Positions 1-64,000 of a DNA stretch of 64,000 nucleotides are shown piece after piece. The position numbers and the translations under genes were made by a program. The DNA is from Candidatus Bathyarchaeota archaeon (GTDB lineage: Archaea; Thermoproteota; Bathyarchaeia; Bathyarchaeales; Bathycorpusculaceae): NCBI GenBank assembly GCA_963777155.1, contig CAVZPM010000002.1, forward strand, positions 1-64,000, in the 5' to 3' direction. Under the pieces are notes generated by a model. The model was not told where the DNA came from, did not search any database, and saw only the letters and a list, made by a program, of their open reading frames with translations. Positions within the stretch are counted from its first letter, which is position 1. Each line of letters opens with the position of its first letter.

Positions 1-116
1 CTTCTGTTCCAGAGTTTTCTTGGTTGGTAATTCTACCCTTATTCCTTTCAATACTATCTATTGTGGTCCTAATTGGAAAGAGGAAAGTATCTTCATCAAA
101 ATGGCCATTGAATTAG
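1..116 (+). CDS. 3' end of a PEF-CTERM-type surface protein (partial)
   Basis: Frame from nt 3 reads SVPEFSWLVILPLFLSILSIVVLIGKRKVSSSKWPLN*: PEF motif, TM helix, basic tail. Confidence 0.75.
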   Translation, partial: SVPEFSWLVILPLFLSILSIVVLIGKRKVSSSKWPLN

Positions 117-249
117 TAAGTAGAAATGTTTGTTTCCAACAATAACCTAACTCAATCCAGTTAAGAAACTTTGACTTAGCTTAACATAGGTTTGTAGACA
201 AGAACGCTTTTTAATTTAAAGGGCAAGTTAAAGTTAAACAGTGACTTTG

Positions 250-1154
250 ATGAAAAAGCGTTTGATTTCTACAACTGTATCACCTTGGCTATTTTTGATT
301 TTACTGGCATTTGGGAGCTTAAATTTAGGAGAAGCCATCCCGTTTCGATGACATATCTTGAAAATGGGGGAAGTATACCACCCAGCCAAGTAGGTGCTGA
401 ACCTCCAACTATAAAAATATCTCCAATGGAGAATAACTCATTTCTAAATGTGAATAACGTTAATGTCACCATTATTGCTACGAGTGGAAACTCGGTTCGT
501 AATACTTCAAAATGGATAGATTCAATTTATTACGAGGTAGATTGGCAACAAAAAAATACCTATATTTACCGATACATGAATGACGAACTAAATCCTTTTA
601 ATTATTCTGCAAGCTTAAACCTTGCTGGAATCAACGGTACGCAAATACCAGAAGGAAAGCATACCTTAACTGTTTATGCTGTTGAGGAAGGACAATATCA
701 TAATGCACCTATCCCCAGCGAGTTGTCAGGTCTGAAAAAAATCGTTTATAATTCATTCCAAATAACAGGTTCTACATCTGCTACTTTTAACATAGACCGC
801 ACCAATCCAAACATAATGTTGCTATCAACCAAGAATACAACTTATTCCTCAAATGATATTCCCTTAAACTTCACTGTTAATGAGCCAACATCAAAACTCG
901 CCTATAACTTGGATAACTGTGGCAATGTAACCATGGCTGGAAACATGACTTTGACTGGTTTGTCTGTTGGTGAACATAATTTGACTATTTATGCATGGGA
1001 TATCACTGGAAACGTTGAAGCCTCAAAAACATTGTTCTTCACCATTGTAGAGCCCTTTCCATCTTTGACAATTTTAGTTATTGCTTCAATAGCTATAGTC
1101 GTTCTCATTGCCTCTCTAATTCTTTATAAAAGGCGTCGAAAAACCTCAAAGTAA
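250..1154 (+). CDS. Secreted, C-terminally anchored Ig-like domain surface protein (frameshift near 337)
   Basis: ATG at 250 gives signal peptide MKKRLISTTVSPWLFLILLAFGSLNLGEA; one added base joins it to ORF 285-1154. Contains LS.G.H.LT.YA.D..GN Ig-like motif and EPFP-TM-KRRRK tail. Confidence 0.75.
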
Positions 1155-1255
1155 AACTACTAACTGTTCCAGTTTGGAACGACCCTTTGATTACTTGTTC
1201 CTTGAATAGAACTATAAGCCGTTGACTCCGTTAATTATTTAGAAGAAGATAGAAA

Positions 1256-2341
1256 ATGCAAAAAACAAGCCTTAGCCTTGCTATACTAACTTCTTTCTTA
1301 GTGCTAATTTTCTTAATGCAACCCGTAGCTCAAATGCCAGTGGTGGATGCTAACCCTTATTCTTTTCCACCTTGGTCTCCACAGTCTGGTCTTTATTTAA
1401 CGTCAGATGTTCAAATTTCTATTGAATATAATAGAGAAAATTATTCACCACAAATTCATTCTTTTTCATATACTCTGGATAATAAAGCTAATTCTACTTT
1501 GAGTTTCAGAATCAGTGAGGTAAACCTGACTGTGTATAGTAGGGATTCATCCGTGAGATATGTGGAAGGCACAAAATATACAGTTTCTCAAACTATAGAA
1601 AACTTGGCTAATGGCAATCACACAATAGTAGTTTATGCCTATTTTTCTGATGGAACAGTTAAGTCTATTCTAAATTCTTTAGTGACTGTAGATACAACCT
1701 CGAAACCCATTGTAATTTTAGTTTCTCCTATAGATCAAACAACCTATAATGTTACGCAAGTGCCATTAGTTTACGCAACCAATTCAAAGGTTCTTTGGTC
1801 CTACTATTCCATAGATTCCATTGAATCATCTGGTTTGAAGAATTTTAATGGTAACATCACCCTGCCCAGCCTTTCTGAAGGTCAGCATGAGTTAAATGTC
1901 TATGTGACAACGAATATTTCGGCAGCAAACCCTACGTATCCAGATATTTACCAAACAATTCCTTACACCATCGTCTTTTACGTAGATACTGTTGCTCCCA
2001 AAATTACAGATCTCTCTGTTAATAGCACAGGCTCCTCTGATTTTTTGCTTAATTATGCAGTTGATGAAAACACAAGTTGGATGGGTTATAGTTTAGACAA
2101 TCAAGCAAACGTCACATTCAATGGCAATGCTGTTCTGAGGGACTTATCTGACGGTGTCCACAATGTTACAGTTTATGCTAAAGACTCAAATGGGAACATT
2201 GGTGTCTCAGAGACTACTTCTTTTACTGTAGGCTTGCTTCCCATAATGGTTGTTGCTGCTTTGATAGCAACTGCTGCAATAGTTGTGGTTGCAGTTATAG
2301 CCGTCATTTTGTACAAGAGAAGGAAGACGGTAGGTGATTAG
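1256..2341 (+). CDS. Secreted, C-terminally anchored protein with three Ig-like repeats
   Basis: Signal peptide ending VDA-NP; repeats NLANGNHTIVVYA, LSEGQHELNVY, LSDGVHNVTVYAKD; C-terminal TM plus KRRK. Confidence 0.8.
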   Translation: MQKTSLSLAILTSFLVLIFLMQPVAQMPVVDANPYSFPPWSPQSGLYLTSDVQISIEYNRENYSPQIHSFSYTLDNKANSTLSFRISEVNLTVYSRDSSVRYVEGTKYTVSQTIENLANGNHTIVVYAYFSDGTVKSILNSLVTVDTTSKPIVILVSPIDQTTYNVTQVPLVYATNSKVLWSYYSIDSIESSGLKNFNGNITLPSLSEGQHELNVYVTTNISAANPTYPDIYQTIPYTIVFYVDTVAPKITDLSVNSTGSSDFLLNYAVDENTSWMGYSLDNQANVTFNGNAVLRDLSDGVHNVTVYAKDSNGNIGVSETTSFTVGLLPIMVVAALIATAAIVVVAVIAVILYKRRKTVGD

Positions 2342-2343
2342 TC

Positions 2344-2994
2344 TTGATTAAGAAATCCAGAGCTATTTTTGCTCTATCTACTCTTCTAGTGATAATTTTC
2401 TTAGTGGAACCTATGGCTGAGAGTGTTTATGCCCAGTCAACTAAGCCTTCACCTCCAAAGTTTACCATACAAATTCCAAACAACAGCACAATACACATAG
2501 TTGTGGAAAATCAAGCATTCACTAACAGCAGTTCTGTTAACTCAATAGTATATTACTTCAGAGTAAAGGACCATAACTCTAATTTATGGATAGAAAGTGG
2601 TAACTATAACCTTCAGTCTAATTCTAAAACTACTATTATTTCAATTCCCCCACTGCCAGGAATGTCACTCTTGGGTTCAATTCTGAGTAGTCCCCTGCTT
2701 AACAACAGTACTTTGCTTGATTTTCAAGTTGAAGCAAAAACTGGTTATTATGCTATAACTCAAAAGCCTGGTTACATGCCAGGTATGCCGCCTTTAGGGT
2801 CTGGAGATGGTTATTCAGAGATTACTTTTAACCCAGCTGAGACAAGTGAGTGGAGCAACACACAAACGGTCAACTTAAATCAGACATCCACAACAGTTCC
2901 AGAGTTTTCTCGGTTGATGATTCTACCACTATTCATCTTCGTGCTTTCAATCGCAGTCATAGTCAGAGCAAGAAAGACTTGTAGAGTAACTTAG
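2344..2994 (+). CDS. PEF-CTERM-type secreted protein
   Basis: Signal peptide, KPSPPKFT start, SEWSNTQTV, VPEFS-TM-RARK tail. Confidence 0.75.
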   Translation: MIKKSRAIFALSTLLVIIFLVEPMAESVYAQSTKPSPPKFTIQIPNNSTIHIVVENQAFTNSSSVNSIVYYFRVKDHNSNLWIESGNYNLQSNSKTTIISIPPLPGMSLLGSILSSPLLNNSTLLDFQVEAKTGYYAITQKPGYMPGMPPLGSGDGYSEITFNPAETSEWSNTQTVNLNQTSTTVPEFSRLMILPLFIFVLSIAVIVRARKTCRVT

Positions 2995-3072
2995 AAGCAA
3001 ACTCTATCTAAAAGACAAACGGGATTCAATTACTTAAGACAGGCTAATAGAAATCTCGCTTATAAGTTCATT

Positions 3073-3180
3073 TTAAGAATCGTACCAACGTTTTATCTCT
3101 TCAGCGACAGAATTTGAATAACTGCATTCAAGAAGTTTTTTAAATTCCAATTTTTTTTGCCTACTCTTTTTATTGCTCAC
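3073..3180 (-). CDS. Putative 35-aa small protein
   Basis: GTG..TAA ORF MSNKKSRQKKLEFKKLLECSYSNSVAEEIKRWYDS, preceded by GGAGGAG SD and a TATA-like ATATATTATAT. Confidence 0.5.
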   Translation of the reverse strand: MSNKKSRQKKLEFKKLLECSYSNSVAEEIKRWYDS

Positions 3181-3512
3181 GTTTAACTCCTCCCAAAATT
3201 ACATGATATAATATATTGTAATCAACGAATTATGTTTTCAGTATGGCAACCTACCTAACTGTTGTGCAAGTGTACCGACATAATTAACTATAAAATACAA
3301 AATGAGCCATTTAAGCAAGCGGTTTATAGATATTTATGTCAAACAGGTTGGAGATTTGTAGAACACCTAATATTCTAACTAAAGAAAACAAACACTGATT
3401 TGTTCTCTTCGGACTAGAAGGAAATGTTTGGCGTTTCTCCTAATAAGTAGCTAAACCAAGTCAAAACAGTTTTACAGATACTCTTTTATTGAAAGCGTGT
3501 TCTAAGCTGATT

Positions 3513-4184
3513 ATGGGTAATTTTGGCAAAACTGAAGCCTTGGTACTTGTCTTTGTTGTTTTGATCTCTTTAATGATATTCGTATCTACAAGCGTTAAGG
3601 CACAAACACCGCACGATTTGAAGAATTTTAGCGGCACTATGGATTCTTACTTTTTACATGGAGGAATGTATGCATATACAATCAATGTAAGCATGTCCAT
3701 AGAGACTGAGTCAAACGGCGAATGGGTGGTCAACAATAGCTATCAAATCACCTGGCAAATTTCAATCGTCAATTTTAATCCCAACGCCATAACAGAACCA
3801 ACTGACTTATCCCTGACATTTCACGATCCACTCGTCAGAATTTCCGGAAGCCTCGATCCTATCATCAACCAAACGTCTGTTACTGTAGGAAGAGACGGGT
3901 TTTTGAAGGTTGAATTTACTCCTGACAAGTCAGTTAATCAAGCTGATGTCCAAACCTTACTTCTGGAAGACGAAAATTATACCAGTCAGGAACAATTCAA
4001 GAATGCTCATTGGAATCAAAATTTTGACATTTGGATAAACATTGTTGATTCACTCATTACATCACCGATCCCAACGTTTACTATTCCAGAGTTTTCGTGC
4101 CTGACAATTTTGCCCCTGTCCCTTTTTATTCTATCGATTGCTATCATGTCTAAACAAATGAGTTCAAAGAATGACTCAACATAG
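3513..4184 (+). CDS. PEF-CTERM-type secreted protein
   Basis: Signal peptide ending VKA; IPEFS-TM tail. Confidence 0.75.
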   Translation: MGNFGKTEALVLVFVVLISLMIFVSTSVKAQTPHDLKNFSGTMDSYFLHGGMYAYTINVSMSIETESNGEWVVNNSYQITWQISIVNFNPNAITEPTDLSLTFHDPLVRISGSLDPIINQTSVTVGRDGFLKVEFTPDKSVNQADVQTLLLEDENYTSQEQFKNAHWNQNFDIWINIVDSLITSPIPTFTIPEFSCLTILPLSLFILSIAIMSKQMSSKNDST

Positions 4185-4288
4185 TAACTATGTGAGTTCG
4201 CTGTGACGACAGACTTAGATGGTTTATTCCCGTGAACTTATAAGCTTGATGCGTCTATTTTTGCAGAAAGACCAGCAGGCAGCAATAG

Positions 4289-4921
4289 ATGGTATCGATA
4301 ATTGAGCTAATTATTATTTTTCTTACGGGATTCGGTTTCAATTTGATCCCTTTTGCTGGGCCATCAAACCTTCTGATTGCCTCAACGGCAGCGATTGGTT
4401 TAGGTAATGCGGATGCTGCAACATTAGTGTTGATAGGCGTTTTCATTGCCTTAGGTGCTGCCTTGGCCAAAGGCATTCATTACATGGTTACCTTCTTTGT
4501 CAGTGGGCACCTTAGCCAAAAAAGACAGGCACGACTGGACGCTGACGCTGCCAAAATTAAGCATTGGGCTATGCCACTGCTATTTCTGGTAGCTGCTACG
4601 CCACTTCCCGATGAACCCATAGTTATTCCACTCGGCTTGATGAAGTACAGTCCAGTAAAGTTTTTCATTTCGTACTTTCTGGGTAAACTCACAATAGCGA
4701 TTGCTGGTGCATTTATTGGACAAGAGGCAAGTAACTTGTTTTCAGGTTGGCTAAGCCCCGAAGTTATGGTGGCAATTTCAATAATCTTAACCGTCGTCAT
4801 TACACTTATCCTGTTGAAGGTGGATATAGGCAAGCTCGCGGAGAAGTTCTTGAAGAAAAAGTCAGAAGAAAAAACAGAAAGTAGCCCAGAAAAACTAAAT
4901 AACCCACCAGGAACCCAATAG
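4289..4921 (+). CDS. VTT/DedA-like (SNARE-associated) membrane protein
   Basis: Multi-TM; N.IPFAGPS and ATPLPDEPIVIPLG motifs. Confidence 0.7.
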   Translation: MVSIIELIIIFLTGFGFNLIPFAGPSNLLIASTAAIGLGNADAATLVLIGVFIALGAALAKGIHYMVTFFVSGHLSQKRQARLDADAAKIKHWAMPLLFLVAATPLPDEPIVIPLGLMKYSPVKFFISYFLGKLTIAIAGAFIGQEASNLFSGWLSPEVMVAISIILTVVITLILLKVDIGKLAEKFLKKKSEEKTESSPEKLNNPPGTQ

Positions 4922-4933
4922 TGAAGGTTAAAC

Positions 4934-5438
4934 ATGCCTACAAAACAACGCAGGTACCCATTAAAAACTAAAGAAGCCAAACAAATCCTAGAGGAAGCCT
5001 CACAAAAACTCCGAATAGATCATAGATGCACTTTTCGGCTCTAAAGCTAACGTTGAAGTTGTAGAGTCAGATGTTGGCGAAATCTATCTTATAGCGGGTA
5101 AACCTGTATTATACAAAGTCCTCGATACCATTCTACCAACCTTGCTTTTCGGAGAATTCATTGCTAAAGCGCCAAAAATTGTGGTTGACATGGGTGCTAT
5201 CCCCTATGTTTGTAAGGGTGCGACGGTTATGGCTCCAGGCATTGTGAGGATTGAGGGCGAATTCGGTAAAGGTGACATCGTAGTTGTTGTGGACATGAAA
5301 CATGGCAAAGCCTTAGCGCTTGGCGAAAGCCTCCTCGACGCAGACATTGCCAAAACCACCAAAAAGGGACCTGTAGTCAAAACGCTGCATTATGTAAGTG
5401 ACAAAATTTGGGACTACATCAAAACCTTAAGTGAATAA
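4934..5438 (+). CDS. PUA-domain RNA-binding protein (DUF1947/MCT-1-like), frameshift near 5020
   Basis: VVDMGAIPYVCKGATVMAPGI PUA motif; N-terminus MPTKQRRYPLK lies in another frame. Confidence 0.8.
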
Positions 5439-5625
5439 TCATACAATCTAACGACAGATGTTTGGCATTTAATTTTTTCTATTAAGAGTTATGAGATTCG
5501 GGTAGTTTATTTGTACTCGTCTGAGATTTCATAATGAATTTGACCAATTGTCACAATGAGCATAAGTTATGAGCAAATGCTTCTTTCTATCTTGCGACAA
5601 AAATGGCTCTGACAAAAGCGAATTT

Positions 5626-5703
5626 TGGCGGGTCCGACGGGAATTGAACCCGCGACCCCCGGATTAAAAGTCCGGTGCTCTAGCCTGACTGAGCTACGGA
5701 CCC
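5626..5703 (-). tRNA. tRNA-Lys(UUU), no intron, encoded CCA
   Basis: Reverse complement GGGTCCGTAGCTCAGTCAGGCTAGAGCACCGGACTTTTAATCCGGGGGTCGCGGGTTCAATTCCCGTCGGACCCGCCA folds as a cloverleaf with anticodon TTT. Confidence 0.97.
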
Positions 5704-5783
5704 GCAAAGATTCGTTGCGGCTGATAGGAAAACACGAAGGGGTTTTTTAGTATTTCTATTGATTTAGTGTTAAAAAGAGACTA

Positions 5784-6155
5784 CTAGTCGACTATTTGCG
5801 CTTTGAGGATTGTTGACATGAATCCTTTGATTTTGTCCTGGGAGTTGAGGATAGTTCGAATAGTTTTGGAGCCTTTTTCTGTGAGTTTGTAGACTCTTTT
5901 TCTTTCAATCCAGGCTCCTTCAACTAGACCGTTTCGTTCAAGGGAATAAAGCAGTGAGTAGATTGTGCCTGAGCTGGCAAGAAAGCCGAATTTGTTGTGT
6001 ATAAATGTGATTGCATCGTATCCGCTTATAGGTCCGTTTTGTAGTTCGGTCATTATTATTGTGTCCATGAAGCTTTTTATGACTCGTTCGTGCATTTTTT
6101 TGATTATTCTTGCTTCGGATTTTTCTCCGTTAATTGTGATTGTTAATGCTACCAT
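5784..6155 (-). CDS. PadR-family transcriptional regulator
   Basis: SGYD...SSGTIYSLLYSLERNGLV...KRVYKLTEKG. Confidence 0.88.
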   Translation of the reverse strand: MVALTITINGEKSEARIIKKMHERVIKSFMDTIIMTELQNGPISGYDAITFIHNKFGFLASSGTIYSLLYSLERNGLVEGAWIERKRVYKLTEKGSKTIRTILNSQDKIKGFMSTILKAQIVD

Positions 6156-6168
6156 AGTTCTTGCACCT

Positions 6169-6238
6169 GAATAATGTTTATTCTTGTTTAGATATATAAG
6201 ACTTATTCAGAATTAGAATAACAAAACATTATTTGTTA
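6169..6238. promoter_or_regulatory. Promoter with clustered inverted repeats upstream of the PadR-family gene
   Basis: GAATAA-N3-TTATTC (6169-6183), TTATTC-N7-GAATAA (6203-6221) and TAACAAA-N6-TTTGTTA (6219-6238) flank a minus-strand TTATATAT box at ~6192-6199. Confidence 0.45.
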
Positions 6239-6579
6239 CAACTAAGCAAGAAAAATATAAACAAAATAAACACACCAGGTATTCGAAAATCGTTAATAAT
6301 CAAAAAAACAGCGCGATAGAAATCAAAATCAGTTTCATATATCTCGACATAACACGCGAAGAAACAAGTGACAGTTGACATAGAAATGTCATTTAATCAG
6401 AAGCGTTTTTCAGAAATATTACACTATTTGTTTACATAAATCCATGGAGACATGTGTCTTTTTTACTGCAAAATTACCATTTTTCTGATTTGAGTTTCGA
6501 ATTTATTAGCTACCGATATATGTGCATGTTAACAAACGTTATCTCCCATCTTACTGTAGGACACTACGGTGCCCTAAAC

Positions 6580-8808
6580 GTGATTTCATGGAAATATACA
6601 TTTAAACGATTAAATGAAGACTACGAAATTGCTAACAAGAAAAAACAAGCCTTAGACAACCTTTACGAGTCAGGCAAAATCTCACAAGCCACAAGAGACT
6701 CATTCACCGGCGATATTAATGCAGCAATCGCTGAAATCGAAAAACAACGAAAAGAACTTGCTGAAAAAATGCAAGTAAAAACCCAAGAACTGGAAAGTCA
6801 ACTTAAAACGCTCGAAATGCTTCTCGCTAACTACGAAATTCAACATGTTGTAGGGGAAATCGACGAAGATAGCTACGTTCGAGAAATTAACCTTCTCTCA
6901 AACACTCTCCAGACAACTCGAAACGAGTTAGACGTAATAAAGCAAGCAATAAACCAGTTATTTCCAATAGAACCAGCAATTATAGCCCCGGCAGCTCCAG
7001 AGCTAGCTGCTCCAATCGAAGTTCCAGTAGCTGAAGCCGCTCCAGTAGAAGCGGCCCCTTTAGAGGTCCCAGTAGAAGCTACACCTGTTGAACCAGTAAT
7101 CATTGAAACTTGTCCCGTTGAGTGTGCTCCAATAGAAACTGCTCCAATCGAAGTTCCAGTAGCTGAAGTTGCTCCAGTGGAGACAGCGGTCCCTTTCGAG
7201 GCCCCAGCAGAAGCTCCAGTTGAACAAGCCGCTGAAGCTCCAATTGAAACCGCTCCAGCAATCGAAACAGCAACAGTAGAAGCTCCCGCAGATGAACCAG
7301 TTCAAATAGTTGAAGCTCCCACGGAAACACCTACAATCGAAACCCCAATTATCGAAGCTCCGGCAGCAGAAACCCCCATTGAAGCAACTCCAATAATCGA
7401 AACTCCCATAGAAGAAGCCCCCGCAATAATTGAAGAAACTCCTGCAGTACTTGTCGAGGAAGCCGCTCCAGCAGATATTGCGCCAGTCGAGCCAGCTCCA
7501 CTTGAGAGCGCTCCAGTTGAGAATGCTCTGATCGTCGAAAGTACACCAACCATCGAGACTCCCGCAATTGAAACCCCAACCACTGAAGTAGCTCCAATCG
7601 AGCAGCCAACAATCGCAACTGAAGAAGCCCCAGCAGTTGAAATCGTCGTAGAATCAGCCCCAATTGAGTGTGCTCCAATAGAAACTGCTCCAATCGAAGT
7701 TCCAGTAGCTGAAGTTGCTCCAGTGGAGACAGCGGTCCCTTTCGAGGCCCCAGCAGAAGCTCAAGTTGAGCAGGCCACGATCGAAACCCCAGTTGAAACC
7801 GCTCCAGTAGCTGAAAGCACACCAGTTGTTGAAGAAGCCCCAGTTATTGAAGCTCCAGCAGTTGAAATAGAAACTCCAGTTGTTGAAGCAGTCCCAATAA
7901 TCGAAACACCAGTCGAAGTTCCAGTAGCAGTTGTTGAAGAAGCTCCAGCAATAATCATAGAAGAAGCCGCTCCAATTGAAGTCGTGCCAATCGAAACTGC
8001 CCCAACTGAAGTAGCTCCAATCGAGCAGCCAACAATCGCAACTGAAGAAGCTCCAGCAGTTGAAATCGTCGTAGAATCAGCCCCAATTGTTGAGGAAGCT
8101 ACACCAGTTGAAGCGTCAGTTGTCGAAGAAACCGCCTCAATAGAGACAGCCCCAATTGAGGAAGCCCCAATCGTTGAGGCTCCAGCAGTTGAGACCATAT
8201 TGGAAGCTCCAGCAATTGAAGCTCCAATAGTTGAAGAAACTCCAATTGTAGAAGTTGCCCCGGTGGAAGAGGCTCAAGTAGTTGCAGTTGAGCCAGAAGA
8301 AGCAGTTGAAATAGTAACCGAAGCAGTAATCGCAGAGCCAACAGTCGAAGAACAAGTAATCCAAGCTGCTCCAATAATCGAAGCACCAGTTGAAGTGCCA
8401 GCCGCAATCGTTGAGGAAGCTCAAGTAGCCGTCGTTGAAGAATCATCTCCAATCGAGCAGCCAACAGTCACAGTTGAAGCAGCCCCCGTAATCGAAACGC
8501 AGATCGAAGTTCCAGCAGAAACAATGATCGCAACCGAGCCAATTGCAGAAGTAGCCCACGAAGAACAAACCGTAATTGAAGCTCCACTCCAAGCCTTTGA
8601 AGTAACAGAGCAAGCTCCAATCGAAACTACCCTTGAAAAAGTCCTTGAAGAACCAGCAATAGAAACTATTTCCTTGGTGGAGGAGGCACACATTCCGGCC
8701 CACCCTTCAGAAGCGCCTCAGCAGGCGCATTCGGAACTGATAACGGAAGCGGACAACAGCGACCAAACCCCCCAAGCCGAAGAAAGCGAAGAAAACACAA
8801 CTGAATAA
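6580..8808 (+). CDS. CdvA-like coiled-coil protein with a very long acidic E/A/P/V/I/T-rich repeat tail
   Basis: N-terminal ~130 aa coiled coil (KKKQALDNL..GKISQ...LE.LLANYEIQHVVGEIDE) resembles CdvA-like proteins; likely GTG start at 6580, in frame with ORF 6454. Confidence 0.7.
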   Translation: MISWKYTFKRLNEDYEIANKKKQALDNLYESGKISQATRDSFTGDINAAIAEIEKQRKELAEKMQVKTQELESQLKTLEMLLANYEIQHVVGEIDEDSYVREINLLSNTLQTTRNELDVIKQAINQLFPIEPAIIAPAAPELAAPIEVPVAEAAPVEAAPLEVPVEATPVEPVIIETCPVECAPIETAPIEVPVAEVAPVETAVPFEAPAEAPVEQAAEAPIETAPAIETATVEAPADEPVQIVEAPTETPTIETPIIEAPAAETPIEATPIIETPIEEAPAIIEETPAVLVEEAAPADIAPVEPAPLESAPVENALIVESTPTIETPAIETPTTEVAPIEQPTIATEEAPAVEIVVESAPIECAPIETAPIEVPVAEVAPVETAVPFEAPAEAQVEQATIETPVETAPVAESTPVVEEAPVIEAPAVEIETPVVEAVPIIETPVEVPVAVVEEAPAIIIEEAAPIEVVPIETAPTEVAPIEQPTIATEEAPAVEIVVESAPIVEEATPVEASVVEETASIETAPIEEAPIVEAPAVETILEAPAIEAPIVEETPIVEVAPVEEAQVVAVEPEEAVEIVTEAVIAEPTVEEQVIQAAPIIEAPVEVPAAIVEEAQVAVVEESSPIEQPTVTVEAAPVIETQIEVPAETMIATEPIAEVAHEEQTVIEAPLQAFEVTEQAPIETTLEKVLEEPAIETISLVEEAHIPAHPSEAPQQAHSELITEADNSDQTPQAEESEENTTE
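7118..7762 (+). repeat. 99-bp exact direct repeat (7118-7216 and 7664-7762) inside the acidic tail
   Basis: ttgagtgtgctccaatagaaact...gccccagcagaagctc occurs twice, 546 bp apart. Confidence 0.9.
7582..8089 (+). repeat. 85-bp direct repeat with one mismatch (7582-7666 and 8005-8089)
   Basis: actgaagtagctccaatcgagcagcc...gaatcagccccaattg occurs twice. Confidence 0.9.
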
Positions 8809-8949
8809 AATAAACAATCTTTCCTTTTCTTTTTTCATTTTAGCTTAGTTTTTGTATTTTTGCCTATCAAGACAATGAAAACGTTCTCTCTTAGAGAAGA
8901 TAAAGTCTTTAGGGGAAAAGATAGTTTTTCATTGTTAGCGGAATAGTGT

Positions 8950-9579
8950 ATGGCTCAAAAAGAAAAGCCTAAAACAGTCTACTGGTTAGATAACACACTT
9001 TATCTAAACATAACCAACCTATGTACGAATAGTTGTTATTTTTGCTTCAAACGCTACAAGTACGGAATTAATGACTTTAACCTTAAACTCGTAGAGGAAC
9101 CGACCTATGACCAAATTGTTACTGAGTTGTCGGAGGTTTTACATACGCGAAGTTGGAAGGGATTAGTTTTCTGTGGTTTTGGTGAACCAACAGAGCGGCT
9201 TGAGATTTTGCTTGAACTTGCCAGGTGGACAAGAAAAAATCTTGGGCAACAAATTCAGATTCGATTGGATACGAATGGGCATGGTTACATATTGAATCCT
9301 GCCAAGGATGTAGCTGGGCTGTTGAAGGAAGCTGGAGTCGATAAAGTAAGCGTTAGCTTAAACGCAGGAGATAGGGAGACCTATAATGAAATCTGCATGC
9401 CCACATTCCCTGAAGCATATGAAGCAGTTCTCGATTTCATATACAAAGCAAAATCGATACTTGATGTTGAAGTTACGGTTGTACGGGTGCCGGAAGTCGA
9501 TGTGGCTAAGGCGCAGGCGGTTGCGGTCAGCTTAGGAGTAAAGTTTAAGGTAAGAGAGTATATTCCTTGCTTCTATTGA
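8950..9579 (+). CDS. TatD-family-associated radical SAM protein
   Basis: LYLNITNLCTNSCYFC (CxxxCxxC), VFCGFGEPT, IRLDTNGHG. Confidence 0.88.
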   Translation: MAQKEKPKTVYWLDNTLYLNITNLCTNSCYFCFKRYKYGINDFNLKLVEEPTYDQIVTELSEVLHTRSWKGLVFCGFGEPTERLEILLELARWTRKNLGQQIQIRLDTNGHGYILNPAKDVAGLLKEAGVDKVSVSLNAGDRETYNEICMPTFPEAYEAVLDFIYKAKSILDVEVTVVRVPEVDVAKAQAVAVSLGVKFKVREYIPCFY

Positions 9580-9934
9580 TTGATCAACTGAATCAATTGG
9601 TTTCTTACTTTTTGACAATATAAAACTCCAAAGCTTAGGCGAAAGTGTTTTAAAGCAAACGTACCAATGCCATCGCTTGGAGCCAAAAGAATGAGGAAAA
9701 CATCTCTCTTTGAGTTCGACGTGCCCTGCTACCGAAAACGAGCATCAGGACTCACAGCTGCCAATAAACAAACACGATAACAAAATTAGGTAAGGCGAAC
9801 CAAACCTAAATATTGCTTGATTAGAAGTTTTCCTCGAAAATGAACGACTTGCTTTGCAGAAACTCTTGTTTCGATGTTTATTCTTATTAAGTAAGCTGTC
9901 TTATTTTTGGTAGTCACAGTTCTGGGTTATTTTT

Positions 9935-11896
9935 ATGGGGACTTGTGAAGAAAAACCAGAGAAAGAAACTGTAGTAGGCGAAGAGACAGAAAACAGGCGG
10001 ATCATAGTAGGGTTCGCTGTTTGGTTAGGTGTAACTGTACTAGTCAGCGGTTCATTGGACTTATTTGCTAAGGGGGTGCCGCTTGGTATTACTATTCCAC
10101 TGTTGAATGTTCCTGCAACTTTATCTTTAATTTTCTACTACACTGCCATCTTGACAGCGGCTATCTACATCGGAGTTATAGGCCTAAAGGAACTGTTAGT
10201 TGAGAGACAGTTCAGCGTCGAATTTTTAATGGCTGTCGCAGGTTTAGGAGCCCTCTACCTTGATTACCGCTTTGAAGCCGCCACGGTGCTTTTCTTGTAC
10301 AGTCTAGCCGAGTACTTTGAAGGCTACATTCAAGACAGGGCAAAAAGAACCGTGGAAAAAATATCCAAAGTCATTCCTGAAAAAGCCCGAGTATTAAGCT
10401 CTGGGATAGAAAAAAGTCTAGATGTAGCTGAGGTTGAAACAGGTGCCACTATCCTAGTCAAACCTGGTGAACGTATTCCATTAGATGGAAACGTGGTTGA
10501 TGGTTTTTCCCATGTGGACCAAGCTTTAGTCACGGGCGAGTCAGTGCCAGTTCCGAAGAGAGTTAACGACTGCGTGTTTGCAGGTACCCTAAACAGCTCT
10601 GGACCGCTTAAGATTGAAGTAACGAAGAAATCTACGGAGACCTTGGTTTCTAGGATTGTTCAGCTTGTAATCGAGTCTCAGAAAAGAAAAGCAAGTATTG
10701 AACGCTTAGTGGACAGGTTCGCCAGAATCTATGTACCAATAGTGATTGCATTAGCAGTTTTTACTGCCGTAGCCTTGCCATATCTTTTGGGAGGAACATT
10801 CCACACGTGGTTTTACCGTTCACTTATTTTGTTGGTGGTATCTTGCCCAAGTGCCTTCATAATCTCGGTTCCTGCAACCGTTTTTATTGCAATAACAATC
10901 GCTGCAAAGAGAGGTGTAATCATTAAGGGCGGAGTTTTCATCGAGAAACTCGCCAGAGTTAAACAGGTTGTCTTCGACAAAACTGGTACGTTGACGCTTG
11001 GACGACAAGCGGTACATGAAGTAAGGCGGGTTGACCTTTCAAAAGCTGAAGATGAAGCCATAACTTATGCAGCGGCACTCGACCAGTTCTCCAACCACCC
11101 CATCGCACAAGCCATTGTTCGCAGAGCCATGGAGCGAAACATTGACTTAAGCAAAGTAAAAGTAACCGACGTTGTAGAGGTCCCAGGTAAAGGCATAGTT
11201 GGCTTAGTCAACGAAAAGCATGTAGCCATCGGTAACCTGGAGTTTATGCGTGAACTTGGTTGCAACTGCACGGAAGCCTTTGAGATTGCCGAAGGAGATG
11301 TTCATACTGCTGTTTGTGTTTCTGTCGGTAAAGTCGGTTTAGCGGCGGTTTGTGTGGTTGATCAGGTCAGGGAAGACGCGTTAAAGGCGATTCGCTCTTT
11401 AAAGAAGAGCGGGGTCAAAACTGCAATGTTGACTGGGGACCGGGCTGAAATCGCCAACGATACTGCCCTTTCGTTGGGTATTGAAGAGGTTCATTCTGAA
11501 CTTTTCCCAGAGGATAAACTGCAATGTATCGAGGATATGAAGGGCAAAGAAGGTTTGGTAGCGATGGTCGGCGACGGAGTAAATGATGCTCCAGCGCTTG
11601 CTGCTTCAGACGTTGGAATCGCAATGGGTGCACACGGAGTGGATGTTGCCCTGGAATCAGCAGACGTCGTTTTGGTGAAAGATGAACTTGCCCAAATTCC
11701 CTACCTTCTAAAACTAAGTGAAAAAACAATGACCATAGCCAAACAAAATATTGCTGCTTCGCTGGTGGTAAAGTTGATTTTGGGCGCTTTAGGCTTGATG
11801 GGTTTAACGCCGTTGTGGTTCACAGTTGCTTCAGGAGACGATGGAGTAACTATGCTGCTTCTGCTAAATACACTTCGCCTTGAAAGAATAAAATAA
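9935..11896 (+). CDS. Heavy-metal-translocating P1B-type ATPase
   Basis: TGES, SCPS, DKTGT, HP and GDGVNDAP motifs. Confidence 0.93.
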   Translation: MGTCEEKPEKETVVGEETENRRIIVGFAVWLGVTVLVSGSLDLFAKGVPLGITIPLLNVPATLSLIFYYTAILTAAIYIGVIGLKELLVERQFSVEFLMAVAGLGALYLDYRFEAATVLFLYSLAEYFEGYIQDRAKRTVEKISKVIPEKARVLSSGIEKSLDVAEVETGATILVKPGERIPLDGNVVDGFSHVDQALVTGESVPVPKRVNDCVFAGTLNSSGPLKIEVTKKSTETLVSRIVQLVIESQKRKASIERLVDRFARIYVPIVIALAVFTAVALPYLLGGTFHTWFYRSLILLVVSCPSAFIISVPATVFIAITIAAKRGVIIKGGVFIEKLARVKQVVFDKTGTLTLGRQAVHEVRRVDLSKAEDEAITYAAALDQFSNHPIAQAIVRRAMERNIDLSKVKVTDVVEVPGKGIVGLVNEKHVAIGNLEFMRELGCNCTEAFEIAEGDVHTAVCVSVGKVGLAAVCVVDQVREDALKAIRSLKKSGVKTAMLTGDRAEIANDTALSLGIEEVHSELFPEDKLQCIEDMKGKEGLVAMVGDGVNDAPALAASDVGIAMGAHGVDVALESADVVLVKDELAQIPYLLKLSEKTMTIAKQNIAASLVVKLILGALGLMGLTPLWFTVASGDDGVTMLLLLNTLRLERIK

Positions 11897-11969
11897 GTTG
11901 TTTTAAGACGTCGGCCAAGGACTCATAGGTTTTTATATGAAAAATTAATAAGAGTTAAAAAATAGTCAA

Positions 11970-12479
11970 ATGAGCATGCCCAAAACTTATCCGAAGGCTC
12001 AGCCTAAAAAGAACAAACAGAAGAAACGTCTTAAGGACCAACCAAAACCATTTAACCTGCTGAAGAGCAAGTATTACTGGGTAACCCTGACTGCGGCTAT
12101 TCTTGTTTTTGCTGTTGCCGTTGGATTATTAATGCAGATCTCGTTGGGAGAAGAGCTATTGATTTTAGGCAGTATTTTGTCGATTTTGGGTTTGACCTTC
12201 TACGTTGGTTTCAAGTCTTCTGAGGGTTACAATAAACGTGCAACGTTCTTTTTTGTTGGAGCATCCATAGTTGGTTTCAGCATTTGGGCTGTGATGGTGC
12301 TTTCCTTCATGACAACAGGGGTTATGTCGCTAATTTCGAGTACGGTTGGTATCGACTTGTTTGCTGTCACGAGCTTTATAATTTGCTTGGTTTTAGGTGC
12401 ATTAGTCGGTGATTTGATAGGAAAAAATAGAGAAACTATAGGTCTACATGCTGAAAAAATTAGAAATAGACTGCTTTAG
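11970..12479 (+). CDS. Hypothetical membrane protein (about 4 TM)
   Basis: Basic N-terminus followed by hydrophobic helices. Confidence 0.65.
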   Translation: MSMPKTYPKAQPKKNKQKKRLKDQPKPFNLLKSKYYWVTLTAAILVFAVAVGLLMQISLGEELLILGSILSILGLTFYVGFKSSEGYNKRATFFFVGASIVGFSIWAVMVLSFMTTGVMSLISSTVGIDLFAVTSFIICLVLGALVGDLIGKNRETIGLHAEKIRNRLL

Positions 12480-12584
12480 CTTGCCAGAAAAAGGCGAATG
12501 AAGCAATTTTTTGTACTTTCCCCAGAAACTTTAAGAGCACAATCCCTCAGCATGTTCTAAGACCAACGTAAGGACCGACTAAAA

Positions 12585-13463
12585 TTGAAATTTGGAATAA
12601 TGACGCGGAACATGGAAGCCTGGAGCTCTACTCAAGTTCGAGAAGCCCTAACTAAACGAGGGATTCCATACGAATGCTTCACTTTCCCACGTCTTGTGGC
12701 AAGACTTGCTTACAGACCTTACTTTAAAGTCAATGGTACAAGTATTTTAGATGAATTAGATGCACTAATCATTCGCCCAATTGGACGCGGTTCATTAGAG
12801 GAATTGGTTTTCCGCATGGATATGCTCTACAAGCTTGAGCGCCAGGGATTCTACATGGTTAACCCGCCGACCGCCATCGAACACTGCGTCGACAAATATG
12901 ACATTTTAGCGCTTCTAGAAGACGTTGGTGTCCCTGTACCTCGCACTTTAGCCACCGAAAGCGTAAACGAAGCCATAAAAGCATTTCATGAACTCGGAGG
13001 CGACATAGTTGTTAAACCCATCTTCGGCTCACGCGGACAAGGAGCCACACGCGTAAATGATATAGACATCGCCGACACGGTCTTCAAAGCCATAACCTTC
13101 CACCATGGCGTTATCTACATGCAAGAATTCGTACCTCACGGAACCTCAGACATACGAGCCTTCGTTATCGGAGACCAAGTCGTTGCATGCATGCGCAGGG
13201 TAGCTACAGGATGGAAAACAAACTATAGTCAAGGAGCCAAACCGGCACCAGCAACGATCAGTAAAGAATTTGAGGAAATAGCTGTTAAGTCAGCTAAAGC
13301 AGTAGGCTGCAAGATTGCTGGCGTAGATATCCTTGAGGGACCAGACGGTCCTCGCATCGTAGACGTAAACAGCCAACCCGGCTGGAAAGGCTTGCAGGTA
13401 GTTGCAAAAGTTAACATTGCCGAAGAAATAGTCAACTTTGTGTTGACAGAACTGAAAAAATAA
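12585..13463 (+). CDS. RimK-family ATP-grasp alpha-L-glutamate ligase (MptN/CofF-like)
   Basis: VVKPIFGSRGQG, QEFV, DIRAFV, WKTNYSQG, GVDI, DVNSQPG. Confidence 0.88.
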   Translation: MKFGIMTRNMEAWSSTQVREALTKRGIPYECFTFPRLVARLAYRPYFKVNGTSILDELDALIIRPIGRGSLEELVFRMDMLYKLERQGFYMVNPPTAIEHCVDKYDILALLEDVGVPVPRTLATESVNEAIKAFHELGGDIVVKPIFGSRGQGATRVNDIDIADTVFKAITFHHGVIYMQEFVPHGTSDIRAFVIGDQVVACMRRVATGWKTNYSQGAKPAPATISKEFEEIAVKSAKAVGCKIAGVDILEGPDGPRIVDVNSQPGWKGLQVVAKVNIAEEIVNFVLTELKK

Positions 13464-14468
13464 TTACTTGCCTGACAAGAATCAGAGTGTAGGGGTCATC
13501 GGCGACCTGCGGAAACTGTGTTTCTTTTCCTTTCTTTATTAGAACCCGTTCCTTGTTTTCTTTAAATTCACCTAGAAAGTAAGCAGATAAGCCATACTTG
13601 GCTAATGAGGCAGTGACTTTTTCTTGCGCTTTAGGAGAAACAGCCGCCAAAATCGTACCCGTCGAAGACATTGACAACATTTGCTCATCTGTGAGGTTAA
13701 AGTGTTGTTTTAGGGCATAGACTTCCTTTGGGAAACGAGATTTTTTCCCAATCAACCCTTAACCCAACTTTCGATGCCTCAGCCAATTCGTTGAGAGCTG
13801 CCACAAACCCGCCTTCAGTCGCATCATGCATTGCATGCACGTCTTCAATTTCCGCAAGCTGAAGAGCCTCTCTTACACAGCTTTGCATGTGAACCAGTTT
13901 GGCGAGTTTCTCTTGTGTGTTAACTCCGAAGAGTTCTTGCGCTTCTTCCTTGTGAGTGAGTGAAAAGTTGGTTATTGTTTCTAAACCCAAGCGGTTTTGT
14001 GCACAAAATCAAATCACCTGCCTTGGCGTTTCCCGGCGTAATCAATTTTCGTGGTTCTACAGTTCCGTAAACCGTGCAGACACCGAGCATATCTTTGAGG
14101 CTGTCGTACATTCCTGTGTGTCCACGAACAATTGCAACGCCTAATTCGTCGACAGCTTGGCATGTTTGCTTCATGATTTTCTGGAAAACTTCTGGTTTTG
14201 TCCCTTTTGGTCCAAGGAGGTTTATTGTGCAGAATTCTGGTTTAGCCCCAAACAGCGCTACATCCGAAGCTGCATAATGTAATCAGAAGCCATCCAAACC
14301 ACTCTTCAGGCACTCCCAGTGCATGGGTCCGTTGCAACCGCCACGTACTTGCCATGTAAAAGATGGACTCCTGCATCATACCCAATCATGGGCGGAACGA
14401 TTACTCGAAAATCCTTCTTTATACAACTAAGCAATTTTTGGAGATCTTCGATTCGAAAGTTTCCCCAT
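13432..14468 (-). CDS. AIR synthase-related (PurM/HypE/ThiL superfamily) protein, several frameshifts
   Basis: Fragments MGKL.., GYDAGV, ATDP, SDVA.FGAKP, RGHTG, GDLILCTK, HAMHDATEGG spread over several frames. Confidence 0.8.
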
Positions 14469-14482
14469 ATTTCTCATTCTCC

Positions 14483-15038
14483 TTAAATATAAATTTTTAG
14501 TACCTTGCTTTTCTGTAGTAGGCCTATTAATAGCACTTATTATCATGTTCGGGTACGAGGTAACTTCCGTTGTAGACTGCTGAGTAAAGCATGGGCTCAT
14601 ACCTTCAGGCGCATATGAGGCAAAGATAGACGACGCCTGAAACAAAATGCAGATGAAGCGTCCTGTAATTCCAACGACGACGCCAGCGACTGGCACTTTT
14701 TGGAAGAACCCTGCAAATCCAAGCACACCGAACGGCAGTGTATAATCCAGAGCACTGAGGTAGAAAATGGGTTTGACGACAAATGACTGCGAGCTGCAAC
14801 AAACCCGAATACAGCGCCTGCGAATATACCAATTTTGGCTCCCGTCTTAAAGCGCAAGCCAAATTATAGGTACCATCCAAGGTGTAATTGAGCCTCCTTC
14901 GTGGCTAAAAACGAGTGACTGACATAAGCTAAGGCCCTGCCAACGCCACAAATATTGTTATTTCTGCGAGGATTTTGTTGGATTGTATGTTGTCTTTAAA
15001 TATTTCTTAGGGTTAGGTTCAGTATTGGTTGTGTTCAA
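14483..15038 (-). CDS. thiT: ECF-type thiamine transporter S-component ThiT, heavily frameshifted
   Basis: Fragments KILAEITIFVALA, GGSI, MVPIIWLA, GAKIGIFAGAVFG, LDY.LPFG.LGFAGFF, RFI.HFVSGV, SYAPEGMSP, YSAVYNGSYLVP; TPP riboswitch directly upstream. Confidence 0.8.
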
Positions 15039-15042
15039 GTTT

Positions 15043-15140
15043 GTTTTTCCCTCCGCCAGTATTACCTGGTTCAGGTTCCTAAGGGTCGACAGCAAACAGC
15101 CGTCCTCTCAGCCAGGTCACTTTCCCAGCTCCCCAAGAAC
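15043..15140 (-). ncRNA. TPP (THI-box) riboswitch
   Basis: Reverse complement GGGGAGCTGGG...CCTGGCTGAGAGGACGGC...GCTGTCGACCCTTAGGAACCTGAACCAGGTAATACTGGCGGAGGGA has the UGAGA, ACCC, ACCUGA, UAAU loop and GCGnAGGGA hallmarks. Confidence 0.92.
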
Positions 15141-15205
15141 TAATGGGATAATGTTTTTAGGTGATATTTTAGTTTTCCTACCCAAACACTAACGAGTTGA
15201 TTAGC

Positions 15206-17689
15206 ATGCAACCTATGCCTAAGGAATACAATTTTGCTGAAATCGAGCGGAAATGGCAGAGCAAATGGGAAGAGATGGGTATCTACCACTACGATTGGAA
15301 TGATAAGCAACGAGTGCCCTACAGTATTGACACGCCACCTCCTTACCCTTCGGGCGAACTCCACATGGGCAACGTCCTCAACTGGACATACTTTGACATG
15401 GTTGCACGCTACAAACGAATGCAAGGCTACAACGTGTTGTTTCCACAGGGTTGGGATTGCCATGGTTTAGGTATAGAAATCCAAGTGGAAAAGTCAAGAA
15501 ACATCCGCAAACGTGACATCCCCCCAGACCAGTTCCGGTCATGGTGCATCGAGCTTGTTGAGAAATACATCGCCATGATGAAGGAAGGCATCCTTAAAAT
15601 GGGCGCCAGCATTGATTGGACTACTGAATACAAAACGATGGATCCCGACTATTGGCGCCGCACACAACTTAGTTTCGTGTTGCTACACAAGAAAGGTTTC
15701 ATGTACCAGGGCACACACCCCGTTAACTGGTGTCCCCGAGATGAAACCGCGATCGCCGACGCAGAAGTTGACCACATAAAAAAGGAAGGCACCCTGCATT
15801 ATATTCGGTTCCATCTTGAAGGCAGCAGTGAATACCTACTAATTGCCACGTCACGCCCCGAATTTATTCCAGCATGCGTTGCTGTTGAAGTAAATCCAAA
15901 AGACGAACGCTACAGCAAGTACATTGGCAGAAAAATTTCTGTACCCCTTATGAACCGCGAAGTAACCATCATTAGTGAGGAATCAGTGGACCCGAGTTTT
16001 GGCACAGGCGTTGTCCAAATCTGTACTTACGGCGATAAAGAGGATGTAAAGACAGTAATAAAACACAAACTTCCCGTTATTCGACTCCTTACTGAAAGTG
16101 GAAGAATTAGCGAAGCTGGCTGTAAATACTCGGGTTTGTATGTTAACCAAGCGCGTGCAGCAATCGTTGCCGACTTAACAACTGCTGGACTGCTGGAAAA
16201 GACAGAAAAGATACAGCAGGAAGTGGGCGTTTGCGATCGTTGCAAAGCCCAAGTCGAAATTCTAGAGGTTAAACAATGGTTCATGAAAACCATGCCCCTC
16301 TCTGAAGCTGTGGAAAAAAATGCTAATGAGATTCCGTGGTATCCCGATTATATGAAAAACCGTTTGATCGACTGGACACGGGCTTTGGATTGGGATTGGG
16401 TTGTTAGTCGCCAAAGACTGTTTGCTACGCCCATTCCTGTTTGGTACTGCAAGAGCTGCGGAGAAGTTGTAGTTGCTGAGGAAAGCTGGGTGCCAATTGA
16501 CCCTCGAATGGAGAAACCTCGAATTGACAAGTGCCCCCGATGTGGCGGCGCCGATTTCACTGGGGAAACCGACGTGTTGGATACATGGATGGATTCCTCA
16601 ATCACATGCGCGGTCCATGCGGGCTGGCCAGACCGAGCTGACTGGAAGCACCTATTCCCAGCGAGTGTTCACCCATCAGGTACAGACATCATCCGAACTT
16701 GGGCATACTACCTCATGGTACGCCACCTAGCCTTGTTCGACCAGCGCCCTTTCAACAGCGTCCTCATAAACGGCATGGTATTAGGTGCAGATGGCAGAAA
16801 AATGAGCAAATCACTGAAGAATTACGTTGCAGCTCCAGAAGTTTTGAATAAAAGTGGTGCTGATGCAACTAGGCAGTGGGCTGCTGGTGGAGGAGCAACA
16901 GGTTCAGATATTCCTTTCCGCGCCCAAGATGTCGAATATGGCAGACGCTTTTTGGTAAAACTGTGGAACGTTACTGGGTTTGCAAGTAACCTCTTAGCAG
17001 ACTATAACCCCAAAGCCAATGCGGAAGTTGATCTGCAGCTACTTGATAAATGGATTCTCAGCAAAACGGAGAACTTGATTAAAAAAGTTACAGAAGCCTT
17101 CGAAAAATGCCAATTCAACATCGCAGTCGAAGAGATCCGTAACTTCACCTGGCACGTCTTCTGCGACTACTACATTGAATCAGTGAAGGATAGACTATAT
17201 CATCAAGAGGAGGAGAACGCACCGAAAAGGCGAGCTGCTCAACGGACCCTTTATGAGGTACTGTACAAAATTCTGCAGTTGCTAGCACCAATAACTCCTC
17301 ACTTAACTGAAGAAATCTATCAAAATATGTACGCTGATGATAAAGGTTTCAAAAGTTTACAGATAACCCTTTGGCCAAAGGTAGACAACGCCCTCGTCGA
17401 CGAGACAATAGAAGAGGAAGGAGATAAAGTGATGGCTTTAATTGAGGATGTGCGAAGAAAGAAAGCGGCGCAAAAGTTGCCATTAAATATTCCCGTTTTG
17501 TCCCTTGACGTCTACGCGGGAAATGAAACAAGCGCCAACCTAATCATTTCAAGCAAAGAAGATATTGCAGGGACTCTCAAAGTTGTAGGTAATTTTAACG
17601 TTATCCCCAAAGCTGGTCAAGGCCAAGAAGTGCCACAATTTCCAGGGGTAATTGCTGTTGCTATCTTCGGGGCGGTAACCAAGAAATGA
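15206..17689 (+). CDS. valS: Valine--tRNA ligase
   Basis: IDTPPPYPSGELHMGN, GWDCHGL, DW.VSRQR, KMSKS; archaeal type. Confidence 0.96.
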   Translation: MQPMPKEYNFAEIERKWQSKWEEMGIYHYDWNDKQRVPYSIDTPPPYPSGELHMGNVLNWTYFDMVARYKRMQGYNVLFPQGWDCHGLGIEIQVEKSRNIRKRDIPPDQFRSWCIELVEKYIAMMKEGILKMGASIDWTTEYKTMDPDYWRRTQLSFVLLHKKGFMYQGTHPVNWCPRDETAIADAEVDHIKKEGTLHYIRFHLEGSSEYLLIATSRPEFIPACVAVEVNPKDERYSKYIGRKISVPLMNREVTIISEESVDPSFGTGVVQICTYGDKEDVKTVIKHKLPVIRLLTESGRISEAGCKYSGLYVNQARAAIVADLTTAGLLEKTEKIQQEVGVCDRCKAQVEILEVKQWFMKTMPLSEAVEKNANEIPWYPDYMKNRLIDWTRALDWDWVVSRQRLFATPIPVWYCKSCGEVVVAEESWVPIDPRMEKPRIDKCPRCGGADFTGETDVLDTWMDSSITCAVHAGWPDRADWKHLFPASVHPSGTDIIRTWAYYLMVRHLALFDQRPFNSVLINGMVLGADGRKMSKSLKNYVAAPEVLNKSGADATRQWAAGGGATGSDIPFRAQDVEYGRRFLVKLWNVTGFASNLLADYNPKANAEVDLQLLDKWILSKTENLIKKVTEAFEKCQFNIAVEEIRNFTWHVFCDYYIESVKDRLYHQEEENAPKRRAAQRTLYEVLYKILQLLAPITPHLTEEIYQNMYADDKGFKSLQITLWPKVDNALVDETIEEEGDKVMALIEDVRRKKAAQKLPLNIPVLSLDVYAGNETSANLIISSKEDIAGTLKVVGNFNVIPKAGQGQEVPQFPGVIAVAIFGAVTKK

Positions 17690-18420
17690 AAAGGGTTGGG
17701 TTAATTGGCTGCGGCGCTATCGGAACAGTGCTAGCTGAAGCCATCGAGCGTAAGATAGTGGTCTGTGATGAACTGGTCATTTTTGATGTGGATGCGGCAA
17801 AAGCAGAGAAACTCAAAGACTCATTAAAATTCCCCGTAAAAATCATGCCGAACGTGGATGAGTTGCTTGCGTCCAAGCCGTCAATAGTTGTTGAAGCAGC
17901 ATCCCAGCAGGCCGTGCGAGAATACTACAAGAAAATTTTAGCGGCAAACATCGATTTCATCATCATGAGCACAGGCGCACTTTTAGATCTAAACACAAAT
18001 ACCCCTAAACTGCACTTTCCCTCAGGCGCCATCGGAGGGCTAGACGCGATCTCTCCTGCTGCTTTAGCTGGAATCAACGAAGTCACGCTGACTACCCGCA
18101 AACCCCCCAAAGCCCTTGGAAAAACCAATAGCCAAGAGGAAACCGTGTATGAGGGTTACGCAGAGGAAGCAGCAAGACAGTTCCCACGGGAAATGAACGT
18201 TGCAGCAACATTAGCCTTAACCGTTAAACCAGCCAAAGTGAAAGTGCAAGTGGTATCCGACCCAACCGTCGTACGCAACACCCACCAAATCCATGTTAAA
18301 TGGCGCTACGGCGAAATGACTATGCAGTTTGCCAACGACCCCCACCCAGACAACCCCCACACCAGCGCACTTGCAGCATGGTCAGCCATAAACCTTCTAA
18401 AATCACAACTAGAAAAATAG
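17686..18420 (+). CDS. nadX: L-aspartate dehydrogenase
   Basis: GCGAIG Rossmann motif, VEAASQ, SGAIGGLD, NPHTSALAA. Confidence 0.88.
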   Translation: MKRVGLIGCGAIGTVLAEAIERKIVVCDELVIFDVDAAKAEKLKDSLKFPVKIMPNVDELLASKPSIVVEAASQQAVREYYKKILAANIDFIIMSTGALLDLNTNTPKLHFPSGAIGGLDAISPAALAGINEVTLTTRKPPKALGKTNSQEETVYEGYAEEAARQFPREMNVAATLALTVKPAKVKVQVVSDPTVVRNTHQIHVKWRYGEMTMQFANDPHPDNPHTSALAAWSAINLLKSQLEK

Positions 18421-18760
18421 CAACACCAAAAACTTAGACATCTGTGGAAGTAGTTGAATAAAGCAAATACCTCATTAAAATCACCTAACATTTCCAAGGG
18501 AGCAAGCCAAAAATAAGAATAATAACTGTAAGGAGACTTGCATCAATATTCAAAAGGGAAATTCAGCATATCATTGGAGATGTTAGAAAATTTTGCAGAA
18601 GCTGCTTCTAGTTTTTTCTAGCAAAGTGAGCCAATCACATTGCAAATTTCAGGAAGTACGGCATTAAAATTGTGATTGTGACACATTTCTCGGGCTAGAT
18701 ATGATTGTTGCTGCGAATGCTTTTTGTCTGGCATCATGGATTAATAGGGATAGTGAATGT

Positions 18761-19636
18761 TTGGTGCCGTTGATTTCAAGCTTTGATCCATGGCGTTCAA
18801 GCCTATGCACATGCCCGCCTAAGCTGACGTTTAACCCATACACGGGTTGCGACCATCAATGCATCTATTGCTACGCATCAAGCTACATCCAAAACTTCAA
18901 AGAATGCCACCCCAAAAAAGACACCCTAGCAATACTGAAAAGAGAAGCCACCAAACTTAAAGGAGAAACCGTCTCATTAGCAAACTCGTCGGACCCCTAT
19001 CCACGAATTGAAGCAACTGAAGGTTTAACCCGACGGTGCCTCGAAGTTCTTGTGGAAAGTAACTGTAAAATTCAAATCATTACAAAAAGCAACATCGTAA
19101 CAAGAGACGACGACCTCCTTAGAAAAGTTCCCGCAACAGTTGCCTTAACCATTACCTCCGATGACGATTGTGTCGCCAGAACCCTTGAACCATTGGCTCC
19201 GTCGTCTTCCCAACGGCTTAGAGCAGCGCAGGACCTAACTAAAGCAGGTATTCCTGTCTCAGTGAGAATAGATCCCATCATACCCTTCGTTAATGACCAA
19301 CCGCAAAAACTAATCGCGGAACTGTCAAGCATCGGCATCAAACACGTAACTTGTTCCACATATAAGGCTAAAGCGGACAATTGGATGAGGTTAAGCCAAG
19401 CTCTACCCAAGGTGGCAGAACAACTTAAACCCCTATATTTTAAGCAGGGTGAACGAATCGGCGGAAGCACGCTGTTGCCTAAAGAGTTCAGGTTCAGACT
19501 CCTCAAAGGTATTCACGATTTAGCTAAGGTAAATGGGATGAAGTTTGGGGTTTGCCGGGAAGGCTTAGCCCAGCTAAATACAGCAAGTTGCGATGGTTCG
19601 TGGCTTATGCCTAAAGCAAAAGGAGGTTTAAGCTAA
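18761..19636 (+). CDS. Spore-photoproduct-lyase-like radical SAM protein
   Basis: FNPYTGCDHQCIYCYA, SSDPYP.E, IITKS, RIDPIIP. Confidence 0.85.
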   Translation: MVPLISSFDPWRSSLCTCPPKLTFNPYTGCDHQCIYCYASSYIQNFKECHPKKDTLAILKREATKLKGETVSLANSSDPYPRIEATEGLTRRCLEVLVESNCKIQIITKSNIVTRDDDLLRKVPATVALTITSDDDCVARTLEPLAPSSSQRLRAAQDLTKAGIPVSVRIDPIIPFVNDQPQKLIAELSSIGIKHVTCSTYKAKADNWMRLSQALPKVAEQLKPLYFKQGERIGGSTLLPKEFRFRLLKGIHDLAKVNGMKFGVCREGLAQLNTASCDGSWLMPKAKGGLS

Positions 19637-20733
19637 TACAGAATCGAGTGGTGATGCTGGCGGACTTTGACTATTTCTTTGCTCAATGCGAAGAACTCCG
19701 CAATCCATCAATCAAAGACAAACCTGTGGTTGTCGGTGTATACTCTGGGCGCACTGAGGAAAGCGGAGCCGTAAGCACCAGCAACTATGTTGCCCGCAAA
19801 TACGGCGTCAAATCAGGTATGCCTCTGTTCTTGGCAAAACGCAAACTAGAAGGTACCGACCCAGTTTTCTTCAAGGTGGACCACGAATATTATGACCAAA
19901 TAAGCGATCGCATCATGCAGATTTTCCGGGGCTACGCAACCAGTCTGGAGCAGGTCAGCGTGGATGAAGCTTACTTGGACGTAAGTGAACAGGTTGAAGG
20001 AAGCTTTGAGAAAGCCCAAGATTATGGCCAAAAAATTAAGGCAGATGTTAAAACCAAAGTAGGAATTTCCTTCTCCATCGGTGTTGGTGCCAACAAGCTG
20101 ATCGCAAAAATCGCTTGCGACAGCCAAAAACCCGACGGTTTAACAATCATTAAACCCGAGAAAGCTAAGGCTTTTCTTGCACCACTAGCAGTTGACCGCC
20201 TCTTGGGTGTAGGGAAAAAAACTACCATACACATGGAGCAAATGGGAATTAAAACAATCGGTGACTTAGCCAAATACGATTGTCAAAGACTCATCGAAGT
20301 CTTCGGCAAAGTCATGGGCATATACTTTCATAATGCAGCCAATGCGATAGACAATGAACCCATCGTGGAACAGGGCGAAGCTGAATCAATTAGCCGCATT
20401 GGAACCCTGAAGCAGGATACGAGGGATTTGGATTTTATTCTGCAGAAAACAGACGAACTAACAGAATACGTTTTCAAAGACCTAACAGAAAGGAACCTGA
20501 GTTTTAAGTCAGTCTCTATCTACGTTGTTTTAGTTGATTTAAGCAGTAAAAACCGTTCAGTTACTCTTGAGCAACCAGCCAAAGACAAGGAAACCATCAC
20601 AAAAAACGTCAAGACACTTTTTGAGAAGTTTCTGGGTGAATCAACACTTGAAATAAGAAGGGTCGGAGTAAAAGTTTCAGGGTTCCATAAAGAAGAACTA
20701 CATCAGAAACAGTTGACGTTATTTTTCCAATAA
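19636..20733 (+). CDS. dinB: DNA polymerase IV (Y family)
   Basis: D.DYFFAQ, SNYVARKYGVKSGMP, SVDEAYLD, KPDG, GVGKKT; start is either ATA 19636 or GTG 19648. Confidence 0.94.
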   Translation: MQNRVVMLADFDYFFAQCEELRNPSIKDKPVVVGVYSGRTEESGAVSTSNYVARKYGVKSGMPLFLAKRKLEGTDPVFFKVDHEYYDQISDRIMQIFRGYATSLEQVSVDEAYLDVSEQVEGSFEKAQDYGQKIKADVKTKVGISFSIGVGANKLIAKIACDSQKPDGLTIIKPEKAKAFLAPLAVDRLLGVGKKTTIHMEQMGIKTIGDLAKYDCQRLIEVFGKVMGIYFHNAANAIDNEPIVEQGEAESISRIGTLKQDTRDLDFILQKTDELTEYVFKDLTERNLSFKSVSIYVVLVDLSSKNRSVTLEQPAKDKETITKNVKTLFEKFLGESTLEIRRVGVKVSGFHKEELHQKQLTLFFQ

Positions 20734-20825
20734 TAAAATGGCTCAATTTTTATATGGTCTTTTCTGGAATAAGCTTAAATCAAGCATAGAGAATAAATGG
20801 AAACCATACCCCTTGAGATGAAGAT

Positions 20826-21056
20826 ATGAAGCGAGAAGAAGCGCTAACCTTGTTAAAAGAATTGATGATTGCCTGCGAATCTACGCAGCTAGCACCTGTT
20901 GTTTCCTTGACACCGAATTCCAAACCCGGGCACTGGAAACTGAGCATCAAATGGGTTGATGACGAAGAAAAAGACTGCTTTAAGAAAATAATCCAGGAAA
21001 GAGGATTAAGAGCCATAAGAACAGATGATGGCTACACAACCTTTGTCAAAGCATAA
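20826..21056 (+). CDS. Hypothetical small protein
   Basis: 76-aa ORF with ATG start and normal composition. Confidence 0.6.
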   Translation: MKREEALTLLKELMIACESTQLAPVVSLTPNSKPGHWKLSIKWVDDEEKDCFKKIIQERGLRAIRTDDGYTTFVKA

Positions 21057-21130
21057 ACTTGTTTTATTGTCTCAATTTTGAGTCAGTAACCTTTATTTTT
21101 ACAGTAACACTTTTCTACTTTAGTGGTCTT

Positions 21131-21721
21131 TTGTCGCCTGAAAAAAAACCAAGACTTCCACCCGACCAAACAGTCACCGAACACATCTTGCGCTGGGGAT
21201 ATGACCATCCAGGCATAACCTCCACAAACCCGCAGCTAAAACTGGAAAACTACACCTTGACCATCGATGGCGAAGTAGAAAAACCAGTGACGATGAACTG
21301 GAAGGATTTTTTGGCGTTGCCGCAGTCGGTTTCAGTTAGTGATTTTCATTGTGTCGAAGGCTGGAGCGTGTTGGATTGTAAGTGGGAAGGCGTACGCATC
21401 CGAGACATAGAAAAACTTGTCAAGCCCAAATCGGTGGCGCGAGCAGTGTCGTTTGAGTGCGCCGACAACTATCTGACTTCGCTTTTCCGTGAGGAACTTT
21501 CAGGGGATGATGTGCTGTTAGCTTACAAACTGAACGGTGAACTGCTTGAGGAAGGTTTGGGAGCTCCTGTGAGGCTTATTGTTCCTAGTAAATATGCGTA
21601 TAAGAGTGCACTCTGGGTGGTGCGTTTACGGTTTACAAGGAACAAAGAGTTGGGATTTTGGGAGCGGCGCGGATACAGTGACAACGCAGATGTATGGAAA
21701 AACGACCGTTTCAACCGCTAA
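21131..21721 (+). CDS. Molybdopterin-dependent oxidoreductase (sulfite oxidase/MsrP-like)
   Basis: RLPPDQ, DFHCVEGWS, GAPVRLIVPSKYAYKSA, GFWERRGY. Confidence 0.88.
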   Translation: MSPEKKPRLPPDQTVTEHILRWGYDHPGITSTNPQLKLENYTLTIDGEVEKPVTMNWKDFLALPQSVSVSDFHCVEGWSVLDCKWEGVRIRDIEKLVKPKSVARAVSFECADNYLTSLFREELSGDDVLLAYKLNGELLEEGLGAPVRLIVPSKYAYKSALWVVRLRFTRNKELGFWERRGYSDNADVWKNDRFNR

Positions 21722-21722
21722 T

Positions 21723-21759
21723 CTGCAAGGTTAACTGTTTAGAATTAAACAGTTTGCAG
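21723..21759 (+). terminator. Stem-loop after the oxidoreductase gene
   Basis: AACTGTTTA-GAAT-TAAACAGTT perfect 9-bp stem flanked by CTGCA/TGCAG. Confidence 0.4.
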
Positions 21760-21876
21760 GCTACAATTGTTTATTGTTTACAATATTAATTTAGGATTCG
21801 CAAGCGATTTATAACTCAGGATAAAGTTTATAAGTGAAATCTCATATTTCGTTGGCTCTTCACGAGGTCGAAAAAA

Positions 21877-22017
21877 ATGTCGCAACAAGATCAAGAAAGA
21901 CCGCAAGAAATAATCGCTGAAATTTCCGCTACTACAGCGGATGCAGGTAACTTAAAGGTCTCTTCAAAAAAACGAAAAGAAGACGCAAAACAAACACTAT
22001 ACCTAAAGAGAATGTAA
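21877..22017 (+). CDS. Putative 46-aa small protein
   Basis: MSQQDQERPQEIIAEISATTADAGNLKV...; preceded by a BRE/TATA-like AAAGTTTATAAG and GAGGT SD. Confidence 0.45.
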   Translation: MSQQDQERPQEIIAEISATTADAGNLKVSSKKRKEDAKQTLYLKRM

Positions 22018-22077
22018 AACCAACATAATCTATGTTAGGCGCTTTTAACTCTTTTATATTTGATTCTAACCGTCTAA

Positions 22078-22545
22078 TTGAAACAAGAGGAAAAACCCTT
22101 GAATTATACCGAAGCAAACCTTGGAAGAATCTTCATCCTCAGACTCCAACACAACGAAACACTCCATGAAGTCATAGAAGAATTCGCGACCCAAAAACAA
22201 GTTAAAAGCGCTCTCTGCTTTTTTCTAGGCGGTGCCCAAGACCAAAGCAAAGTAGTCGTGGGACCCAAAGACGGTGACGCAATGCCTCCTCAACCAATGG
22301 TGGCTCTCTTGAAGGGTGTCCATGAAGCATGTGGAGTAGGAACAATCTTTACAGATGAAAAAGGTAAGCCTAAGTTGCATATGCATGCGAGTTTTGGACG
22401 AAACGACAACTCAGTTACAGGTTGTGTGCGGTTGGGTGTGGATGTTTGGCAAATTGGTGAAGTGGTAATTTTGGAGTTAACGGGTAGCTCAGCTAAGAGG
22501 ACAAGGAACAAGCAAACAGGTTTCGAGTTCTTGGAAACTAATTAG
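22078..22545 (+). CDS. PPC/DUF296 domain protein
   Basis: GRIFILRL, HE..G.GTI, LHMHASFGR. Confidence 0.85.
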   Translation: MKQEEKPLNYTEANLGRIFILRLQHNETLHEVIEEFATQKQVKSALCFFLGGAQDQSKVVVGPKDGDAMPPQPMVALLKGVHEACGVGTIFTDEKGKPKLHMHASFGRNDNSVTGCVRLGVDVWQIGEVVILELTGSSAKRTRNKQTGFEFLETN

Positions 22546-22548
22546 TTG

Positions 22549-24231
22549 TCAACCCAGAAAACGAACTAGAAAGAGCCTAAACCCTTTATTGTCTGCGAAG
22601 TCACCGAAGAAAGGTTGGTCTTGTGGGTCGCCGAACCTGTGAGTGTCGTAAATCATCGTTTGGACCTGTGCGTAATCTAGGGTTGTGTTGAAGAACGTTG
22701 TGTGGGGTCCCCAGTCGAAGAGTATTATGTATTTGACGTTGCGTTCTTGGCATAAACTGACAAATTCAGTGATGTTGAAGTTAGGAGTGAAAGCATCAAC
22801 CGCGAGTGAAGGGTACTGCCAGATTTGGTCGCTTGGCAAGTTCTTAGGTAGGTAGAAGCGGAACATATCTTGGTTAAGCAGGTTGAAGGCACAGACCAGT
22901 ACAGCGGATTGGTTTTGGTTTAAATGCTCTGCCATATAGTTTGTTGCTTCTTGAATTGGGATATGAATCTGGTCTCTAATCGTCATCTGGTAAGCGTTAT
23001 AGGTGGAGTAAGCAACCGCAGAAGCTATTATGACTATGAATAATAATGCTGCAAGCTTCTTCAAGCGATCAGCTTTGATGCCTACCTGTTTGGGCTTCCA
23101 GGCGCGGACAATGCTGTAGAGGAACATAATGAAACATGCGGCGGAGATGGCCAAAATGGGGAAAAGTGGTGTTACATACCGCCATTGCCTGTTGGGGATA
23201 AGTGTAAAGAAAACATACACCACGATAAACCAGGTTAGGAAGAATATGTCCTGTTTTCTTCTTCGGTAAGCAAACAATCCCAATCCACATAATCCTAAAG
23301 CAAAGATGGGTAGAGAGATGGGGTGGACGGCTAAATCGTTGAAGGGCCAGACCATTTCAGTTAGGTAGTACACTGGGATGGGTTGGAAGCGATTGCTGTA
23401 TGCAGGGCGATCCTGTCCTCCTTCACTCATAACGTACTGCAATGTTTGGAACTTGGTTATTCCATCGTAGTGGTAAATCATCACAAACCATGGCATTACA
23501 ACCAAGACTGCGATAGCAAAAATCAGCAGGAACTTTGTTAAGTTAAGTTTTAGTCGTTTTCTGCCTAGAAACAGAATGCTCAGCATCATTGCCAACGCGG
23601 CTACAACGATCTGATACTTGGCTAATATGCCGATGCCTAAGGCTAAACCGCTATAGATCAATGCGCGGTTGCTGTTATCCTTGCTTAGCCAGATGTAGAA
23701 GGCAAACATGACTAATGTAAAGAAGAAAATGAGCATAGTTTCCAGCATAGTGACTCTGGAGAGCCAAAAGAACCCAGGCATTGTGCCTAAAAGGACACTT
23801 GCGACTAAGGCGTTTTTTACTCCATAAGTTCGTTTGGTGAACTCGAAAAGCAGCCAAATCGCCAACACAGAGAAAGTAACAGCGACCAGTCGCCCCGCAA
23901 CCTCGTTGATGCCAAAAACGAGGAAGTACCCCGTTGTCACCAAGTCAAAGAGAGGTGGATAGTAGCCGTAGGTGGTCATATAATCCCATGTTTGCCCTCT
24001 AATTAGGAGTAAACCACCGTTGAGGTGGGGCATTTCATCCCACTGAACCGACATGTAACCCAAATTGTACAAGGCAGAAGCCGCAAACACGATCAAGAAA
24101 GCAGCAAGCATTAATCTGTACTTGTGCTTTTTTACGAATCCCATTCTACTAAAAGCAGAATGTTCGCTGGTACTTGCGGTTTGGGTAATGGTTAGCGACC
24201 CCTTTTTAAACTGAGAATTAGTCGGCTGCAT
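22549..24231 (-). CDS. Glycosyltransferase family 39 (ArnT/PMT-like)
   Basis: WDE, YPPLF, GRL, LAKY, RY..P; multi-TM. Confidence 0.85.
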   Translation of the reverse strand: MQPTNSQFKKGSLTITQTASTSEHSAFSRMGFVKKHKYRLMLAAFLIVFAASALYNLGYMSVQWDEMPHLNGGLLLIRGQTWDYMTTYGYYPPLFDLVTTGYFLVFGINEVAGRLVAVTFSVLAIWLLFEFTKRTYGVKNALVASVLLGTMPGFFWLSRVTMLETMLIFFFTLVMFAFYIWLSKDNSNRALIYSGLALGIGILAKYQIVVAALAMMLSILFLGRKRLKLNLTKFLLIFAIAVLVVMPWFVMIYHYDGITKFQTLQYVMSEGGQDRPAYSNRFQPIPVYYLTEMVWPFNDLAVHPISLPIFALGLCGLGLFAYRRRKQDIFFLTWFIVVYVFFTLIPNRQWRYVTPLFPILAISAACFIMFLYSIVRAWKPKQVGIKADRLKKLAALLFIVIIASAVAYSTYNAYQMTIRDQIHIPIQEATNYMAEHLNQNQSAVLVCAFNLLNQDMFRFYLPKNLPSDQIWQYPSLAVDAFTPNFNITEFVSLCQERNVKYIILFDWGPHTTFFNTTLDYAQVQTMIYDTHRFGDPQDQPFFGDFADNKGFRLFLVRFLG

Positions 24232-24346
24232 CTAAAAAGAGTTTGCGATACCTCATAGAATGTAGCCTTCAGAACTTTTCAAGAAATACGCAATTCATTT
24301 ATGGCAAAGAAACATTGTTTCCAGTTCAGGAAGGCCAGATTACCAG

Positions 24347-25072
24347 TTGAAACGAGGGGCATCTGACAAAGAAATTTCAATCTTACTGCCAGCCTACAAC
24401 GAGGCAGCGCAGATTGAAGAGTGCGTGCTCCAAGTTGAAGCCGCCGTTCGCTCCTTCTCCAAATCATACGAGATAATCGTATCTGAAGACGGAAGCACCG
24501 ACGGCACTGACCTAATCGTGGCAAAAATGGCTAAGCGTAACCCGAACTTGTTTCTATTGCATTCATCTGCCAGGCTTGGAAAGGGCAAAGGCATCAAAAA
24601 CGCACTCAGCTTCTCCAAAGGCAAAATCATCACATTTATGGATGTAGATTTAGCAACGGATCTTGGTTGTTTGCCTACACTTCTGAGAGTAGTTAAAGAA
24701 AATGGTGGCATGGCAATTGGATCACGGCACGTAAAAGGATCAGTGGTACAGAGGCGAGCACCCCGAACTCTATTCAGTTTGACATACAACCTCTTCGTTA
24801 GGTTGCTGTTTCTTGATGGGATCCACGACCACCAATGTGGTTTCAAAACGATGAGCCGTGAAGTCGCCGAGGTGGTACTGAACAATTCAAAGTCAGACGG
24901 CTACTTCTTTGATACAGAAATGATTGTTCGCTGCAAAAAACTCGGCTACCCCGTAGTGGAGGTTCCTGTACGTTGGGCTGAAAGGAACAAGGGCGAATCC
25001 AAAGTTAGTCCTGTCAAAGACGCCAAGAAGATAGGACTCGAAATGTTGGCTTTCAGATTCAACCGCAAATAG
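24347..25072 (+). CDS. GT2 polyprenyl-phosphate glycosyltransferase
   Basis: LPAYNE, EDGSTDGT, GKG, MDVD, DHQCGFK, FFDTE. Confidence 0.9.
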   Translation: MKRGASDKEISILLPAYNEAAQIEECVLQVEAAVRSFSKSYEIIVSEDGSTDGTDLIVAKMAKRNPNLFLLHSSARLGKGKGIKNALSFSKGKIITFMDVDLATDLGCLPTLLRVVKENGGMAIGSRHVKGSVVQRRAPRTLFSLTYNLFVRLLFLDGIHDHQCGFKTMSREVAEVVLNNSKSDGYFFDTEMIVRCKKLGYPVVEVPVRWAERNKGESKVSPVKDAKKIGLEMLAFRFNRK

Positions 25073-25078
25073 CAACTT

Positions 25079-25825
25079 TTACCATCTGCCAGTCGAACCG
25101 CCACCACCCGAACGACCCCCCCGAGATTTGCCGCCAAAAACCCCGCCAAAAACTCCCAGCAACGCAAGTACAACAATCAGCCAAAGGGGCATTCCATAGA
25201 AATTGTAGTCCCAGAACGGGGTTGGTGTCGGTGCTGGTTCTGAGGTGTCTTCATAGTAATAGTAGCCTCTAGTAGGCAGATTGTTGGGTTGATTGCTAGT
25301 TGGGATTTGCTCACCTAATGCGACAACTGTGTCGTATAATCCTTCGCCGTAATTGCCGTCTTGGAAGGCGGGAACCAGATATTTTTGGGCAATCAGGTTT
25401 GTTTCAATGTCGGTTATGTCTCCTTCTAAACCGTAGCCGACCTCTATCCGCCATTGACGTTCGTCTAAAGCTACTAAAACCAACAGGCCGTTGTCTTTTC
25501 CGCTTTTACCGATGCCTGTTTGTGTCCCACTGTAAACGTCTAGTGGCATATCGTTAAAAACATAAACGCCCAGCTGGACGATATCGTTGATTTCTTGTCC
25601 TGTGCTGTCTTTGATGCCGTGTCCATAAAGGGATTGGAACACGCAGACTACGATTTCAGAAGTTGTGTTCGCGTCGATGTCATAAGCGTAACTTTCGATG
25701 CTGTCTACCCAACTAGAGTCAACGATGAATGCCTTGGATGGAAAAATAAAAAGCGTTGGTGACAACAAAAGAACAACAAAGATGAAAACGTAACTGCGTT
25801 TACCAAGCAAATCTTTCGTCCTCAA
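25079..25825 (-). CDS. TPM domain-containing protein
   Basis: GIGKSGKDNGLLVLVA, RIEVGYGLEG, GGRSGGGGSTGRW tail. Confidence 0.88.
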   Translation of the reverse strand: MRTKDLLGKRSYVFIFVVLLLSPTLFIFPSKAFIVDSSWVDSIESYAYDIDANTTSEIVVCVFQSLYGHGIKDSTGQEINDIVQLGVYVFNDMPLDVYSGTQTGIGKSGKDNGLLVLVALDERQWRIEVGYGLEGDITDIETNLIAQKYLVPAFQDGNYGEGLYDTVVALGEQIPTSNQPNNLPTRGYYYYEDTSEPAPTPTPFWDYNFYGMPLWLIVVLALLGVFGGVFGGKSRGGRSGGGGSTGRW

Positions 25826-26421
25826 ACGCTTAAAGGTTCACTGCCGGAACCGCTGTGGCGCCAACTTGGGCTTGGAAATACGCCTTTGCGGTGTACCCCC
25901 ACCCAGCGAGTCCAGAGGTTAGCGGGAAAAACTTGGATGGCAGTGTTGTAGCTTCTCACTGCGTCGTTGAACCTTATGCGTTCAGTGGATATTCTGTTTT
26001 CGGTACCCTCCAAAGTTATCATCAACGATTGCACAACATCAGAGGCTTGAAGATTTGGGTATGCTTCAAAAGTAACAATCAGCGAGGAAATCCCCGACTC
26101 CATTGCACTGGTGGCACTGTTGATGGAGTCAAGATTGCCGCTTTGTTCAGCATTCATCCATTGACTTCGAAGCGCAGTTATATTCTGCAGGATTGAGCCT
26201 TCATAAGTTATGTACGCCCTTGCGGCATCAACAACGTTGGGAATTAAGTCGTATCTTCTCTGGAGCTGGACATCTACATTTGCCCAAGCGTTCTCTGTAG
26301 AAGCGTTTAAGCCTACGATGTTGTTGTAAGTGACAAAATACAGCGCTGCAAAACTAGCAACCAAGATGACTACGATGATCGCAACTACAATAATAAGAAA
26401 TTTAGCATTCATAACTCTCAC
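25822..26421 (-). CDS. lemA: LemA family protein (C-terminal frameshift likely)
   Basis: VQLQRRYDLIPN, EAYPNLQA, TENRISTER.RFN..V..YN. Confidence 0.9.
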   Translation of the reverse strand: MRVMNAKFLIIVVAIIVVILVASFAALYFVTYNNIVGLNASTENAWANVDVQLQRRYDLIPNVVDAARAYITYEGSILQNITALRSQWMNAEQSGNLDSINSATSAMESGISSLIVTFEAYPNLQASDVVQSLMITLEGTENRISTERIRFNDAVRSYNTAIQVFPANLWTRWVGVHRKGVFPSPSWRHSGSGSEPLSV

Positions 26422-26510
26422 TTTATAATGCTAAATCGGGTTTCTTTCATATATTTATTGCGAAGGCCGCAACCGAAAGGAGCTGAATTGGTGGATGGGC
26501 AATTGAATCT

Positions 26511-27170
26511 TTAGTAGCTCTTTATTTTTGCCATTCGCCTTAACCTGAGGAACTGTTGTTTCAGGTTAAGAATTGGCGGCACAGGCCGACCTTGAGGACT
26601 ACAACGACCATCTACAATAGCTTCAGCAATAGCTTCAACACTGGGTTCAGCTGCCTCAATCTCGGTGTAGCTGAAACCGATTTGAGGACCATAATGGGCG
26701 TCTGTTCCAGCAACCCTCGCAAGCTTCAGGCGGTCAGCAGTTTCTTGTGCTCTTCTTACACTGCGATTGAATGGAATAGCCCGTGCATTTATCACTTCGA
26801 TAGCGTCAAAGGTTGCACAGACCTTCTCTTTTAGGCATCCTTTGAACAGGACATAAGGATGGCATGCTACGGCAACTCCTCCCGCCTGATGGATTCGCTC
26901 AACAGTTTCCACGGCGCTGTAGCCTTTGGGGATTAATTCGTGGATGTTTAAGGCGACGATGTGCCCATCTGCGCTGGAAACCTCCATGCCAGGAATTATT
27001 AGAAAGTCGGTTTCTTTAGCGATTTTGTAGGCACCATCGAGTTGGTTGTGGTCGGTGACGGCTACAGCGTTCAGCCCACGCTTCTTCGCATAATAAACGA
27101 GGTCTTTGGGGGTTATCAGTGAATCTTTCGAGTAGGTGGTGTGAACGTGGAGGTCAGCTCTTATCAGCAT
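26511..27170 (-). CDS. PHP-domain metal-dependent phosphoesterase
   Basis: DLHVHT, TDHN, GMEVS..GH, HP, GTDAH. Confidence 0.9.
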   Translation of the reverse strand: MLIRADLHVHTTYSKDSLITPKDLVYYAKKRGLNAVAVTDHNQLDGAYKIAKETDFLIIPGMEVSSADGHIVALNIHELIPKGYSAVETVERIHQAGGVAVACHPYVLFKGCLKEKVCATFDAIEVINARAIPFNRSVRRAQETADRLKLARVAGTDAHYGPQIGFSYTEIEAAEPSVEAIAEAIVDGRCSPQGRPVPPILNLKQQFLRLRRMAKIKSY

Positions 27171-27180
27171 TTGTTAGCCT

Positions 27181-28884
27181 CTATTTTGGAGGTGCCTTAG
27201 CTCTTATCTGCGCCAACATTTCATCAAGTTTTGCTTCATCAGCATCGATTTTATGGAACAGCGGTGTTGGCTTCGAGATTTTATGTCCTGCCTCTATTGG
27301 CTTTGTTGCGTCATTCCAGCTACTTTTACCTACGCTCTCGGGGAGATTCAGTGTCTGCCAAAGTTGCTGTGCCGTTTGGGGGATGAAGGGCTCCGAAATC
27401 ACGGCGATTGCCTTTACCACTTGAGCGGCCACGTAGAAGATAGTGCCCGCTTTCTCTTTATCAGTCTTCATCAGGTTCCAGGGCTCCTTTGTGTTGAGAT
27501 ATTGGTTGCCTATGCGGCTAATCGCTATAAGCGTGTTTGCAGCCGATTGTAGCCATCCGTCTTCGATTTCTTTGGCAGCTTGCTCAACCTTCTCTTTCAC
27601 AGTTTGCAACACGGCTTCATCGTCTTTGTCAAGCTTCATCGGAGCTGGGATTTGCCCATCGAACTTGCTGTATATGAAGCTAAGTGTCCGATGGATGAAG
27701 TTGCCGAATGTATCGTTTAAGTCAGCATTGATTTTTTCAGTGAACGCAGTCCATGTGAAATTGGTATCCTTGCTCTCGGGTCTTGTAGCTATAAGGAAGA
27801 ATCGCCAATAATCTACTGGGAACATTTCTAGGGCTTCATCAATCCATATGCCAACCCTCTGGCTCTTCGATGCTTTCTGACCACGGAACTGGAGGAATTC
27901 AGTGGCGGAAACGTTCCATGGCAAATTATAACCCTGTCCCGAAGCCAAAAGGAGCGCTGGCAGAATGATTGTATGAAAGGGGATATTGTCTTTGCCTACA
28001 AAATAGAGGGTTTTCGCATCTTTATCAAACCAGAACTCGCGCCACTTCTCAGGCTTCCCCAAACGTTGGCACTGCTCAATAGTTGCAGAAACGTAACCTA
28101 AAACGGCATCGACCCAAACGTAGATGGTTTTGCCCTCTGCTCCTTGGAAGGGAGCTGATATACCCCATTCAACGTCTCGGGTGACCGCACGGGGTTTTAA
28201 GCCCTCTTTTATCCAGTTTAAGCTAAAATTCTTGACGTTAACTGGCAACTGTTTGTTATCTTTCAAGAATTGGGTTAATTGCTCGGAGAGTTTGGAGAGG
28301 TCGATATACCAATGCCGGGTGGTCTTAACGGCGGGCTTGCTTTTACAGATGACGCAGTATGGGTCAACCAAAGCGGTGGGTTCCAAGAGCTTGCCGCAGC
28401 TGTCACATTGGTCACCCCTAGCTTTCTCACACCCACAATAGGGACATTTTCCTTCCACGAAACGGTCGGGCAGGAAACGCTGGTCATGCTCACAATAAAG
28501 CATCTGGGTGTCTTGAGCAAAGATATAACCATTCTTCTGTATCTCCAACAAAGTCTTCTGAACGAATTCCTTGTGGATTGGGCTCTCGGTGCTAGTGTAG
28601 TTGTCAAAGGAAGCATCCCATCGCCGGAAGAGTTCAGTCACTTTGGCGTGGTTGCGGTCGGTCAAAGCCTTGGGTGTAATACCTTGTTTTATAGCCTCCA
28701 CTTCAATGGGTGTGCCGTGAGTGTCGGAACCGCTTACCATCAACACATCGCTGCCTTTTAGCCTGTAATAACGGGCTGTAACATCAGCGGACAGGACCGA
28801 ACCAACAAGATTACCAAGATGTGGCGTGACATTGATGTAAGGCCAAGCAGATGTAACTAAAACTTTTTCGGGCAAAGGTATCAT
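27181..28884 (-). CDS. metG: Methionine--tRNA ligase
   Basis: TSAWPY..HLGN, Zn knuckles, GKDNIPFH, KASKS. Confidence 0.96.
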   Translation of the reverse strand: MIPLPEKVLVTSAWPYINVTPHLGNLVGSVLSADVTARYYRLKGSDVLMVSGSDTHGTPIEVEAIKQGITPKALTDRNHAKVTELFRRWDASFDNYTSTESPIHKEFVQKTLLEIQKNGYIFAQDTQMLYCEHDQRFLPDRFVEGKCPYCGCEKARGDQCDSCGKLLEPTALVDPYCVICKSKPAVKTTRHWYIDLSKLSEQLTQFLKDNKQLPVNVKNFSLNWIKEGLKPRAVTRDVEWGISAPFQGAEGKTIYVWVDAVLGYVSATIEQCQRLGKPEKWREFWFDKDAKTLYFVGKDNIPFHTIILPALLLASGQGYNLPWNVSATEFLQFRGQKASKSQRVGIWIDEALEMFPVDYWRFFLIATRPESKDTNFTWTAFTEKINADLNDTFGNFIHRTLSFIYSKFDGQIPAPMKLDKDDEAVLQTVKEKVEQAAKEIEDGWLQSAANTLIAISRIGNQYLNTKEPWNLMKTDKEKAGTIFYVAAQVVKAIAVISEPFIPQTAQQLWQTLNLPESVGKSSWNDATKPIEAGHKISKPTPLFHKIDADEAKLDEMLAQIRAKAPPK

Positions 28885-29015
28885 CAACAAATCGTTTGGT
28901 GCCAACCTTATTAAAATTGCTATAACACTTGAACACACAGTTATCGCAAAGAAAGGAAACTGTTTGGTAATGCTTAAATTGTGAAAAAGTGATAGCCGTA
29001 ACTTGAGGTTTCACT

Positions 29016-30086
29016 TTGCCTTATTGTCGTAGATGCGGCACAAAACTTGATGAGGATGCGCATTTCTGCCATAAATGCGGAACCCCCGTCTCCACATACA
29101 ATTATGTCTCTCCTCCTACGTCAGCTCCGTTGAAACCGATTAGAAAAGACCCGGTAGTCATTGCAGCGATTGTGTTGGTTTCAATTCTGGTCGTAGGTGT
29201 TGTTGTCGCAGCCTTGTTTACCACACCGTTCATTAACGTAAGTATTGGACAAACCTACCAAGATAACACCGCAGACATTAACAAGTTAAACTTTAACTTT
29301 GAATCTAATCAGGCACAAGTTAATGTTTTCACCATAGATATGAACAACAATAATTTTGTAATTGAGATCCAGGGATCAGCTGCCAAAGGCATGTCCGGCG
29401 GCAACAGCGACAGCCCGATACAATTCACCCTCTACAATGATACCACAAACGGAGTCCAAACGGTTACAATTAAGCTTGAGGAGTCAACCACTTTTTCCAG
29501 ATACAAGGTAGTTTGCAACATATACGTTAACCCTGCTTTGACCATAAACCTAAACATAACGTCGAAAGCAGGCCAAGTCAGCCTCACCAACGATAAGCCC
29601 ACAACTTTTGAGTCCATAAACCTGGAGGCGTCAGCTGGAGCTGTAGGAGCAAACCTCCAAAACGCGACTGTCACAGGGAATGTTACTCTTAGAACTCAAG
29701 CGGGAACGGTTGATTTTCGGACAAGCCAAATAGTTGTTGAAGGAAACAACACCATCGATCTACATTCAAACGCTGGATCTATAAACATGGACTTAACACA
29801 GACAAAGACTCTTCAAGGAAACCTTCAGGTAAACGCTACCGCTGAATTGGGCTCAGTAAACGTTGGCCTCTCTATAGATGGTGCTGTCGGAGCAAAAATC
29901 ATCTCACAAACCACCTTAGGAAGCATTCATACAAATCTTCAGCATTTCTCAGGCAACCAATCCCTCCTACAATCAGACAATTACCCTACAGCAGGAAACA
30001 TTGAAATAAACAACCGGACAAACTTGGGTAATATTGACATAAACGCTATTTACCAGTCAACATCTAGCCCCTACTTGAGAAACTGA
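29016..30086 (+). CDS. Zinc-ribbon + TM + DUF4097-like adhesin domain protein
   Basis: YCRRCG...FCHKCG, one TM, repeated S..G.(V/I) beta motifs. Confidence 0.75.
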   Translation: MPYCRRCGTKLDEDAHFCHKCGTPVSTYNYVSPPTSAPLKPIRKDPVVIAAIVLVSILVVGVVVAALFTTPFINVSIGQTYQDNTADINKLNFNFESNQAQVNVFTIDMNNNNFVIEIQGSAAKGMSGGNSDSPIQFTLYNDTTNGVQTVTIKLEESTTFSRYKVVCNIYVNPALTINLNITSKAGQVSLTNDKPTTFESINLEASAGAVGANLQNATVTGNVTLRTQAGTVDFRTSQIVVEGNNTIDLHSNAGSINMDLTQTKTLQGNLQVNATAELGSVNVGLSIDGAVGAKIISQTTLGSIHTNLQHFSGNQSLLQSDNYPTAGNIEINNRTNLGNIDINAIYQSTSSPYLRN

Positions 30087-30145
30087 GTTCTTTAAGCCCT
30101 AAAAGTTTAAAACTGTGCTCAAACTTTCTAGAAGCTAAAGATAAG

Positions 30146-30394
30146 GTGAATTTTTTGGCAGAACAAAAAAAGATAACACTCCAAGAGCTTCAACAGAATA
30201 ATGGTAAAAACGGTAAACCGGCTTACATCGCCTACCAAAATAAAGTCTATGATGTTTCAGAGAGCAGTTTTTGGATGGAAGGCGACCACATGGGCATGCA
30301 CGATGCTGGCAAAGACTTAACTGAGGAACTGGAGATGGCGCCACATAGAGACGAAACCATTAAACGAATAAAGTTCGTAGGCGATCTAGTCTAA
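30146..30394 (+). CDS. Cytochrome b5-like heme/steroid-binding protein
   Basis: NGKNGKPAYIAY..KVYDVS, H...H.AGKDLT...APH. Confidence 0.88.
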   Translation: MNFLAEQKKITLQELQQNNGKNGKPAYIAYQNKVYDVSESSFWMEGDHMGMHDAGKDLTEELEMAPHRDETIKRIKFVGDLV

Positions 30395-30400
30395 AGACCT

Positions 30401-31637
30401 TCAAAAGATGCATTGTAGTACGCTGTCAATTTTGTGTAGATCACTCAAAACATCTCTTATTTCTTTAACGCTCAATTTTTGTCTTACCTTATGAAGTTCA
30501 CTGATTGTCTGATTCAGATTATCAAAAGCGGACTTTACGTCTAAGTCTTCATTAAGACTATCTTCGAAGCCAGCCACAATTTTGCCTAGAACGGATTTTT
30601 TCCTCCGAAATGTGGCGCGAAGGTTTTGTCTTTTCTAAGTCTGCCACCATTTTTTTGAAAGCGTCCAGCCTCTGCGTAGTTTGAGCCAGCTTTTTCAATG
30701 TGAAATTCAGTTTCTTCCTATAAGGACCGTAAATAAGAAAGAACCTTAGCTGTTGGCTACTGAAACCTTTGGCTAATAAGTCGCTAAGGTAATAGACATT
30801 GCCTTTGCTCTTAGACATTTTTTTGCCGTCAACAAACAGGTGCCCACCATGTAACCAATACCTAGAGAACTGTTTGCCTGATACCGCTTCGGCAACCGCA
30901 AGCGTGTAGTCATGATGCCTCACCAAGTTATCACTTCCTCCGCAAGCAAAGTCGACACTGAAACCCAAGTGTTTGGTGACGATGGCTGCGTCCTGAATGT
31001 TCCATGCAGGTCTCCCGAAACCAATAGTTGTTTGATAACATTCATCGTCTTTTTTGCAGCCGTGCCAAAGAACAAAATCACCCCGATTCCAAGGGGTTCC
31101 TGGATAGGTATCTTTATGGAATCTACGTTTCTTTTTTGGCCATTTATTCATGTCTAAATGGGCAAGTTTGCCAAAACCCGCAAATTTTGATGGGTCAAAA
31201 TAGATGTTTTCCGAGCCTTTGTAAGCGTAATTGTATGCAATGCCTCTTTTGATTAGTTTAGAAATCAAGTCTGTTGTTTGGTCTATTGCTGTTGAAGCTT
31301 TAATTGGGTAGTCGGGCTTTTTGATTCTTAAGAGCTCAAAGTCCCTAAAGAATACTTTTTCGTTTCTTCGGGTTAACTCTTCTACAGTAAGGTTTTCTTT
31401 TTTTGCCTGAGCCAACGCTTTGTCTTCTACATCAGTTAACGTCATAAGCCGCCGAACATTGAACCCTAAATATTCGAGGTATCGCTGGAGTACGTCTTCG
31501 AAAAGGAAGGTACGGTAGTTTCCAATATGGGCGGGTTGATATGTCGATGGGCCACAGGTATACATTTTGACTTCTTTGCCTTCTTGGGGTTCAAAGGGCT
31601 CGATTTTTCTGGTTAACGAATTGTAGACGTTAATCAA
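30401..31637 (-). CDS. CysRS-like class I ligase (atypical paralogue), frameshift in the A-run near 30600
   Basis: YTCGP, HIGN, DFVLW, GRP.W, KMSKSKGN; removing one A restores a DALR-like C-terminus ending IDSVLQCIF*. Confidence 0.85.
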
Positions 31638-31651
31638 ATGATCTTCTCCGT

Positions 31652-32128
31652 TTAGGCAGTAACTTTTTCTTCCTTATCAATTTCTACGAGGGTTTTCTTC
31701 GCTTCCTCAACATGCCGCTGTGCTTGGGTTTGTGAAACAAAAACATGTCGAACTATGCCCTTCTTGTCAATAATGTAGGTGACTCGACCTGGAATAATGC
31801 CCATAGTTGAACGTACACCATACAAATCTCGGACTTTATTGTCTACATCGGCAAGAAGAATAAATGGTAATCCATAGTGCGTAGCGAAGGACTTGTGGGA
31901 TTCCACGCTTTGTCCGCTGACACCCAGCACTTCAGCCCCTAAATTGGCTAACTCTTCATAGTTGTCTCTAAAAGTGCAGGCTTCTTTTGTGCAACCTAGC
32001 GATTCATCCTTGGGGTAAAAATAGAGAACAACACTTTTTTTACCAAAATACTCTGAGAGAGTTACGTTGTCACCCATTTGAGAAGGAAGCGTGAAATCAG
32101 GCGCTTTATCACCGACTTTGACTGTCAA
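31652..32128 (-). CDS. bcp: Peroxiredoxin, BCP/PrxQ type
   Basis: VGDKAPDF, LYFYPKDESLGCTKEAC. Confidence 0.9.
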   Translation of the reverse strand: MTVKVGDKAPDFTLPSQMGDNVTLSEYFGKKSVVLYFYPKDESLGCTKEACTFRDNYEELANLGAEVLGVSGQSVESHKSFATHYGLPFILLADVDNKVRDLYGVRSTMGIIPGRVTYIIDKKGIVRHVFVSQTQAQRHVEEAKKTLVEIDKEEKVTA

Positions 32129-32226
32129 AAACTCCACCGCACAATAGTTGCTTTTAAGCTCTATATGGTTTTCGCACCAAATCAAACGATATAAGAGGCA
32201 GTGTATATAGCAACCGTGGCGATTGT

Positions 32227-32826
32227 TTGGAAAAAACCTTGACTGCTGCCAACCATAAATGTAGCGTTCTATACAATGTAGCATCTGGGGTTCCAATAGT
32301 TTTCTTCCATGGGTTATCCTACACAGCTAGCATCTGGCAACACATAGGTCTAACCGAATTTCTAATCGAGAAGCACATTTCCTTCTTAGCTTTGGATATG
32401 CCGTATGGGCTGAGAAGTCAATGCCAACCCAAAACTCGTAGCCCCCAACAAAACGTGGATTTTGCCAAAGAAGCTATCCAAACTTTTTTTCCAGCTGAAA
32501 CCCCATTGTTAGTTGGCGCCAGCATCGGCGGAAACATAGCCCTTCATTACGCATCACGATTCCCTGTGAAAGGCTTATTGTTAGTTGCGCCTGCGAGAGC
32601 CATTGATCCCACCTTGGCACAATCTTATAGTAGTTTCAGGTTTCCAACAACGATAGTCTGGGGAAAAGAGGACAATATTGTGGCAAGTGAAGACATGCGT
32701 AGCCTTGCAGACAGGTTACCCAACGCAAAACTCATCGTTTATGACGGCGCAAACCACTCTGCCTACAAAGATCAACCTGAAAGATTCAAACATGACCTGA
32801 TTGAACTTTACGCCAAGGTAGAGTAG
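32227..32826 (+). CDS. Alpha/beta hydrolase
   Basis: FHG, GASIGG nucleophile elbow, WGKED, GANH. Confidence 0.85.
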   Translation: MEKTLTAANHKCSVLYNVASGVPIVFFHGLSYTASIWQHIGLTEFLIEKHISFLALDMPYGLRSQCQPKTRSPQQNVDFAKEAIQTFFPAETPLLVGASIGGNIALHYASRFPVKGLLLVAPARAIDPTLAQSYSSFRFPTTIVWGKEDNIVASEDMRSLADRLPNAKLIVYDGANHSAYKDQPERFKHDLIELYAKVE

Positions 32827-32828
32827 CT

Positions 32829-33386
32829 TTATTGCGGTTTAGCTGTTAGGACATAATGGAACGGTCCAGCATCCCGTGTGTCCAGGACTGTGAACCCAGA
32901 TGCCCTCATCAGATTTGACGCTTGCTCTTGACTGAATCTTATTGCCACAGGTGGTCCAAACAGCATCTCCTGTTTTTTCCAGTCTAAATCAATCAGGTGC
33001 CCCATGGGCTTTATCATTTGTTTTGCGTTTTGAAGTACTTTTACGGGGTCATCAAAGTCGTGCAGGTCCATGCAGTAAATGATGAAATCGCTGCATTGAT
33101 TACAGAAAACTGTGTCTTCGGCTTTTCCCACTTTAGTAGTGATGTTGGTTAAGCCTTCTGTTTTTGCTTTGCTTCTTAATTTCTCAATTCCTATGGGATC
33201 TATATCGACGGCGTAGACTTTGCCGTTTTTCCCAACTTTTTTTGATGCCAAAAGGGTGAAGAAGCCTTCGCCACAACCGACATCAACAAAAACCATGCCT
33301 TCGTGTAGGTCTTGCAAGACTGTGTCTGGGTTGTACCATGATCGCCTGGTGGCTTCGTCTAGGTTAAATCCGCCGTGGCATCCCAA
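32829..33386 (-). CDS. Class I SAM-dependent methyltransferase
   Basis: VDVGCGEG, VYAVD, DWKK..GPP. Confidence 0.88.
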   Translation of the reverse strand: MGCHGGFNLDEATRRSWYNPDTVLQDLHEGMVFVDVGCGEGFFTLLASKKVGKNGKVYAVDIDPIGIEKLRSKAKTEGLTNITTKVGKAEDTVFCNQCSDFIIYCMDLHDFDDPVKVLQNAKQMIKPMGHLIDLDWKKQEMLFGPPVAIRFSQEQASNLMRASGFTVLDTRDAGPFHYVLTAKPQ

Positions 33387-33387
33387 A

Positions 33388-33699
33388 CTAAAAACCTGCT
33401 GGTTCTGGCTTTAAGAGTTCTCGGATTTGTTTTTCATGCGTTTGCCGAGTAGTTAAGGGATAGATTTCACGTTCACTGTCAAAGAACATTGGATCTTGTC
33501 CTACAATTTTTGACAGACTCTCGTCGGAGTCAACGTTGACTATTAACATGCTGCCTTGTTGCCCAATAAGATGGTAGGAAACCTCAAGCGTCTTTTCTTT
33601 CTCCAAAGTATCAAAATACTTGAATTGCAAAGGAAGCAATTTTGCCCATTTCTCGATGGGAACTTCACGTTTAATTTTCTGTATAATTAAAAACTTCAT
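33388..33699 (-). CDS. Muconolactone isomerase-like small protein
   Basis: MKFLI..., G..IVNVDS.E.L...DP...EIYPL pattern. Confidence 0.6.
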   Translation of the reverse strand: MKFLIIQKIKREVPIEKWAKLLPLQFKYFDTLEKEKTLEVSYHLIGQQGSMLIVNVDSDESLSKIVGQDPMFFDSEREIYPLTTRQTHEKQIRELLKPEPAGF

Positions 33700-33845
33700 A
33701 ATTATTCCTTAGTAGAAAGTGGTTGTTTGGATATAAAATCTTTCTTCGTCAAAAAGCTATGCTATAAACAACATCTAAAAAAATTAATGCTCATAAAGAA
33801 CAGTTCAAAAAAATAAGGAAAGAAATAGTTTTGGTTTTGGCGTGT

Positions 33846-33998
33846 TTACTGCTTGTTTTCGCCGCCTCGCCTCATCATCTCAGGAATTTTGGTGGAAGCC
33901 TTAGACATCGCGTCTTTAACAACATCCATCAATTCCTCGTTGACTTCCAGTTCAACTGTAACCTTCAGTTTTCCCTTCTTTTCACCCATTTCAGTCAT
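33846..33998 (-). CDS. 50-aa hypothetical protein (below the ORF-track cutoff)
   Basis: MTEMGEKKGKLKVTVELEVNEELMDVVKDAMSK...; GGAGGTGG SD; overlaps the upstream gene's stop. Confidence 0.7.
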   Translation of the reverse strand: MTEMGEKKGKLKVTVELEVNEELMDVVKDAMSKASTKIPEMMRRGGENKQ

Positions 33999-34290
33999 GG
34001 AACCACCTCCTAAACCTGCTCAGTTGTTTAGGAAACAAGTTACCCAAAAGATGAACCGCCTGCATGCCAGTCAAATCCAAATTAATCTCGATTCGGTAAT
34101 GGTATTTGCCTAGCCGTTTAGTATGTGTTTTGTATTCCCCGATTGCCCCTGCTTCTTTGAATCGGTGTAACTGTTGATTCATAAGAACCGTTATTGCTGT
34201 GGGTGCTAAGGGTTCAAAGACAAAAGCTACTCTCATTAGAACTCGAATTGCGCTGCCGACCAAAGATTCAGAAATCGTTTCGTTTGCCAT
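33991..34290 (-). CDS. Hypothetical protein
   Basis: 99-aa ORF with a GAGG SD. Confidence 0.65.
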   Translation of the reverse strand: MANETISESLVGSAIRVLMRVAFVFEPLAPTAITVLMNQQLHRFKEAGAIGEYKTHTKRLGKYHYRIEINLDLTGMQAVHLLGNLFPKQLSRFRRWFHD

Positions 34291-34416
34291 TTGTTTTCCT
34301 CTAAAACTACCGATGATCCCTTTTTTTGGGTCCAGAACTTAGTAATTATTAGTTAGGAGATATTTTTTAAGGTTGCGTGACAGTTGATGGTCAATTATAG
34401 TTAGGTTGTTTGGTCT

Positions 34417-34920
34417 ATGGAGGAATTTAACCTGCAAATCTACGGCTGCAGAAAATGCAGGCTCTGGCAGGGAGCCAAACACGCCGTGCCGGGCGAGGGA
34501 CCGTTAAACGCTAAAGTCATGTTGGTAGGGCAGAACCCTGGGGCAGACGAGGATGAATTGGGTAGACCCTTTGTTGGGCGAGCTGGAAAATATCTAACAA
34601 AAACACTCGCTGAATACGGTATTAGACGTGAAGACGTCTTCATTACTAACATCGTTAAACATGTCTCTCCTAAAAATCGTAAACCCTTCGACGACGAAGT
34701 TAGAGCATGCTTACCTTACCTGACTGCTCAAGTCAATTTTATCAAGCCAAAAATAATTGTGCTTTTAGGCGCATCAGCAAAAGAAACCCCGCGAATAGAC
34801 GGCGTAGAATACATCCAAGTCATTCATCCCTCAGCCGCCATGCGCTTTACAAAAATGAGGGAGAAGTTCAGGCAGCAAATTGGCGAAGTTGCAAAACAAA
34901 TTACAGCGATAAAAACCTGA
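34417..34920 (+). CDS. Uracil-DNA glycosylase, family 4-like
   Basis: CxxC.L...VPGEG, VGQNPG..ED..GRPFVGRAG, HPSA. Confidence 0.9.
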   Translation: MEEFNLQIYGCRKCRLWQGAKHAVPGEGPLNAKVMLVGQNPGADEDELGRPFVGRAGKYLTKTLAEYGIRREDVFITNIVKHVSPKNRKPFDDEVRACLPYLTAQVNFIKPKIIVLLGASAKETPRIDGVEYIQVIHPSAAMRFTKMREKFRQQIGEVAKQITAIKT

Positions 34921-34922
34921 AC

Positions 34923-35528
34923 TCATTTCATGGGTTGCCTTAGGATGGTTTTCAGTTTTTCTGGGGCTGTTGTGGCCGGGTTGTTTAAGTAGATTTCGTG
35001 GTGTTTGCCACTTAGTGAGTGCCCGCTGTTTTGGATGTAGGCATGTATTTTCGCAATTGTTGGTCCTTCAGCTGAAAATGGCCCAATATACATTATTTGT
35101 GCGGAGGGTCCTTCATTGAAGCTTTCAAACTTTACCTTGGGCAGCGCTGCCGGATTCTTTTTCTTCTTTACCTGTTCAACCGCCACTTTGAAGTCGTCAG
35201 CGGTTACGTATTTAGGCTGCATTATCATGGCTGTCCACTTCCACTCATCTTTGCGGTCTGCGCTGAACTTGGTCATGTCGTCCACCCACCATAAGCCTTC
35301 AAGCGGCATCACAACATAATCTATGCCTTTACCTTTCTTAACAAGAAATTTGAGTGTATAAGCGACACTAAATAAAGCTTCAATAGCTTCACTGTACTGT
35401 GATGATGTAGGTGCACCTTCGCCGTTAACCAAGAGAAAGTTCATGGCTGGAACTTCAACAACGGTGACCTCTTTCACTGAAGGATTATATAGGTTTTTTA
35501 ACTCTTTTTTTAAGTCAATTTTATCCAT
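34923..35528 (-). CDS. GyrI-like domain protein
   Basis: KIDLKK, VMPLEGLWW, WTAMIMQP, HHEIYL. Confidence 0.88.
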   Translation of the reverse strand: MDKIDLKKELKNLYNPSVKEVTVVEVPAMNFLLVNGEGAPTSSQYSEAIEALFSVAYTLKFLVKKGKGIDYVVMPLEGLWWVDDMTKFSADRKDEWKWTAMIMQPKYVTADDFKVAVEQVKKKKNPAALPKVKFESFNEGPSAQIMYIGPFSAEGPTIAKIHAYIQNSGHSLSGKHHEIYLNNPATTAPEKLKTILRQPMK

Positions 35529-35665
35529 TGAACCTACCCAACTTTCATTATTATTGGATTTAAAATAAAAAACTAGTGCACAACCCACTAGCAATCGCCT
35601 GTTGCTTAACACCCAGAAATGTCAACGTTAAAACTATAAATGAAAGGAGCCACAATTATTTTTAG

Positions 35666-35989
35666 GTGAATTTTGTGGTTTTAGCCAGAATGTCTTTTTG
35701 GTATTTCAAAGCTGGAAAACGCGAGGAAGGCTTTGCAGAACTTGATAAGATTCTAAATACTTTGGCTCAGATTTCAGAGGGCTTTCGCGGATACATGTCG
35801 CTTATATCCCATGAAGATCCAAAAGCCGTGACGATCCTCACGCTTTGGCAGGATGAAGATGCGCTTAAGAAGTCAGAGCTTGATGTTTTTGCGAGGGCAA
35901 CTCAAAAAGTCCAAGATCAACTCGAAAGGCCACCTCGGGTTGAGAACTACAGAGTATACTCAACGGAACTTTTCCAACGACAGCAATAG
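35666..35989 (+). CDS. Antibiotic biosynthesis monooxygenase (ABM) family protein
   Basis: K.GKREE, GFRG, .TLW..E. Confidence 0.75.
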   Translation: MNFVVLARMSFWYFKAGKREEGFAELDKILNTLAQISEGFRGYMSLISHEDPKAVTILTLWQDEDALKKSELDVFARATQKVQDQLERPPRVENYRVYSTELFQRQQ

Positions 35990-36161
35990 GTTGACCCTAA
36001 AAGGCTGCTTTTTTATCAGCAGACCGCTTTTTTAGATTTGTGAGAGATTGCCTGGGGATTATTTGAAAGGCTGATTCGCCGCTTTTAGGGTTCAAGCTTT
36101 CAATTTAGTTTTTCATCAGTGGGTCACGATTTCCGAAAACAACAGCGCCCTGTGACTTCTT

Positions 36162-38228
36162 TCAGGTTGCTTTTAGGTTGATTGTCCCCTTGGTGTAGGG
36201 CACAAACTCTCTGACCTGCTCAATCGATGTTTTTCCAGCTTTTTCACGTTGCTCCTTAGACAACTTAAGCATCAGGGATTTGAGAATCTGCTTGAGCAAC
36301 TCTTTACCCACAATATCTCCTGGAACAAGGACTACATATGACTTGGTTTTCGCTTTCACAGCATCCACTGGACCACCCACAAAACTTGTTTCTTCCCCAA
36401 CGATTATGCCGATTGCAACCCTTAGCGGTGTATTGCGTGACCAGTTGCGTTTGCCCACAACAAAGAAGGCGCCATGAGGAACCGACTCGCCCGAAGGACC
36501 ACTCTTGCTTAGCTGGTCAACTTTCACCCAGTAAACATCCGCTGTGCCCAAGTTTTCTCTCCAACCTCGCGAATAAGACGCTGCAAACTCGCCTGCTTCA
36601 TGCAGCGCCTGCTCACTGACCGGTCTGCCCTCAGCTTTAATGACAACAAATGGTGAACCAGTGATTTCAGCGTGAAAAACCACATCCTCCTGCAACGTAT
36701 ACTTTTTTATAAGCACCTCGTTGCTGACTGTATCTTTGCCCGCAACAACCAAGAAACCGTCGGAAGAAATGTACCAGCGGAATTTCTCATACCACTCCTT
36801 ATTTTCCAATTCGACTTTGCGTTTAGAGAGTGCCTCCATCATTTCTGCCGGTTTGAGGCTCTTGAGCGCTTCCGCTTCAGCCAATTCACGCTCAATTTTA
36901 GCAAGTTTCCTCCTAGAATCTTGAAGAGCTGAAAGTGCCCCTTGAGATTTCTCTTTAGCCCGTTTGCCCCGTTCATAATACCTGTTGGCGTTGTCGAAGA
37001 GGGAATCTCGCAGGTTAAAACTAAAATGGAAATTATCCATGCCCAAGTTTAATGCGAGGTTTTTGCCATCGAATGATTCAAAGTAAGCCGCAGGGGCTTT
37101 GCCTGTTTTCTTTGCCGCCATAACCGCTGTGATGATTGTGTCCCATTCATGTCCCTGATTGTTGGCTTTGAGGAGTTGTTCCTGGAAGGTTTGAAGTTCG
37201 TTGAAGTGGGCGTAGATGGTGTCGCCGATGAGTTTGTCGCGTTCAGCTTTGGCTTCATCTTCATGGATGGATTTTTCCTGTTCTGCAACCATTCGTCTTA
37301 GGCGCTCGGCTTCTTTTTTTAGCTTGTCAACTTCAACACTTGCAAACGCCCTCTCAGCCGTAATAACCCGCAGATAAAACTCGTCAAGCGCCTGGTTGAA
37401 AGAGTTGTAAACCTGAACATTGCAGCCTTCATAACGCCTAAGCTTAATGGGAACAACATCCACGAAATCGCCTTCCTCTCCTAAAACTATGCTTGCCTCC
37501 AAGTTGCCGCCTGAAACCGCCGCCAGCAAGGTTTGCAGAGCCTCAAAAATCCCCTTGACCTCCTCGCTTGCCAAGGCGTTGCAATGTTTGGTTTTATCTA
37601 CGTCGGCTCTTAGTAGGATTTCTTCAGAGTAAACTCCCCCTACACCCAAAAACCGCGCTACAACCCGAACAATCTCTGTTTCCCCTGCGTTTTTGAGGGC
37701 TTCCTCCAGTTCGCTTTGGGTTACTTTGAAGGGGTTTTTGCCGCTTGAAGGCGGAAGTGCCAATACCACGTTGTGGAGGATGTCTCGGTCACGCATTTTT
37801 TTGTAGGCTAAAGCGTGAATGATTACGTTTTGCTCGTTTGTCAGTATGATGTTGCCTTCGCCGAAGAGCTCCACAACCAGTTTAAGCACTCCAGTTTTTG
37901 TTCGAAAGCCAACTGTGACGATTCTTTCAAACTCGTACTGGTCAATTCCAGCTACCCATGCGTTACGCAGGTATTTTCTAAGTGCCATGCAGAACGCTGG
38001 AGGTTCAGAGGGGTTTTCTTCCGCATAACTGGTGACATGTAACCTTCTGCCTGCCTCAAGAACTAGCCGTATTGGCGGCATGTCGGTTTTGTGGAGTTTG
38101 AAGACCACGGTTTTTTCGTCAAGTTGGTAGATGTTGTTCACTCTAGACTCTGCTAAAATGGTTTTTAGTTCTTTAATTGCTGCGGCAATGTCAAAGCTTG
38201 AGAACTCTTTTTTACGCAACATCGGCAC
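36162..38228 (-). CDS. rqcH: Ribosome rescue protein RqcH (NFACT family)
   Basis: SSFDI, F.M.LRKYL, ELFGEGNIIL, WYEKFRW, GKD..SNE, FHAEI.G. Confidence 0.92.
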   Translation of the reverse strand: MPMLRKKEFSSFDIAAAIKELKTILAESRVNNIYQLDEKTVVFKLHKTDMPPIRLVLEAGRRLHVTSYAEENPSEPPAFCMALRKYLRNAWVAGIDQYEFERIVTVGFRTKTGVLKLVVELFGEGNIILTNEQNVIIHALAYKKMRDRDILHNVVLALPPSSGKNPFKVTQSELEEALKNAGETEIVRVVARFLGVGGVYSEEILLRADVDKTKHCNALASEEVKGIFEALQTLLAAVSGGNLEASIVLGEEGDFVDVVPIKLRRYEGCNVQVYNSFNQALDEFYLRVITAERAFASVEVDKLKKEAERLRRMVAEQEKSIHEDEAKAERDKLIGDTIYAHFNELQTFQEQLLKANNQGHEWDTIITAVMAAKKTGKAPAAYFESFDGKNLALNLGMDNFHFSFNLRDSLFDNANRYYERGKRAKEKSQGALSALQDSRRKLAKIERELAEAEALKSLKPAEMMEALSKRKVELENKEWYEKFRWYISSDGFLVVAGKDTVSNEVLIKKYTLQEDVVFHAEITGSPFVVIKAEGRPVSEQALHEAGEFAASYSRGWRENLGTADVYWVKVDQLSKSGPSGESVPHGAFFVVGKRNWSRNTPLRVAIGIIVGEETSFVGGPVDAVKAKTKSYVVLVPGDIVGKELLKQILKSLMLKLSKEQREKAGKTSIEQVREFVPYTKGTINLKAT

Positions 38229-38386
38229 CGCTATCTTAGGGATATAGTAGTTGACTATAAAATAACCGTTTTCACAGTCAAATCTCCAAATTGCAGAGAA
38301 ATCAGGGTTTTTGCGAAGGAAACGATTAATACTTAGGCATCTTTTTTAAGTAACAACAAAATATACACAGCAAGGAATCGATTTAC

Positions 38387-38698
38387 ATGACACCTGTAGT
38401 TCAGCTTTACTGGATAAGAGTCGTATTAGGAATTGTTGCGGGGTTAGTGACAGGGTTTATTGCTGCGTTCTTTGGCGGCGAAGCTGGCTTGGCTGACTCA
38501 ACAACTCTCATAAATAGCATAACAATAGCCTTGCTAATCTACTTTGTAACATACTACATCCTGAGAGCAACCTACAAGGATAAAATAGAGAAATCATCAA
38601 AAATCCTCAGCACAGCAATAGGCATGTACTTCTTTGCCTGGATTACGTTCTTCGTGCTATTCTACACAGCATTCGTTATAGTATTGGGATTCGTTTAA
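38387..38698 (+). CDS. Small three-TM membrane protein, EMC6-like
   Basis: YWIRVVLGIVAG...GMYFFAWITFFVLFYT pattern. Confidence 0.55.
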   Translation: MTPVVQLYWIRVVLGIVAGLVTGFIAAFFGGEAGLADSTTLINSITIALLIYFVTYYILRATYKDKIEKSSKILSTAIGMYFFAWITFFVLFYTAFVIVLGFV

Positions 38699-38701
38699 GA
38701 A

Positions 38702-39169
38702 TTATTCTTCTTTTCCTTCCGCTTTCTGCAGAAAATTTGCGATAGTAGCCTGACTTTTGTCGCTTCGTAGAGTTTCGATTTTCTCTTCTCCAACTACTTT
38801 CACATTGCCGCTTTGAGAACTTGGGATATCCATACGTGTTATGATACGCATGCAGTCTGCCCACGCTGAAAAATATCCCCGATCGAAATCTCCATGTAAA
38901 CCGTTACCCATATGGGCAAGGAACTCTTTTCTGTAGTTGTTTAGTGCTATTTTGTCGGAGAAATCCATTTTTGAAAAAAATGCATAATCGTCTGTGGCGC
39001 TGCTCTTGCGGGAAAGGTACATGCCATAAAGTGCTCGGAAATATCCTCTGTTCCATTCAGTTTTCTGCATTTTCTGTTTTACTCTTTCCAGTTCACGTTC
39101 AGCTTCGGTGAATTGCCTGCTGACTATAAGCTGGAAATACCTAGTGACTAAGGCTTGTGAAATCGGCAT
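38702..39169 (-). CDS. Hypothetical protein downstream of radA
   Basis: 155-aa ORF, 2 nt from the radA stop; internal RGYF repeat. Confidence 0.7.
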   Translation of the reverse strand: MPISQALVTRYFQLIVSRQFTEAERELERVKQKMQKTEWNRGYFRALYGMYLSRKSSATDDYAFFSKMDFSDKIALNNYRKEFLAHMGNGLHGDFDRGYFSAWADCMRIITRMDIPSSQSGNVKVVGEEKIETLRSDKSQATIANFLQKAEGKEE

Positions 39170-39171
39170 AC

Positions 39172-40215
39172 TTAGCGTCCACGCGGTTTAGTTGCTTTCT
39201 CCTCTTCAGAGACATCCTCTATTCCGTTCTCGGTTACTTTAAGGATTTCCTCCCCCTCAGGCAAATATGGGCTCGAAACTAGTCTTGCAATGCGTATTGG
39301 ACCATGTGAAGCACGTCTAAGGTAGATTCGAGTCGCACTTGTGTGGCCAACAATGTTTCCGCCGATCGGGTGAATTGCATCACCAAAGAACTGGTCGGGT
39401 TTAGCCATTACTTGGTTTGTTACGACCGCTACAGCGTTGAATGCTCTTGCTAATGCGATGAGTTTGTGCATGTGTTTGTTGAGTTTTTGTTGTCTTGACG
39501 CGAGCATTTCTCTTCCGATGTATTCGCTTCGGAAATGGGCGGTTAACGAGTCAACAATGATCAGTTTGATGTTGTTTGCTTTGATTATTTCGTCAGCGTT
39601 TTCGAGAAGGAACATTTGGTGGTCTGAAGTGTAGGCTTCAGCATAAATAATTTTTTTAACGGCTTCAGCGGGATCCATACCTACCCCTTTTGCCATCTGC
39701 ACGATTCGTTCCAACCTGAAGGTGTTCTCGGTGTCAATATACAAGGCTGCTCCGTTGAGTCCTCCTTTTTCCGGGGGCAACTGGACGTTGATGCATAGTT
39801 GGTGACACATTTGGCTTTTACCGCTGCCATATTCACCGTAAAATTCTGTTATGGTTTGCGTTTCCAATCCACCATCTAAGATTTTGTCCAAGCCTTTGCT
39901 GCCTGTCGTTATTCGCAGAACTGTTTGTCGCATTTTGAAGAGTTCATCTGCTCGGATAAATGAGATGCCGATGGATGAACGTGCGGCTTGGATTATTTGG
40001 AAGGATTTTTTCTCGCTTACCCCGACTGGTTCAAGTTCACGAGCTGTTGCCATGGCTAAAGATTCTACTGTGTGGTAGCCGAGTTCGCGGAGTTTCTGTG
40101 CGGTGGCTGGGCCAACTCCTGGAAGATCCTCTATAAACTCATATTTTTTCCTGTTTGTTTCAAGTATAGATTCTTCTTGTTCTTCCTGCGGTTCTACGTC
40201 GGAGTCTTCAGACAT
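39172..40215 (-). CDS. radA: DNA repair and recombination protein RadA
   Basis: LPGVG HhH, GEYGSGKSQ, YIDTENTFR, LIIVDS. Confidence 0.97.
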   Translation of the reverse strand: MSEDSDVEPQEEQEESILETNRKKYEFIEDLPGVGPATAQKLRELGYHTVESLAMATARELEPVGVSEKKSFQIIQAARSSIGISFIRADELFKMRQTVLRITTGSKGLDKILDGGLETQTITEFYGEYGSGKSQMCHQLCINVQLPPEKGGLNGAALYIDTENTFRLERIVQMAKGVGMDPAEAVKKIIYAEAYTSDHQMFLLENADEIIKANNIKLIIVDSLTAHFRSEYIGREMLASRQQKLNKHMHKLIALARAFNAVAVVTNQVMAKPDQFFGDAIHPIGGNIVGHTSATRIYLRRASHGPIRIARLVSSPYLPEGEEILKVTENGIEDVSEEEKATKPRGR

Positions 40216-40372
40216 TATCTTCACACTTTTAGTGTTGATGTATGATATGGTGTATTTAAAATAAGCTGAAAAAGATGGGTTAGGCATAGTGGAGGGGTAA
40301 GTGAAAGTGAACTTTAGCGGGTTAATGTTCTTTTTTCTAAACCCCTAAACTAGCTGCTTTGGTCTGGCTATT

Positions 40373-41272
40373 TTAAGGTGGGATAACTCCCATCCGCGAA
40401 CATTCTTCTTTTAGGCTGTCTTTGATGTGCATAAGGCTTTGGCGCTTCTGAACGTATTCATCCCCGCCTATCTTTTCCTGGCGAAAATCGCTATCTAACT
40501 GCTGGATCTCCACGTTTATTTCGTTGATTCGGGCTTTAATCTGGTCTACGTATGAGACCGCTTTTTCCTGCACAATTACCTCTGAAGGTGCTAAGGCAGT
40601 TTTAATTATACCGTCCTCGATCCGCAGAATTCTTGTTGAAACACGGGCGACGCTGGGGTCATGTGTAACCATGATTATGGTTTTTCCCAGCTCGCGGTTA
40701 ATTTTGACGAGATATTCTGCAATGATTCTTGCGTTTGCTGTATCCAACTCGCCAGTGGGTTCATCTGCTAGAAGAATTGGTGCGTCATTAGCTAAGGCCG
40801 ATGCGATAGCGATTCTTTGTTGTTCCCCGCCGCTTAATTCTTCAGGTTTATGGTGGGTACGATTTTGCAGGCCAACTATGTTGAGCAGGTCTTGAACCCG
40901 TTGTTTGCGTTTGCTGCGGGGTACACCTGAGGCTACCATTGCGAATTCGATGTTTTCCTGTGCTGTTAAGGTTGGGATTAAGTTTAGGTTTTGAAATATG
41001 TGGCCAACAACCTTGCGCCGGTAATCAACAAGTTGGCGGACGGATAGGTCGGTTACTGTTTTTTCGCCTACCTGAACGGTGCCTGCAGTGGCTTTGTCTA
41101 AGCCGCCAATGATGTTAAGCAGGGTTGATTTGCCGCTGCCGCTGGGTCCAATGATGGAAACTAACTCGCCTGAGGTTATATCTAGGTTTAAGCCTCTAAG
41201 GGCTTGTACTTCGATTTTTCCTGTATGATGCACTTTAACTAGGTCTCGGATTTTTACGTTAATTCCGCTCAT
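40373..41272 (-). CDS. ABC transporter ATP-binding protein (LolD/MacB-like)
   Basis: GPSGSGKS, LSGGEQQR, ADEPTG. Confidence 0.93.
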   Translation of the reverse strand: MSGINVKIRDLVKVHHTGKIEVQALRGLNLDITSGELVSIIGPSGSGKSTLLNIIGGLDKATAGTVQVGEKTVTDLSVRQLVDYRRKVVGHIFQNLNLIPTLTAQENIEFAMVASGVPRSKRKQRVQDLLNIVGLQNRTHHKPEELSGGEQQRIAIASALANDAPILLADEPTGELDTANARIIAEYLVKINRELGKTIIMVTHDPSVARVSTRILRIEDGIIKTALAPSEVIVQEKAVSYVDQIKARINEINVEIQQLDSDFRQEKIGGDEYVQKRQSLMHIKDSLKEECSRMGVIPP

Positions 41273-44178
41273 CTTGCTCTAACCATCCTCTCAAGTTTAG
41301 TGACGTATTGACTTGTCATTACCAGGATTGCTCCGATTGTTGCCGCGTAAATCAGAGCGATGTAGGTACCTATGGTGGCTAAGGAGTCTGCTGGGAAAAC
41401 TAAACGTTGGGTCACCAGTGCCGAATTGAATAAAGCGTTGTTGGCTGAGGTTACGGTTCCATAGACGATTATGATCCCTACGACTATACCCAAGATTACT
41501 GAGAAGGTTATGGTCGCCATGCTCTCGGTAAGGAACATCCATACCAGTTGCTTATAAGATAAGCCTCGAACACTCATCAATGTGGCTTCTCGGCTGCGCT
41601 CTTTTAGGTTGACTATGGCTATTAGTGTTGTTCCCACTGACGCAGAGAGGACTGCGAATATTAGTCCTAAACGTTGGACATCAAGGATCTGCAGGCTACT
41701 TGATGTCGCAATATTGTTGTTTGAGGTTGACTGTCGCCATTCCTGGTCGAATGAATCAATGGCAATTATGTCTGTTGGATCAACCTTACGCATTTGGGTG
41801 GCGACATCGGTTCCGTTAACGTCTGGGTTCAGGGTAATTAGGTATTTTGTTTGGAAGGATTCTACCGTGTAGATACCACTGTATTCACTCATATTGAAGA
41901 GGTTTGCTGGCACGTATGAGTAGTATCTGGAATAGGCGTTGATTGAAGTTGAAATGTATTTGGAGTCAGGGCCGCTGATGATTACGTTGTTGCTGCTGGT
42001 ATCGGTGGGTTCCGGACCGAAGAAACCGATTATTCTCAGTTTACGCGGGCTTGAGTCGAAGTCGATACCTACTTCATCGTAGAGGTTTTTGCCTAATTGT
42101 TTGGCGAGGGATCGGTCAATTATGATAGTGTTGTTGTTGCCCTTCAAATCTTTCATCATTTGGTCCACGCTCGCACCTGTGAACCATCCATGTTCATAGT
42201 AAGCGGATGATGCCCATGTGTCTGGGTCAATTGTTCTTATTTCCATCTGATTATAACTGTTGCCTCCAGTTAAGGGAGCATACATTGTGCGTTCTATTGT
42301 TGCGTTCCTTATGCCGGAAACGTTTCCCACTATATCGTTTAGGATAACTTGAGCTTTTGAGGCATTAACTACACTAACTGTTACGTCAGCCCCAACTTGC
42401 TGATGTACCGTTCTAACTATGAAATCTTGCTGGCTTGCGATTTGTCCAGTGACTTGGACACTGAAGCCTATGATAAACGCAATCAGAAAAGCAATAGCTG
42501 CTAGCGGCGCTGGGTTTCTTCGAACATTCTTTGCTGCCAATGCGCCCAAATCACCCATCACTGATGAAATTTTGGAGGCTAGTTGTTGGAATTTGTTGAG
42601 TCACGGATTAGGATTTTGGTGAGTCCCCAGAAGAATAGGAAAGGACCAATATAGGTCATTATTCAATCGAAGATTATCAGGGGGGCAGCGACGATGGATG
42701 CGAAGAAGTTTCCGCCAGAATACATCCATTGGTTAACTATGACTTGTATGTTTAAACCTAACAGGAAACACCGCTATTTTGTAGCTTCCTAAGATGAGAG
42801 CTATCCAGGGAACAAGATTTGTAACGTGACTTGTTTTCGATGGGCATGTATTCTCTTAGGGCTTCGACTGCTGGCATCCGGGAAGCTTTCCGTGATGACC
42901 AAAACACTGAGCTAAGCGCCAATGTTACACCGAAAACAATTGTGACTATGGCGATTTCGGGACTAAAACTTCGGGAAGCAAAGAGGTTGTTTAGGTCTAC
43001 TGCACCAACGTAGTATTGGTTTAGGAGTAATCCACCGATTACACCGAGTGCGCCGCCGATTAAGCCGACAACTACAGCTTCGGAGAGGAACATTCGTTGA
43101 ATTTGCCCGCTTGAGAGTCCCTTTGTGGATAGGAGACCGATTTCTCGTCTGCGAATGTTAAAGGAAACATCCGATACGGTTGAGCCAAGGTACCATGCGA
43201 CAAAGAAAACGGGAATGGACACAACGATGAAGTTAATGAGCATAACTTGGAAGTTGCTCTGATAACCATTTAGATGCGCTGCTTAGAACGTTGTTAACAT
43301 AGGTGTTAGCTAAATAGTTAGCGAGGATTTGGTTTTGGATGTTATTGGAGATTTTGTCTATGTTGCTGATTGATGTTTCAATGTTCCAAGGGCTGATGAG
43401 GTTTTGGCGGTCCAACGTTAACAGAGAAGGTAACACTGGCGGTGCTGCTATCTAAGGTACTGTTCCATAGTTTTTGTAGTGTGTTTTCCCAGCTGACAAT
43501 CATCATGTCGCTCCTGTAACCGCTGGAGGCGACCTCCGTAGATTGGTGGAGGGGCAAAATCTAGAGCCACCGTAATAGATTATGCCTCCATTATTGTTTG
43601 TTAGAAGGGAGTAGCCGGTGTCAGTTAATTCTGCAAAACCCGCGACGGTGAGATTAACGTAGACTGAGGATGTGTTCCAGTATTTTGGGGTTGGAAAATT
43701 AATCATGGTTGTGATGTTGTCTCCGACATGGAGTTTCTGTGCAAGAGCGTTGTTTGCAAGGATGTAAGTGTAGTTTTCGGGGATTCCACCAAACGGTTTA
43801 TTGGTCCACTCATCGTAAATCTGAGAGGAGCTGGGAAAACTAGTCATCTGGGTGTAGTCAGACGTATTATAGTTATCTGCCGATGTGCTAATTGGCATAG
43901 AGAAGCTTGCAACATAATCGACTTTTTTGACTCCTGGAATACTGGTTATATTTTTGTAGGCTAAGAGCCAGGTTTGACTGGTTTAGGTCGGCGCGGAAGC
44001 TGATGTCGGTTATTATACTACTGATTTGCTTGTCTAGGGTTTGTTCAGCAGCTAAGTTAGCTTTTACTCCTATGGCTGCGCAGAAAGTCGCCGCTAAAGT
44101 TATGCCGATGAGGAGTGCGGTGAATAGTTTCCAGTTGCGGAATACATGTTTTACTGGGTAGAGAAGCGGCATAGCCAA
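41269..44178 (-). CDS. FtsX-like ABC permease (two FtsX domains), broken by several frameshifts
   Basis: Fragments 43888-44178, 43503-43898, 43233-43436, 42758-43243 (RRREIGLL..KG) and 41269-42561 (ERSREAT...RG) are collinear. Confidence 0.85.
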
Positions 44179-44311
44179 TCAGACCTTTATTTGACCCGTA
44201 CAGCTTTTAAGCCTACTTGTTAGAACACCACTCTTTCACCCGAAACGTATGCTTTCAACCCTTTATGTTGGTTAGAAAGAATTAAATCGTTAACCCCGCC
44301 TTTTCTAACCT

Positions 44312-45724
44312 ATGAAAAGTTTTCTGCGTTACCTGACAGAAGAAAACATGAGCCTATTCACTGACTACTACGAGCTAACGATGTGTGCAAGCTACTTTGA
44401 CAACAAAAACTTTGAGCCCGCCACCTTTGACCTTTTCATTCGTCGCTTACCCGAGAACCGCAGCTACTTCCTCTTTGCTGGCTTGGAGGAGGCGTTGCAG
44501 TACCTCCAGAATGTTAGGTTTACTAACGAACATTTGAATTACCTAAAAAAACAGGGGTTCCAAAAAGAATTCCTCGATTACCTGCACGGTTTCAAATTTA
44601 CAGGAGAAGTGTGGGCCGTTCCCGAGGGCACAGTGGCTTTTCCCAATGAGACTTTAATCCGTGTAACCGCACCAATAATCGAGGCACAACTAGTTGAGAC
44701 TTTTCTCTTAAACACCATTAACCTGCAAACTATGATAGCAACCAAAGCCTCACGTGTTGTCCACGTAGCAGCGGGAAAGTCGGTGATTGAATTTGGCCTG
44801 CGCCGGGAACCTGGCATTGACGCAGGAATGAAAGTGGCGCGTTCAAGCTACATTGCAGGTTGCCAAGGAACAAGTAACGTGCTTGCAGGAATGACCTACG
44901 GCATTCCGGTCTTTGGAACCATGGCGCACTCTTTCATAATGTCTTACCCCAAGGAAATCAATGCTTTCCGAGCGTTCGCAAAAACCTTCCCCGATAAATC
45001 AACGCTACTAATAGACACATACGACGACATTGCAGGTGCAGAAAAAGCGGTTGTGATAGCCAAAGAACTTGAGATAAGAGGGTACAAGCTTGACGGTGTT
45101 CGGCTAGACAGCGGGGATTTATCTGAGACCAGTAAGAAAGTTAGGAGAATCCTAGATGGACAAGGGTTGGAGTATGTTAAGATTTTTGTTAGTGGGGATT
45201 TGGACGAATTCAAAATTGCTCAGTTGCTTAAGGAGGGCGCACAGATTGATGCGTTTGGTGTTGGAACCAAAATGGGAACTTCCGCTGATAGACCTTACTT
45301 GGATGTAATCTACAAATTATGTGAAACCATGACTGCTCCCGACAACTTCTCGCCCATTATGAAGTTGAGCAGAGACAAAAACACTCTGCCTGGGAGGAAA
45401 CAGGTTTGCAGATTCAGTCGCGAGGATGGCACTTTTATAAAAGATGTGATAATTTTAGCGGACGAAAAAGTTGAAGGTGTCCCTTTACTTGTTAAGGTTA
45501 TGGAGAAGGGAAAACTTGTTTATCATCTTCCAAGCATCGATGAAATCCGCGTCAGAGCTGCCGAAAACCTCAGGAAACTTCCTTTGCAATATCAGAAATT
45601 AACTGGTGCTTCTGTGTATCCTGTTTACTTAAGCCAGAAGCTTCAGAACCTAATAGAAAAAACCAAGGATCAACTAACAAAAAATGAGATAAACAACGGA
45701 ACTCCCCAAAACAAGTTGCAGTAA
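44312..45724 (+). CDS. pncB: Nicotinate phosphoribosyltransferase
   Basis: LFTDYYELTM, EFGLRR, GTMAHS, LIDTYD, GVRLDSGD. Confidence 0.95.
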   Translation: MKSFLRYLTEENMSLFTDYYELTMCASYFDNKNFEPATFDLFIRRLPENRSYFLFAGLEEALQYLQNVRFTNEHLNYLKKQGFQKEFLDYLHGFKFTGEVWAVPEGTVAFPNETLIRVTAPIIEAQLVETFLLNTINLQTMIATKASRVVHVAAGKSVIEFGLRREPGIDAGMKVARSSYIAGCQGTSNVLAGMTYGIPVFGTMAHSFIMSYPKEINAFRAFAKTFPDKSTLLIDTYDDIAGAEKAVVIAKELEIRGYKLDGVRLDSGDLSETSKKVRRILDGQGLEYVKIFVSGDLDEFKIAQLLKEGAQIDAFGVGTKMGTSADRPYLDVIYKLCETMTAPDNFSPIMKLSRDKNTLPGRKQVCRFSREDGTFIKDVIILADEKVEGVPLLVKVMEKGKLVYHLPSIDEIRVRAAENLRKLPLQYQKLTGASVYPVYLSQKLQNLIEKTKDQLTKNEINNGTPQNKLQ

Positions 45725-45933
45725 AACTATTTTACAATTCTTCAAATATCCACATTATGAAAAACCAAGTCGGCTCTATCTTGAAGACTACTAGATTCTC
45801 CCTTTTTCCAATCAATTAAGCGTCTGTTGACTATTTTTCTTCGTTAGCATTTATTCCAATATTTAGTGCGGACATGGCAAACCCTTAATAGTCTTTCTGG
45901 AAAATTCTTAGTGCTATTCAAAACAGGGGAAAC

Positions 45934-47133
45934 ATGATGCAAAACCGCCCAGCTATAGTTGCTGTCGGCCGAACCAAGTTTGGAGAGCACTACGGCAAAG
46001 AACCAGAAAAACTAATCGAGGAAGCTTGGCTTGCCGCTTCAAACGAATGCAGTATTGAACGTAAAGACCTTGAAGCTTGTTATCTGTCAGATTGTTTTCT
46101 TCCTATTACAAACAAACTGGGGCTTGAGGAGGGCTTTCTCTCAGAGTTAACTGAGCTTCATGTTCCTATGGAAGTAACCCGCTCCTTCAGTGCTGCTTTG
46201 CTAACGGCTTGTAACGCTATCCAAGCAGGCGTCTACAGTACAGTGCTGGTAGGTGGCATTGAGAAGATGACGGACCGCTGGGACAAAATCCGTGACGACC
46301 TCATGTTACTTGACGATCCCTGGAGTTACTATGCTGGTGGTACTCCTGAGTCAAACCATGAACTCATGCTTCGTGCATATATTAAGAAACATAACATTAC
46401 AGGTGAGAGCCTTAAGCTGCTTAACTTAGCTTTAGCTGAGGTTACTGTTAAGAACCATGCGAACGCCATCAAAAACAAGTACGCCCAATTTCAAAGAAAA
46501 ATCACTATCGAACAAGTCCTGAACGCCCGAAAAACAGCTCATAAACCCCTTGGACTTTACGATTTTGCACCAATCTCCGATGGTGCATCAGCCTTAATTC
46601 TCACCAGTGACTTAGTTGCAAAAAAAATGACTAAGAACCCAGTTAATGTATTGGCAATCGGTTCAGCTACGGACTACCTCAATTATCCAAAACGGGCGGA
46701 TCTTTCCCATTTTGTGGCAGCTGAACTTGCGATGAAAAAAGCCTCACAAATATCCAAAGTAGCACCTTCGGACTTGCAGATTATCGAAGTTTACGACCAA
46801 TCCACTATGATGGAGATGGTTTCTCTGGAGGATCTAGGCCTATGTGCGCCTGGAACAGCTTGGAAAAGCATACATGGCTGCCAAAACTGCTACAATATAG
46901 GCGGTAAACAAGTTTTCGTTAACACTGACGGCGGATTAAAAGCGGATGGTAACCCACTCGGCGCAACCGGAGGCGCACAGATATACGAGATTTATCGTCA
47001 GATCCGAGGTGAAGCTGACGAAAGACAAGTTAAAGTCGGCGACGGTTTTCCACGGAACGGTTGTGTGCTAGAGTTTGAGGGTTTTGGAACCAAAGCCTAC
47101 GTATCAATCTTAGGAGTGCATAGGGATGAGTAG
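45934..47133 (+). CDS. Thiolase-family protein (canonical catalytic motifs degenerate)
   Basis: GRTKFG, GGIEKM, KNH.NA, PISDGASA, VNTDGGLKADGNPLGATG. Confidence 0.85.
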   Translation: MMQNRPAIVAVGRTKFGEHYGKEPEKLIEEAWLAASNECSIERKDLEACYLSDCFLPITNKLGLEEGFLSELTELHVPMEVTRSFSAALLTACNAIQAGVYSTVLVGGIEKMTDRWDKIRDDLMLLDDPWSYYAGGTPESNHELMLRAYIKKHNITGESLKLLNLALAEVTVKNHANAIKNKYAQFQRKITIEQVLNARKTAHKPLGLYDFAPISDGASALILTSDLVAKKMTKNPVNVLAIGSATDYLNYPKRADLSHFVAAELAMKKASQISKVAPSDLQIIEVYDQSTMMEMVSLEDLGLCAPGTAWKSIHGCQNCYNIGGKQVFVNTDGGLKADGNPLGATGGAQIYEIYRQIRGEADERQVKVGDGFPRNGCVLEFEGFGTKAYVSILGVHRDE

Positions 47134-48634
47134 TGAACCGATTGAGCGGCGGGTTTCTTACCTTGGTGACCGCTTAAAGGCTTGTCGCTGTCAAAGTTGT
47201 GGTAAAGAATACTTCGAAGTACGTGATTACTGCAGCAACTGCGGCAGAAAAAGCTTCGGAAAAATGGATAATATCGACCTGTTCTATGACAAAGGTAAAC
47301 TGGAACTCTGCACTTTTGTCAACGAACCGACTAACAAGTTCATGAAACTGTCAAGTTATGTTTACGGTATCGTTTCTTTCCACGACGGCAAAATTCGCGT
47401 TCCCGCAAGACTAACAGACCAGCTAATCTGCGATGGCGACGATGTGGATTTGGAGAGCCTCGAAGGTAGAGAAGTGGTTCCCCGTTTCCGAAGACGATAC
47501 ACTGTGGGGAAAAGCGAAGTAATACCCACAATTTCTCTAGCCTTCACCTTAGCCGACGAATACTACCCCCACCAAGAATACACGGTGGTTCAACCCAGCA
47601 AAGACTATGAATTGCCCGGTATCGTAGGCTATGGCGCCTACACTTCCCGCTTCCGAATAAAAGAACCAGGGTTAGAGCGTGCTGTGCCTTTTGTTGATGA
47701 GGACTCGGTGACGGCGGCGGTGGAAGCTGGAAAACTCGCCCTCATCCATTCAGGACTTGACAGTACATGGGTCGGGAAAGTCTATGTTGGATCCGAATCT
47801 AACCCGTATGCGGTTAAACCCATCGCCTCAAAGGTTGCTCAGGTCCTCCAGCTCGGCGAAGAAGACGGCGATGTACAAGGTGTTGACGCAGTGGACACAG
47901 AGTTTGCCTGCAAAGCAGGGACAAGCATGTTCAAAGATGCATCAGCGCTTGTTAGTTATCCAAAATCAGGCATAAAGTACGCTATGGTTATCGGTGCTGA
48001 CAATTCTCAAGCAGCCCCCAGAGGCTGTGCAGGCGGAGAACTGGATACATACGTTGGATACGGCGGCGCAGCATTCATCTTTGGAAAACAAGATGTGATA
48101 GCGGAAGTTGAAGGCTGGTATTCCTGTACCTCAGATACTCCGGATTTCTGGCGCAGAGATGGCGAACAATACCCAATGCATGGTGGCAGATTTACAGGTG
48201 ACCCCGCATACTTCAAACATGTCCGCAAATCAGCTTGTAGACTCATGGAACGCTTAAACGTTAAAGCAGCTGACCTGAACTACTTTGTTCCCCATCAACC
48301 AAACCCCCAGTTTCCCGTAAGAATCGCAAAAGAACTTGGGTTCAAAGAGGAACAATATCTACCAGCGATTCAAATAACAAAATTCGGCAACACCTACTCA
48401 GGTGCCTCACTTATAGGGTTAGCAGCGGTGCTCGATATAGCTAAACCCGATGAACGCATTTTGGTGGCAAGTTACGGCTCAGGAGCAGGAAGCGACGCAT
48501 ATCTAATTAGAACCACAAGCCAACTCCTTGATAAACGGAAACGCCAAAAAATCAACGTCAAATTCCAAGCAGAAAATCCATTCGTAGAATACATAGATTA
48601 CACGACTTACCGCCGCCTAAAAATGGGTATGTAA
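47126..48634 (+). CDS. DUF35 (Zn-ribbon/OB) - hydroxymethylglutaryl-CoA synthase fusion
   Basis: N-terminal CQSC...CSNC plus OB fold; C-terminal GSESNPYAVKP, FACKAG, HQPN, GNTYSG, SYGSGAGSD. Confidence 0.9.
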   Translation: MSSEPIERRVSYLGDRLKACRCQSCGKEYFEVRDYCSNCGRKSFGKMDNIDLFYDKGKLELCTFVNEPTNKFMKLSSYVYGIVSFHDGKIRVPARLTDQLICDGDDVDLESLEGREVVPRFRRRYTVGKSEVIPTISLAFTLADEYYPHQEYTVVQPSKDYELPGIVGYGAYTSRFRIKEPGLERAVPFVDEDSVTAAVEAGKLALIHSGLDSTWVGKVYVGSESNPYAVKPIASKVAQVLQLGEEDGDVQGVDAVDTEFACKAGTSMFKDASALVSYPKSGIKYAMVIGADNSQAAPRGCAGGELDTYVGYGGAAFIFGKQDVIAEVEGWYSCTSDTPDFWRRDGEQYPMHGGRFTGDPAYFKHVRKSACRLMERLNVKAADLNYFVPHQPNPQFPVRIAKELGFKEEQYLPAIQITKFGNTYSGASLIGLAAVLDIAKPDERILVASYGSGAGSDAYLIRTTSQLLDKRKRQKINVKFQAENPFVEYIDYTTYRRLKMGM

Positions 48635-48726
48635 GAGCAAGCTTTTTTCCAATCATTGGCTGGGTTCGCAATCTAACAAATGCTTAATAAATCCCGAGTA
48701 ATTCTGACATAGCCGAGGGCAAAAGA

Positions 48727-50031
48727 TTGTCGTTCCTACAGGATATATTGCAAGTTATCATTGCGCCACACAAAGCGTTTAAGCAAATTATTACCAACCC
48801 AAAATATTTAGGCGCATTAATCATCCTTCTTCTATTCATAGGCGTCCAAATCGGTTATGAGTACGTCCAGTTTTCTAGAACATACACTGAACAAACGTAT
48901 CCGATAATTTTCTTTAACGGTCCCGCCTTAATCAATGAATTGCCCACCTACACCAACGCCTCGTCCTGGACCGGTGGCTCTAACGTAAACTTGACCAATT
49001 CAAATGACTACTTCAACTATAGCGTTTATCTGGCGGGATTCGGAGCTTCACCAATTAGTTCAGATGGATACTCAAATATTTTTGGCAACACCAGCCTACA
49101 GATGGAAGCTTCAAACACAAACAACCTGATAGCTGCTTTGAGCAACACAAGCAACGTCGACTGCAGTTCCATAGGCTTCCAAAACATCTCTATGACAATA
49201 AAACAGGTTTCGCCTCAAATAGCCCCACAAAAGGTCACCTTAACATTGTATTCTCTGGCTGACACAAACTCCTACACATATGACCTCACCTCTCAACTCT
49301 CCAGTTCAACCACCCTGGATCAATGGAACAACCTAACTATTCCAGTAGGTCCAAACGCTCAAGGCTGGTCCTTAAGCGGCACCCCAACATGGAGTAACAT
49401 AACCTCATTAGTTCTCAACTTCAACTATCCCTCTGACTCAAACATAACCATACGTGTTGGTGCCCTCTTCTTCCGAGGAGAATACTTGACCCCCGTCCAA
49501 TACGGCAGCATAGGGCTTGTAATTCAATTCCTGCAAGTGTTCGCACTTCAATTCGTTTTCACCTGGTTTGTCCTCACAGCTCTGATTTACGCGTTCTGTC
49601 GAGTCCTCAAAAACGCTGTTCTCTGGAAACCTATCTTTGTAGCGCTGGGTTTAGCCATGGCTGTTATGATTGTCCGCGCATTGGTGAACCTTGCAGCAGC
49701 AGCTACATTGCAAACTGCGTATTATCCATTCGACATATCATTAGGTGTACGCTTTGACCAATTCGCTACCTTATACTTCCCGCCCGAAGCAGTGAACTCA
49801 TTGTCCGCTGTCTCTCAAAACGCCTTCCCGCTTATCGATGCAGCAACCTCAACCTTCAGGGGCATAGTGACAGTAATGGCTTTCATATCCTACATCTGGC
49901 TGGGCGCATTAGCTGTTTATGCTTTAGAAGCTTTGAAACCAGAATTCTCACTGGGCAAACGCATCACCTTTGCCGTTGCAGGGATAGGCATAACAATATT
50001 TGCCGTGCTCTTGCTTGTAGGTGTAATTTAA
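48727..50031 (+). CDS. Yip1-like membrane protein with a large extracellular insert
   Basis: N-terminal ..P.KAFK.I..P plus TM, N/S/T-rich loop, several C-terminal TMs. Confidence 0.65.
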   Translation: MSFLQDILQVIIAPHKAFKQIITNPKYLGALIILLLFIGVQIGYEYVQFSRTYTEQTYPIIFFNGPALINELPTYTNASSWTGGSNVNLTNSNDYFNYSVYLAGFGASPISSDGYSNIFGNTSLQMEASNTNNLIAALSNTSNVDCSSIGFQNISMTIKQVSPQIAPQKVTLTLYSLADTNSYTYDLTSQLSSSTTLDQWNNLTIPVGPNAQGWSLSGTPTWSNITSLVLNFNYPSDSNITIRVGALFFRGEYLTPVQYGSIGLVIQFLQVFALQFVFTWFVLTALIYAFCRVLKNAVLWKPIFVALGLAMAVMIVRALVNLAAAATLQTAYYPFDISLGVRFDQFATLYFPPEAVNSLSAVSQNAFPLIDAATSTFRGIVTVMAFISYIWLGALAVYALEALKPEFSLGKRITFAVAGIGITIFAVLLLVGVI

Positions 50032-50143
50032 GCAACGCCAAAACAGGCGTATGCTTACCAATTTTTCCAACTCTTTTTAAGTTAGCAATATTTATATGAT
50101 TGAAAGTGGAAAACCGTTAGCAAGCAGTTAGAAGGGAATTAAT

Positions 50144-50437
50144 TTGGTGGCAATTAAAGAGTTACAAGATGGAATGAAACGGGTTAGCGTTGAAGCCAAA
50201 GTTGTAGAAAAAGGCGACCCCCGAGAAGTCAAATCTCGATTTAAAGATGAAACTTACCGAATAGTTGATGCTGTTGTTGCTGACGAATCCGGCAGCGTAA
50301 AACTTACGCTTTGGAATGAGCAGATCGACCAAGTAAACGTAGGCGACAACATAAAAATCGAAAACGGCTACGTTACAAGTTTCAAGAGTGAAATCCAGCT
50401 TAACGTTGGCAAATTTGGGAAATTAACCGTCGAATAA
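50144..50437 (+). CDS. ssb: Single-stranded DNA-binding protein (single OB fold)
   Basis: VADESGSVKLTLW, IENGY...QLNVGKFG. Confidence 0.88.
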   Translation: MVAIKELQDGMKRVSVEAKVVEKGDPREVKSRFKDETYRIVDAVVADESGSVKLTLWNEQIDQVNVGDNIKIENGYVTSFKSEIQLNVGKFGKLTVE

Positions 50438-50449
50438 ACTAAATGGTAT

Positions 50450-50467
50450 ACGCCTTTTTTTAGGCGT
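50450..50467 (+). terminator. Stem-loop after ssb
   Basis: ACGCCT-T6-AGGCGT followed by T-rich sequence. Confidence 0.45.
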
Positions 50468-50728
50468 TTCAATTTGAATAGTTTTCTCCTATTTTTTGAA
50501 ATCTTTCCATTTCTCGATTATTAGAGGACATTACTATTAGGTAAACTATCTATAGCTTAACAGCGCATCCATGTTGGCGAAGAAAAAAATACCTCCATCG
50601 CCCAAAACAAAGCCTGATTATTAAAATCACCGCAGATGAAATTAGACGAATACAAAGGATTTTTTAGAAAATCCTTATTAATTTAATTCTTGTTTGAGAA
50701 CATTTCTTATCGTTTGTGGGAAAGCACT

Positions 50729-52687
50729 ATGCAGTTTGAACTTGTCGCTCCATTTAAAATGTCTCCTGGACAGGAAACAGCTGTTGATCAGCTAGTGCAA
50801 AACTTCTCCACAAAACCAAAACAAACGCTTCTTGGAATAACTGGCAGCGGCAAAACATTCGTCATGGCAAACGTCATCAACGAACTCCAAAAACCCGCTC
50901 TTATTCTGGCGCACAACAAAACGTTGGCGGCCCAACTCTATGCTGAGTTAAAAGAGCTTTTCCCAAACAACCGTGTCGAATACTTCATCAGCTTTTATGA
51001 TTTTTATCAGCCAGAATCGTATTTGCCTGCACAGGACATGTACATTGAGAAAGATTCGGATGTAAATGAGCAGATAGAAAAAATGCGTATGCATGCGGTC
51101 TCAAGCATAGTTAGTAGAAACGACACCATAATCGTCGCTAGTATTAGTTGCATCTACAGCTTAGGAAACCCTGACGACTTTCGGACAATGGCGGCGGATT
51201 TGGAAGTGGGCAGGCAAATGTCACGTAGCCAACTCGTACACGACTTGGTGGATATGCAGTATGAGCGAAACGACATGGTGTTGGAGCCCGGCAGGTTCCG
51301 TGTACGAGGCGAAACTATTGATGTAGTGCCCTCTTATGAGAACGACATCTTACGCATCGAACTTGAGGGTAACATGATTAAGAAAATTAAGGAAGTTAAT
51401 CTGCTAAATGGCGATGTGAAAATCTCCGTTGACAAGCTAACGCTCTACCCTGCTCGTCAATATGTTGTACCTGAAGAAAAACATGCGTTAGCGATTGAGC
51501 ATATCAGGCAGGAGTTGGACAAACGTCTTCTTGAACTACCGCCGCTTGAATCCCACCGATTGAAGCAACGCACGAACTACGACTTGGAGATGATAAAGGA
51601 ACTCGGCTACTGTGGCGGCATGGAAAACTATAGTCGCCACTTCGATGGACGCAAACCCGGTGTGCCACCCTTCACACTGATAGATTACTTCCCCAAAGAC
51701 TATCTGCTTATCATCGACGAGAGTCACCAAACCATTCCCCAAGCCCGCGCCATGTACAACGGTGACTACTCCCGCAAAAAGAACCTTGTAGACTTCGGTT
51801 TTCGTCTTCCAAGCGCACTCGACAACCGGCCGTTAAAGTTTGAGGAGTTTGAGCAGAAGATGGGTAAAGTGCTCTTTGTCTCCGCTACCCCCGCCGAGTA
51901 TGAGCTAGAAAAGAGCGGACAACCTGTCGAGTTAATTACTCGCCCCACAGGGCTTCTGGATCCAGAAGTCGAGATCCGTCCGATCGAAGGTCAGATGCAG
52001 AATTTGATGGTTGAAGCAAAGAAAACCATTGACCGCGGCGATCGCATACTAATCACAACTTTAACAAAGCGTATGGCTGAAGACTTAGCAGATTACCTTG
52101 CTAAGGAGGGCTTCCGTGTCCGGTACATGCATTCAGACATCCAAAGCCTAGACCGCATAGAGCTCGTAAGACAATTGCGGGTTGGCGACTTCGACATCCT
52201 CGTCGGTATAAACCTGCTCCGCGAAGGCTTAGACATTCCTGAAGTTGCAACAATATTCATCTTGGATGCTGACAAAGAGGGCTTTCTGCGTGACGAACGC
52301 AGTCTCATCCAAACCATAGGGCGAGCAGCAAGAAACGTCAACGGCAAAGTCATCCTCTATGCCGACATTGAAACAAAGTCGATTAAGCGAGCCATTGAAA
52401 CCACATATTACCGCCGCAGTTTTCAGAAACGCTACAACCAAGAGCACGGTATAACCCCCTCGACTATTATTAAGGGTGTTTCAAAGAAGGAAAGGGTAAT
52501 TAAAGGCGCCAAGCACCTGCCAAAATCGGATATGAGACGCCAGATCATCGAGTTAGATGCTCAGATGCGTGAGGCAGCCGAAAAGCTAGACTTTGAACGC
52601 GCCATTGAATTGCGGGATGCGATTGCCGAGCTCAATAAAGCGCTAGCTCGAAAGGTCGAGAATGAAGCGTTGAACCCAGAAATTTAG
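50729..52687 (+). CDS. uvrB: Excinuclease ABC subunit B
   Basis: GITGSGKT, HNKTLAAQL, YQPESY, DESH, GINLLREGLD, C-terminal UVR domain. Confidence 0.97.
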   Translation: MQFELVAPFKMSPGQETAVDQLVQNFSTKPKQTLLGITGSGKTFVMANVINELQKPALILAHNKTLAAQLYAELKELFPNNRVEYFISFYDFYQPESYLPAQDMYIEKDSDVNEQIEKMRMHAVSSIVSRNDTIIVASISCIYSLGNPDDFRTMAADLEVGRQMSRSQLVHDLVDMQYERNDMVLEPGRFRVRGETIDVVPSYENDILRIELEGNMIKKIKEVNLLNGDVKISVDKLTLYPARQYVVPEEKHALAIEHIRQELDKRLLELPPLESHRLKQRTNYDLEMIKELGYCGGMENYSRHFDGRKPGVPPFTLIDYFPKDYLLIIDESHQTIPQARAMYNGDYSRKKNLVDFGFRLPSALDNRPLKFEEFEQKMGKVLFVSATPAEYELEKSGQPVELITRPTGLLDPEVEIRPIEGQMQNLMVEAKKTIDRGDRILITTLTKRMAEDLADYLAKEGFRVRYMHSDIQSLDRIELVRQLRVGDFDILVGINLLREGLDIPEVATIFILDADKEGFLRDERSLIQTIGRAARNVNGKVILYADIETKSIKRAIETTYYRRSFQKRYNQEHGITPSTIIKGVSKKERVIKGAKHLPKSDMRRQIIELDAQMREAAEKLDFERAIELRDAIAELNKALARKVENEALNPEI

Positions 52688-52773
52688 GGTTTTGATGCAA
52701 AAAGGTTCTAATCTTGCAAGTTAAAACTGGTTAAAGTCTCAGAAATGGGAGAAGGAAACAGGGACTAAAAGTA

Positions 52774-55678
52774 ATGCGCGACAATATTTCCATTAAGGGA
52801 GCTAGGGAGCACAACCTGAAAAACATTGATTTAGAGTTGCCCCGAAACAAGTTCATAGTAATAACTGGGCTTTCAGGCTCAGGCAAATCAACGCTTGCGT
52901 TTGACACGATTTATGCGGAGGGTCAGCGACGATACGTTGAAAGCCTCAGTGCTTATGCAAGGCAGTTTCTTGGTTTAATGGATAAGCCAGACGTGGATTC
53001 GATCGAAGGTTTATCTCCTGCAATCTCCATTGAGCAGAAGAGTACAAGCAAAAACCCCCGCTCAACTGTTGGAACAGTCACAGAAATCTACGATTACCTA
53101 AGGCTCCTTTTTGCACGTATTGGAACACATCATTGCCCTAAATGCGGCAGCAGCATCCATCCTCAGAGTCCAGAAAACATCGCTAGCCTAATCATGGCTG
53201 ACAAAGGAAAAACGCTCACTTTCCTCGCACCAATCATCCGAGGAATGAAGGGGACGCATGAACAGGTTTTTGACGACCTCAAGAAAGAAGGCTACACAAA
53301 AATTCGGGTAGACCAGAAAATCTACGAATCCGACCACATCAAAGAAGAAGTGAAGCTTGTTCGATATGAGAAACACTGGATTGAAGCGATAATAGATACA
53401 GCCGTGGTTTCTGATGAAGAACGTTCCCGCGTTGCTGAAGCCGTTGAGGGGGCACTCAAAACAGGCAAAGGCACCATGATTGTAATCGACGCGGCAAACC
53501 AAGATGCGAGCAAGAAAAAAGAGCTAGAACGCTTCGAAGACGAAACAATGTATAGCACCTTTGGTGCCTGTCCAAACCATCCAGAAATCGTATTCGAAAG
53601 CCTTGAACCCCGCATGTTCAGCTTTAACTCACCCTTTGGCGCATGCCCAACCTGCCATGGACTGGGCGAAATCACTGAAGTTACCGCTGACAAAGTGATT
53701 CCAGATAAGAACCTAACAATCATGGATGGAGCATTGGCGGTTTACAAGGGCACCATGGAGCTCAGCTGGCGGGCACAGCAAATAGCAACCGTTGGCAGAA
53801 AATACGGCTTTGATGTTTTTACTCCAATTAAGGATTTTACTGAACAGCAGCTCCAAGTACTCCTGTACGGCGATAAGGAACCAATCAACGGAAGTTGGTC
53901 AAATGGTGCTAGCATGTGGATGCGTGATGGTTGGGAAGGCATAATCCCACAAACCATGCGGCTTATATCGTCAGACAGAGAGTGATTGGCGCAAAGAAGA
54001 CATAGAAAAATATATGACCTCCAGACCATGCGGTACATGCAAAGGCAAAAAGCTTCAGCCAGTAGTGTTAGCTGTTAAAGTTCTGGATAAAAGTATAATC
54101 GACGTTACGGACCTCTCGATTGAAGAAGCGGTGGACTTTTTCCGTGACTTGCCGGCAAAATTGAATGGGAACGAATTATTCATTGCCAAGCAAGTGCTTA
54201 AAGAAATCAATGAACGACTAGGTTTTCTTAAGAATGTCGGTTTAGGTTATCTTTCGTTGTCCCGTGCCGCTAAGACTCTTTCTGGCGGTGAAGCTCAACG
54301 TATCCGTTTGGCGACTCAGATTGGTAGCAACCTAATGGGTGTCCTCTATATACTTGATGAACCCAGCATCGGATTGCACCAGCGTGACAACGCAAAACTC
54401 ATCAGTACCCTTCAGCGACTGCGTGATTTAGGCAACACGTTAATCGTTGTTGAACATGACGAGGAGACCATGCGACATGCCGATTACATCGTTGACATGG
54501 GACCTGGCGCAGGAATCCACGGAGGGCACATCGTCGCAGAAGGCTCTCCACAAGAAATTATGAAAAACCCCCGCAGCCTCACAGGTAAGTATCTTTCAGG
54601 CGAGCTTAAAATCGAAATTCCTGAGGAAAGGCGCAAACCAGTCAGCTACATAACGGTGAAGGGCGCGGAGGAAAACAACCTAAAATGCCTCAGTTTACAA
54701 TTACCCCTCGGTGTTTTATGTGGTGTCACTGGAGTTTCAGGCTCGGGCAAGAGCACATTGATGAACTTGACCGTTATTCCAGCAATGAGAAAAATGTTCG
54801 GGGAGCAAGTTGACAAAGTTGGAAAACACCAAAAGCTGGATGTACCAGCAGTCGTTCGCAACGTCATAGTTATCGACCAAGACCCAATCGGGCGAACCCC
54901 ACGAAGCAACCCCGCCACCTACACTAAACTCTTCGATGAAATCCGTCACATTTTCGCTTCCACCAAAGAAGCAAAAGCCCGTGGCTACAAAGAAGGACGA
55001 TTCAGCTTCAACGTCAAAGGTGGACGATGTGAAACCTGCCAAGGCGACGGCGTTCTACGAATCGAAATGAACTTCCTGCCAGACGTCTACGTTCAATGTA
55101 GCGAATGCAAAGGTAAGCGTTACAACAAAGAAACTTTATCCGTGTTGTATAAGGGCAAAAACATCGCCGAAGTCTTGGATATGACAGTGGAGGAAGCAGC
55201 GAAATTCTTTGAGAACACTCCACGGGTTTCACGCAAACTAGAAACGTTGCTCGATGTGGGCTTAGGCTACATCAAACTCGGGCAAAGCTCAACCACCCTT
55301 TCCGGTGGAGAGAGCCAACGCATCAAAATTACTCGTGAACTCAGTAAACACAAAACTGGACATACCATCTACATGCTCGATGAACCCACCACAGGGCTGC
55401 ACTTTGACGACACAAAACGTCTCATAAAAGTGTTGAATCGGCTGGTAGACAACGGCAACACTGTTTACATTATCGAACACAACCTTGACGTAATCAAAAG
55501 CTGCGACTACCTCATCGATTTGGGACCTGAAGGAGGCGCTGCAGGTGGTGAAGTGTTGGCTCATGGAACACCTGAAGAAATCGCGGAAATACAGCGGTCT
55601 TACACGGGATTATTTTTGGAAAAAATACTTAACCATAACTCCCGAGTAGTTACGGTGATAGTGAAGCAGCCTGCATGA
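52774..55678 (+). CDS. uvrA: Excinuclease ABC subunit A (frameshift near 53965)
   Basis: [17 protein letters not shown]; second half [16 protein letters not shown]; one extra base splits the two ORFs. Confidence 0.95.
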
Positions 55679-57299
55679 TTAAAATAACATTGCCCTCTGA
55701 CTTCAGAAGCTCAGATATGCCCACAAACCCAGGTGTCTATCTGTATCGGGATGAAGCAGGCGAAATCCTTTACGTCGGTAAAGCAAAAAGCCTTCGTTCA
55801 AGGGTCAAGAGCTATTTTTCAACTACTGAACAACCCATCAAGACAAGGCAGCTAGTTTCTCGAATTCGCAATATCGATTGGATTGTCGTCAACAGCGAAG
55901 TTGAGGCGTTGCTGCTAGAGAACAAACTGGTTAAGCAACACACACCCAAATACAACATCAACCTTAAAGATGCCAAAACCTTCGCTTACATCTCACTTAC
56001 AAGAGAACCTTTTCCGAGAATTCTGACGAGTCGCAAGGTTTCCCGCAAACTCGAATCTTTTGGACCATACACTGACGGTTTTACAAGACAGGACTTGCAG
56101 CGCTTGGTGGTGAGGGTGTTTAAGCTGCGCACTTGCAAGACCATGCCCAAACGGGCTTGCCTAAACTATCATATTCATCTATGCACGGCACCATGCATCT
56201 GGCAAAACAACTGCCGAACAATACTCCGAACAAGTCAAGCAGGCACGTAGCTTCCTAAACGGAAACTACATCAAACCATTGATGCAACTAAAAATCCAAA
56301 TGCAAACCGCCTCACAAAGCCAGCAGTACGAAACCGCTCTTGAGACTCCGCAACCAAATCCAATCCATTAGGCTCCTCACCGAGCATCAAATTGTGGATA
56401 ACGAGCGACGCTTTGACCAGGATGTTTTGGCGTTTAGGCAGGTGGGCGATAAGATGCTGGCTGTTCAGATGGGTGTTCGCCATGGGGTATTACTTGGCAA
56501 AAAAGACTTTAGCGTCGATGTTCAGCCACAAATTGAGCAGGAGTTCTTGAAGGCTTTCTACACTACCAACCAGCTTCCAAGAGAAATCCTGTTGAATAAG
56601 CCCTGTTGGCAGGGTGCTGAAGAGAAAAAGGTGTTGGAGGAATTCTTTTCTGCTAAACGGGCTGCGCCTGTTTCATTGACGATTCCCAGGCGCGCAGATA
56701 AGTTGGGTCTTGTGCGGTTGGCGGAGAAAAATCTGGAATCCAGCCTTGATGTGGACAGTGCTCTGGTAGATTTACAAAACAACCTCAACTTGCCAGTCCT
56801 GCCGCACATAATTGAGTGTTTTGACATCTCCAACTTGGGAACGGAACATGTAGTTTCAGGCATGGTCAGCTTCAAGGATGCCAAACCCGACAAGAAAAAC
56901 TATCGTAAATTCAAAATCAAAACCTTCCTTGGGCAAGATGACTTTGCAGCTGTCAACGAAGTTGTCGCTAGAAGGTACAAGCGACAAATTGAAGAGAAAA
57001 GCCAACTTCCAGATCTTGTGGTCATCGATGGTGGACCTGGACAGGTAAGCGCCGCCAAAGCTGCCTTGCAAACACTCGGATTGCAGCTTCCCCTGATTGG
57101 TTTAGCTAAAGAACATGAAGAAATCTACCTGCCAGACGAAGCAGCGCCCAGAAACTTTGACAAGAACAACCGAATGATGCTGCTGCTAAGGAAAATCCGT
57201 GATGCAGCCCACGACTTCTCGCTGGGTTACAACCGCAAACGAAGACAGATGAAAATTCGAGAAGAATTCAAACAAGCAACACCTAAAGAAACTTCTTAA
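55675..57299 (+). CDS. uvrC: Excinuclease ABC subunit C (frameshifts around 56200-56340)
   Basis: [22 protein letters not shown]; IECFDISN; DGGPGQ. Confidence 0.93.
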
Positions 57300-57693
57300 G
57301 TGCCTCTTCAAGCCCGCTGAAGCCCTTTATTATAACGTCCGAGTGAAACACAATCCATGGACTCAAACATTTAATCTCAGAAACCACAATAACTTTTTTG
57401 CCTTTACGTTTAGCGTAGAACATTTCCATGCAGGCGCCGGCTGAGAGGATAGGAAAATAAACAACCATTACGTCGCATCGGTCGGCATCGTCGAGGTCCC
57501 GTTGGACAAAGTCAAAAACTGGTACCTTATCCCACCAGCACTCCTCGGTTCCATTATAAAGAACGCGCTCCCTTTTCCATGGATCAATGATTTCAAAGCC
57601 TAACCTGGAAGCTATTTCAGTGATGGTTCTTCTGTAGTCTTGGTTTTTCTCCATTCCCAAAATTGGACCTGAAATGAACAGTTGCTTCTTCAT
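57283..57693 (-). CDS. Nucleoside 2-deoxyribosyltransferase-like protein
   Basis: FISGP, DP, RDL...DV, SAGACMEMFYA. Confidence 0.75.
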   Translation of the reverse strand: MKKQLFISGPILGMEKNQDYRRTITEIASRLGFEIIDPWKRERVLYNGTEECWWDKVPVFDFVQRDLDDADRCDVMVVYFPILSAGACMEMFYAKRKGKKVIVVSEIKCLSPWIVFHSDVIIKGFSGLEEALKKFL

Positions 57694-57825
57694 GTTGCCG
57701 ACCACAGGTTCATCTACCGCCAAGTCTAATATTTTTTGTTTGTGGCAAAGAGAACCTTAATTTCAGTGAAACTGTTTGTTGAGGAAAAATTTAAGACTTC
57801 TTAGGCAGAGTTTCTAGTTGGTTAC

Positions 57826-58041
57826 TCAATATTCCGGTTGCAGATTTCTTAAGGGCAACAAGGTATTCCTTCGCAAAATGGCCTTTTCAGTGGATTCTTT
57901 GAGTTTTTGTTTTGGTTGTTGTTGTAGGCGGTTTGTGTGCAAAAACATTTTTTCTGGTTGTTTTTTAAGGTTAGTTTCTGGTTTGGGCTCTGGATTGGGG
58001 TTTGTTTGGTAGAAGTAGTGGATGTGGAAGAGCTTTTTCAA
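57826..58041 (-). CDS. Possible small basic low-complexity protein
   Basis: 71-aa ORF on an A/C-skewed strand; no recognisable motif. Confidence 0.3.
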   Translation of the reverse strand: MKKLFHIHYFYQTNPNPEPKPETNLKKQPEKMFLHTNRLQQQPKQKLKESTEKAILRRNTLLPLRNLQPEY

Positions 58042-58286
58042 TGTTGCTTGTAGCAGTTTTTAGGCTGCTTGTGGGCATTCTCAACATAGTTGTGCACGCA
58101 CCAGATTAATCGTGGTAAGCCAAAAACAGCAAAATACATCCAAACAGCTAATATTTTAGTTTCCACATGCAGAAAAGTGCAAAACAATCTAAAAAGACTA
58201 TGAAATTCTAGAAAAGACAGCTGTTCCAAGTTCGTTTGTTCGAAAGGATAAACGGAATGCAATTCTTATTAGCTAAGTCCCACTTT

Positions 58287-59165
58287 ATGGATGCGTTGAA
58301 AATGTTAAAAAGCGATTTAATGTTTGAGAAAACACGCGACTACGATAAAGATGGGTCAATCAAGCGTGAAGTCGATAAAGCACTTGCTGCGCTAAAGGTT
58401 TTTAGGGAGAAATTTCCTTTCGCTGAAAACCTTCGAACGATAGAATGGTTAGACCCCGATAAACTCTTCAAATTAAACCCTGACGAAGTCGGCGAGTTCT
58501 TCCAATTACTGGAAGACATTTTCAAACTGCTCGGTTATTCAAGTCTTAACAGCTCCAATGTTTATCGCAACGCCCGACTACAAATCAACGATCTCAAAAA
58601 CTTGCTCCGCATCGCAGTAGATAGCAGAAAGTCCCTGGCACAGAAAGTGGATGCTCTGTGGGAAAAAATAGGTGGATTAGGACAAGACAAACACCTTGCT
58701 AAAAAAATCATATTCTGCTTTAACTACGAAAGTGGTACGGTCCTACCAATTTTTCATAATCAGCATCTGAGGCATTTCGCTAACCGAACGGTTGATTCAC
58801 CCAGTGGACAAACGAAGTATTTTTCGATGGGACAAGAATATGAACATTTCACTTCTGAGCTTCTAAAAGCCAAAAATAGCTTGCCTCTAACGCGAGGTTG
58901 GACTGTCCTGTACTTCACACGCTTTTTATACAAGAATTATCCGCCGCCAGACAGCGAACCCATCGCTTCAGCAGAGAGAAAAATTGGAAACGTAGTAACA
59001 GAAGAGCAATTAGACATGCAAGGGTTCATGAGGTTGCTCGGCGACTTGCAAAAGCAAGGTAAACTAACAGGTGAGCAATTCAGGGAAAACCGGTCCTTAT
59101 GGATGCAGCAGCCTAGCGAAAGGGAAGGTTTGAGTCTGCGCCTTAAAAAACTTCTTAATCCATAA
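58287..59165 (+). CDS. Hypothetical protein
   Basis: Long ORF with an HhH-like W.KIGGLG.D..LAKKI segment. Confidence 0.7.
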   Translation: MDALKMLKSDLMFEKTRDYDKDGSIKREVDKALAALKVFREKFPFAENLRTIEWLDPDKLFKLNPDEVGEFFQLLEDIFKLLGYSSLNSSNVYRNARLQINDLKNLLRIAVDSRKSLAQKVDALWEKIGGLGQDKHLAKKIIFCFNYESGTVLPIFHNQHLRHFANRTVDSPSGQTKYFSMGQEYEHFTSELLKAKNSLPLTRGWTVLYFTRFLYKNYPPPDSEPIASAERKIGNVVTEEQLDMQGFMRLLGDLQKQGKLTGEQFRENRSLWMQQPSEREGLSLRLKKLLNP

Positions 59166-59192
59166 ATTAGAGTAGTGGCAGGGTACACATTG

Positions 59193-59780
59193 CTACTTGA
59201 TTATTAACGACCGTAAAAGTCTGGTGAATCTTTCTTTAACATAGTTACGTTCATTGAGTTCTTTATCACTCATTGTGAGCAAACCCGAATACTCTTGGAT
59301 TTCTTGCTTCGTAAAATAATCAACATCGTCAAGTTTTGATATAGCTTCCTCGGTGTCTTTGCAGGTGCAGCAATCATCCAGTTCGATGGATAGCTCAGCC
59401 AACTCGTTTATCGTTGATTGATCATATTTTAGGTTGTATCCTATTCTCTTTAGCCCTTCAAGGGTAGCCTTGACTTTCTCAGCAACAGTTTCTTTGCTGT
59501 TGGTTTCTTTCCCAACCGTAAAATGGAAAACTTCAGCAGTCGCCCGATAGTAGCTTTCGATTAGGTGATCGACTCGAACCTCTTTCGCGACCTCCACCAT
59601 GCCTACGTTGCAAAGTTTTTTGATATGGTGATAAACCGTTTGAGGAGTTAGATTTAGTTCGTCTGATATTTTACTGACAGTCATTTCCTTTGCTCGTAAC
59701 AAATAGAGGATTTTCCGTCGTGTTTCATCAACTGCGACTTTAACTGCTTCAGGGTCGGTTATAGTCATTATGGGCTTCAT
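59193..59780 (-). CDS. ArsR-type winged-helix transcriptional regulator
   Basis: DETRRKIL.LL, T.Q.VYHHIKKL...G.V, E.YY. Confidence 0.88.
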   Translation of the reverse strand: MKPIMTITDPEAVKVAVDETRRKILYLLRAKEMTVSKISDELNLTPQTVYHHIKKLCNVGMVEVAKEVRVDHLIESYYRATAEVFHFTVGKETNSKETVAEKVKATLEGLKRIGYNLKYDQSTINELAELSIELDDCCTCKDTEEAISKLDDVDYFTKQEIQEYSGLLTMSDKELNERNYVKERFTRLLRSLIIK

Positions 59781-59860
59781 GATGACACATTATAATTAGG
59801 AACTTAATGTATATATAAACGCTTACTCATTAACACCGCAATCTTTTAATACAAATACAT

Positions 59861-59892
59861 TTTTAATATTAAAACGTCCATATTAATATGGA
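59861..59892. promoter_or_regulatory. Two adjacent perfect palindromes (putative operators)
   Basis: TTTTAATATTAAAA (59861-59874) and TCCATATTAATATGGA (59877-59892). Confidence 0.55.
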
Positions 59893-59919
59893 GACACTCT
59901 TTAAAAAGAGGGAACAATC

Positions 59920-60159
59920 ATGAAAATAAGCCTCAAGAAAAACACAAAAAACACCCCTATTCTTGCTCAGTTTGGACACCTCGCATTTCCACTAAAAAAA
60001 ACCAGCAATATACCAAAACTCACAAAAACTCTCAAACTCACACAAACAACAACAGTTTTCACGAACTTCCCAACAAAAGAACACAAAATATTCCAAATTG
60101 AAGCAGAAGCAAAACGCAATCAAGCCCAAATATATGCAAGCACCACCTCCATAAGATAA
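59920..60159 (+). CDS. Putative small basic protein divergent from the ArsR-type gene
   Basis: GAGGGA SD and ATG; 79 aa ending in helical EAEAKRNQA. Confidence 0.5.
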   Translation: MKISLKKNTKNTPILAQFGHLAFPLKKTSNIPKLTKTLKLTQTTTVFTNFPTKEHKIFQIEAEAKRNQAQIYASTTSIR

Positions 60160-60310
60160 TAAAAGGAGAACAAAGCGTGTTTTGTTTATCTACGCAATAT
60201 TATCAACAAATTCTTGTTTCAATCATTAGAGATGTTATAGTTCTGGCAAAGGTTTAAGTTGAAAATTAATTGATTCTTCAAGTAGAGTGGTCTTCAAAGC
60301 TTGGACTTGA

Positions 60311-61550
60311 ATGTTAAAAATGTTCAGTATTTACCGGGGAATATCTAAAGACGCCAAGTTGCTAGTTTACCAATCGATACTTCCATCGGTTGCTTATGGT
60401 TTGTTTTTTACTGACATTTCGTACTTTCTGACAACAGTTCAGGGGTTATCTTACGGTTTTATGGGCATCGTTATTACGACGATGGGTATTGCAACCTTCG
60501 CGGCTAGCATACCATTAGGATTAGTCGCTGACAGGTACGGTCGAAAAAAAATGCTCATCATGGGCAATGTAGTCTCAGGAGGAACTCTGGTTGTTTTCGC
60601 ATTCACCACCGATCCAGTATTTGTTAATGCGCAGCGGTTCTTGAAGGCATTTCTGAAGCTGCTTTTTCTGCTTCCAGCGGTGCATGGCTTGCAGAAAAAT
60701 GCGATAACACAAAAAGAAACAGCGTCTTCAGCTTCTCGGGATTTGCCCAAAGCCTATCTTTCGGAATCGGCAGCTTGGCAATTCCCGGAATAGCCATTTT
60801 CGAATTCATAGGATTCTCCAACAAAATAAGTCACGGCCTCTTATACGCAATCTTCGCCATCCTCTGTCTTCTTTCCACTCTAATTCTAATTAGAATCCCG
60901 GAATCCTACAAAGCGAAAAAAAGGGTTGATCACTTATCAAATCCTGATAACGCCCACCGAAACAAACAATCAATGCGGATTATTGCGAAGTACGTGATTA
61001 GCAGCGCGATTATAGCAGTTGGAGCAGGCATGGTTGTTCCTCTGATGACGGCTTGGCTGCATCTACGATACGGAATACCAGATACTATAAGTGGGCCAAT
61101 TCTTGGGATCGTAAGTATCGTCATAGCTGTAGCTACCCTTGCTGGCCCCCCATTAGCGAAAAGATTTGGCTTAGTAAAGGCGATCGTTCTCACTCAAGCT
61201 GCGTCCACAATATTCATGTTCGCTACCCCTCTCTCATCAAGTTACATAATTGCCTAGCTCTACCTACACTGTTCGAGCCTTTCTTATGAACATGGCAAGC
61301 CCGCTGTCGCAATCCATGATTATGGGTTTAGTCGATGAGAAAGACCGCGGGATGGCTTCAGGCATAAACACCGCTTTGTGGAGACTCCCCAACGCGTTAA
61401 GCACCTTTGTTGGGGCTTACCTAATGTCTGTTGGTTTGCTTAGCCGCTCCATTTTTTATCGCGAGCATACTTTACACAGTATCCATTGCATTGTTCTGGT
61501 TCTACTTCAGAAAAACCAAACTACCAGAAGAGCAAAGCTCTAAAGAATAA
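60311..61550 (+). CDS. MFS transporter, three or more frameshifts
   Basis: GLVADRYGRKK motif A; collinear fragments 60311-60793, 60775-61257, 61250-61543. Confidence 0.88.
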
Positions 61551-62592
61551 TTTTTGACAAGATTTCTCCAATTACGGACGCGGTTCTTTCCACGTCAGCT
61601 CGCTCTATTCCATTATGCGTTACAAACCTTACCTTGTTTCTAGCCGTAGAGACCGCTAAGACTCCTTGTTCTCTTAACTTTCCTAGAAAATCATTGCAAT
61701 CTACTCGGTCTGTGAGTTGAAAGATAACCATGTTGGTCTGAACAGTTTCCAAATTAATTTCTATACCGGGAATTTTTGAGATTTTTTCAGCGAGAATTTT
61801 CGCGTTTTCATGGTCAATCTTCAATCGGTCAACCATTTTTTCGAGTGCGATTATTCCTGATGCGGCGATTATGCCTGCCTGTCGCATCTGACCTCCCAAG
61901 AGTTTTCTTATCTTTCTTGCTTTATCTACAAACATTTGATCACCCACAATGAGTGATCCAACAGGACAGCAAAGACCCTTAGAGAGACAAAACATCAAGG
62001 TTATCAACGTGTTTTGTAAACTCTCGAGGATCTATATTGAGCGCAGTTGAAGCATTGAATATTCGTGCGCCATCCATGTACAGCTTTAACCTTGTTTTGC
62101 ATCGAAATTTCGTTAATTTCTTTTAGTTGGTCGTGGGGTTATTATTGTTCCGCCATGTCTATTGTGCGTGTTCTCAACGCAAATTAAGCTAGCATCTGGA
62201 AAAGAGATGCTTTTTGGTCTGAAGGCTCCTTTAAGTTCTTCAGAACTATACACTCCTGCTGAAGTTTGAATTGGCCAAGGAAGAAGCCCTGCTATAGAGG
62301 ATATTCCACCCGCTTCATACCAGTAAATATGTGATTCGGCTTCGAGGATTACTAATTCTCCACGGTTGCAGTTAGCCATAAGCGATGTGAGGTTTGCTTG
62401 AGTCCCGCTTGGAACTAGAAGAGCAGCCTCTTTACCCATTTTTTCCGCAGCTATTTCCTGAAGTTGATTAACTGTTGGGTCTTCTCCGTAGTAATCATCG
62501 CCTAGTTTTGCATGTCTTGTTGCCTCGAGCATTTCTTCAGTTGGCAGTGTAACTGTGTCGCTTCTTAGATCGATTATTTCTTTGATTTGCAA
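61540..62592 (-). CDS. ltaE: Low-specificity L-threonine aldolase, frameshifted
   Basis: IDLRSDTVT, PSGTQAN, ENTHN, CLSKGL..PVGS, GG.MRQAG. Confidence 0.92.
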
Positions 62593-62708
62593 ATAATCCC
62601 CTTGTTGGTTTTGTTATGTCGATCTAATTAATATTTCACAATTTCACACCTTGGATGGTCAAGTATTTTCTTGTAAAGGCTTTTAATCTATGAAAATTAG
62701 TAGAAAAT

Positions 62709-62921
62709 ATGGAAGGAACAAGAAAAAGATCGCTCGCTAAGACCGTACTTTGGCGAGTGATTTGTATTGTTGTAAGTATTGTTACAACTTTTGCCTTTAC
62801 TGGTAAATGGGACCTTGCTGTTGCCGTGGGCACCGTTTACAATGTAATAACGATGGTTCTATACTATTTTCATGAAAGGCTTTGGAATAGAATAAAATGG
62901 GGATGTAAACCCACCAAATAG
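62709..62921 (+). CDS. DUF2061 domain membrane protein
   Basis: RSLAKTV.WR...YYFHERLW..IKWG. Confidence 0.85.
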   Translation: MEGTRKRSLAKTVLWRVICIVVSIVTTFAFTGKWDLAVAVGTVYNVITMVLYYFHERLWNRIKWGCKPTK

Positions 62922-62942
62922 AGCGATAGGATGAAGCTCTGG

Positions 62943-63932
62943 TCATTCTGTATGGAAACAGGCGACGAGGTGATTCTTTGTTACTTCTATTAAAGGTGGC
63001 TTCTGTTCTGTGCATTCTTTAGTTGCTTTGGAACATCGGGGGTTAAAACGACAACCCTTTGGTGGATTAATTGGGCTTGGAACCTCTCCCTTCAGTTTTG
63101 CTCTTATGTTCTTTGCTTTGGGATCTGGAATAGGTACAGCTTCAATTAATGCTTGGGTGTAGGGATGCAATGGGTTATCGAATAATTCATCAGTTTCTGC
63201 TTGCTCGACTATTTGGCCAAGGTACATAACGGCTACGCGTTGGCTTATTTGTCGTACAGAGCTCAAGTCATGGGAGATGTAGAGGATCGATAACCCCATG
63301 GTTTTTTGAAGATCAGCCATCAAATTCAGTATCTGAGCGCGAATCGAAACGTCTAAAGACGAGACGGGTTCATCAGCAATGATGAATTCTGGCTCGACTG
63401 CAAGAGCTCTTGCAATACAGATTCTTTGTCGTTGCCCACCACTAAATTCATGCGGATACCTTTCTGCATGGTATTCCTCCAACCCCACAAGTTCCAAGAG
63501 ATCGTAAACACGCTCACAACGTTTCTCTTTGGGAAGGTGACCATGAATAACGAAGGGTTCCGAGACAATATCACAAACCGTCATTCTCGGGTCAAGAGAG
63601 CCATAGGGGTTTTGGAAAATCATTTGGAGCTTTCGCCTGATTTTCAGTTTTTCCTGCTTGTCCGCAGAGCGGAATTTCTGGAAAATATTTTCGCCGTCAA
63701 CATAAACTTCACCCGACGTAGGTTCTATAAGGTTGAGTATTACACGTGCAGTAGTTGTCTTGCCGCAGCCACTTTCGCCAACCAGGGCAAATGTTTCTTG
63801 TTTTCTTATATCAAATGATACATCATCTACCGCATGTACCTGACCAACTTGCTTTTTTGTCAATACGCCCGTTGAGTAAACGGGGAAGTATTTAACGAGG
63901 TGTTTGACTTCAAGGTAGCTTTCATTTGTCAT
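62943..63932 (-). CDS. Oligopeptide/dipeptide ABC transporter ATP-binding protein (OppF/DppF)
   Basis: GESGCGKT, YPHEFSGGQRQR, PSPINPPKGCRFNPRC, VACF. Confidence 0.95.
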   Translation of the reverse strand: MTNESYLEVKHLVKYFPVYSTGVLTKKQVGQVHAVDDVSFDIRKQETFALVGESGCGKTTTARVILNLIEPTSGEVYVDGENIFQKFRSADKQEKLKIRRKLQMIFQNPYGSLDPRMTVCDIVSEPFVIHGHLPKEKRCERVYDLLELVGLEEYHAERYPHEFSGGQRQRICIARALAVEPEFIIADEPVSSLDVSIRAQILNLMADLQKTMGLSILYISHDLSSVRQISQRVAVMYLGQIVEQAETDELFDNPLHPYTQALIEAVPIPDPKAKNIRAKLKGEVPSPINPPKGCRFNPRCSKATKECTEQKPPLIEVTKNHLVACFHTE

Positions 63933-64000
63933 GGGTAGCGATTTCTCCTTTGAGGGATAGTTCCTTCCAGTGGTAGCAAGCGACGAAGTGGTCGTGTCCA
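63922..64000 (-). CDS. 3' end of an OppD/DppD-type ABC ATPase (partial)
   Basis: GHDHFVACYHW...* overlapping the start of the OppF gene. Confidence 0.75.
   Translation of the reverse strand, partial: GHDHFVACYHWKELSLKGEIATHDK

Follow-up and report, generated by a model that had tools for sequence, protein, structure and literature searches.

The TPP riboswitch of E. coli thiM is translational, and a truncated variant of HMP-PP type also exists within the TPP riboswitches. In a 2024 review, the TPP class is filed under 'strand exchange' with downstream platforms, and SAM-II, preQ1-I and preQ1-II are given as Group 1 direct-occlusion riboswitches, which have the RBS inside the aptamer (PMC10907184). 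Leaders of thiT have been described in bacteria, for example RSthiT of Lactococcus lactis (PMC8862789). With regard to archaea, TPP elements of Thermoplasma were reported earlier (Rodionov et al., 2002, as cited in McCown 2017, PMC5473149), and the riboswitch counts in McCown 2017 are 6 for Crenarchaeota, 1 for Thaumarchaeota and 1 for Korarchaeota (PMC5473149). A statement of 2021 names the fluoride riboswitch of Thermococcus kodakarensis as the sole natural riboswitch of archaea that had been determined by experiment (PMC8241225). In the searchable literature, we found no description of a Bathyarchaeia TPP riboswitch or of the compact archaeal layout reported here.

Here, we analyzed a stretch of 64,000 nt (hereafter the window) from a member of the Bathyarchaeia. 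The source organism is a soil archaeon, and thiT is the gene for an importer of thiamine (vitamin B1).

Results

A TPP riboswitch in front of thiT

The locus and its divergent neighbour are laid out as follows, in positions of the window.

15197-17689, plus strand: valS, the divergent neighbour, intact (830 aa; tRNA-synt_1, 330.5 bits)
15164-15178, minus strand: BRE/TATA-like element GGAAAAC-TAAAATAT, at a conserved position; putative promoter
15135-15141, minus strand: transcript start predicted at A15141 or G15140, and the 5' flank AGUUCUU, nominally the 5' strand of P1 and a proposed competitor of P4; TATA centre about 26 nt upstream
15031-15145, minus strand: TPP riboswitch aptamer (RF00059 match), with helices P2-P5 at 15134-15050
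15073-15082, minus strand: J2-4 and P4 5' strand (UUAGGAACCU), with which the 5' flank is predicted to pair in the absence of ligand
15050-15054, minus strand: Shine-Dalgarno (SD) sequence GGAGG, of which A15052, G15051 and G15050 are the P4 3' strand
15036-15047, minus strand: A-rich spacer and TTG start codon of thiT (ATG, GTG or TTG near AGGGA in relatives)
14483-15038, minus strand: thiT, encoding the ECF S component for thiamine; about 10 single-base indels break its frame, and its stop TAA is at 14485-14483
13464-14468, minus strand: PurM/HypE-fold gene, second gene of the operon, with all 332 codons kept and six +1 insertions

The TPP model RF00059 matched the minus strand at 15031-15145 with 60.8 bits (gathering score 54.3; cmscan, whole window; E 1.9e-09), covering model positions 1-105 of 105. 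This match, the sole TPP copy in the 2.29-Mb genome, bears out the initial annotation, which had reported a complete minus-strand TPP aptamer and named RF00059 as the check. Both sensor arms are complete, namely the pyrimidine-sensor P2/P3 with the CUGAGA junction and the pyrophosphate-sensor P4/P5 with ACCUGA...GCG..AGGGA, which rules out an HMP-PP-type truncated variant. All 59 related sequences share the core motifs CUGAGA, GACCC, GAACCUGA and GGCG-AGGGA without variation. Judging from sequence, the Bathyarchaeia aptamer would bind TPP. Helices P2-P5 are 99.3-100% paired in the 59 sequences, with both-side (compensatory) changes in 6 of the 22 pairs; their covariation score was reached by none of 500 shuffles, a count that gives no probability because the 59 sequences are kin. 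The statistics of mechanism and geometry below refer to the same 59 sequences, all kin and with only about six distinct flank types.

The TPP element is present in 34 of the 36 other genomes of the genus, and the two genomes without a match are 58% and 65% complete. A survey of the Bathyarchaeia, as proposed with the initial annotation, found 92 of the 151 genomes sampled above the Rfam cut-off for TPP; elsewhere in the same phylum, 20 of 130 genomes were above it and 1 more matched below. This conservation in the genus and the class rules out a chance match to the TPP model, and the TPP riboswitch of family RF00059 in front of thiT on the minus strand is confirmed as genuine. TPP riboswitches are routine in Bathyarchaeia, and the family itself is ordinary. 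The earlier remark that riboswitches are rare in archaea does not hold for the TPP element in this lineage, and the remark that such a switch is little described there agrees with the printed record. The broken thiT frame had also been expected to hide the locus from automatic annotation, which is not the case, since routine scanning with Rfam picks up the aptamer despite the breaks.

Promoter, Shine-Dalgarno sequence and start codon

The intergenic space to valS is 51 nt long (15146-15196) and holds the BRE/TATA-like GGAAAACTAAAATAT at 15178-15164, in line with the earlier suggestion of a promoter within about 60 bp shared with divergent valS. In 43/59 sequences, whatever gene lies upstream, such a motif has a TATA that begins 44-30 nt ahead of the P2 GGGG. 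In archaeal promoters, the transcript starts about 26 nt past the TATA centre, and the transcript of this locus would accordingly be placed about 7 nt before P2. The same box may also serve valS. None of the RNA sequencing runs searched for the stretch contains it.

GGAGG is located at 15054-15050 and AGGGA ends at 15048; the A-rich spacer AAAACAAAC of 9 nt (15047-15039) then leads to TTG at 15038-15036, exactly where the initial annotation had placed GGAGGGA and the start codon. GGAGG overlaps the P4 3' strand, a position that would suit direct occlusion under control of the ligand. The P4 pairs C-G, C-G and U-A are invariant in 59/59 sequences, and the SD takes the form GGAGG in 52/59 and GAAGG in 7/59. 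The start codon lies 4-9 nt past AGGGA in 53/59 (ATG 26, GTG 21, TTG 6). The window locus, with its TTG and its 9-nt spacer, is at the upper end of this range, and its start is common to L078 (...AAACTTGAA).

Because no 16S rRNA was found in the source genome, that of three genus relatives was examined; its 3' end is GGAUCACCUCCU, with the anti-SD CCUCC in 3/3. In the source genome, SD-like 5-mers peak 15-11 nt before ATGs. On the other side, only about 15% of its long ORFs have an SD-like motif by a crude measure. An aptamer next to the thiT start, with the SD inside it and no downstream platform, would imply a translational OFF switch, as originally proposed, and this reading is supported by the 59 related sequences.

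A vestigial P1 and a possible competitor strand on the 5' side

In the Rfam register, P1 is 52.9% paired and RNAalifold calls no P1 (n = 59); in the window, it consists of 4 pairs and one C.A mismatch. The duplex of the 5' flank with the 3' tail (P1) has a median energy of -0.7 kcal/mol, against -1.2 for shuffled flanks. Thus described, the classical closing helix P1 is vestigial. On the other hand, eight bacterial thiT-linked TPP aptamers, which end 31-173 nt before the thiT match, have a median of -4.2 kcal/mol for P1 and of -0.4 for the flank with J2-4 (-4 or lower in 0/8). This control set is small, with 8 sequences of which three belong to one family, and its scripts differ slightly from those used for the archaeal 59.

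In the ligand-free minimum free energy fold, the 5' flank AGUUCUU is paired with UUAGGAAC. The duplex of the flank with J2-4 and the P4 5' strand has a median of -4.5 kcal/mol, against -1.6 for shuffled flanks; it is at -4 or lower in 42/59 sequences and beats the shuffled flanks in 52/59. The flank types GUUC, GGUU and AGGU each stay complementary to GAACC, in shifted registers. Between the SD-open fold and the aptamer fold, the median difference is -1.4 kcal/mol (n = 59), and the SD-open fold is lower than or within 2 kcal/mol of the aptamer fold in 48/59. These data suggest a possibility that a 5'-side competitor helix frees the SD when TPP is absent. The initial statement that there is no separate expression platform holds downstream of the aptamer, but the 5' flank of 6-7 nt resembles a built-in competitor strand against P4.

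Alternatively, the switch may work by pure direct occlusion, in which TPP stabilizes P4/P5 over the SD and the flank pairing is incidental, with no switching role. Such a mechanism fits an SD inside the invariant P4 and the weakness of the competitor helix in L009, L014, L016 and the GC-rich clade L083-L091, in which P1 is better. True covariation of the competitor helix cannot be scored because its target sequence is invariant, and flanks swapped among sequences gave the same median duplex energy, a control made uninformative by the same invariance. However, pure occlusion is opposed by differing flanks that remain complementary to GAACC, by the excess over shuffled flanks in 52/59 while no bacterial aptamer reaches -4 kcal/mol, and by two near-isoenergetic folds in 48/59, and we regard it as unlikely. 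A point against the preferred reading, with a competitor strand, is the stability of the P4/P5 hairpin by itself (-9.9 kcal/mol), which may leave the SD partly masked in the absence of ligand.

thiT, the second gene and the thiamine context

It is only by reading through 1 stop that the window thiT reaches 38.6 bits for PF09515 (cut-off 25.8); no single fragment of it exceeds 21.9 bits. In a frameshift-aware alignment, 115 of 176 residues are identical to the ThiT of relatives. Intact ThiT orthologues score 146.7 and 135.6 bits for TIGR02357 (cut-off 108.45). In Bathyarchaeia relatives, the ThiT gene and the PurM-like gene (332 aa) that follow the same element are both intact. In the wider loci with a placed aptamer, thiT comes directly after it in 10/12, and another ECF-S-like gene does so in the other 2. 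The broken locus is the only ThiT locus in the source genome, which also carries an EcfA-A'-T module at C38:140196-142455. ThiC was not found in the source genome, and the failure to find it in 4 of the 5 genomes checked suggests dependence on thiamine or a precursor.

The PurM-like gene encodes AIRS and AIRS_C domains and shares 270 of 332 residues (81%) with its orthologue in G002, with no in-frame stop. It scores below every NCBIfam equivalog cut-off. Assignments as ThiL (85.5 for the orthologue against the TIGR01379 cut-off of 184.15) and as HypE (81.4 against the TIGR02124 cut-off of 251.6) were rejected, and a canonical ThiL with 246.3 bits is encoded elsewhere in the genome at C25:2780-3739. 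The solved structures of HypE, SelD, PurM and ThiL are all at about the same distance from the protein. JGI records label it HypE or hydrogenase maturation factor. We consider the co-regulated PurM-fold gene a candidate for a thiamine-salvage enzyme.

Interrupted reading frames of the operon

About 16 single-base indels are found within 1.5 kb, from 15001 to 13479. The initial annotation had noted a broken thiT frame, where we count about 10 frame changes, and it has to be amended in that the breaks reach the next gene, which it did not mention; the six breaks there are near 14453, 14317, 14280, 13991-4, 13735 and 13479. We think it likely that the breaks are a local artefact of assembly or consensus rather than real decay. 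Six listed contig pieces, which are near-identical environmental contigs from other runs and cover the PurM-like part only, are 97-99.5% identical to the window, and the gaps of each equal the PurM-like frame breaks that it spans; 'left out 1' occurs at 14279 and 14314 among them. The thiT part had no near-identical contig; its closest piece differs at 33 letters and contains 24 gaps. None of the sequencing runs is of the same strain, as each contains at most 0.29 of the sampled words. Species representatives reach at most 76% DNA identity over the patch, so the indels are not placeable base by base against an orthologue. A genome-wide codon-usage detector of frame switches was dropped, as it caught 2 of the about 16 known breaks in a positive control.

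Another explanation is that the operon is dead in this organism, thiT and the PurM-like gene being decaying pseudogenes and the intact aptamer a relic that regulates nothing. Relaxed selection predicts confinement to two co-transcribed genes, and the indels do lie within 15001-13479 between the intact valS (830 aa) and an intact RimK-like gene (292 aa), in a genome that is otherwise largely free of such breaks (one split among about 35 full ABC domains, stops in 2 of 56 radical-SAM matches). Broken genes also occur elsewhere, in that 24 other ORF-poor regions are matched by a paralogue in at least 2 frames. However, every event affects a single base, without any larger deletion or nonsense substitution, and the PurM-like gene keeps all of its 332 codons at 81% identity with six breaks that are all +1 insertions. 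Decay would moreover have to be very recent yet indel-rich, because the gaps of the near-identical contigs equal the breaks spanned. The failure to find ThiC and the lack of a second ThiT in the genome also argue against it. In addition, matches between the bin's own contigs, with a mean identity of 93%, take up 10.2% of it, so close strains are present that could corrupt the consensus. Decay has a rather small chance of being correct, and, with the breaks probably being consensus errors, the organism itself probably has a functional operon.

Discussion

We lean, by no means firmly, to the view that the RF00059 riboswitch is essentially the whole 5' UTR, of about 105 nt, of the thiT/PurM-like operon and works in the following steps. 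Transcription would start about 7 nt before P2 from the BRE/TATA box at 15178-15164. GGAGG, the RBS, is at the same time the 3' strand of P4, with a short A-rich spacer separating it from the start codon. When TPP is bound, the P4/P5 arm would form and be clamped against the P2/P3 arm, so that the SD is buried and initiation blocked (OFF). When TPP is absent, the first 6-7 nt (AGUUCUU) would pair with the invariant J2-4/P4 5' strand (..AGGAAC..), and this pairing would extend P2, displace P4 and free the SD (ON). The proposal builds on the observed family membership, conserved geometry, weak P1, complementarity between flank and P4 strand and near-equal fold energies. Tentatively, such a mechanism may be new for the TPP class, in that the UTR is the aptamer, P1 is given up, the SD is the P4 3' strand and a 5' platform of 6-7 nt competes for GAACC.

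The aptamer might instead act on the transcript, through premature termination or RNA decay that depends on the ligand, and not on translation initiation. Such control would accord with the fact that bacterial TPP riboswitches often act on transcription (PMC10907184), but it is highly improbable here, because a start codon 4-9 nt after the aptamer in 53/59 leaves no room for a terminator, the RNA past the aptamer is A-rich, not U-rich, and the SD itself is a helix strand.

If the proposed steps are true, they amount to the first model of how an archaeal TPP riboswitch works and give archaeal genetics a minimal ligand-controlled leader of about 105 nt. The Bathyarchaeia TPP leader is a compact and highly conserved test case for the coupling of ligand to expression in archaea. 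Bathyarchaeia are an abundant uncultured group of soils and sediments, and dependence on thiamine or its precursors matters for cultivation attempts. With regard to annotation, the HypE label of the co-regulated PurM-fold gene in public records is doubtful, and the window locus itself calls for caution, as its broken frames are probably not biology.

Bacterial RF00059 riboswitches such as E. coli thiM are like the Bathyarchaeia element in family, pocket motifs, P2-P5 and the predicted OFF response to ligand. Bacterial thiT leaders also regulate the same type of gene, but the eight aptamers examined have a clear P1 and end 31-173 nt before the thiT match, whereas those of Bathyarchaeia have a vestigial P1, an SD that is the P4 3' strand and a start codon 4-9 nt further on. 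As in SAM-II and preQ1-I/II, the RBS lies in an aptamer fold that the ligand would stabilize, with no downstream platform; unlike them, the Bathyarchaeia TPP element is a three-way junction, not an H-type pseudoknot, with a proposed competitor strand on the 5' side in addition. In the archaea, the Thermoplasma elements are likewise TPP aptamers, from another phylum. Finally, the fluoride riboswitch of T. kodakarensis is likewise archaeal, cis-acting and presumed to be translational, but it belongs to another ligand and family and has been tested at the bench, whereas the Bathyarchaeia TPP riboswitch is known by its sequence.

Aptamer and start region of thiT

Two Rfam matches exceed the threshold in the whole window, one tRNA and one TPP riboswitch, and the latter is the sole TPP match in the genome (2,288,322 bases in 39 contigs, 90.6% complete). 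The relevant features are as follows.

5629-5703, minus strand: tRNA gene (RF00005, 72.6 bits)
15178-15164, minus strand: BRE/TATA-like element GGAAAACTAAAATAT, sequence-checked
15031-15145, minus strand: TPP riboswitch aptamer (RF00059, full model, 60.8 bits against a gathering score of 54.3, E = 1.9e-09)
15054-15050, minus strand: GGAGG, read from the sequence
15038-15036, minus strand: thiT start codon TTG, read from the sequence

The AGGGA ends at 15048 on the minus strand and is followed by nine bases and then TTG. Thus, the coordinates of the Shine-Dalgarno (SD) region, the 9-nt gap and the TTG in the initial annotation were correct on re-reading, and the aptamer recognized there without database searches scores above the Rfam gathering threshold. 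On the other hand, the proposal that the broken thiT frame would hide the locus must be dropped, because a routine Rfam scan picks up the aptamer, which belongs to a known family and is ordinary within it.

We aligned 59 distinct aptamer-to-start sequences of relatives, in which the core motifs of the aptamer are invariant. The SD is GGAGG in 52 and GAAGG in seven of them, and a start codon (ATG in 26, GTG in 21, TTG in six) lies 4-9 nt past AGGGA in 53; TTG with a 9-nt spacer is common to the window and one relative (L078). In a separate count of 46 thiT loci, 41 carried the core and 32 of these had an in-frame start 5-8 nt past AGGGA, most of the other nine seeming to have a broken frame or an odd start codon in their assemblies. 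A few relatives (L026/L067, L064, L074/L080) have ACG, ATT or ATA at the thiT start position, 5-7 nt past AGGGA; these could reflect errors in assembly or a use of unusual start codons. The 3' end of 16S rRNA in three genus members is GGAUCACCUCCU, and SD-like 5-mers in the window's genome peak 15-11 nt upstream of the first ATG (131 of 867 long ORFs).

Upstream, a motif AAAAC-TAAWATAT, which the element at 15178-15164 fits, is shared among the relatives, and its TATA begins 44-30 nt before the GGGG of helix P2 in 43/59 sequences, regardless of the upstream gene. The usual archaeal promoter spacing would place the transcript start near A15141 or G15140, leaving 6-7 nt ahead of P2, and the whole leader would then be aptamer. 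The AT-rich box of this element is nearly symmetric and also lies 26-33 nt before the TTG (15197) of the divergent valS on the opposite strand. We speculate that this one box serves both divergent transcripts and that valS is leaderless.

Distribution and gene order

The initial annotation had suggested a survey of Bathyarchaeia genomes. RF00059 exceeded the cut-off in 92 of the 151 genomes sampled from the class, with matches in 48 of 79 genera and up to four copies per genome. Within the genus, 34/36 other genomes have a match (33 over the cut-off), and 8/24 genomes from other families of the order are over the cut-off. Elsewhere in the phylum, 20/130 genomes from four families exceed it and one more has a match below it.

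In relatives, an intact gene encoding 177-196 aa lies downstream of the aptamer and matches TIGR02357 and Pfam Thia_YuaJ, with 146.7 and 135.6 bits against the TIGR02357 equivalog cut-off of 108.45. The relatives found with ThiT are titled as MAGs of Candidatus Bathyarchaeota or Bathyarchaeia, recovered from soil, peat and bog; the group treated here as Bathyarchaeia-like includes three contigs under other names (L051, L068, L070). When 14 wider stretches were taken from relatives, the aptamer could be placed by pattern in 12, and thiT follows it immediately in ten. An intact gene of the PurM fold (331-335 aa) comes after thiT in eight of the ten, is split in one and is absent in one. One of the eight, from another family, has a KaiC-like ATPase gene in between (L036, G039:C83, 3886-4596, 236 aa, PF06745 109.8 bits); this insertion is seen in other families of the order, and an ORF listing suggests it in L006 and L010 as well. 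In the remaining two loci (L040 in genome G005, L041 in G028), the genes behind the aptamer encode another ECF-S-like membrane protein (weak PF07155, 33 bits) and a methyltransferase of class I. A pair of thiT and PurM-like genes is found 2.4 kb beyond these in L040, and a second aptamer was not found in that genome. The order valS <- | aptamer -> thiT -> PurM-like <- RimK-like is common to the window and its nearest relatives.

The PurM-like gene and thiamine supply

13464-14468, minus strand: PurM/HypE-fold gene, second in the riboswitch operon (AIRS and AIRS_C)
C25:2780-3739: canonical ThiL (246.3 bits against 184.15)
C38:140196-142455: EcfA-A'-T module of the window's genome

The PurM-fold protein reaches no NCBIfam equivalog cut-off (SelD 89.7 vs 125, ThiL 85.5 vs 184.15, HypE 81.4 vs 251.6), and its distances to the solved structures of HypE, SelD, PurM and ThiL are about equal; JGI labels it HypE or hydrogenase maturation factor. 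Since a canonical ThiL is encoded elsewhere, as in 4/4 relatives checked, the operon gene is a separate paralogue. ThiC (PF01964) was found in one of five genomes searched and not in G000 (the window's own genome, 90.6% complete), G012, G014 and G039, one of which is a single-contig genome 96% complete. A second ThiT was not found in the window's genome. The missing ThiC suggests dependence on environmental thiamine or HMP. These archaea would take up thiamine, or a precursor of it, with feedback control by TPP, and the PurM-fold protein may be a thiamine-salvage enzyme.

Broken frames of thiT and the PurM-like gene

No long open frame exists on the minus strand between 15038 and about 13464. 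When proteins of relatives were aligned with the window DNA by a custom script that allows for frameshifts, the broken thiT frame of the initial annotation was borne out, with about ten single-base events (about six missing and four extra bases). In the PurM-like gene all 332 codons are retained without in-frame stops, 270/332 being identical to the orthologue in relative G002, and the frame is broken by six single extra bases near 14453, 14317, 14280, 13991-4, 13735 and 13479. This amounts to about 16 indels in 1.5 kb, with intact neighbours on either side (valS, 830 aa; RimK-like gene, 292 aa).

Elsewhere in the genome frames are mostly clean, with a split in one of about 35 full ABC-ATPase domains and stops in 2/56 radical-SAM matches, one of which is below the cut-off. 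There are 24 further ORF-poor regions where an intact paralogue matches two or three frames of one strand (for example, C20:1736-4836, C29:28519-30602, C37:93697-95359, C8:58807-59774 and C18:1884-3082). They represent additional frameshifted genes, and several of them, which may be mobile elements, have paralogues at 77-92% identity. In a single-contig relative (L046, G003:C1), valS (568 + 235 aa) is split once and so is the PurM-like gene (147 + 213 aa), therefore frame breaks also occur in other assemblies of the genus.

We compared the stretch with contigs from four public soil and wetland runs. Six listed pieces, all inside the PurM-like gene, match at 97-99.5% identity, and their gaps equal the frame breaks spanned.

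Environmental contig pieces matching the PurM-like gene (window positions; other letters; gaps)
13615-13829; 1; 1
13409-13644; 6; 1
13800-14409; 17; 3
13737-14103; 6; 1
13407-13812; 10; 2
14055-14422; 12; 2

One-base omissions are explicitly placed at 14279 and 14314, the other gap positions being deduced from counts alone. Contigs of the four runs contained no near-identical piece for thiT. Moreover, matches of at least 1 kb among the bin's contigs (mean identity 93%) cover 10.2% of its sequence, therefore close strains (or species) appear to be co-binned. Near-duplicate contigs occur among C17, C22, C28 and C27 (C17 vs C28, 98.6% over 5.6 kb; C17 vs C22, 85-95% over several kb).

The breaks are probably a local consensus artefact, because the events are all single-base, full length is kept, the environmental gaps match, ThiC and a second ThiT were not found, and close strains are co-binned. 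Real, recent decay seems rather unlikely: the indels are confined exactly to two co-transcribed genes, which is its best argument, but decay fits poorly with the lack of any larger deletion or nonsense change, and with six insertions out of six in a protein that keeps exactly 332 aa in more than 100 clusters.

A possible switch and comparison with known systems

RNAalifold recovered P2, P2a/P3, P4 and P5 from the 59 sequences, with both-side changes in 6/22 pairs, and did not call P1. On the stated structure, 99.3-100% of cells are paired in P2-P5 and 52.9% in P1 in Rfam's register. Three SD bases (A, G, G) belong to the 3' strand of P4, and their partners U, C, C are invariant. In the predicted ligand-free fold of the window RNA, the 5' flank GUUCUU and GGGG pair with CCUUAGGAAC, which displaces P4 and leaves most of AGGGA unpaired. 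Thus, the 5' flank (the first 6-7 nt of the predicted transcript) may act as a competitor strand, which would pair with J2-4 and the P4 5' strand, displace P4 and open the SD without ligand.

Among the 59 sequences, which are kin, this duplex has a median model energy of -4.5 kcal/mol against -1.6 for shuffled flanks, beats the shuffled flanks in 52 and reaches -4 kcal/mol or below in 42, though it is weak in a GC-rich clade (L083-L091). Pairing of the flank with the 3' tail (P1) has a median of -0.7 kcal/mol against -1.2 for shuffled flanks. Eight bacterial thiT-linked aptamers, a small control set located by Rfam in 8/20 loci scanned, show the opposite: medians of -0.4 kcal/mol for J2-4/P4 (0/8 at or below -4) and -4.2 for the 3' tail. 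They end 31-173 nt ahead of the thiT match. When transcripts starting 7 nt upstream of P2 were folded, the best SD-open structure exceeded the aptamer fold in stability by a median of 1.4 kcal/mol, and it was lower in energy or within 2 kcal/mol in 48/59. Such near-equal energies fit a two-state switch, which ligand binding could tip. Covariation of the competitor helix is not scorable because its target strand never varies; we propose the helix on the support of computation and one control.

The initial annotation regarded such switches as little described in this lineage, and our full-text search agrees, with no paper joining 'TPP riboswitch', 'archaea' and 'Bathyarchaeota', while Rodionov 2002 or 2017 may describe Thermoplasma layouts. 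A single paper contains both 'Bathyarchaeia' and 'riboswitch', the latter solely within a reference title. In the portion available, McCown 2017 (PMC5473149) describes TPP riboswitches as 'sometimes present' in archaea and counts archaeal riboswitches as 79 in Euryarchaeota, six in Crenarchaeota, one in Korarchaeota and one in Thaumarchaeota. A 2021 statement, in excerpt, names the fluoride riboswitch as the only natural archaeal one determined experimentally (PMC8241225). A 2024 review, in its available sections, places TPP under 'strand exchange' with downstream platforms and keeps 'direct occlusion' for SAM-II, preQ1 and similar classes (PMC10907184). What is new here is the layout, directly visible and conserved: an SD that is itself a strand of P4, the lack of P1, a start codon 4-9 nt downstream and a predicted leader that opens with the aptamer.

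Follow-up and report, generated by a model that had tools for sequence, protein, structure and literature searches.

The window, that is, the whole stretch of 64,000 nucleotides that was analysed, holds on its minus strand a gene derived from cysteinyl-tRNA synthetase (CysRS), here called PAR (30401..31637), which encodes 411 aa once one surplus base is discounted and starts with a TTG codon at 31637. Directly upstream on the same strand lies the gene bcp for a Bcp/PrxQ-type peroxiredoxin (31652..32131, minus strand; PF00578, 1.9e-39). As the sequence-only reading of this DNA had stated, PAR begins 14 nt past the bcp stop codon (TAA), and the spacer (31638..31651, minus strand; acggagaagatcat) contains GGAG. 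On the other side a gene for a cytochrome-b5-like protein (30146..30394, plus strand) runs convergently, with its stop 6 nt from the stop of PAR. In the window Rfam finds only a tRNA-Lys (5629-5703) and a TPP riboswitch, with nothing near PAR.

As assembled, PAR consists of two minus-strand open reading frames, 30558-31637 (359 aa) and 30401-30577 (58 aa). The repair of one indel, by which a protein of about 411 aa had been proposed earlier, holds up well against the homologue P0001, which has 411 aa, is 99% identical to PAR and is unbroken across the site as ...EEKIRSSKIVAGFEDS...; relative to it, PAR has a 1-nt surplus at 30583..30587 (minus strand); on the coding strand this is one G too many in TCTAGGCAAAA. 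Contigs of two public runs (X1 and X4), about 98% identical to the window, are each one letter short at 30585, and in the canonical cysS of this assembly, too, one base is in excess when compared with two relatives, in a similar GGCA context. Because the near-identical contigs and the 99% identical homologue lack the base, while the essential cysS shows a similar surplus, the frameshift is probably an assembly error. The opposite view, that this copy is a recent pseudogene with a real frameshift whatever the rest of the family does, draws on the dispensability of the family: one relative (G331) keeps a remnant with stops, three (G005, G024 and G017) have clean deletions, two (G021 and G022) have broken copies, and no match turned up in 13 of the 40 genomes sampled from the genus. 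We consider it unlikely, since the gene has a single defect and is otherwise 98-99% identical to an intact 411-aa homologue, the surplus base is missing from P0001 and from both runs, the sole canonical cysS of the assembly, essential given that SepRS is not found, is affected in the same way, and split genes are frequent in the assemblies of relatives.

PAR matches the Pfam family PF01406 at 2e-75. Against the cysS model TIGR00435 it scores 298.3 bits (359-aa frame) or 296.8 bits (genome scan), under the cut-off of 340, where the canonical cysS of its own genome reaches 350.5 bits from one piece alone; against the MshC model TIGR03447 it scores 196.4 bits, far from the cut-off of 485.1. That canonical cysS, whose existence the sequence-only reading had left to be checked together with SepRS, is located on contig C11 and has GRPGWHIECSAM, HHENE, KMSKS, DALR_2, CysS_C and all four zinc ligands. 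SepRS is not found in the genome, which is 90.6% complete (best score 26.6 bits against a cut-off of 380.65). Since a canonical cysS coexists and SepRS is missing, PAR is an accessory paralogue. Of the 41 genomes examined, 40 have a match of canonical type, the exception being 56% complete, and in these 41 genomes PAR never substitutes for cysS. The two proteins of the same genomes are 36-40% identical.

For residue mapping, PAR was aligned by HMMER to E. coli CysRS (1li5), whose zinc ligands we take to be numbered C28, C209, H234 and E238. In the first motif MYTCGPSTYQPAHIGNYRT aligns with MYVCGITVYDLCHIGHGRT; Cys28 is kept (codon at 31554..31556, minus strand) and invariant in the alignments, and the class-I HIGH motif reads HIGN (31518..31529, minus strand). 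The KMSKS loop (30807..30821, minus strand) is intact as well. Both motifs, noted as intact in the sequence-only reading, are conserved in the family. In the pocket, GRPAWNIQDAAI aligns with GRPGWHIECSAM of E. coli, and its WNIQD stretch (30990..31004, minus strand) keeps W205 and carries H206N, E208Q and C209D. RHHDYT aligns with PHHENE, and in RHHDY (30906..30920, minus strand) Pro is replaced by Arg before the two histidines, H234 and H235 are kept, and E236D and N237Y follow; at the position of E238 PAR has Thr and the family has T, N, I or V. Thus PAR lacks the full set of four canonical zinc ligands: C28 and H234 are retained and C209 is an invariant Asp, so that two of the four are changed (C to D, E to T), in agreement with the earlier observation. 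Sequencing errors, the escape then left open, are excluded, because WN[IV]QD and RHHDY are carried by all 20 family sequences drawn from 9 genera. Across the family HIGN, KMSKS, C28, G29, T68, W205, the Asp at the C209 position and H234 are invariant, and so are six second-shell or pocket changes. As read from these alignments, the metal and amino-acid pocket of the family is rebuilt in a fixed way. The sequence-only reading went further and inferred from the ligand swap that a different amino acid may be used. Cys/Asp/His is a workable zinc site, and Asp at the C209 position is also present in two full-length CysRS-like proteins, P0172 and P0238, both with CysS_C; because Asp can hold zinc and these proteins carry it too, C209D need not imply a new amino acid.

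The C-terminus is formed by the last helix of the stem-contact fold and a helical bundle (residues ~314-411; 30404..30698, minus strand), and ends with ...DSVLQCIF at a domain boundary. Residues 1-406 of P0001 align to residues 1-390 of the 461 of E. coli CysRS. Neither CysS_C (PF23493) nor DALR_2 gives a Pfam match in P0001 or P0121 at E<=1, while the canonical CysRS of the same genome matches them at 1.2e-10 and 1.8e-9, respectively. The AlphaFold2 (AF2) model of the PAR protein has a pLDDT of 92.3 and shows helices at 350-407, and its best Foldseek matches are CysRS structures, namely 8qhp, 1li5 and the tRNA complex 1u0b, with TM scores (query) of 0.85-0.88; the MshC structures 8hfn and 3c8z match at 0.84-0.85. 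The bundle also keeps F357 and A370, which are invariant in the canonical rows of the alignment too. PAR is a full class-I catalytic core with CP1, stem-contact fold and helical bundle, ending exactly at the CysS_C border. The earlier description of a protein without an anticodon domain is right for the CysS_C extension, missing by Pfam, and wrong for the class-Ia helical bundle, complete in the model. An engineered CysRS variant without the anticodon domain charged a tRNA according to Mukai et al. (PMC5389517). As this variant and CysRS* both do without the extension, its loss alone is, by analogy, no demonstration of tRNA independence.

Between the motifs, a conserved basic loop in CP1, WPKKKRRFHKDTYPG (31098..31142, minus strand), replaces the QAGARV...KRNP stretch of E. 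coli. In 81 family frames searched, WPKKKRRFHKDTYPG and near variants make up the 12 commonest loop forms, seen in 53 sequences. In canonical CysRS, CP1 residues read the first acceptor base pair (PMC5389517), and by alignment the basic loop of PAR would be their counterpart. The proteins are basic as a whole, with a median pI of 9.03 in the family (77 sequences; 96% above 7.5), while of eight canonical representatives all but P0152 (pI 9.34) fall at 5.0-6.2 and the canonical piece of the same genome has 5.8. The basic pI is no proof of RNA binding, since 23% of the crude reading frames of at least 200 aa in the genome have pI above 9. DPANN-like relatives have pI about 10, and the basic charge of the family may be simply inherited.

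The family was defined by GRP[AS]WN[IV]QD and RHHDY, a length of about 400-425 aa and a single clade in the tree, and PAR has the signatures, the length class and the position in that clade. On the whole, members of the family occur in 581 or more stretches from genomes of species and form hundreds of clusters at 90% identity, with 17 members among the best 150 representatives at 50% identity. In Bathyarchaeia it is present in 9 of 131 sampled genera. In an unrooted tree from a quick search, made without MshC sequences and with odd letter composition flagged in 14 rows, the 17 family rows lie on one side of a branch with SH-aLRT 86 (99 with the degenerate P0183), and the stem branch is long (0.36). 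The closest relatives outside the family in this tree are short forms of about 410 aa from DPANN archaea, which retain the canonical ligands and bear the annotation cysteine-tRNA ligase. PAR is under purifying selection; between species it is 76-82% identical where canonical CysRS is 85-87% identical for the same species. A scan of metagenomes with generic patterns detects the signature in 4 of 80 loci, three of which resemble the genus of the window by sequence, and one metagenome contig with the signature (L175) looks bacterial by its genes. PAR is accessory; its occurrence is patchy, it has been lost repeatedly, and there is evidence of horizontal spread. Domain fusions with the family signature are absent among the proteins of 721-2055 aa searched; this search returned only cysteine-synthase-CysRS fusions (34-39% identity) and a canonical CysRS with a garbled tail. 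Full-text literature searches returned no paper on the WN[IV]QD-RHHDY family. It is very probable that the family is a conserved, undescribed offshoot of cysteinyl-tRNA synthetase.

Of the 81 PAR loci compared, 66 have bcp at position -1, on the strand of PAR, and 60 have the cytochrome-b5-like gene at position +1. Among four relatives lacking PAR, two (G005 and G024) lack bcp as well, and G017 retains it. The bcp linkage is limited to one taxonomic family (f1) and absent in f6, f7, f15, f17 and the bacterial contig. Stress-flavoured neighbours appear in independent lineages, including bcp, DinB, a nitroreductase and a ribosome hibernation factor. There is no universal gene partner, and over the six different contexts compared none from biosynthesis is conserved; zinc-uptake and COG0523 genes are missing near PAR. 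A dedicated tRNA partner was also considered and dropped. ARAGORN, run over the genome both with and without introns, reports 37 and 45 tRNAs, among them one tRNA-Cys(GCA) (contig C36:52200-52275) and no dedicated or unusual tRNA for PAR, no suppressor and no UCA anticodon; U73 occurs only in the tRNA-Cys and two detected tRNA-Thr. In up to 94 PAR loci there are 4 tRNA genes, all unrelated.

Based on these results, we prefer aminoacyl transfer that is directed to RNA and independent of an anticodon, with a probability of roughly 40%, to a small-molecule ligase of the MshC type. PAR would still form an aminoacyl-adenylate from an alpha-amino acid, as suggested by the invariance of HIGN, KMSKS, G29, T68 and W205. 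The metal site would survive with changed ligands, namely Cys28, the Asp at the C209 position and the His at the H234 position, all of them invariant, and would select cysteine or an analogue close to it that also coordinates metal. After activation the residue would be passed to a polyanionic acceptor of RNA type, recognised without anticodon reading; this would be either tRNA-Cys, as a back-up under stress, or a different RNA. Such a mode would resemble those of CysRS* and Glu-Q-RS and differ from that of MshC, whose acceptor is a small neutral amine. The status as a paralogue, the catalytic and pocket residues invariant in 20 of 20 sequences, the CysRS fold of the model, the basic loop in place of the CP1 stretch for the first acceptor base pair and the retained F357 and A370 are all consistent with this reading, and so are the DPANN short forms annotated as cysteine-tRNA ligase, the charging by the engineered variant (PMC5389517), the stress-type neighbours and the lack of a conserved biosynthetic partner or a fused form in the contexts and proteins searched; the basic pI adds weak evidence. 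Against it, the model fits MshC, which has the same domains, nearly as closely as CysRS, neither the genome nor the PAR loci show a tRNA that is dedicated or unusual, DALR_2 is undetected by Pfam in the bundle, and the six invariant second-shell changes with the stem branch of 0.36 point, as far as alignment and tree go, to a changed substrate.

The small-molecule alternative supposes that PAR, like MshC, acts without tRNA and joins adenylated cysteine or another amino acid to a small amine, giving a thiol or redox cofactor for the neighbouring peroxiredoxin. PAR shares the length class and architecture of MshC (about 410 aa, no CysS_C), its model matches MshC at TM 0.84-0.85, and the alternative would be in line with bcp 14 nt upstream, its position in 66 of 81 loci and the joint absence in two relatives. 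According to a review (PMC7278568), mycothiol serves to reduce the peroxiredoxin AhpE, and the rebuilt basic CP1 loop could hold an anionic small acceptor. In spite of this we regard it as rather unlikely. The score against the MshC model is 196 bits against 485; in the 90.6% complete genome MshB has 0 matches, MshD reaches at best 30.4 bits against 163.1, and PIG-L, which bears on a GlcN-thiol pathway as well, shows only one partial match below threshold (25.1 bits, cut-off 28.2). In addition, the bcp linkage, the sole support of the small-molecule or redox-cofactor idea of the sequence-only reading, is confined to one taxonomic family, G017 has bcp without PAR, and no conserved sugar or amine-pathway neighbour or fusion is seen. 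MshC zinc ligands are Cys/Cys/His, where PAR has Asp. PAR is archaeal, and the review cites InterPro as giving no archaeal homologues of mycothiol genes but a single MshD match from uncultivated samples (PMC7278568).

A further and doubtful possibility is that the family adds a new aminoacyl-transfer activity to those of the standard synthetases. PAR might transfer, in connection with stress, a non-standard metal-binding amino acid to an RNA or anionic cofactor through the Cys/Asp/His site and without anticodon reading. Candidate substrates would be, for example, homocysteine, cysteine in its persulfide or selenol form, and hydroxy or acidic analogues. If true, archaea and bacteria that avoid oxygen would possess a new protective molecule or a new mark on RNA.

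PAR may also be a plain back-up CysRS isozyme, a special case of the RNA-directed reading, which would produce Cys-tRNA-Cys and be expressed under stress with the peroxiredoxin. Its metal site, with Asp in place of one Cys ligand, would tolerate oxidation or a shortage of zinc better. C28, H234, W205, G29 and T68 are all invariant, the Asp occurs in the full-length P0172 and P0238 as well, the short DPANN proteins, whose ligands are canonical, carry a CysRS annotation, and the operon with bcp would agree with it. Haas et al. (PMC2770081) propose that the Zur-regulated extra CysRS of proteobacteria uses another metal or none, as an alternative-metal isozyme; both these and PAR are extra copies, likened here by description. 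This proposal appears quite improbable, as the rebuilt CP1 loop and six further residues fixed differently are beyond the needs of a ligand swap, the TIGR00435 score is under the cut-off, and PAR never replaces cysS. Least probable of all is a function other than transfer, such as the making of dinucleotide-polyphosphate alarmones (Ap4A type) or of cysteine persulfide, or a role as regulator or sensor. This is very improbable, because the stress-type neighbours in several lineages and the side activities of synthetase paralogues such as LysU and CARS2 come with no specific signal for any option, persulfide synthase was dropped as P0001 has Ala (DKALA) where the KIIK motif has its second lysine, the residue linked to that activity, and the conserved amino-acid contacts and acceptor loop favour transfer chemistry.

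Compared with known systems, the best match to PAR in sequence and fold is canonical CysRS (8qhp, 3.1e-64, TM 0.88), with which it shares the HIGH-type and KMSKS motifs, C28, W205, H234, CP1, the stem-contact fold and the helical bundle. It differs in C209 being Asp, in an unconserved E238, in H206N, E208Q, E236D, N237Y and Pro to Arg being fixed, in the basic rebuilt CP1 loop, in having no CysS_C, and in being accessory rather than essential. MshC (TIGR03447; 3c8z, 8hfm) is likewise derived from CysRS, about 410 aa long and without a C-terminal anticodon reader. CysRS* of Desulfobacterales lacks the anticodon-binding domain, as PAR does, and is described by Mukai et al. as genetically coupled to the selC* tRNA and selB* (PMC5389517), whereas PAR has no nearby or unusual tRNA. 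Glu-Q-RS (YadB) is also a class-I synthetase paralogue without an anticodon reader and acts on RNA; it is a shortened relative of GluRS and attaches glutamate to the queuosine of tRNA-Asp. According to a review (PMC9437257) it has no conserved operon partner. It descends from another synthetase, GluRS, and has a modified-base target, with none suggested for PAR. In Table 1 of the same review (PMC9437257), MshC and CysRS* are the two CysRS paralogues to which a function is assigned; the PAR family would add a third branch to them. Its substrate and acceptor, once known, would widen the range of roles of the synthetase scaffold. They could point to a new stress metabolite or a new RNA modification in anaerobes, or else to a variant zinc site that still selects cysteine.

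As for DinB, a Y-family DNA polymerase gene (DinB/Dpo4 type; 19648..20733, plus strand) lies 10 kb from PAR in the window. In genera g16 and g36 DinB is directly downstream of PAR, an adjacency within one PAR subclade, and it occurs in 58 of 61 genomes of the genus of the window, including those lacking PAR; the relation between the two is treated as a weak linkage and not as a dependency.

The CysRS-like gene at 30401-31637 (-) is split into two pieces, an ORF of 359 aa (30558-31637, -) matching the CysRS catalytic domain PF01406 at 2e-75, and an ORF of 58 aa (30401-30577, -). The first piece falls below the cut-offs of both the cysS equivalog model (298.3 bits, cut-off 340) and the MshC model (196.4 bits, cut-off 485.1). 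Upstream on the same strand lies a Bcp/AhpC-TSA peroxiredoxin gene (PF00578, 1.9e-39), whose stop is 14 nt from the TTG start with GGAG inside the spacer, and downstream is a convergent cytochrome-b5-like ORF. A separate canonical cysS is found on contig C11 of the genome, with GRPGWHIECSAM, PHHENE, KMSKS, DALR_2 (1.8e-9) and CysS_C (PF23493, 1.2e-10), while the search of the genome for SepRS finds none (best 26.6 bits vs 380.65). Thus the gene is a paralogue and not the housekeeping CysRS.

The split of this copy is probably an artefact. The 411-aa homologue P0001, 99% identical, is continuous across the break, and compared with it the window has one surplus G, within TCTAGGCAAAA. Two public runs made in different years gave contigs that also lack one letter at 30585; these contigs are about 98% identical to the window and represent near relatives, not the own reads of its strain. 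The assembly's single canonical cysS (C11:55717-57103; L001 1489-3040, -) is likewise split, by one surplus base at ATGGTTGGCACTAATC that two relatives from the genus do not have, and the GGCA context there resembles the one at 30585; as the genome has no SepRS, this cysS must work. These observations suggest systematic single-base insertions in the assembly. That this copy is a real recent pseudogene, whatever the function of its family, would agree with the frequent loss of the family, and is unlikely beside the same kind of break in a cysS that must work. In the relatives' loci L026, L027, L028 and L031, MetRS and other genes also appear as two or three adjoining ORFs of the same family, suggesting that genes are often split by indels in the assemblies of relatives. 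Elsewhere in the window, a TPP riboswitch (15031-15145, -) clears its gathering score of 54.3 with 60.8 bits, and the 1.27 kb downstream of it (13756-15030, same strand) hold no ORF of at least 100 aa; a thiamine gene located there may also be indel-broken.

The HMMER alignment of residues 1-406 with residues 1-390 of the 461 in E. coli CysRS (1li5) bears out in every detail what the sequence-only reading had observed, namely intact HIGN and KMSKS motifs, an altered pocket and an early stop. C28, the HIGH-type motif (HIGN), W205, H234, H235 and KMSKS are retained, whereas H206N, E208Q, C209D, E236D, N237Y and E238T are changed and an Arg replaces the Pro preceding HH. C28, C209, H234 and E238 are the positions which we take to be the four zinc ligands. 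All 20 family sequences, from 9 genera, have TCGPS, HIGN, TDVEDK-type, WN[IV]QD, RHHDY and KMSK[SR] motifs, with the E238 position varying among T, N, I and V. Across ten aligned rows with identities as low as 41%, C28, G29, T68, W212, N213, Q215, D216, R240, H241, H242, D243 and Y244 are invariant. The amino-acid backbone contacts G29 and T68 as well as W205 are invariant in the family, and so are the metal ligands C28 and H234, the third ligand position being always Asp. We take this pattern to mean that a metal site survives with Cys, Asp and His as its ligand set; such sets bind zinc and thiolates. The same Asp (WHIEDTAM/I) occurs in P0172 (462 aa) and P0238 (458 aa), full-length CysRS-like proteins that both have CysS_C, so the Cys-to-Asp change arose more than once and does not by itself demonstrate that another amino acid is used. 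Five further fixed changes near the site (N213, Q215, R240, D243 and Y244), beside Asp216, speak against plain cysteine use, and so does the long stem branch of the family.

At the C-terminus, DALR_2 and CysS_C are not found at E<=1. The AlphaFold2 model (52-row alignment, pLDDT 92.3, pTM 0.92) has helices at 314-336, 350-361, 367-383 and 390-407, and the protein terminates ...DSVLQCIF at a domain boundary. The earlier statement that there is no anticodon domain therefore holds for the CysS_C extension, but not for the helical bundle on the anticodon side, which is predicted to be present. In Foldseek the model is closest to CysRS structures (8qhp, TM 0.88; 1li5, 0.85; tRNA complex 1u0b, 0.86), with MshC a near-equal match (8hfn, 0.85; 3c8z, 0.84).

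Our preferred reading, held tentatively at a probability of about 0.4-0.45, is that the paralogue would carry out anticodon-independent, RNA-directed aminoacyl transfer, the case of a back-up CysRS included. According to PMC5389517, canonical CysRS recognises the first acceptor base pair through a CP1 stretch, a tRNA could still be charged by a CysRS variant lacking the anticodon domain, and CysRS* is a natural form that lacks this domain too. Judging from the E. coli alignment, the CP1 stretch probably corresponds to the conserved basic loop WPKKKRRFHKDTYPG of the paralogue. The family is basic as a whole (median pI 9.03), while 7 of 8 canonical representatives have pI 5.0-6.2 (the eighth, P0152, 9.34) and the own canonical CysRS piece 5.8; but a pI above 9 is also found for 23% of the long ORFs of this genome, and the family's DPANN-like relatives have a still more basic pI. 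A dedicated tRNA was looked for and not found. From the sequence-only reading, the paralogue status and the loss of the anticodon reader are upheld; use of a different amino acid would be a candidate reading only, and the proposed small-molecule ligase in a redox-cofactor pathway ranks second among the functions. An MshC-like ligase of this kind, which the fold match would allow, is rather doubtful given the low MshC model score; MshB and MshD were not found in the genome, and PIG-L gave one partial sub-threshold match. Other activities are very improbable. A full-text literature search found no paper on the family; a review gives only MshC and CysRS* as CysRS paralogues (PMC9437257), and Zur-linked ones are mentioned in another paper (PMC2770081).

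For the phylogeny, a quick IQ-TREE run (LG+G4) used 75 rows, of which 17 belong to the family, 13 are short forms and 45 are full-length, the full-length rows being the first 12 of 101 listed representatives plus 33 random ones of the remaining 89, with 56 dropped. The family forms one side of a branch with SH-aLRT 86 (99 including a degenerate 430-aa sequence) and a stem length of 0.36. At the base of the other side, the nearest rows are short forms of about 405-417 aa, including DPANN proteins that keep the canonical ligands and carry the annotation cysteine-tRNA ligase. Also among these rows, the short CysRS-like P0150 (405 aa, Micrarchaeota) has a pocket AEPAWNVQCAAM (WNVQC) ... NHHENT, between the canonical and family patterns. 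An origin from short CysRS is only suggestive, because the tree is unrooted and lacks MshC, and 14 rows have odd composition. Within the family, the branching is at odds with taxonomy, genus g199 (taxonomic family f6) clustering for example with g36 (f15) at support 97, which suggests horizontal spread.

RHHDY occurs in 17 of the best 150 representatives at 50% identity, 6 of them at least 400 aa long, and the best 120 clusters at 90% identity are 73-99% identical to the query and mostly 411 aa. When 185,579 species genomes were scanned with a pattern, at least 599 stretches matched, at least 581 encoding a relative; among the best 80 of these (58-79% identity), 77 bear the title Bathyarchaeota, Bathyarchaeia or uncultured archaeon, and three are labelled Acidoferrum, Sulfotelmatobacter and Methanocella, probably mis-binned contigs. 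One contig (L175) has the family signature amid bacterial-looking genes, and Atlas look-alikes, as leads only, also point to bacteria. In even samples, the phylum has the family in 9 of 401 genomes and 3 of 161 genera, the class in 49 of 401 genomes and 9 of 131 genera, and the genus in 27 of 40 genomes. Family-level matches occur in 20 of 41 relatives if the broken copies of G021 and G022 are counted; these are the window's own genome, a further 18 of 24 from its genus, and 1 of 16 from other genera. Canonical-type matches (30-40% identity) occur in 40 of the 41, the exception being a genome 56% complete. Among four genomes of the genus lacking the paralogue, G017 misses only this gene, while G005 and G024 miss bcp too, with 215 and 158 nt left between the flanking genes; G331 keeps a syntenic decayed remnant with stops and frameshifts after the cyt-b5-like gene (L173 6749-7462). 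These losses mark the gene as accessory and as lost more than once. It is conserved in the genomes that have it, with an interspecies identity of 76-82%, compared with 85-87% for canonical CysRS and about 91% for MetRS.

The neighbourhood was analysed in 85 loci, the best 80 of the species-genome scan, four others and the window, and 81 of them keep the signature ORF intact. Among these 81, bcp occupies the same-strand position -1 in 66 and the cyt-b5-like gene position +1 in 60, counts that are not independent because the loci are close kin. The linkage to bcp seen earlier recurs, but the block of UDG, p99, p103, methyltransferase, hydrolase, bcp, paralogue and cyt-b5 is limited to taxonomic family f1 among the 9 genera compared. 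A Y-family polymerase directly follows the paralogue in g16 (L040, L048, L049, L167-L169) and g36 (L050), the two genes being about 10-20 nt apart or overlapping by 29 nt; in the window the same polymerase (19648-20733) lies 10 kb away, and of 61 genomes from the genus 58 have DinB, irrespective of the paralogue. Its neighbour is Ftr in g199 and a nitroreductase in g200, and in g230 (L166 5804-8271, G482) its end shares 4 nt with the start of carA and carB comes next, which looks like an operon with carbamoyl-phosphate synthase in that lineage. On the bacterial-looking contig, the paralogue comes after a hibernation-factor/cold-shock protein and CorC and before a zinc alcohol dehydrogenase. 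Across the 9 genera and this contig no universal gene partner is found, and the sole recurring theme, stress (peroxide, DNA damage, nitro compounds, dormancy), rests on few independent cases. A search for fusion proteins of the family found none. Fusions of cysteine synthase (PF00291) with CysRS, 760-781 aa long (P0130, P0284-P0289 and P0291-P0293), are seen in DPANN archaea and Desulfotalea-type bacteria.
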